DNA of 32,000 nt from Wallemia ichthyophaga EXF-994 (lineage: Eukaryota > Fungi > Basidiomycota). A model generated the notes under the pieces. It searched no databases. It was given only the letters and a program-made list of their open reading frames with translations, and was not told the origin of the DNA. Below, one piece after another: positions 1 to 32,000 of this stretch. Position 1 is the first letter of the stretch; every line of letters begins with the position of its first letter. The DNA lies in contig NW_008806287.1 of NCBI RefSeq assembly GCF_000400465.1, positions 90,001 through 122,000 on the forward strand. Reading direction: 5' to 3'. The position numbers and the translations under genes were made by a program.

Positions 1-144
1 ATCTACAAGCACCTGGCTGAAACAGATAAGATTGTGGTGAGATATAGAGGATCAGAAATCGGATGTGAAGGGTGCCTGAGAATATCGATTGGTACAAAGA
101 CAGAATGTGTAGAGCTGCTTGAGAAGCTCAAGAAGTTACTGTAA
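1..144 (+). CDS. HIS5: Histidinol-phosphate aminotransferase, 3' end (partial)
   Basis: Frame 1 reads IYKHLAETDKIVVRYRGSEIGCEGCLRISIGTKTECVELLEKLKKLL*. The VVRYRG..GC.GCLRI.IGT motif matches the fungal His5 C-terminus. Stop TAA at 142-144, AATAAA at 148-153. Confidence 0.85.
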   Translation: MYKHLAETDKIVVRYRGSEIGCEGCLRISIGTKTECVELLEKLKKLL

Positions 145-194
145 AAGAATAAATTGATAATTCAGTTTGATTTTTAACTTGATCCTGACCAATC

Positions 195-799
195 ATGTTC
201 GCTACAAGACTAAACTTGATAAAGAATACGCCAAAGATACTCGTTGACGCTTCAAAGTCATTGCCAGAAGCTCCAGCTCAGCGTTTAAAGGCTTCAACGA
301 GAATAACGGGATTGGCAGTACACCCAGATCCGTGTTAGTTTCAATTGAGTGGTGGAGTGGATTAGGCTGATGATAATCGATAGTATCCGCACTCGCAGAG
401 ACTTATTCAAGTACATTATCATTCTTACAGCAATTCCCGTCTTCTTCCGTGTACAAGAATAGCGTTGAGGCACTCACGAAGCAGCGTTTGAGCAGAGTGG
501 TCAGCGCGAACGACAAAGGCGTTAGCCCAGAAGACGTGGAGGCTAACAGCAACTCAGAATACTCTGATTTGTTGGGTACACCGCCTGTACAGTTGGAGGA
601 AGTTTTAGTTGAAGCTGAGAACGAGCTTGGTTTGGCAGCAAAGATGTTTGAATGGAAAGCGTGAGTTTGCTTGGTTTATTGCTGCATTACTGGCTTAGGC
701 TTATTGCGCTGCAGATGGGAGCCACTCCAAGTACAGCCACCAAAGGATCAATGGAAGAATCCTTTCAGCGTCGATACTTCAAAATCTTTGAACGAATAA
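195..799 (+). CDS. NDUFA5: NADH:ubiquinone oxidoreductase subunit NDUFA5 (B13 / 29.9 kDa family), 166 aa
   Basis: Exons 195-333, 384-660, 715-799; GT-AG introns of 50 and 54 nt. Motifs [62 protein letters not shown]. Confidence 0.92.
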
Positions 800-853
800 T
801 TTGTACTTAATTTAAACGTATATTTCTATCCACACGTCATCGGTACAGTCACC

Positions 854-1852
854 ATGCCTGTCCCAGAAACATTCAATCGACTAAGAATCTTTGAAACGGG
901 TAATCTAGATAAGCTTGTGATTGACAGCAACTCCACTCTCGATTCTCTTGGTCCCCACGCTATAAATATCAAAGTGTCTTACGCGGGGATCAACTACATC
1001 GACACCTATTTCAGATCTGGTTTATACCCAGTTAGCTTGCCCTTTAATCTCGGTCAAGAGGGTTCTGGCACTGTTGTCGACGTTGGCTCACAAGTTACTC
1101 GCTTCAAGCCAGGCCAATCTGTAGCTTTCTACTCGAATGGTTCGTTGTCTGAGTACACACAGGTTGAAGAATCCAAAGCTGTTGCTTTAGACACCAAGAA
1201 CGTATCAGAATTTGATGCTGCGACGGTCCTTTTGCAAGGTCTCACCGCCTGGACCTTCCTTAAAGAGGCACATAACGTCAAGAAAGGTGACAAAGTGCTT
1301 GTACATGCAGCAGCCGGTGGCGTTGGTTTGATATTGGTTCAACTCGCAAAGTATTTGGGTGCAATCGTCATCGGAACGACTTCAACAGCAGAGAAGGCTC
1401 AACTTGCAAAAGCAAATGGTGCAGACCACGTTATTTTATACACCGAGGAAAACGTCGCAGAGCGTATTAATGAGATAACAAACGGCGAAGGAATCGATGG
1501 TAATTTTGATGGAGTTGGAAAAGATACGTTTGATTTAGCTTTTCAAGTCGCTGCTAGGCGTGGAACTATCGTATCTTTCGGTAATGCATCCGGCGCTGTT
1601 CCCCCATTTAGCATTCTACAACTCACACCTAAGAACATCAAACTACTCAGACCTTCAGTGATGAATTACATTGCTACAGCTGAAGAGCTCGATAGATACT
1701 CTGCTGAGCTGTTCGATCTCATTGAGAGAGGCGTGCTCAAAATACACAGACACGGTGTATACAGCTTCGATATCGACAGTCTCAAACAGGCGCAAGCTGA
1801 TATAACATCGCGTGCAACTACGGGAAAGCTCGTCGTTAAAGTATCAGATTAA
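854..1852 (+). CDS. ZTA1: NADPH:quinone oxidoreductase, zeta-crystallin/MDR family, 332 aa, intronless
   Basis: GINYIDTYFRSGLYP, LGQEGSG, nucleotide-binding HAAAGGVG, DGVGKDTF, SFGNASG, C-terminal TTGKLV. Confidence 0.92.
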   Translation: MPVPETFNRLRIFETGNLDKLVIDSNSTLDSLGPHAINIKVSYAGINYIDTYFRSGLYPVSLPFNLGQEGSGTVVDVGSQVTRFKPGQSVAFYSNGSLSEYTQVEESKAVALDTKNVSEFDAATVLLQGLTAWTFLKEAHNVKKGDKVLVHAAAGGVGLILVQLAKYLGAIVIGTTSTAEKAQLAKANGADHVILYTEENVAERINEITNGEGIDGNFDGVGKDTFDLAFQVAARRGTIVSFGNASGAVPPFSILQLTPKNIKLLRPSVMNYIATAEELDRYSAELFDLIERGVLKIHRHGVYSFDIDSLKQAQADITSRATTGKLVVKVSD

Positions 1853-1945
1853 GTTGTACACATAGCTTACTTAGGTTAATGAAAAACTTGACTGGAATGT
1901 TTGTGAAGATTTAGTGCAATGCGATTTACGCGGTCTACAAACACA

Positions 1946-2305
1946 ATGAAGTTTGCTTTGATCGCATTGGCAGCTGCAGCAAGTGCTGTGCCACTGAACA
2001 GACGCCAAGACAGTCATGTCACTACGTCTAATCTTGATAAGCTGAGAGACGAGAACAATTCACTTCCGGAAAGTGGAGTATACAGATTAGATATTGTGCC
2101 AGGCAGGAAGGAGGGAGAATCTAGTATGTAATTGTTTGTGATTACAGTCTGAGCTGATGTGTCTGTAGGTATTGAGCTGGTCCCCGATGAGAACGGTAGT
2201 ATTATATTTCAAAACAACGAGTCAGAAGGCATGTCCAAGCATGGCAATGGTACTGCAGTTGTAGATTCCCACAAAGAGGAGGAAGAAGACCAAGACCAAG
2301 ACTGA
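1946..2305 (+). CDS. Small secreted protein of unknown function, 104 aa
   Basis: Exons 1946-2123 and 2169-2305; 45-nt intron GTATGT...GCTGAT...TAG. Signal peptide MKFALIALAAAASA, then VPLNRR|Q (Kex2-like). No family recognised. Confidence 0.75.
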
Positions 2306-2397
2306 GGGATTCGATTGAATCGCAGATACGAATAAACTTAATAAATGATACATTTTACTATCTATACTTGTAATACACTCCTCGATTTGCTTCGTCG

Positions 2398-4965
2398 ATG
2401 AGAGCGAGAAGGCTGTTCAGTACTGCAGCAAGCGAGACCAATAAGCTTTACATATCATCTATATTCCCAATCAGATACGGTCGTTTCGATCCACGTTACG
2501 CTTACTCGTTGCTTCGGGAGCATTCCCTGATCGATTACCTCAGAACAAGACTAAACGATAATGGAATACGCGTGCATTCAATAGAATCGCGACTGCGAGA
2601 GGGCGGAGCATTTGTTACAGTATCAGAAGATAACAGCTTATCAACGAAAAGCATACGTAATCAACTAATCGATAATGGTAACTTGAGGAAGACAACGCTA
2701 TTGAATACGAACGTGTTTCCTGTAATCGGTTCTCCCTTTAATGAGGATATGGATCGATATCCATCAGCCCAACTGAGAGTGGATTATAACGGTCCTCAAA
2801 TATCCCAGGAGGAGCTCTACAATATATTCAGACGATATGGTCGCATTATGGAGATAGAGTCCAGTAGTGGTGGCTTTGATCTTACATACCAGTCAACCTC
2901 TGCTAGTACAGCAGCTCGTTCCTGTGTACATGGCTTTGTCACAGATAGTGGCACTAAACTGAAGCTAACGTATCAGCCGAGAGTATCTAAACACTTCTAC
3001 AAAGACTGGATAATGTCTCATCCCCGTATCGTTGTACCACTCCTAGTCTTCTTGATTGGTGCAGTTAGTTACGTCATCTTTGATCCAGTGAGGGAGTATG
3101 CAATCAAGAGCAAGGTGATGCGCACGTTCAGTCTTGATGCAGTGAAGAAGAAGTGGCTCGTCTTTGGTGACAACTCTGTCAAATCATCGAGTGACGGTGT
3201 AGTCGCCAGCGATATCCAGGAGAGGAGGGAAGCTTTCGAGTCGGTAAATATATGGCTGAATGAGTCGCCCTCGACTTTCATTACTCTCACTGGTGCTCGT
3301 GGATCTGGTAAGAGCTCCCTCTTGAAGAATCTCATGCGCGATCGTCAAGTACTCTCAATCGATTGTGCTCAAGTGTGCAGAGCCGAAAATGACGCTCAGC
3401 TGGTCACTGAACTCGCCGATCAGACTGGTTACTGGCCAATCTTTGGTTTCTTGAGCAGCGTTTCTAATCTACTCGACCTCGCCAGTGTTGGGTTGATCGG
3501 CACAAAAGCGGGATTCGCTACACCTTTGGAAGATCAACTAAAACAAATCCTCTCAATCACAACTAAGGCTGTGGAGAAAGCTAGGGATTTAAAGTTTTCA
3601 GCATCAAAATCTCAACATGATGACTTGAAACTTGGTCTGAAACAGGCTGCTGAGGAGGAGGTGAGAAAGAATTCAAACTCCTTCTCACACGATGGAAGAA
3701 TCGATTGCATTGCCGGTAATGGAATAATGAGTGAACTCGGTGTTGGGATAGAAACTGATGACATTGATGATCAAGTATTATCGCTTACTTTGAATCGACT
3801 TGAAGGGTTAAATAAGAACAATTATGATGAAGAGAAAGAAAAGATCAAGAGTATACCAGTAGTTATTGTCAAGAACTTTGACTTCAAAGGAGCAGATCGT
3901 GACGTGTTGTTCGACGTACTGAGCACTTGGGCGTCTAATTTAGTACTTGCGAAAGTTGCTCATGTTGTCTTTGTGTCTGATAACGTCAGTTCTAACAAAC
4001 GCTTAGCCAAAGGTGAGTAGAGTTATCACCAATTGAACATTAATTTATTGTCTCACACAGCCTTACCAAACAAGCCACTCAACTCTATCAGTTTATCCGA
4101 TGCTGACATGCATAACTCTGTCAAATTTGTTATGAATAGACTGAGGAATCTAACTCTTAGTAGTGATGACAAGAAGCTTATCGAGTTAATTGGTGGACGT
4201 GTTGAAGATCTTGAAGATGTGAGTGGTTGATGGTGTCGATTGATAATCCTATTAATCGTTTATCAGTTAGTGCGCAAGGTGCGCTCGGGATTGAGCATTC
4301 AAGAGGCTATCAATCAGATAGTAGTGACGAGTGCTAGTGAGCTACGTCAAAATATTCTTGCCAAGAATGAGCATGGATGGAAACCTGAAGAGGCATGGTC
4401 AATTATAAAGGAGCTCTCAAAAGAAGAGAAGGTAAGCTGATTGTTAATATCTTAATTTGCAAAGATGATCTAATAAGGACGTTTAGGTCAGCTACGCGTC
4501 AACATTAATTAACTGGCCTTTCACAGGAAACGAAGGATCATTGCAAGCACTCGAACAGCATGATTTAATTACAATTGTTCATAAGAATGGCAGACCAGCT
4601 GATATTGTCTCTGGGAAGCCAATTTATCGTACTGCTTTTAAGCAGTTAGTTAATGGTGAATTGTGGAAAGTGATATATGATGTATAGCTAACGACACCTC
4701 TTCAGACTTACCATACAAAGCGCTTTTAGATGTAACTTCAAACAAACTAAAGAGGGAATATAAGGAGGGACAGATTAGAAAGTGGGAAACAGAGCTGTTA
4801 GATTTGAAGAATATAGGTTTAGATGACGGGACATTCTTCACATCATTTAGATCACCTTCAGCTACTCAATTACGCGCAGAATATCTCCTCAAACAGATAT
4901 ACGCAGCTCAATCAACAGTCAACAAGATTGAAAAAGAGTCAGATAAGCTAAAGAAAGTAATGTAA
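2398..4965 (+). CDS. YME2: Mitochondrial escape protein 2 (RRM + RNA12/AAA-like domain), 788 aa
   Basis: Exons 2398-4012, 4061-4218, 4267-4431, 4487-4655, 4706-4965. Presequence MRARRLFSTAAS, GSPFNEDMDRYPS, RRM (LYNIFRRYGRI), TM segment WIMSHPRIVVPLLVFL, Walker A GARGSGKS, DQTGYWPIF, GKPIYRTAF. Confidence 0.95.
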
Positions 4966-5013
4966 ATAAATATTAAAGTTGATTGAGAAAATCAATAATT
5001 AATTACAAGCATT

Positions 5014-5051
5014 TGATATATGAAACAAGAAGGGGTGATATATGAAACAAG
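5014..5051. repeat. Perfect 16-bp direct repeat TGATATATGAAACAAG x2 with 6-bp spacer
   Basis: Copies at 5014-5029 and 5036-5051, in the 139-bp gap between the convergent YME2 and CHS7-like stops. Confidence 0.9.
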
Positions 5052-5104
5052 GATAAGAGATTAACTGGTATAGGAGTGAAGTGCTGAGATATGTCCATCA
5101 CTCT

Positions 5105-6115
5105 TCATTTGAAATTTGAGAGAGGTTCTTGCTTTGGGTATACAGGAACTTGAGGACCATCATAACCATACCAGCTATCTTCAGTAATACTTCGCCAGCC
5201 AGCGAACAATAAACCGAGACTAATAGCTTCAAGGAGAGTTGCAACGAAAGCACCATCAATACGACTATTCGTACCATCACATATAGTATGTCCTAGAGCG
5301 AAGAGAGCAGCTTGAGATAACATGAAAGAGAGTAGAGATAAGGAGAACCAGAAAGCAGGAATGGATTCTTTGAGGAGAAAGAAAATGACATAAGTCATGA
5401 GGAGAGAGTAGATAAAGACAGCAATCATTGGCCAGAGGAGGAGTAAGACAAAGAGGCCATTGCTGAGGAGATATTCAGGCGGATTTGAGGGGGGAAGATT
5501 GCCACTCCAATTGAAAGCAGTATCAACAGCAATGTAGCCAGTTCCGACGAAGAAAGCGATACCGCCTACCCATAAGGAGAGGATAGAAGGAGGGGTACCG
5601 TCTTCTATAAGTTGAGTGCTGTTTAGGCCATTAACAATCAGAGACCAAAACCAAGCGCTTCTTAGACCCATTTGGATGGAAGTTAACCAGACAATATAAT
5701 CAGAACCTTGTTGTAAAAAGCTGCCCGTAGTAAGTAAGGAAAAGACGTCGATCAGAGCCCATAAGCCGAGTAAAGTAGCGAATTCAACTCTACCAACGGC
5801 AGCGATACGACGTTTAGCAGCAGCAAAGAGGATGAGGGAGAAAACAAAGCATAACGCGGTTGCAACGATTTGAGCGATATTACCGAGGCCGCCTTCATGG
5901 CCAGCTCTACGAATAAAGCAGGTGGGACGTACGCCAACGCCTGCGGACTGAAGGTTGTTTGAAACGAGAGAGAAAGAAGTGGAATTGTAGAGGATGGTAT
6001 CAGAAGAGTTTAGTGATTGTATTTGATTGAAGAAGAGGTTGCAAGGGGCTAATGAGGGAGAATGGCTGCAAAGGAATTCCCAGCTACCGAATTGTTTAGT
6101 GTGTTGAAGGGACAT
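5105..6115 (-). CDS. CHS7: Chitin synthase export chaperone Chs7-family membrane protein, 336 aa, intronless
   Basis: N-terminal FGSWEFLC....APCNLFFNQI, about seven hydrophobic helices, AAVGRVEF, FWSLIVNGLNSTQLIEDGTPPS, ICDGTNSRIDGAFVATLLE, WRSITEDSW. May be the second basidiomycete paralogue rather than the strict orthologue. Confidence 0.85.
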   Translation of the reverse strand: MSLQHTKQFGSWEFLCSHSPSLAPCNLFFNQIQSLNSSDTILYNSTSFSLVSNNLQSAGVGVRPTCFIRRAGHEGGLGNIAQIVATALCFVFSLILFAAAKRRIAAVGRVEFATLLGLWALIDVFSLLTTGSFLQQGSDYIVWLTSIQMGLRSAWFWSLIVNGLNSTQLIEDGTPPSILSLWVGGIAFFVGTGYIAVDTAFNWSGNLPPSNPPEYLLSNGLFVLLLLWPMIAVFIYSLLMTYVIFFLLKESIPAFWFSLSLLSFMLSQAALFALGHTICDGTNSRIDGAFVATLLEAISLGLLFAGWRSITEDSWYGYDGPQVPVYPKQEPLSNFK

Positions 6116-6506
6116 TGGGGGAAAAAGAATAAAAGTGAGAGCCTTGTAATTTTCAAGGTAATTTGGTAATTGAATTGGCGGTGGACAGACAGTTGAATAT
6201 CGACAACCACGACTATAAAAAAGTAAGTTAATCGTATAAATTCAAGTAAAATAAATTTACAAGTAAAATTGAAGTGTTCTTTGGACTTAGAAAGTACCCA
6301 ACGCCTGTGAGTAAAGTAGCACAATAAAATAGCTCATGGCTTATAAAGCACACAGGTACTCAAACCACTCGCTCCATTTATTGCAGGCAGCGCTGTCGTT
6401 TACTACGGCGTTTCAAAGATCCAAGACGCAGCCGTTTCAACAGAGCCACACAAGTCTTCACCTCAAAACCCATACATTTCTCAAGTAAACAAGCAACATT
6501 AAAATG

Positions 6507-6540
6507 ATTTTAAATTTAAATAATTTTAATTTTAATTTTA
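6507..6540. promoter_or_regulatory. 34-bp pure A/T tract with TTTTAA units in the divergent promoter region
   Basis: No G or C from 6507 to 6540, between the divergent ATGs at 6115 (-) and 6635 (+). A nucleosome-depletion role is inferred. Confidence 0.45.
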
Positions 6541-6634
6541 CTTGTGAGAATATATTCCATTACGCCGAGTTAATTTCAATATCGTCATCACCCAACAGCA
6601 CCATCAACACCACAGCCATCTCCCTAAAATTGTT

Positions 6635-8583
6635 ATGAAAAAGAGCAAAAGTTTGCTCAAAAATCTACAGAAATCTGACAAAGAATATGAGAATAGCTTG
6701 ATAAATTGTACTCAATTTGGTAATATTTCTGCCTCTGCCTTGTTGGCGTTGGGATCTATTGACGACAGTGGATCAATAAACTTTGTTGGGAATATTTTCC
6801 AAGAAATCAACAATTGCAACTCAAACTACACAAACACTTTATTCAAATGTAGACAATCCATTGATCAGCTCATCGATCAAGAGAATCACTATTATCAAGT
6901 TGATAAAGATAGGCAATTACTCATCTCCCAAGTTATAAAGGCTAGCTCGAAAAAGTCTAATCAAAATAACTCTACATCCCCCGATAAACTCAATGAAGCT
7001 CAAAATGAGTTGAGAGCTTGTCAATTTCATTTAACTGAACTTGAACTCGATTTAATGGCAAGTAGGCAACGTATCATTAACTCCACTATTCAGTTAAAGC
7101 TGTCTGCTTTATCTGAGTTAGGTGAAAATTTTACCAAACTAGCAAATCAAGGCTTAGATCACTTTAATTCTGTTCCTACCTCAGCAAATTTACTTGATAA
7201 TACTTCTATTGACTCCTTGAGCCCTTCTCAATCTGCTTCTCAAATTAACGTTGAATCTAGACGCAACTCCATTGTTAAATCTAGATATTTAAGTGATTCT
7301 CACCAACAAAAGCCTTCCATGTTCACTGAACAATTTAGCGTTAGTTATTCCATCTTTTTCAATTTGCTTTTCCCCTAACATATCCAATTCAGGTTTCTTC
7401 CATTCAATCCCCTTCCCCCAAACCTTCCCCTCAACCTCAAAGACAACCTTTATTCCCACCACCACCAAATCAATCCAAACAATCTCAACAAAAACCTGCT
7501 GGCTTTTTAAGAAGGTTGTTTGGAGTTGGTAGTAAGAAACACTCTAATCACCTCAACCAAGTTAAACAAGATAAACAAGACAAAGCTGAGAAACCTGACA
7601 AAGCGGAAAAAGCTGAGAAACTCTCAAAACCTTCTAAAAAGAACCTTTTTAATGTTGCTTGGGGAAGCAAAACTTCAAATCTTGACCCTGATTCTCCTCC
7701 TTCTCAACCTAAACAATCTAATGGCTGGCAAACTAGAACTACCTCAAACATTAATTCTTTAGAAAGAGGCGATTCTAGTGATGATGATGACGGCAGTAAA
7801 TTCGTTACTGTCACCAATAAAAATCCACAAGCAGCAATTGCTGAAAATATCTCTCGCCAATCTTCTGCTACGTCTGCAAATCAAACTCAAAGGAAAATTA
7901 AACAATCTTCTCGTCGTCACTCCAGATCTAACAGTCTTGGTGATAGTCAACGTCCCTCTTCTTTACCTGAGAGACCTTCATCTGCCGCTAGCTTACCATT
8001 AAATGCCCATGGAACTAAGAAGACTAAAAAGCCTTCAAAGTATTCCACACTTACATCCTCCCCACAAATTAATAGCAATTCACTTACTACAAAGCCTACA
8101 TCTAAGAATCTTACTTCTAATGGTACTAATCATCGCAAACCAGCTAACAGTACTACTCCACGTAACCGTAAAGTAGTCGTACATCCAAATCTTATGAGTA
8201 TCGTCGAGGGTGATAATCTTGATCAGGATTTCAATCCGTCCTCTCATACAAACGGTACAAACGGTATAAAAGTCACAAAGAAATCTAAAGGTAAACAGCC
8301 GGAGCATTTACCTTCATCAGTACATAGTTCCCCAATTTCATCTTTAAATAATCAAAGTCTTGCTCCTATACGCAAGGATAGTAATAGATCGAGTAGATCT
8401 GATCATATGTTGCCCAAAAATGTTAGTTGGGCTCAATCACCTGCTCCACCGCACTCCATATCATCTCAGAGGAGTTTAAAATCAAACAGAGAAGAAAACG
8501 ATGATTCTTCTGATGATGATAATGGTGCGTATAATGCTGCAAGATCTCAACTTACACCACTTGACTTTTCCACTCTGAAATAA
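6635..8583 (+). CDS. Uncharacterised protein, 631 aa: N-terminal coiled-coil (Pil1/BAR-like) plus long S/N/K-rich disordered tail
   Basis: Exons 6635-7339 and 7393-8583; a 53-nt phase-0 intron GTTAGT...CTAAC...CAG joins the two ORF-track fragments. LLKNLQKSDKEY, DKDRQLLISQVIKAS and KLNEAQNELRACQFHL resemble, from memory, a basidiomycete Pil1-like family. Gene model strong, family call tentative. Confidence 0.7.
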
Positions 8584-8720
8584 TCAAGACAATTGTCTCA
8601 AAACACTCCTTTAGAAATCCCATTTTTAATTTTCTTGTTGTAATCCTGTTGCCTTCTTATTAATTTTACACTCGCCAAAGATAGGCAGGATTAAATCATA
8701 CATCTTTCTAGCCGACGACC

Positions 8721-11341
8721 ATGACGATCTCGATAAACCACCAAGAGCAGCAAAAATGGCGTAGTAATTTTGAAAGCTACGCCAATGTATCCAAAGATGG
8801 CGTTAAATATCTCGATAAAGCAGCATTTCTCGATGCTGTCGCTCCTCGTTCCGGTAAAGGTCACGCCAGAATATCAAGAGAGCAATATAACGTCTTCTTT
8901 GATGTTGCAGATAAATCAAAAAGAGGCCTTATATCCGTGAGTTCCCTTGATATATAAGCTGCTTTTCCTTCCTCTCGTTAAATCGCGGGGCACCATGCAG
9001 CACAAGGCACGAATGACCGCTAAAATTACTTCAGGCTGATGACTTTATTGCGTTTGAAAACTTGTTGAAGCAGCCAGATGCTCCTTTCCAGGTTGCTTTT
9101 CAATATTTCGATAGGTACGCGTGCACAGATTCACATGACTCATCCTCAAGACTAACACTCGGCGTAGACGCAACAAAGGTTCCGTCTCCTTTAGTGACTT
9201 TAGAAATGTTTTCAGCCAATACCTCGGTGAGAAGGCTATTCCCTTCGACTTTGAGTGCGATTGGTTGAGGCTTTATCTCGGAAAATTGTCAGAATCCAAC
9301 GAACATGTTTTGCCTTATCATGAATTTACTCAGATGATGAAAGGCTTACAAGGTGAAAGAATCAGACAGGCTTTTCACTACTTTGGTGAGTTTTTATCAA
9401 CTATATAATGAAATTGCTTATACTGTCTTCAAGATAAAGGTTGGCTCCCTTAACTTCTATTTAATATGCTCAAATCATTATTAGATAATGATGGCTGGAT
9501 TAGACCGGAAGACTTCCAAAAAATTATACTAGTATGTAGCACTTTTCATCCCTTTCCACCTGTCTTACGTCACTTAAAAGGAGGTAGCCTCTCATAAGCT
9601 CTCAGGTTCAGTTCTAGATCGATTACCCTCTCTATGTCATATCACTGCAGACCAAAGGATCTCTTACGCTGACGTTAGAGCCTTCTACAATGTTCTTCAC
9701 GATATGGACGCCATAGAGCATGTCGTCGACATTGCTACATCTCAAGCATCCGATGGAAGAATCTCTCCTTCAGATTTCTTAGCAACTGCACAGCGTAACA
9801 CTCGTTATGGAAGCTTTTCACCAATGGAGGTTGCTTTCGCTTGGCATCTAGCTTCTCCAGGGGCTGTTGGTAGAGCAGGTACACCAGAACCGGACGTTAG
9901 ATTATCCAAAGCAGATTTTGATTCCCTATTTGATCCAAACTGGACCCCTATTGAGGCACTTGCTCCATCTCAACCACCAAAATCAGCACTCCACGAAACC
10001 TTAATAGGTATTTACAACTTTGCTCTCGGTGGTTTAGCAGGTGCTACTGGCGCTACTGTCGTATATCCAATAGATTTAGTCAAGACGAGAATGCAAAACC
10101 AGAGAGCTGCAGTTGTTGGTGAAATGATGTATGCCAACAGTATTGATTGTGTAAAGAAGGTTTTCAAAAATGAAGGCTTTACTGGGTTTTATAGAGGCTT
10201 GTTACCACAACTTGTTGGTGTCGCCCCAGAGAAGGCCATCAAGTTGTGAGTTGCATGCTTATCACAATCAAGTTTCGCTAAAGTATTTCAGAACCGTAAA
10301 TGACGCAGTGCGTCACCTTGCACAAAATAGAGATAATGGTTCCATCAGTCTTCCCTGGGAGATTGTTGCTGGTGGTGCTGCTGGTGGTTCGCAAGTCTTT
10401 TTTACCAATCCACTCGAGATTGTCAAGATCAGATTGCAAATTCAAGGTGAAGCTGTTAGAATTGGTGAAGCTCAGCCCAGGGGTGCATTCCATATCATCC
10501 GTCAGCTAGGTTTGCTTGGTCTCTACAAAGGCGCCACGGCCTGTTTGCTCAGAGATGTTCCATTTTCAATGGTTTGTGCGTTGATTGCTTATTCTACTTT
10601 TTCTCTTGCTAATTCTCTCAACCAGACTTCACCTCTTATGCGCATTTGAAGAAGGACTTTTTCAAGGAAGGTGTGCACGGTAAGAAGCTTGGCTTCGGCG
10701 AAACCCTGCTATCGGCAGCGGTAGGATTTGGACTTTTCCGTGCAACAAAAAAACTAATCATGTCTTAGATTGCCGGTATGCCTGCTGCTTATTTCACTAC
10801 CCCAGCAGACGTGATCAAGACTCGTCTCCAGGCTGAAGCTAAGCAAGGCCAAACAAGCTACAGAAATGTTGGCCATGCTTTCACAAGCATCCGTGAGTAT
10901 TTTGCTTTGTATTCACATGGCCTAGTTTCTTAGACTTTTTGTTAGTAAGGGAAGAGGGACCAAAAGCTTTGTTCAAGGGTGGCCCTGCTAGAGTTTTGAG
11001 AAGCAGTCCACAGGTAAGTGTAGCGGTTTACAAAAAGGCGACCTTGACATTCATTTAGTTTGGTGTTACTTTGGTTGCCTATGAGTGGCTGCACAAGCTG
11101 ATGCCAGTAAGTGATGAGCTAATCAATGTCTCAAATCTTATCCCCAATTAGTATCCATTCCAAAGCTCTGATAAGCCTTCTGTCAGTGCTTTACTGCCAC
11201 AGCGGGAAGAGGATATCACAAGAGTCAGAGCCCGTAACGCTCTCAAGCTGTTGTTGGATACTCGTAAGTAGTTGTGGGTTACGCATTGGCTATTCTCACG
11301 ACTGAGTAGATTGTGACTTTGGCCATGTCCGAGTGCACTAA
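8721..11341 (+). CDS. AGC1: Calcium-binding mitochondrial aspartate/glutamate carrier (aralar/citrin type), 664 aa
   Basis: 13 exons: 8721-8936, 9035-9114, 9168-9385, 9434-9439, 9485-9531, 9581-10245, 10292-10575, 10626-10720, 10769-10892, 10946-11013, 11059-11106, 11152-11263, 11310-11341 (1995 nt). N-terminal EF-hands and three carrier signatures [24 protein letters not shown]. Confidence 0.96.
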
Positions 11342-11693
11342 AGACGCTAGACATAGCTTGCAAGTAGCTTCGAAGAAAAGAAACACATGTAAACTTAAAT
11401 TGACTGAAATTCAAATCAAATAATTCTTACGTGCGAAAGATTCTGATTGCGTAATCAGATGATACGGAGATCACATATTAAAATTCACATGATTTTGAGA
11501 ATGTTTACGTGTGATTTGATGCACGCTGCTGGTTCTGATCATGCCGACACTTTAATGCCTCTGCTTCGGTCCTATAGAAAAACGCCTTTGATATCGGGGT
11601 TTTGGAGGACATTTTCGGTAAGATTTCGATTCGCAGTCTCACGACTTTAAATATAGACAAAGGTCTTTTAAACAAGAACATCCACAAGATACA

Positions 11694-13171
11694 ATGAACC
11701 CAACTGCAGTCGCCAATAAAGAAAAGATCCTCGCTGTACTCTACACAGCAGGCAAGTACGCCAAAGAACAACCAAAGTTATTGGGTACTATCGAGAACAA
11801 GCTCGGTATTAAGGACTGGCTCGAGTCTCAAGGCCACGAGTACATAGTCACCGATGACAAGGAAGGTCCAAACTCGGAATTCCAAAAGCACATCAAGGAC
11901 GCGACCTGCGTTATCACCACGCCATTCCATCCAGCCTACCTCACTAGGGATGTCATGAACAAGGCTGACAAGCTTAAGATTGCAATCACTGCTGGTGTCG
12001 GTTCTGACCACATCGACTTGAATGCAGCAAACGAGCGGAAAATCACCGTCGCTGAGGTCACCGGTAGCAATGTTGTTGCTGTGAGTACATGGTTCAATCT
12101 GTGTGCATTTGACTCATCAGCTGCAGGTCGCTGAACACGTTCTCATGACTATTCTCAACTTGGTCAGAAACTTCGTTCCAGGTAAGCAGCTTCACTAGTT
12201 ATCAAGCAAAGACTTAACAAATTATGTAGCCCATGAACAAATCATGAGAGGCGAGTGGGACGTCGCTCAAGTCGCACGTAACTCTGTGAGTTATCAGCAC
12301 TTGATGACATACAGTGTTAATTCAATCGTTAGTATGACTTAGAGGGCAAGGTAGTTGGAACTATCGGTGCAGGAAGAATTGGTTACAGAGTTCTCCAAAG
12401 AGTTAGTTGAAAATCTTGCTTACAATCTCACTAAGCTGACACATTCACAGCTGAAGCCTTTCGACTGCAAGGAGCTCCTTTACTTTGATTACCAGGCCTT
12501 GCCAAAAGATGCTGCTGATGCTGTTGGCGTTCGTCGCGTCGATGATTTGAAGGACTTCCTCAGCCAATGTGATATTGTTACTGTCAACGCACCATTACAC
12601 GAAGGCACTCACCACTTGATGTTAGTTGGAAGAATTACTGCTAAGACCGATCTAACGCTACAATAGTAACGATGACACTATTAAATCTATGAAGCCTGGT
12701 TCTTGGTTGATCAACACTGCCAGAGGTAATTCTTGGTTTCCATCTATATTCATCTGACATTATTCAGGTGCTATCTGCGATGCCGCAGCTGTCAAGCGCG
12801 CTATGGCTTCTGGTCACATCAATGGATATGGTGGTGACGTTTGGGACACCCAACCGGCACCTGCTGATCACCCATTGCGTTCTGCTTTTAACACAATGGG
12901 TGGAGGTGCGTGCTTTCTAATGCCATGTTCTTTAAGCATTCTAACAAAACACAGGAAATGCCATGACTGCACACATCTCTGGAACATCATTGGACTCTCA
13001 AGAAAGATACGCTAACGGTGTCAAGGAAATCCTCGACAACTACTTCAACAAGAAGGAGCAGAATCCAGCCAACTTGATCGTTACGTGGGTTATACACTAT
13101 TTTCAAATTAACTTTGCTGACATAGCCTTAGTGACGGTCAGTACGCTTCAAAGGCTTACGGTAAGCGTTAG
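11694..13171 (+). CDS. FDH1: NAD-dependent formate dehydrogenase, 367 aa
   Basis: 9 exons: 11694-12080, 12127-12181, 12230-12285, 12333-12401, 12451-12620, 12667-12725, 12768-12905, 12955-13084, 13132-13171. [30 protein letters not shown] (the Asp indicates NAD+ preference), [19 protein letters not shown]. Confidence 0.97.
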
Positions 13172-13710
13172 GAGTATAAGAAATGACTATTTGTATGATT
13201 ATGAATATAAGATAATTAGATTGATCTTATTCCAATTCTGGAAGTTGGCGCAATGTCTTGCCTAATTAGCTTGGCGATAAAGAAGAGTAGCCTCAAGGTT
13301 CTGTCGCTAGGCTGGGGTATCCTTAACACTCAAGCTTCCGTCAAACATTTAGTTCCCTGTCTATTTACTCTGGAAGAGCGAACCCTATAACTAGGTTGAG
13401 ATGCTTCATAGTGATGCAATAAAGTACCGAGTAAATAGTAAATGTGTTGATAAGGCTGGAGAATATTCTCGCTCTGAGAATTGTGCAGAATGATTGTCTT
13501 TGCCATAAATATAGCGTTGATCTGATCACAGAAGTTGCACATATCAACCGCGCATATTGGTATCCCAATCATCTTATCTATCTTTGCGGCCGTTTAGGCT
13601 TCTTCTGCTTTTCATTTTATTCATTCATTTTTCCATTCTCGATCTTTGTTTTACTTCCGCTCAATCATAAAGTTACAGTCTAATGAATAATTAAAAGACA
13701 TCGATACAAA

Positions 13711-13728
13711 TATATATATATATATATA
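13711..13728. repeat. (TA)9 microsatellite, possible TATA element
   Basis: Nine uninterrupted TA units, the only long dinucleotide run I noticed in the window. Confidence 0.9.
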
Positions 13729-15181
13729 AGTCATTCGTCCCGTCGCAACCCACAAGCACTCAATTCTGTACTCGTCTCTCCATATCTGATGACATCAAGA
13801 TGTGTTTGTAGGATGAAAGGGCTATTTGAATAGTGGCTTTAGTACTGACAGACATTTACAGCAGTATGAGATGTTCGGTTGTATTTAATTCTGCTCAATG
13901 GACCCTGCATTAACCAAGTAAGTGAGAAGACGAATGCATGCATAACATATACTGAAATTGCAATATAGCAAAAGTATCGTCTTCATAGAATCTCCAGCAC
14001 CCATAATACATTTCCATCTCAGCTCTCTACTCAATATTCACTAAGTTAGATTTTTTCTCTGCCATCTGTCTCATTTCAGATGGTGATTAACCACTTTTAA
14101 TGATCTTTAAATAAAAGAGCATATTGGTAGCCCTGACTGAAGTGAACATGATTCTGCCTTTTCTAGATCCCTAGTGCTCCAATTGCGCCCTGCACGCTGA
14201 TCGGGAGCAATGGTCCGAAATGCTCTACAGCCCTCTATAGCATAGATAAGAATGATCATACGGAATTTGTCACTAGATTAAAATTATTGTAGCTGAGCGG
14301 TACCTCGATTGAAATCTCTAAAGAATTGAGTCCAATGAACACGAAACCCGTTTTACGACGCATGGCGTCTACAGGACTCAATGTTGTCACCAGGAGAAAA
14401 TCATCGCCGTTCCGTATCATATCACACTTCGAAGAAGAAACTAGGCAGAGAAAATTTGGGGTTAGCGCAACTCTGAAATCGGGTTTTGGCTTCCGATCAG
14501 TGTATATCGAGATTTCATATAATGGGAGTGTGGAGGCGGTTAAGGTTGTGTTATAATCTTTGAAGTCATTAAAAAAGGAATATGTACTTTAAGCTACAAA
14601 ATTACGCTTCGTGAAACATACCATATTGAACTGGACTTGTTCAGAGCACATCACCACGTTATCAGCTTTTAACCCGCTTTCACTTTCTCTGAAAATTTAA
14701 TTGCTAAAGAATGATTTCAATATTGTTTAATTTAAAGTTGTTGCAGTGCTAAGACGAACACGTCATTGAACATGCTATTCTCGACTAGGATATATATCAA
14801 CTTCGTCCTGGAGGACGCCATGGAAATAAAGTGGAAGTTTAAATATTTTCCAGTAATGCGCTGTATATGTAAAGCAGAATATAAACTCGAACATCTCCTC
14901 ACGTCCCTGTTATTATTCACCAGCTCCGCTAGTCTCCGCCCTCCAGAAGACGTCGGCATTTGCTAGTGTTTTTGAAAATGCATGCATGCTTTCTTTATCG
15001 AACGGTCCTCGCTATTACGTGTGACCATGTCTGTCTGCGAGCGCTGTTGGGCATTGGGTAGCTAACACAAGGCATAATATAATTTGAATTTTAAAATGAA
15101 TTCCACGCTTGTAGCAGTTTAACGTGTATCACTACGCACCTGACACGTCTCTTTCGTCCTGACGGTCAACACGTTGATACC

Positions 15182-16218
15182 ATGATACTTTTAGAGGTGG
15201 GTAAATAACTATTAGGGAATTAAACTAACAGCAAAACAGCCAGAGAACGTAATTATTAAGAAAATCTTCAATGAGAAGCTTATCAAGCCAACATCTGTGG
15301 ATCAGACATTCGTCGACTTTGACGGCGTTAGATACCACGTATTCACACCAAATAACAAAGTAAAGACTGAGCTCATCTTATCCATTTCCCTGGCTTGCTG
15401 GTCAGAATTGGAATCATTTGGGGCGTATGATGTACTTTTGCAGCACTACGGCAGCAGTCTGGCTAAAGGTTTAGAGGCTGGATACGACGTTTCGATTCAA
15501 ATCGATTTAAATCAAATTCCTTCAGATCCAGAGCAGCGTGATGGTTTCATCAACAACCTCTCCCTCCTCAAAAGAAACGCAATGAGCGCTCCATTCTTAC
15601 AAGCATTTCAAACTCAGAAGCAACTCGAGGGCATGCAAGTTCCAACGGATGGCTCACCAGCTCCTCAGGGTCCTTTACTCGAAATACATTACAGAAATCA
15701 GGAGGCTATATACATTCAAGCCGGTATCGATAGGGTCACCGTCATCTTCTCCACCGTATTCCAAGAAGAGACAGACAAAATCTTTGGCAGAGTATTTTTG
15801 CAGGAGTTTGTCGACGCTAGGAAGTTACCATCGATTCAAACAGCTCCTCAAGTTCTTTACTCAACGAGGGAACCTCCCCTTGAAATACGTCACTTGCCAA
15901 ACTTGATTAAATCTGACGACGTCGGCTACGTAACGTTTGGTGAGTTTAGTTTGCAGTTTGAGAGAATTTTACTTAATTCACCATTTAGTCCTCTTCCCGC
16001 GTCATTTCTCCAATCAACACGTCGCTGCATCAACGATAAGTCGTATACAACTCTTTAGAAACTACCTCCACTATCACATCAAATGCTCAAAAGCTTACAT
16101 GCACTCTAGAATGCGTACAAGAGTCGCTGACTTTTTGAAAATTCTCAACAGAGCCAAACTCGATAAGAGCGAATCTGAGCGCAAAACAATTACCGGACGT
16201 ACCTTCAGGTCACGTTAA
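15182..16218 (+). CDS. ARC35: Arp2/3 complex subunit 2 (p34-Arc), 314 aa
   Basis: Exons 15182-15196, 15240-15939, 15989-16218. [78 protein letters not shown]. Confidence 0.97.
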
Positions 16219-16320
16219 GATATCTAATCATATGTAGTATAATTTCATATTTCCTTATTCCAAAGTTATTTCAACGTGTGGTCCTGCTATCCAAATCATG
16301 CCACTTGTTGTACATCGACC

Positions 16321-19300
16321 ATGGCGCTGGATAAAGACAAAGTAAAATCAAGCTATGGGAACATTTACTTGATAAAATATCTAAATAACGCGTCTGGGAA
16401 TTCTGTCGATAAGGACGAGCTCGTCGATCTTCTCATCAATCCCCAGCAAGAATACCCAACAGGACGTCTGATTAGGAATCTCATTTCAAAGCTTGTTCTA
16501 TCATCTGATCAATCAGCGCTCAATCACATTGTCAGCGAGCTCGTGTCTAAATTGCCGAGTAGCTCCATAAGTGACAAAGCCAGATCGTCGACACTCTTTG
16601 TTTTAGGTCAAGTGATACAACATAACCCTGGAAAGGTTCGTGAGCTTTGATTATTTCTTATTTCTTATTGCTAATTGATCTCCCCAAGTTCTCTTCAACT
16701 TGTGCCGATCTTTACGACATTTCCTTCAAGTATCTCAGAAATTCAAATCTTGTGAGTAAATTGAATAGCGAGGCACTCAATGACTGATCAATCACCTCAA
16801 CAGTCCAGTCACCTGAGATTTCACGCTGGTATCGTTATCACAAAGATCATAGAGACCTCGTCAAGTATAATCACCGAAAACCAAGTAAAAGACCTCATTA
16901 AGCAACTCAAAAACCTTATTACTGACAAAGTATATCCACTTCAACGCGTTTCAACTAAATGTATATCCAATCTCAGCACCTTCACCCAACATTTATCAAG
17001 CACCACCGATATTGAGCAAATTGTGAGCATATGTATTAAGACAGCGGATATTGTCGACCAGCAAACGAGACAGCATCATACCGCACTCGCTGCTCAGTTG
17101 CTGGCTTCTACTCAGTTCAAAATTAAGCATCAGCCTCAGCAATCCAAGATCTTATCAACAAAGACGATTAAGAGGGATAAAACCAAGGACAAAGACCAAG
17201 ATGATGACGTTAAAGACACCAACGAAGCTCCTGTCATTGGTTTGATGGCTATTGATAATATGCTAAGCATTCCATCCAGCCACTTCAACAAAGGATCTAG
17301 GAAAATTAAAAACATTATTATAGAAATTTACGCCTCTCTGTTCTCATCTATGGGCTCAAAGTGGATCGAATCCAATTACCAAACTATCATTACACATCTA
17401 ATTTACAGTGTAATGGAGTCCAATATGGTTAAACCTTGTGACATACTTACCGTTAGATCTTCTCTCAACATACTTCTGAGGGAGCATATTGGTAAAACTC
17501 TACTAAGCGAGCAAGGTCAAGGCCTTGCACTCAATGTGTTGATAGACACCTTTTTATCCAAGTACACAAAGGGAGACACACTTCAAGCTAGGTACTCAGA
17601 CCAATCTTTAGTTGTCGTTGTTGAAGAGAGCATTGGATTGTTAGATCAACTGGGCAGTGTCCCATTACAGGTTCAAGACAGCCTCCCTGACCTTTTGTTC
17701 AAGTTGATCGCGCTTCCTTCTTTCAGTGCGCAGATATCAGTTTCAAGGCTTTTTCGTCAATTCCACTACCTCTGCCCGACTCGATTGGAAGTATCATTAA
17801 ACAAACTTCTTGACTTGCTAGAAAAGAAGTTATCTCATTTAAGAACACCAAACGCATCTTCAGAAGTAGCATTTACATCTATTGGATACACATGTGCAAC
17901 CGGTAGTTTGATAGCATTATTCAGGCAAAGACCATTAAATACACCAATTGAAATACCATTTAAAGTATTTGAGCTATCTCAAGGCTTACTCAGGAAATCC
18001 GGAGAATGTGAATTTGATCAAGCTTCAATTCACATTCAAAATGCTTGGATTCTCATTGACTCTTTAATGTCAGTTGGTCCACAATTTGTGACATCGATAA
18101 TCAATCAATTGATGCTACTGTGGAGAAATTCTCTGACAAAGATTGATATGCAGACCAATGCTCCAAAAACTCAAACGGAATGGACCTTTTTGCTGCATGT
18201 CAGGGAATGCGCTCTTACTGCTTTATTAAGCTTTTTGAAATTTAATGCATCAACGCTATTGACAATGGAACTTTCAAGAAAGTTTGTCGGCTTACTGAAC
18301 AATACACTATCTTTTTCAATGTCATTTAATATCACCAATTCGGCAATATTGAAGGATCAAATTCCTACCGGAGCGTGTGCTCATCCAAACATTGGACTTC
18401 TAGACAGAGACATTCTACTCAAAAGACGTATCTACCAATGCTCAGTCTACCTTGATAACAATAGCAATACAGAGACTCTCACTGCTTTCATCGAAGCTGC
18501 TTTTTATGCTTTTGGTGACTCTGAAAGGTACGCTGGTTCGGCGGCTCAAGCTGCTATTGCCTCCACTACAAGCTCCGCTGGCTCCTTCGCATTTATTTGG
18601 AGTGTAAGTGATGGCTATGGCTATGGTCTGACCAGTCTCCATGATGTGGATGTTCCAGAAGGCAACAACCAGACATCTGAAAAGCTAATGAAGGAGGTAA
18701 GCGCTCCATTTTATTCTTAAAGTGATCGATCTAAAAATAATTATAAAGATCCGTAGGCCTTCACCTAATGCTTACGAGCATGATATACTTAGTTTATTTG
18801 AAAACGATCCTACATTAGTCACTCCACAACCTGCACCAGCAACGGTATTGGTTGACGCGGCCATTACGTTTTTTGCTTTGCGTTTAACAGATGTGGATTC
18901 CACATCCATGATTAAATTGTTCGAAAGTATTAGAGCATCAGTCAAGAATCCAAAGCTAGATCGCAATCCTGGCCGCAAATTAGCAGTTATTGTCAATACA
19001 TTGATTGCGATACGCGGATTTTTAAGCAATGGTAAATCACGCAAGCTACGTACAGTACTAAGCGTAGCTCCGATACGTAACACCTTGCAAGAACTTTTCG
19101 AGGATGCTATCACTAATGAAGATGCAACATTACGACGTCTTGGAGCCGAATCTTTAGGAAGGCTCATCGCATTAACAGCTGACAGAAGCTTCATGACGAC
19201 GCAATCAAGATTTTACTTGGATCTTATCGTAAACAACAGATCTCCATCTATAAGATCAGGTAGTGCTATCACTTTAAGTGAGATATATAAACAAGTTGGT

Positions 19301-22300
19301 AGTTTAGCTGCCGGTCCTCTGTTAAATTCAATTTGTGAAATTTTGACATCACTTGCATCTGATTCTCATCCAGAAGTCCATTACTACTCTTTGGAAGCTT
19401 TTTCAAACATCATAGAAGCTGCAGGATCAGCTTTCAGTCCTTATGTCGCACGAACTCTTGGCCTACTAGCCAGTATACATAACTGGGAGTCACATGAGCC
19501 TGAGGGCGGCCAAACTGTCTCAAGTACAAACCTTCGATCAGAATACTCACTATACAAAGTACTTTGCAATATTCTGAATGATCTTATTGGTATTTTAGGT
19601 CCGGAAATTAATGAAATGAACGATGTTAGAGATTTGCTTTTCCTCTTAGTCAAACAAATGATGAAGGAAAAAGATGAATTGGTTAGAGGCAATGCCTTAC
19701 GGTCCCTTCAGAACTTTGTTATGTTTGCTCCAGATCATACTGATATTCCCACCCTGATAAGGACTTTCCAAACTGCATTAAAGTCTTCAAACAAGGTCAT
19801 TCAGAGCTCCTCAATGAACGGTCTGTATCAGCTGACTCAGAAGTATGTTAAAGAGCTATCTTTAGTTGGTGGTGATAGACTAGTTGAAGATTTGTTTGCT
19901 TTATTGGATAAAGAGCCCGGTCATGATGGTCTTAAGCTACTTTTACTCAGCTGGTTGAAGCAAACATCTGAGGTAAATTCTGAAGGGTGGCTAAGTATTT
20001 GCCAGAAAGTTTTCACTAAAGCCTCACAAGGCAGCAATGACAAAGAGTTTAAGAAGGATAAAGAAGAAGATGAAGAAGTCCAAGCCTTAGGCGCTGCAAA
20101 TGATGAGGATCAATCAAGACTGTCTAATTGGCAAACTCAGCTATTCGCATTAGATTGCGTACATAATCTTATTCTCTCCGACTTCTCAAGAGATATTAGA
20201 AATGTCGTTGCTAGAACTTTACAAAGTCGCGTGGCGGATCTGATTAAGCTCGCATTTGTTGCTTCTACTTCTAGGGTCGAGCTTATCCGTATAAAGGGTT
20301 TGGTTATTTTGCGCGACGTAATTGAAACTTTTGCAAGCTTCAAGGATAGTCACGATGACCAAGCTAGCTTGCTGGAACAACATCAGGCTCCAATTACTGC
20401 AGCACTTACTCCCGCATTTAGCGCGGATTCGACTCCTGATATTCTTGCAACAGCCATTCAAGTTTGTGCTACGTTTGTTAAAAGTGGTATCGTCAAAGAG
20501 GTATCAAAAATGGGTAGAATATTGAAGCTTTTGACAAGCGCATTACATAGATTTAAGAGTGAGTGTGTCAGTGTGACGACTTCAATTTTTAACAGAATCC
20601 ATAGACTCATCTGATCAATCTACGCCTATCGGAGAAGTCGGAAAGCTATGTTTGGCTGCAAACGAAATGCTTAAGATTTCAACTCTCGCTGCATGGGCTG
20701 AATTAGGCATAGCTTCCTCTTCAAAATCATATTTAGAGAGTGTTCTCGAGCCGCTTTGGATCTATTTGTTACCCATGTGGGCTCAAACCATTCAACAGTA
20801 TGCAGAAATGAGTGAAGGCGTATTTAACGATGACATATTAGCTCAACAAATTCTACTGCCCTACTACGAGCACGACTGGATCAAAATTCTGAATGCTTTA
20901 GTCATGTCTCTCGACACAAAGACTGATTTAATAGAAAAGTATGTCAGTTTGGATGGTAGAAGAGATGCAACAGTTCAATTTCAAATCATTTATGGCCTAG
21001 CCTTTTCAAATTTGGTAATGAACTCAGACGATATCCACAAATCTTCAATCGCTCTTAACACTATATCAATGCTCGTCAAACATCCAAAGTCTGAGAATTG
21101 GATACTGACTGAGGGTATATTTGATGAAGCACTGGAATTAATCTGGCGATTAGCAACTGCATCACCTTCTCAGATACGAGGTAAAGCACTTGACTTGCTG
21201 GGAGGTATTTGTAACCATTACGGAACTAAACTCGTCGACAACATAGAAATACCCTCCAGTCCCGATTCTCAATTTGGCAAGAGCTTACCCAGAAATTCGA
21301 AGATAACAAGATGCTTGCAGTTAATTTACTCTGTGTTAAATGGATGTCTCGATGACGACTCAAAATTGATCAATTGCAGTATGGAGTACAAGGCTTACAT
21401 TGCTAGATCATCGTTTTTAGCTTACTTAGATGTTAGCAAGACATTGGCTGCTACTACAAGGGTTGAACTGTATGCTGTTTTACTTCACAAGTATGCTGGT
21501 GAGTTGGGTATTAGATTTTTAGGCTAAGCGCTAACTAGGGATGTTTTAGAACTTTTGAGACGTGAAGATGGAACTATTCACATAGCCGCAGTCTTGTCAC
21601 CATTGACCAAAAACGTACTAGAACTATCAGAAGAATTCAAAGGCGATAATCTTCTCGTTATGAAGAAGACCTTGCACGGTTTCTTGTCGTTTACGTTGCA
21701 GACGGTTGATGAGATCAAAACCCGAGAAGGCTCAGCAATATTGGCTAAGAGGAGGTACAATATATTAGCGGCGATGTCTGTTATTACGGCTACACCTGAT
21801 TGCATTGGAGTATCAAAGGAGGTCGCCGAGCATTTCAGTGAAATTCTCATCGAATACTTGTTTATGGCTGATAGTACGGAAGAGGGACTTACCAATGCTT
21901 TGTTGGGTAACTTCAACAAATTGTTTGACGCAAAGACCACAAAAACCAACCATTACATAGTAGTTCATCTTGTCAAGAATCTAGTCAAGAAAAGCGAGGA
22001 TATGAATGAAACAACAAATCAAGTACTTGCATTTTATAGTGTGGTGGTTAGAAGTCAGATATTAGACAGTCAAAGAGCTCAATTATACGGTTACCTAATT
22101 CCCAGTTGTCTTGGTAGTTTGAAGAGTGAAGTATGCAAAGAAGCAGCTGCAAATTGCTTGTTAGATATGGCTAGTGCTAATGCGCTGTCTTTCAAAACAG
22201 CCACATCGTGGATAGATGCAGAAAGTAGAGCCTTGTTAGAAGGTGCAATGCGTGAAGCTGTATTGAAGCAAAGCGGGTCACAGGCTGGCAAGAAGACGAA

Positions 22301-22346
22301 TGGTGTATCACAGCCATCGATATCGTTAAAAGCGTTTTCACAATGA
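16321..22346 (+). CDS. LAA1: Large AP-1 accessory HEAT-repeat protein (Laa1/Sip1/HEATR5), 1926 aa
   Basis: Introns 16636-16688, 16752-16803, 18697-18748, 20559-20595, 21499-21549; spliced length 5781 nt. Motifs IQNAWILIDSLMSVGP, LMLLWRN, DRNPGRKLAVIVN, LRRLGAESLGRL, LLEQHQAPITAALTPAF, ILATAIQVCATFV. Confidence 0.92.
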
Positions 22347-22415
22347 TCTAATAAAATGTAAAAGATGTATTTGGTCTTTAAGCACATTCTAGTCGGTTTA
22401 ACCGAGACGTCGAAC

Positions 22416-23029
22416 ATGAGTGAGAAGATTGACGAAAATATTCCAGTAAGGCTGTTGTGTTTAGTGTTTTTAAACTAAAACACTCTAGTCAACTGCTGTT
22501 CTCGTCAAATTAGGCGAAAATCTCAGCCAGGCAACTGAATCAGATAGAAAGGCGCAAATCAAGAAAGTAAGGCAGTTAGCCACTTTCTCAAATGACTCAA
22601 AGTATCACAGACAAATGCTTTATTCGAGTTACACTTGAAGAAAGGTTCGAATGAGTCTGTCTGGTGAGCTAAGATTAATCTACATCCCCACATCGGTCTC
22701 ACACGTGGACCAAGGACCATCGATCTTAAAGACGTAAATAGATTATTTACAGTTATTTATTATCTTAACGTAAATTTTGGTAGAAAGGTCAAATCTACAA
22801 AGGTCAAGCGAAATCTAAAGCCGACGCAATTCTCACTATTGACGAGGGTGAGTGCATGATAAGCAAATGATTATTACACCGACGCCGTACAGAAACATTC
22901 AAGGGCCTCTCAGAAGGTAAATTGAATGGCCAAAAGGCTTTCATGACCGGTAAACTTAAAGTCAAGGGAAATATGATGCTGGCTACCAAGCTTGACGGTA
23001 TCCTTAAGCAAAATTCCTCAAAGCTTTAG
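22416..23029 (+). CDS. SCP2 sterol-carrier / nonspecific lipid-transfer protein, peroxisomal, 126 aa
   Basis: 6 exons: 22416-22445, 22489-22566, 22611-22663, 22715-22733, 22784-22847, 22893-23029. WTIDLK, GKLNGQKAFMTGKLKVKGNMMLATKL (SCP2 signature), C-terminal SKL (PTS1). Confidence 0.93.
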
Positions 23030-23111
23030 GTATGATCAAGTTAATAACGATAATAATGATAGCTCATGAAACGTTGTATTCTTACATTGATTTTTATAAT
23101 CACAAATGATG

Positions 23112-24255
23112 TCAACTCTGATAAGACCCTGAAAGTAATCCTTTAACGTTCTTGAGAACATCCTGCCGCTAATATAAAGTCAGACATTGTAACGGTGGTC
23201 GTATCAAACTCACGGAAACTGTGTTAAGAATAAATGATTCCTCTAGATGTTTCTTTCGACCTCGTCGGGTGATTAAAGCGAATAACGCTTCAACTCCATT
23301 GCTGTTACTTCCTTGAGTTAATGGCATCAGTTGAGGAGCATAAAATCTATGCTCGCGAACGACATCCATAGCTTTGTCCGATCTCAATGAAACTTTAGCA
23401 CAATCAAGTTGCGAGACGAGTAGAAGATCGTGGTTAGATGACGTCGATTTGAATTCCCATCCATAAAGGGCTAAAATAGAGGATTCCTTTGATGGTTTGG
23501 GATCGGGGAAAGCATTGATTAGTGAGTCAATTTGCATGTCAGAAAGTGGATGGACTAGCTGAATGCTGAATTTGACGTTGGAGTCTATCAACCGTGCTCT
23601 TTCAGCAATTGAATTCGCGGCGAGGGTTGGTGGGAGTGAGAGTTCTTGTAGCCTGTACATGGAGCTGGGGCACTGCTGATACTTCCACGGACAATGTACA
23701 GAGTGAGACGAGTCAATGGCTTGAACGAAGGTATCAGTTAGCTTTTGATAAGCTAATTGAGGGAATAAGTAAGCGATTTTGTAAAATAAAGCTACTCACT
23801 TGATGTTTGAGCAGCTGAGAGATCGACAACGACGCCATTCTTACATTTATCGCAGTAAAGACGATTTCTGTGTGCCTGATCGTGGTGCCAACCTTTCAAA
23901 GCAACAGCAGGTGGGGATAACTCAATAGGTTTTGAAGTGTAAGTTCTAAGTGAGAAAGACTGAAGCCTTTGAATAAACTTTTCAAAGCTAAACAAGTCAG
24001 ATTTCTTATTCGTTTGACTTGAAGTATTAGTTGAACTCCTTAATTGAAAGTTATGCGTTGAATTAAACCACTGTAGCTTCTTCTCAAGCTCAGCTGGCAT
24101 TTTTGGTTTTCTTGATTGTCTGTAACCCTCTGACTTAGTCAATTGCTCAGATTGACATGATTTGTCTAGAATGTTCAAAGCATCTTGATATTTACGCCTG
24201 AATTCCTTTAATTTTCACTTATTTTTTCATTTGATAAACCCACTCACTTATTCAT
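23112..24255 (-). CDS. C3HC zinc-finger protein of the ZC3HC1(NIPA)/Rsm1/Pml39 family, 333 aa
   Basis: Exons on minus strand: 24255-24248, 24197-23800, 23752-23214, 23168-23112. MNKRKYQDALNILD; FIQRLQSF...KPIELSPPAVALKGW...LYCDKC...HSVHCPW (zf-C3HC); second repeat ILALYGWE...DVVREHRFY. Confidence 0.85.
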
Positions 24256-24280
24256 CGCGTCGGCGTCGGCGTCGGCGTCG
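24256..24280. repeat. GCGTC x4 at 6-nt period, i.e. (CGTCGG)3, in the 59-bp divergent spacer
   Basis: Sequence CGCGTCGGCGTCGGCGTCGGCGTCG: a GC- and CpG-rich island in AT-rich surroundings. Confidence 0.9.
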
Positions 24281-24314
24281 TGAGCGTGGGTGATCAACCT
24301 TGATTGTAACTTCC

Positions 24315-26499
24315 ATGTCGGCTGATTGGTTTAATACTCCAACAAAGAGTTACACAAAGTCTCATCAATCACCTTCTCCTGTCCAAGCAGTACCCGCAGA
24401 TCCATTTCCACTTGCTCAACCTGCTCAACCTGCTCAACCACCTCCACGCCAAGGTCGCACTGAAGCTGAACAAGCAATCTTACGTGAGGAGCGCAAGAAG
24501 AATAAGAAATCGCGTAAAGCTGAGCATCAAGTTTTTAAGAAATTGGTCCAGGATGGAGTATCTACAGCCAATACACAATCTACTTCAAATTCAAGAGCAT
24601 CTACTGCAGCTCAAGGTAGATCAAGGCAAAAAGAATCTCAAATACGTGAAAATGAAAAGCTGAAGAATTTGGAGGCCGGTCTCAGCCTTTCCTCATCCTC
24701 TGAGTCAATTGAATACACGCCATTTACTCAGATTCTCAATGAAAAAGTCCATGGCATCCACAGGAACATTATTGGAGTTATTGCAGGCGTTAAAAAAAGA
24801 GGCAGATCTAAAAGTGGTGGTAAGTTGGCTCAAATCAATGATACCATCTCTGACATAATTAGATTCTTATCTCAACATGATCGTTTGTGATCCTTCAACC
24901 CCAGACTCTTCCAAGGCTCTTAATCTTAATCTTTTTGCAGTATCTGAGGATGAATTACCTAAAGCTCAACCAAGTTGTGTTATCCTGGTCAGGCACTCTT
25001 TCGTATGTTTGTCAGATATAACATTTATCAGTCACTCACATATTTATTTACAGCTACAACGCTTCTCTTTTAAAATTCAAGCCGCTGGACGAAAAGGCGA
25101 TTATAATTGGGCATTGTTTAACCCTGAAACACGGGGCATTACTACATCTGCACATCTTCTACCTCAACTCGGTAAAGAGGAAGCTACTTATATAGACAGA
25201 ATCAGTAAATGGTGGAAGATTATCAATCCAGATGTAATTGTTCCTGCCACTGGCAATTTACGCCAAACGATATCTATTAATCAAGTACAAGAGAAAGTGT
25301 TTTGCAATTTTATCGCAGAAGTAGGTATTCTCATTTATAGCTCTTATCTAATAATCATAGGTTCTTTTTGTTGATGATGTTCCCCCTCCTGGTGCTTTGG
25401 AGTTATGTGTTACAGATTATACGCAAAATCCTAAGCTAAAGGAAGCATGGCACGGTCTGCATGGTAATAGAGTGATGAAGCTGTCACTTTATGATGAACA
25501 GAGAAATGCTGGAAAGATTGTGTCATCAGGAAACTTTATCTTATGCAACAATGTTCGCCCAAAAATGAACCCGGGTATCTTAGAGGGCAATATGGGAAGC
25601 GATTTCGGTAAAGTCAACATTCATAGGCTTCACGAAAGTGATGAAAGACTACTTCCATTATTACAGTATGTATAATTACTGTTTTATCTTTGTCTTAACA
25701 AGGTTCCAGTCGTAAACAGGAATTCGATCACCAATATGGACTACCTGAGTACATGGCTACTCAAAGCACACACCTTCCTTCTTCCAGCATACCTGAAAGC
25801 ACTCCAGCAATGATGAGCTCGTCATTAGAAACTCCATCTAGGAAAGGGGAACAAAAAGAGCAAGAAGCTGAATCAATGGCATCGCCTATCTCAAGGCAAG
25901 TAAAAAAGCTCCCAAAGTCTCGAGTAAAAACCAAATTGAATGTGAATCACGATACGGCGGCTGTTTCAATCGACTCGATAAATTCCATATCAAAATCTGC
26001 GCACAAATACCACATTAAAGCACGCATAGTTGACTTTTCTCCTCAAATTGCAGACTGGGCAAAAGCTAAGTGTACAAATTGTGATGTTGTGTTAGTTAGT
26101 CATTTTCTCTTGAACAAACTGACACGTCTCAGATTAGATACCAATGACCTCGTCTGCGGTAAGTGCGATCAAGATGCTTATGTAACATACAAATACCTCT
26201 TTGCACTACTGCTGGAAGATGAACGCGGTGATACTTTACCGGCCTTTTGTTGTGATGAAGATGCTGTCGCGTTATTTGATGGCTTGAGCGCCGAAGAAGC
26301 AAGGACGGAGAAAGGGCTTCTAAAGATGAAGAAGAAACTGGGCAAAGTTTTGGGACACCTGATTGATGCTAAAGATCCTGAAGATGCCGAACAAGTGACA
26401 TCACCAGATGAATACAATGATTTCTTAATATTTAGCTACAAGCCGGTCTTGTTAAAGGATAAGATTGCTTATCGTGTATTTTGTACGACGTTATTATAG
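24315..26499 (+). CDS. POT1: Protection of telomeres protein 1 (OB-fold ssDNA-binding), 654 aa
   Basis: Exons 24315-24819, 24863-25002, 25054-25320, 25361-25665, 25710-26090, 26133-26499. OB1 (RNIIGVI..KSGDSYLNMIVCDPS..LNLNLF..ELP), OB2 (FCNFIAEV..ELCVTDYTQN..FILCNNVRPK) and a C-terminal OB with CxxC-CxxC and YLFALLLED. Confidence 0.85.
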
Positions 26500-26654
26500 A
26501 TTTTCATAAACTGTCACGCACATCATGACAGTTGACTTCAACATCCGAGTACATCAAGTACGATCATCAATCACAAACGTACTCACGTTTGAGGGTCGTT
26601 GATTGACAGATTGAAGTTAAGTCGTTGTGGTCAAGTCTACACGCGGTGTACACA

Positions 26655-29613
26655 ATGGAAGCTCAAAGTAAACCAATATCTGGACGAGCGATTGCTATAG
26701 CACATACGTCTTTCAGCAGTGCTGCTTTCATCTCTGCTTTAATTGTAGGCTGCTATTTCCACTATCAGAAACTGTGTCGCAACTCGGTTGCACGCTATCC
26801 TGTTGAATGGTTTCCTAGGTGAGTAAACCCAAATGATTTAAACAATTTTGACAGCTAATTCACAGCGTCTCTACAACTATCGGAGATTTTCATCCTGAGC
26901 GATCTGTGTTCCAGCTACTGATCGCGACGTGTGCATGTCCACGTTTCATCACTATCTTTCTAAATTGGAAGGAGTGCGAGAAGAGCTCGAAAGCTATTGC
27001 TGATACTCATGCCATTCTCGGCTTAATTAGGACCTTCAGTTGCGGCGGTTGGTCGTTTATAACTTCTACAGACAATAGCACAGCTCATGATATCTTTATG
27101 CTTATTTATATCTTGAGCAACATCATTTATATGCCGCTTGGTTTCTCTCTCACTCGCAAAAAGTCACTCAGAATCGTCAGAGGATTGACGTCTTTCTACT
27201 TTATCGCAAGCCTGTTTCCAATGTTCTACACTTACTTTCAGCATAAAACTAACAAGATACCCGGAGCTTATACCACATACGCATTTTATGAATGGGGTCT
27301 TATTGCCGCCGATGTCATCTTTGATTCAGTATTCATCTCCGACCTCGCAAACGTTTATATTCACATGTGCAATTCAAGTGAACCAAGTAGCTTAAATTTA
27401 CAGGATGATTCAACCCAGTCAGTTGATAACAGTCAAGTCAAAGCAGTCACCACTCAATTATTCAGACAGTATCACTGGTTCATGGCTTTAAATCCAAGAG
27501 TGAAAAACACAATGAAAATATTAAATTATATAGCCAACACCGTGCTATCATTGATCTGGTGGACCAATTTCACTGCTCTTCCACTTTGCATATTCTATTA
27601 CAGCGTCTGGTCTTTATCATTTGCTGGTCAAGAAGGATTGATGTTAGTAACTCTCTCATCATCGCTTGTCACGCTTAAGGGTGTGCGCGTCTTTGCTTCA
27701 TCATCAAATGGAAAGACTGTGCTTACTATGTTCTCTCTTCTTGGAGTATTTGCGTCGAAGCTTGAATTCCCTGTTCTCAAATTAGCGGCGGGTGAGTATT
27801 AGAATATTCAGATTCACTATTCTAATACATTACAGTCACCATGGCTGTTATTGCTCAGACCATCCAAATTTCATCTGAATGGTACACGAGCAATGACGAA
27901 AACTGTATCACTTATCTTGTCCTTGGGTTACTCTTGCACTCAGTCTCGAAGCTGATTGCAAACTCAAATAATCCATTCTGGCCAATAATGAATAATTCGA
28001 ACGGTGGACACATTTATCTTGGACTGATATTGGGATTTACCGCTTTGATTGTTCGAAGATATATCGTGACATCTGTCGTTGAACTTAACAATACAAAATA
28101 CAAAAATGATCACAACTGTTATCTAGTCGGTGCTGGTCTCGGTAGTTACATTTGGGCGCTTCATACTTATCTATCAGATCCATCTACACTGCTCAGCTGG
28201 AGCTGGACAGGTTTTCCAATCCAAGGACCACATCCTATTTACCACTCGACTGTTATAGTTGTTGGGTTTGTCATTGGCATGCTCAGTCCCAAGCTTTTGG
28301 CAACTTCGAGAGTTTGGCATTTCTTTGGAACATGGTGCCTAGGGTTGTGCTATTATTATGATGGCTGGGTCAGCGCTGGTGGAGCCTTCGGATGTGCCAT
28401 ATTTTATCCGTCACTTGCGACTACAGTATTTAGTAGCATTAGGGCCTATACGCCAGGAAGAACATTAGGAGCTGTATTCGGAACCTACACGGTACTTGTT
28501 GTCGCTCACACGTTTACTGTGGCATACGAGTTCGTGCCCTTGGGATTTTTGCTTCGTGAGCGCAGTCATCTCGTAATGATGACAGCAAATATTATTATAT
28601 GGTGCTCCCTTCCTAAATCTAATGCGCGAACAAATAATTTTGAGCGTAATGGTTTATTTAACATTTATGTCAAGGTTTTACTGCTCGGTACAATCATCGC
28701 TTCTCACTTAATACTTAAACATCGATCAGAAAACATGACAACGATTAAACCATACCACGCGGATCAGCAATTGATTACTAGTGGAATTTGGACAGTGCAT
28801 TTTGGGATGGATGATGCAATGCAGGATAGTCAAGTACGGATGCGAGATCTTATCCGCGAAGCTGAAGTTGATGTCGTTGGTTTGCTAGAAACTGAATTGC
28901 AAAGTATTGTCTTTGGTAATAGAAACATGGCCCAATATATTGCAGAGGACTTAGGCTATTATGTAGATTATGGTCCACCTAGTCACAAGCACACTTGGGG
29001 AGCAGTACTTTTATCCAAGTTTCCAATTTTAGCGAGTGAACACCACCTTTTGCCATCTCCACAGGGAGAGCTAGCACCGGCCATTTTTGCTGAACTAAAT
29101 GTCTATGGAAAGACTGTTCATACTATGGTGTCTCATAACGGCCAAGAGGAATCACCTCTAGATCGAGAACTCCAAACTACAGAAATAGCACGCATCATAA
29201 GCAAAACTTACCCAGACCCTGTATTGTTCTTGGGATATTTGGTAACTAAACCCCACGAAGAACGCCCTGCGCCTTACAGAATATTATTTGAAGACGGTCA
29301 ACTACTAGATGTTGAACCTCTAGATAGGCGGAGGTGGTGCGAGTATATCGGTTATAGATCAATGAGGAAGGTAGCTTATGCGAGGATAAGTCATAGCTCA
29401 GTCACTGATACGGAATTACAAGTCGCGAAATTCAAGTTGTACGAACCAGACGAGGTTTACCATCCGCAATACGACTGGTACAATTTTCTTGATGAGAATG
29501 ATGTAGCAGTTGAACACCGATTTTCAAAAGCGTTTGAGGGAAAAGGTATGAAAGGCCATAAACATGCACTCAGCATACCTATATATTACCAAGAAGCGGC
29601 AAGTTTCGAATAG
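26655..29613 (+). CDS. CWH43: Cwh43 / PGAP2-interacting GPI lipid-remodelling protein, 955 aa
   Basis: Exons 26655-26818, 26866-27791, 27836-29613. EWFPSVSTTIGD.HPERSVFQ (Frag1/DRAM/Sfk1 domain), many TM helices, C-terminal EEP domain GIWTVHFG, GLLET, HTWGAVLLSKFPI, HNGQEE, DRELQ, RWCEYI. Confidence 0.96.
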
Positions 29614-29779
29614 ATATTTCCCACTCCCTTGTATGTCTAACATAAGTAAACATGTTTCTGATTTTGAATTCCTACTTTTGAATTGCTTCAATGATCAATT
29701 TCTGGGTTTGACTCAGTAATGGCGAATTGCTAATCAGAATAATTACTAACATTTTCACCATTGACCAGGTTTAAAAAGA

Positions 29780-31167
29780 TTAGGAATACTTATCGAAGTT
29801 ATTCAAGCAATACATTACCGACTCATCTAAATTGACATCCTTGATTACATCTGTGTACTTGATTAGACATAAGTGCAACAGCTCTTCAATCATAGATGGA
29901 TTGAGTTCTTCGAGGTTCGAAATTTGCAAGACAGATAAGGTTTGATTGGATTGACAGTAAGATCGCAATCTCATGTTAAATTGTTCTAGAGAGTTGTGCG
30001 GTGTATGTAGAACTATAATTCCATTATTTAATTTTAATTGAGAGATATCGGTTGATTGCAAAATGCGAGGAAGAGTATCCAGAAGAATTTGAGGACTAAT
30101 TAGAGCCAAACCTCTACTTCTATTCCAGGCGCACCAAAGGGTATCTAATGTGATGATAGATTTGTAATTTTGAGCGAATAAATTTGTTAAAATAATTCGC
30201 AACTCGTTGTAGTATAAAGATGAATAGTCGTCGTCTTGATTGGATTGGTCGAGTGAAATAGAGTTGAAAGATGAAGTGAGGAATTGATTGATATTATTTG
30301 AATTGTTTGGTAAATGCTTAGATAATTTTTGCGAAATTCTGAGTAATTCGTCTGCTTTAAAAAATAAAGTGTCTAGATCTTTAAATGATTGATTCAAATC
30401 TGATTGATTTGTATTTGATTTACTATCGACTGACTTTAGTATACCGCTAATGCCAGCCATGTTATTATTATCAGTAGTGATGTCATCGAAATCATCATTC
30501 AACCAGCATTTAAAGTTCAATGAGACAGACAACTTGTTATAAAAGTTTGAGCCATCGCCCGATCTGAAGCTGAGTTTGATGAAGTTGATATCATCACTCT
30601 GTTGTTGGCTCAACCTGGTTGATTTCAAAGGCTCTTCACATATTTCGCATATTTCCATTGAAGGGTGGTTATCGAAAGTGCAAGATCTACACCTTGTTGA
30701 TGAAATTTCATTTGTTGAAGATTCTATTAAATCTTTTTTAGTGATTTTAACGCCACATAATTCACAAGTTTGACTAGATGACGGATTCCTATATGAGCAA
30801 ATTGAGCAAACCAAGACTGAATCACTGGCTTTGCTATTATCGTTATTGAAATTTATTGTAACTTTAGGTGAAGATTTCAAGAATCCGCTGAAATATTCAG
30901 TTTTACGAATTGACTTTAATTCCAAGTAAAACGACTTGGATATCGAATCGACTGTGTCTAAATAAAAAATTCTAAAGTTTGTTAAATATATTCTGCCGAG
31001 CTGTCTATCTTTGTCTTTCTCTTTGCTATGCGCTGTCAAAGCAGTACACGATAACGATAATCCACTCACTTCTTATAAACACCAACATTTTCATTCTTAA
31101 AAATAATTTTCTCGTTTTTCATCAAGTAAGCGTTTATAACTTTGGAGTTTATTGGGACTGCTTGCAT
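29780..31167 (-). CDS. VPS36: ESCRT-II subunit Vps36 (split GLUE domain, two NZF fingers, EAP30 domain), 447 aa
   Basis: Exons on minus strand 31167-31070 and 31025-29780 (44-nt intron). VGVY..GRIYLTNFRI, CSICSYRN...CELCG, CRSCTFDN...CEICE, IKLSFRSG, MAGISGIL, DLDTLF..A, WCAWNRSRG.ALISP. Confidence 0.93.
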
Positions 31168-31219
31168 TTCAGATTAGATGAATGTTATGCAGAAAGAACT
31201 TCAACAAATACAATAATAT

Positions 31220-32000
31220 TCATACAATTTCTAATTGTTTTAACCTTTTTGTTAAAATAACAGCTTTGTCCTCATCTAGACTCGTTATTGATATTCCATC
31301 CAATACCTTTAATGTATTGCATACGCTCTTCATTATTCCCCTGTAAGCTATACGCTTTATATAATCTTCATCCTTCATCTCCATCTCTACGTACTCCTTG
31401 TCCATCTTTATCCACTCTTCCACTTTCTCAATGCTCTCACTTCTCCGTTTCACTCTAATTGCAGGTATCGCAACCGCATACTTGGTCCTTTCATCTTTTA
31501 TATCAACGTAGTACTTCCTAGTACATGGGTTGTCCCTCAAATCTAGCACTTCCAACTCTATTAAACTGCTAATCACCTCATACGCTATATCGATATTTTC
31601 AATATCACATCGATTGATGCTTAACCTTTGTAATCTATTCAGATTCGTTAGCGTTTCAACATCCTTAATTGGATTCATATTTATGTTCAACACCCTCAAA
31701 TTTGGGCATACTTCGGAGAAATTCTTTGGTAACGCTCTCAAACCACAATTTGCTATCTCCAAGTACTCCAAATGGTAACAACATTCCGCTGGAAACGTTT
31801 CAGGTAAATTGTTTCCACTCAGGTAAAGCCTCTTGATATCCCTTATATCCTTCATCGATAATTCAAAGTATTCCCCTTTTTGCTCCCTACACGATAGGTT
31901 CTCCAGCTTTTTCAATTCACTTATTCCAGATAGCGCACTTAGTTTGTTGTTGTCTATGAATAGAGTTCTGACTTTCGTTACCATTCGAACGTCTAGCGTT
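31220..32000 (-). CDS. NUD1: Leucine-rich-repeat spindle-pole/SIN scaffold, Nud1/Cdc11-like, 3' end (partial)
   Basis: Frame stays open to the window edge (TLDVRMVTKVRTL...). Serial LRRs: KLENLSCREQ, IRDIKRLYLSGN, HLEYLEIANCGL, CPNLRVLNINMN, LDLRDNP. The LRR nature is certain; orthology is recalled from basidiomycete Cdc11-like proteins. Confidence 0.62.
   Translation of the reverse strand, partial: TLDVRMVTKVRTLFIDNNKLSALSGISELKKLENLSCREQKGEYFELSMKDIRDIKRLYLSGNNLPETFPAECCYHLEYLEIANCGLRALPKNFSEVCPNLRVLNINMNPIKDVETLTNLNRLQRLSINRCDIENIDIAYEVISSLIELEVLDLRDNPCTRKYYVDIKDERTKYAVAIPAIRVKRRSESIEKVEEWIKMDKEYVEMEMKDEDYIKRIAYRGIMKSVCNTLKVLDGISITSLDEDKAVILTKRLKQLEIV

Follow-up and report, generated by a model that had tools for sequence, protein, structure and literature searches.

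The AGC1 gene

The window, a 32,000 nt stretch of DNA, was compared with assembly GCA_000400465.1 of the salt-loving fungus Wallemia ichthyophaga EXF-994 (PMC4987115) and found to be 100% identical to it over 11,852 nt. Rfam and tRNA scans of the whole window returned no matches. A gene model that was built by hand and translated places the coding region of an aralar/citrin-type aspartate-glutamate carrier, AGC1, on the forward strand (coordinates 8721..11341), with 13 exons and 12 introns specifying a product of 664 aa. All features described below are on the same strand.

The N-terminal domain of AGC1, ~300 residues in length, has the eight-EF-hand fold as judged by structure alignment and the Pfam EF-hand families, and residues 11-281 align with the structures of aralar (4p5x; E=7e-39) and citrin (4p5w; E=3e-35). 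Three mitochondrial-carrier repeats follow the N-domain (PF00153; E=1.8e-71), and the best homologue matches carry the source names AGC1 or SLC25A12/13. The initial annotation of the gene as a basidiomycete aralar/citrin-type AGC1 is supported, with aspartate/glutamate exchange predicted by orthology only.

The hexamer and its flanking introns

Exon 3 (9168..9385), which aligns with positions 3436-3662 of a metagenome contig (L005) from a close relative, ends in CAC TAC TTT G (…CACTACTTTG), where the final G is the first base of the Asp172 codon. Exon 5 (9485..9531) starts with ATAATGATGG and, reading AT AAT GAT GGC TGG … KIIL, encodes the remainder of the EF-hand 5 loop and the exiting helix. 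Between them, the 99 nt can be read as intron 3 (9386..9433; 48 nt, phase 1, GTGAGT…TTCAAG), which has a strong donor and a weak AAG acceptor, a 6 nt micro-exon ATAAAG (9434..9439), and intron 4 (9440..9484; 45 nt, phase 1, GTTGGC…TATTAG), which has a weak donor and a strong acceptor. The micro-exon supplies bases 2 and 3 of Asp172, the whole of Lys173 and base 1 of Asp174, and the spliced sequence that includes it contains TTTGATAAAGATAATG. Division of the 99 nt into 48, 6 and 45 nt had been proposed in the initial annotation, and every sequence statement made there was found to be correct. Retention of intron 3, intron 4 or both leads to in-frame stop codons.

The 99 nt interval had also been described as twice the local intron norm, and of the 18 other modelled introns, which come from AGC1 and from the formate dehydrogenase (FDH) gene beside it, 17 are indeed 42-53 nt long, a range that includes both 48 nt and 45 nt. 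The exception is AGC1 intron 1 at 98 nt, in which a search for a hidden exon found none and across which homologues align gap-free, and length alone is thus not diagnostic of a hidden exon. The introns on either side of ATAAAG combine normal length with GT…AG ends and plausible branch sites. The candidate branch site in intron 3, CTTAT (9417..9421), was predicted from the sequence and has its A at 9420, 13 nt upstream of the AAG at 9431-9433, which is the first AG downstream of it. A CTTAT motif is also present in intron 11 at a similar distance from the acceptor. The putative branch site in intron 4 is CTCAA (9469..9473; A at 9472), comparable to CTCAC and CTCAT in introns 12 and F1, and an alternative candidate, CTTAAC, can be read at 9449-9454.

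Donor and acceptor sites were scored in bits using a PWM trained on the 18 local introns only, and the scores obtained were 10.0 (donor) and 0.7 (acceptor) for intron 3, and 2.4 and 6.4, respectively, for intron 4. For both inner sites the score falls at the weak end of the local spread, but accepted introns nearby span such values too. As the inner sites are weak and the outer sites strong, the outer pair could compete with the inner pair. However, a weak AAG acceptor favouring skipping, as originally suggested, was not borne out, as AAG acceptors are also used at AGC1 intron 5 (KIIL|E) and at intron 2 of the close relative. Intron 5 (9532..9580; 49 nt, GTATGT…TTAAAAG) is found at the same position in W. 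ichthyophaga, the relative and four Agaricomycete orthologues, and Glu190, which follows KIIL, is retained only if its AAG acceptor is in use. GTT donors are likewise found outside intron 4: two introns of FDH have one, and so do two of the relative.

The likelihood of finding such a hexamer by chance was estimated using 200,000 simulated 99-nt introns (Markov model), with AG-N6-GT required and each flank at least 38 nt. The exact ATAAAG arose at a frequency of 2e-5, a hexamer giving D-K-D at 5e-5 and any loop-compatible D-x-[DNS] in 0.35%. Within the real 99 nt, ATAAAG is the sole frame-preserving AG…GT candidate.

The EF-hand 5 loop in relatives and homologues

Ten metagenome contigs (L005-L014) represent the close relative, whose AGC1 protein is 84% identical to that of W. 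ichthyophaga. The relative encodes the loop without an intron, and its unbroken TTTGATAAAGATAATGATGG corresponds base for base to TTTG, ATAAAG and ATAATGATGG joined together. The splice product of the window is thus identical to orthologous coding sequence over 20 nt spanning both junctions. A comparison of intron positions, a check put forward in the initial annotation, told against a conserved switch, because neither the ten contigs of this nearest relative nor any of seven outgroup loci has introns 3 and 4 and, with them, the micro-exon architecture. The ATAAAG hexamer itself is invariant across nine W. ichthyophaga strain loci, and a single strain SNP was found within intron 4 (9480 A>C), but at ~99.8% identity the strains are too alike for this to speak for constraint. 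A pattern scan of JGI metagenomes for relatives or transcripts gave 62 matches, none of them a relative.

The exon would be evolutionarily young, with two introns having arisen 6 nt apart in the W. ichthyophaga lineage within a stretch that is uninterrupted in relatives. An origin of both introns by target-site or tandem duplication was considered and rejected, as the apparent AG|ATAA repeat can also be read in GATAAAGATAATG, the uninterrupted sequence of ancestral type. A search for introner-like similarity among 20 modelled introns found none: the best score was 21, whereas shuffling gave scores of up to 22, and introns 3 and 4 scored 13 against each other. The two Wallemia-like genomes share only 7 of 15 AGC1 intron positions, and each has its own tiny exon.

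Inclusion of the micro-exon produces a 12-residue EF-hand loop (residues 172-183 of the 664-aa model) with D1, D3, D5, G6, I8 and D12 in place, in agreement with the earlier proposal that it completes a canonical loop. Matches to the Pfam families EF-hand_7 (162-225), EF-hand_6 (163-188) and EF-hand_5 (164-187) were obtained only when the exon was included. When compared with 120 fungal homologues, the exon-included protein aligned gap-free across the loop in 119, with D1 in 119/120, K2 in 98/120, G6 in 120/120 and I8 in 117/120. At position 12, 20 of the 120 have a non-acidic residue. The length of the loop can vary, as in Tulasnella sp. 419, where unbroken DNA encodes a loop of 11 residues.

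The micro-exon is phase-symmetric (1-1). The junction sequence expected on inclusion is CACTACTTTGATAAAGATAATGATGGCTGG and that on skipping is CACTACTTTGATAATGATGGCTGG, the latter joining 9385^9485 (CACTACTTTG|ATAATGATGG). Skipping would remove 99 nt (33 codons) and keep the frame, with loss of Asp-Lys, and the resulting loop of 10 residues without Asp1 is no longer canonical. The claims that skipping is frame-preserving and that a ligand position is lost therefore both hold. A 10-residue loop was found in none of the 120 homologues.

The exon-included loop also aligns gap-free with human aralar and citrin (SLC25A12/13; 4P5X, 4P60 and 4P5W; PMC4250520), falling at the same EF-hand 5 position, where the human sequence is DKSKSGMISGLD and Gly6 is conserved, rather than at the Ca2+-sensing EF-hand 2. 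In all of the human structures, EF-hand 5 is closed, has no Ca2+ bound and lies in the static dimer interface, whereas EF-hand 2 is the Ca2+ sensor (PMC4250520). In the fungus, EF-hand 5 looks canonical by sequence and EF-hand 2 looks degenerate, with Arg at position 5. In fungal AGC1s more widely, no EF loop but that of EF-hand 5 is canonical, and the EF-hand 2 loop has Arg, Lys or Thr at ligand positions 3 and 5. The citrin substitution G176V, which causes disease (PMC4250520), maps to the glycine of the EF-hand 5 loop by our own count from the structure alignment. Given the location of human EF-hand 5 in the dimer interface and the effect of G176V, deletion of two residues here would more probably impair folding or dimerisation than adjust sensing.

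Splicing of the hexamer and public gene models

From these comparisons, it is very likely that 9386-9484 consists of a 48-nt and a 45-nt intron around a genuine 6-nt AGC1 exon, which encodes EF-hand 5 loop positions 1-3 and is included by default. The genome appears compact, with introns of ~45-50 nt, and splice sites would therefore most likely be recognised in pairs that span a single intron (intron definition). The small introns would then be excised one by one and the intervening exon may be arbitrarily short, with the acceptor of intron 3 predicted to be the first AG past the likely branch site (AAG, 9431-9433). In Schizosaccharomyces pombe, a short intron is recognised as one unit, which means that the length of an exon sets no limit (Romfo et al. 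2000, as cited in PMC11121469). According to that citation, intron definition was demonstrated experimentally in S. pombe, whereas for Wallemia it is suggested by intron sizes only.

Very small exons are a common feature of fungi rich in introns. In Coprinopsis cinerea, an internal exon of <=15 nt is present in 1,165 gene models (~9% of genes), with some of only 1-3 nt (PMC12230235), and a 1-nt exon has been described in Fusarium CYP621A (PMC12940212). As in W. ichthyophaga, these are very short coding exons that lie between short GT-AG introns, restore a conserved protein and are easily lost by predictors. However, omission breaks the frame or adds a stop in 835 of the 1,165 Coprinopsis models (~72%; PMC12230235), which is not the case for W. 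ichthyophaga AGC1. The Coprinopsis cases also derive from long-read cDNA, whereas the W. ichthyophaga exon was identified by comparative evidence only.

Animal neuronal micro-exons are 3-27 nt long, lie between long introns, are tissue-regulated through dedicated enhancers and factors, and are conserved over long times. The AGC1 exon resembles them in adding one or two residues, in frame, to a structured surface of the protein, but differs in being lineage-specific, in lying between introns of 45-48 nt and in showing no sign of regulation.

Inclusion of ATAAAG would be the default and probably near-constitutive, and a skipped in-frame product at most a minor by-product. A rather less likely, though not implausible, variant is that the exon is mostly included but skipped at a low, unregulated level, giving a minor functionless product that lacks Asp-Lys and escapes nonsense-mediated decay by remaining in frame. 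The asymmetry of the splice-site strengths is consistent with this, as the strong outer donor could pair with the strong outer acceptor, and the 98-nt intron 1 indicates that the machinery removes introns of such a size. However, with the optimum at short introns, pairing over 48 and 45 nt is favoured, and exon skipping is nearly absent from the W. ichthyophaga transcriptome. RNA-seq at 10% and 30% NaCl revealed 730 alternatively spliced genes and one exon-skipping event, from reads mapped with TopHat (PMC3849046). TopHat may handle a 6-nt exon poorly. Neither the loop peptide nor the skipped gene was found in the Zajc 2013 supplements.

It is very unlikely that ATAAAG is a regulated cassette exon, in which a two-residue difference switches Ca2+ binding by the EF-hand and hence how sensitive the malate-aspartate shuttle is to Ca2+. 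The phase symmetry of the exon, the weakness of the inner splice sites beside strong outer ones and the standing of the EF-hand 5 loop as the only canonical one in fungal AGC1s would all suit such a switch, and one fungal micro-exon switch has been reported, in Xlr2 of Trichoderma virens (PMC11121469). There, as here, inclusion of the micro-exon decides the presence of a functional domain, but for Xlr2 the two isoforms have both been seen, in a glucose-dependent manner (PMC11121469), whereas for W. ichthyophaga AGC1 one isoform is predicted from the sequence. Against regulation are the single skipping event genome-wide in the published RNA-seq (PMC3849046), the service of AAG acceptors at the conserved intron 5 and at intron 2 of the relative, the lack of introns flanking the hexamer in the nearest relative and seven outgroups, and the absence of a 10-residue loop from all 120 homologues. 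The toggle of Ca2+ sensitivity envisaged in the initial annotation is also not upheld, as the loop is that of EF-hand 5, which in the human structures is Ca2+-free and in the dimer interface (PMC4250520). Also very unlikely is a newly evolved switch, arisen through the gain of two introns at a distance of 6 nt, with the weak inner and strong outer sites yielding a minor or condition-dependent isoform that lacks Asp-Lys and has altered Ca2+ binding or dimerisation. If true, a skipping switch would be a rare fungal regulated micro-exon on a metabolite carrier, but nothing found points there.

Public annotations of the gene differ. The AGC1 model in the reference genome (KE007237.1), made with GeneMark-ES, spans 8721-11271 and predicts 656 aa, and the arithmetic fits introns of 48 and 45 nt exactly, whereas five MAKER strain annotations predict 654 aa, which fits one 99-nt intron. 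Precomputed EF-hand matches are stronger for the 656-aa product. From these lengths and the Pfam marks, the reference 656-aa model already appears to contain the ATAAAG exon. As expected in the initial annotation, some gene predictors do miss the exon, by this arithmetic in the five MAKER models, but apparently not in the GeneMark-ES reference. A single 99-nt intron, with the hexamer never included and the loop shortened and degenerate, is very improbable, for although the five 654-aa annotations, the 98-nt intron 1 of AGC1 and the 11-residue loop tolerated in Tulasnella are compatible with it, it requires a coincidence of ~2e-5, the hexamer equals the coding bases of the relative and is correctly placed between AG and GT to leave two mode-sized introns, the reference model is of 656 aa, and Asp occupies loop position 1 in 119 of 120 homologues.

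ATAAAG is thus probably an ordinary tiny exon that is always included, and its practical value lies in annotation. In one species, AGC1 has been modelled in different assemblies as a protein of 656 aa, of 654 aa or as a 1,020/1,021-aa fusion, and the 654-aa models drop the conserved Asp-Lys and a recognisable EF-hand. Such inconsistencies between models can mimic strain differences in pangenome or orthology work. For the biology of these organisms, the AGC1 micro-exon is one more case of short-intron fungi tolerating exons of a few bases.

The six-nucleotide exon of AGC1

The region 8400-12400 was inspected and a model of AGC1, which encodes an aralar/citrin-type aspartate-glutamate carrier, was assembled by hand on the forward strand, running from the ATG at 8721 to a stop codon at 11339-11341 (664 aa; 13 exons and 12 introns). 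The upstream exon ends at 9385 and is followed by intron 3 (9386-9433; GTGAGT…TTCAAG, 48 nt, phase 1), the micro-exon ATAAAG (9434-9439; 6 nt), intron 4 (9440-9484; GTTGGC…TATTAG, 45 nt, phase 1) and the next exon from 9485, exactly as placed in the initial annotation. Read as one 99 nt intron, the region is an outlier in length, as had been claimed, since the 18 other introns of AGC1 and the adjacent formate dehydrogenase (FDH) gene are 42-53 nt long with a sole exception; however, that exception, AGC1 intron 1 (98 nt), is a precedent in the same gene. The 48 and 45 nt pieces fall in the mode of local intron lengths. Translation through intron 3, intron 4 or both leads to stop codons, and skipping takes 33 codons' worth of DNA out of AGC1.

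A search with a long exon as query found a single cluster (P0121) in ENA and Logan metagenome assemblies, from which ten contigs (L005-L014) of a Wallemia-like relative were taken. Its AGC1 protein shares 84% identity with that of the window, and the upstream gene is syntenic. In all ten contigs the loop of EF-hand 5, part of which is supplied by the hexamer, is encoded without an intron (…CATCACTTTGATAAAGATAATGATGGATGG…), and 20 nt of the relative, TTTGATAAAGATAATGATGG, match exactly the window's TTTG, ATAAAG and ATAATGATGG joined together. No other single argument for a coding hexamer is as strong as this identity.

The contigs of the relative include ENA ERZ272488xx, ERZ27275090 and ERZ2860xxxx 'KERN20-1…' and Logan SRR27437227. 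Several studies have sampled this fungus, which recurs in at least 24 metagenome contigs of up to 95 kb and could be a Wallemia species common indoors or in food. The chromosomal neighbourhood of AGC1 is locally AT-rich in both fungi, with a GC content of 40.5% in the window (W. ichthyophaga genome average 45.4%) and 32% at the relative's locus.

A search with the N-terminal domain recovered 120 fungal homologues (top match 52% identity), and the full 12-residue loop was present in 119 of them (D1 in 119, K2 in 98, D/T/S at position 5 in 119, G6 in 120, I8 in 117 and P10 in 119). The inclusion form aligns without gaps across the loop with these 119 fungal proteins and likewise with human aralar and citrin, and the Pfam EF-hand at residues 162-225 is seen only when the exon is included. 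The exception is Tulasnella sp. 419, where an 11-residue loop is encoded by unbroken DNA. This loop (YF-SDADGYIKPDQ; L001, about 2215-2290) has no Asp at position 1 and is a natural case of a degenerate EF-hand 5.

When 200,000 simulated 99 nt introns were scanned for a correctly placed AG-N6-GT, the hexamer was exactly ATAAAG at a frequency of 2e-5, coded for D-K-D at 5e-5, and was any loop-compatible D-x-[DNS] hexamer in 0.35%. No candidate of this type was found in the real 98 nt intron 1 of AGC1. It is highly probable that the ATAAAG exon is real, and the original observation is confirmed.

A small position weight matrix trained on the 18 other introns gave the outer sites scores close to the best seen locally (donor 9386, 10.0 bits; acceptor 9484, 6.4 bits) and placed the inner sites in the weak tail (AAG acceptor 9431-9433, 0.7 bits; GTTGGC donor, 2.4 bits). 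The AAG acceptor is therefore weak, as the initial annotation held in proposing that it favours skipping, but both inner scores are still of a size found in accepted introns, for which the leave-one-out minima are -3.3 (acceptors) and -1.2 (donors). AAG also serves AGC1 intron 5 in the window and intron 2 of the relative, and a GTT donor is used by two introns in FDH and by two in the relative. The splice signals thus permit some skipping without indicating any, and detectable but unregulated skipping is possible, though rather unlikely.

Gene models and known micro-exons

The intron-less protein encoded by ORF 854-1849 was found exactly in 19 NCBI contigs, and the window is 100% identical across 11,852 nt to scaffold KE007237.1 of GCA_000400465.1, the genome of W. 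ichthyophaga EXF-994 (PMC4987115). The reference annotation, generated with GeneMark-ES (PMC3849046), has AGC1 at 8721-11271 (656 aa). The identical span encodes 654 aa in five MAKER-annotated strains, and in three strains AGC1 is merged with the upstream Ser-rich gene (1,020 or 1,021 aa). All these models come from the loci L015-L017 and L021-L026, equivalent to 7319-11341 of the window. With nine other introns (487 nt) inside the 2,551 nt span, a single 99 nt intron gives 654 aa and introns of 48 and 45 nt give 656 aa. As precomputed EF-hand matches are also stronger for the 656 aa product, we infer that the reference model very probably holds the hexamer exon and that the MAKER models do not. 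The expectation that gene predictors would miss the exon thus fits the five MAKER strains but not the reference. Neighbouring genes are also modelled differently between assemblies (104 and 788 aa versus 839 aa; 396 and 166 aa versus 517 aa). As the DNA is about 99.8% identical, such disagreements within the species are annotation artefacts, not biology.

The 654 and 656 aa models end at TAG 11269-11271 (…LLDTRK*). The hand-built model has a further 46 nt intron on the forward strand (11264-11309; GTAAGT…GAGTAG, phase 1) followed by a 32 nt last exon, and the public C-terminus is probably wrong. A matching 3' structure is present in the relative (L005, 5495-5551; …HCDFGRVRVQ*), and the downstream stop is also the end of the three fused MAKER models.

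Intron-rich fungi commonly carry constitutive exons of very small size; in Coprinopsis cinerea, internal exons of at most 15 nt occur in about 9% of genes (PMC12230235), and the AGC1 exon is an ordinary member of this kind. A 1 nt exon is reported in Fusarium (PMC12940212), and a regulated micro-exon in Trichoderma (PMC11121469). The accepted explanation, demonstrated in S. pombe and cited in the latter article, is that each short intron is spliced out as a unit of its own.

Probable intron gain and intron turnover

Pairwise alignment of the window and the relative (8721-11341 versus L005 3013-5590) gave 15 AGC1 intron positions, 7 common to both, 5 found only in the window, including introns 3 and 4 on either side of the hexamer, and 3 found only in the relative. 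Turnover is therefore fast, with 7 of 15 positions common despite 84% protein identity. One relative-only intron creates the relative's own 12 nt exon, AAAATCATATTA (KIIL; L005 3758-3769), flanked by introns of 54 and 50 nt (L005 3704-3819, also in L006-L014). This exon lies ~30 nt downstream of the place of the 6 nt exon, its bases are part of the upstream exon in the window, and its acceptor is TTTCAG in two strains and otherwise TTTTAG.

No intron flanks the hexamer in the relative or in seven outgroup genomic loci (Tulasnella, an Auriculariales species, Cryptococcus depauperatus, Puccinia sorghi, Hermanssonia, Ceratobasidium and Rhizopus). Puccinia has an intron after loop position 6, and intron 5 (KIIL|E) is common to the window and 4 of the 7 outgroups. 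The window-only introns 6 and 7 were also absent from the outgroups, suggesting that introns 3, 4, 6 and 7 are recent gains. For introns 3 and 4, parsimony favours recent acquisition by the W. ichthyophaga lineage, although they may instead have arisen in a Wallemia ancestor and then both been lost by the relative. No mutual, introner-like similarity was detected among the introns.

EF-hand 5 and calcium

The loop encoded around the hexamer (9383-9385 with 9434-9439 and 9485-9511, forward strand) aligns to human EF-hand 5. EF-hand 2 is the sole Ca2+-binding hand in the crystal structures; EF-hand 5, closed in every state, is part of the static dimerisation unit formed by EF-hands 4-8 (PMC4250520). 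By our count on the alignment with the human proteins, the loop glycine is citrin Gly176, which is in the dimer interface, and G176V is listed as a disease mutation (PMC4250520). W. ichthyophaga RNA-seq at two salinities revealed 730 alternatively spliced genes, mostly with intron retention, and only a single exon-skipping event, though TopHat, which was used, may cope poorly with a 6 nt exon (PMC3849046). The proposal that regulated skipping of the micro-exon toggles Ca2+ sensitivity is therefore unsupported and very improbable, as the human hand does not bind Ca2+, only one skipping event is published for the species, and the exon architecture was not found in the ten contigs of the relative or the seven outgroup loci, even though EF-hand 5 is the sole canonical loop (DxDxDG) in fungal AGC1 (120 homologues).

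Position 12 of this loop is non-acidic in 20 of the 120 homologues. The fungal EF-hand 2 loop, split by intron 1 in the window (8910-8936 with 9035-9043, forward strand), is degenerate, with the consensus D-R-R-K-T-G and D-K-S-K-R-G in the window. Its ligand positions 3 and 5 are Arg, Lys or Thr across the 120 homologues, with Arg at position 5 in the window. S. cerevisiae Agc1p is entirely without EF-hands (PMC8539049). As EF-hand 2 is degenerate and EF-hand 5 canonical, EF-hand 5 would, judged from these alignments, be the candidate sensor, should fungal AGC1 respond to Ca2+ in the first place. Any fungal carriers that are regulated by Ca2+ may thus sense it through a different hand from the human protein.
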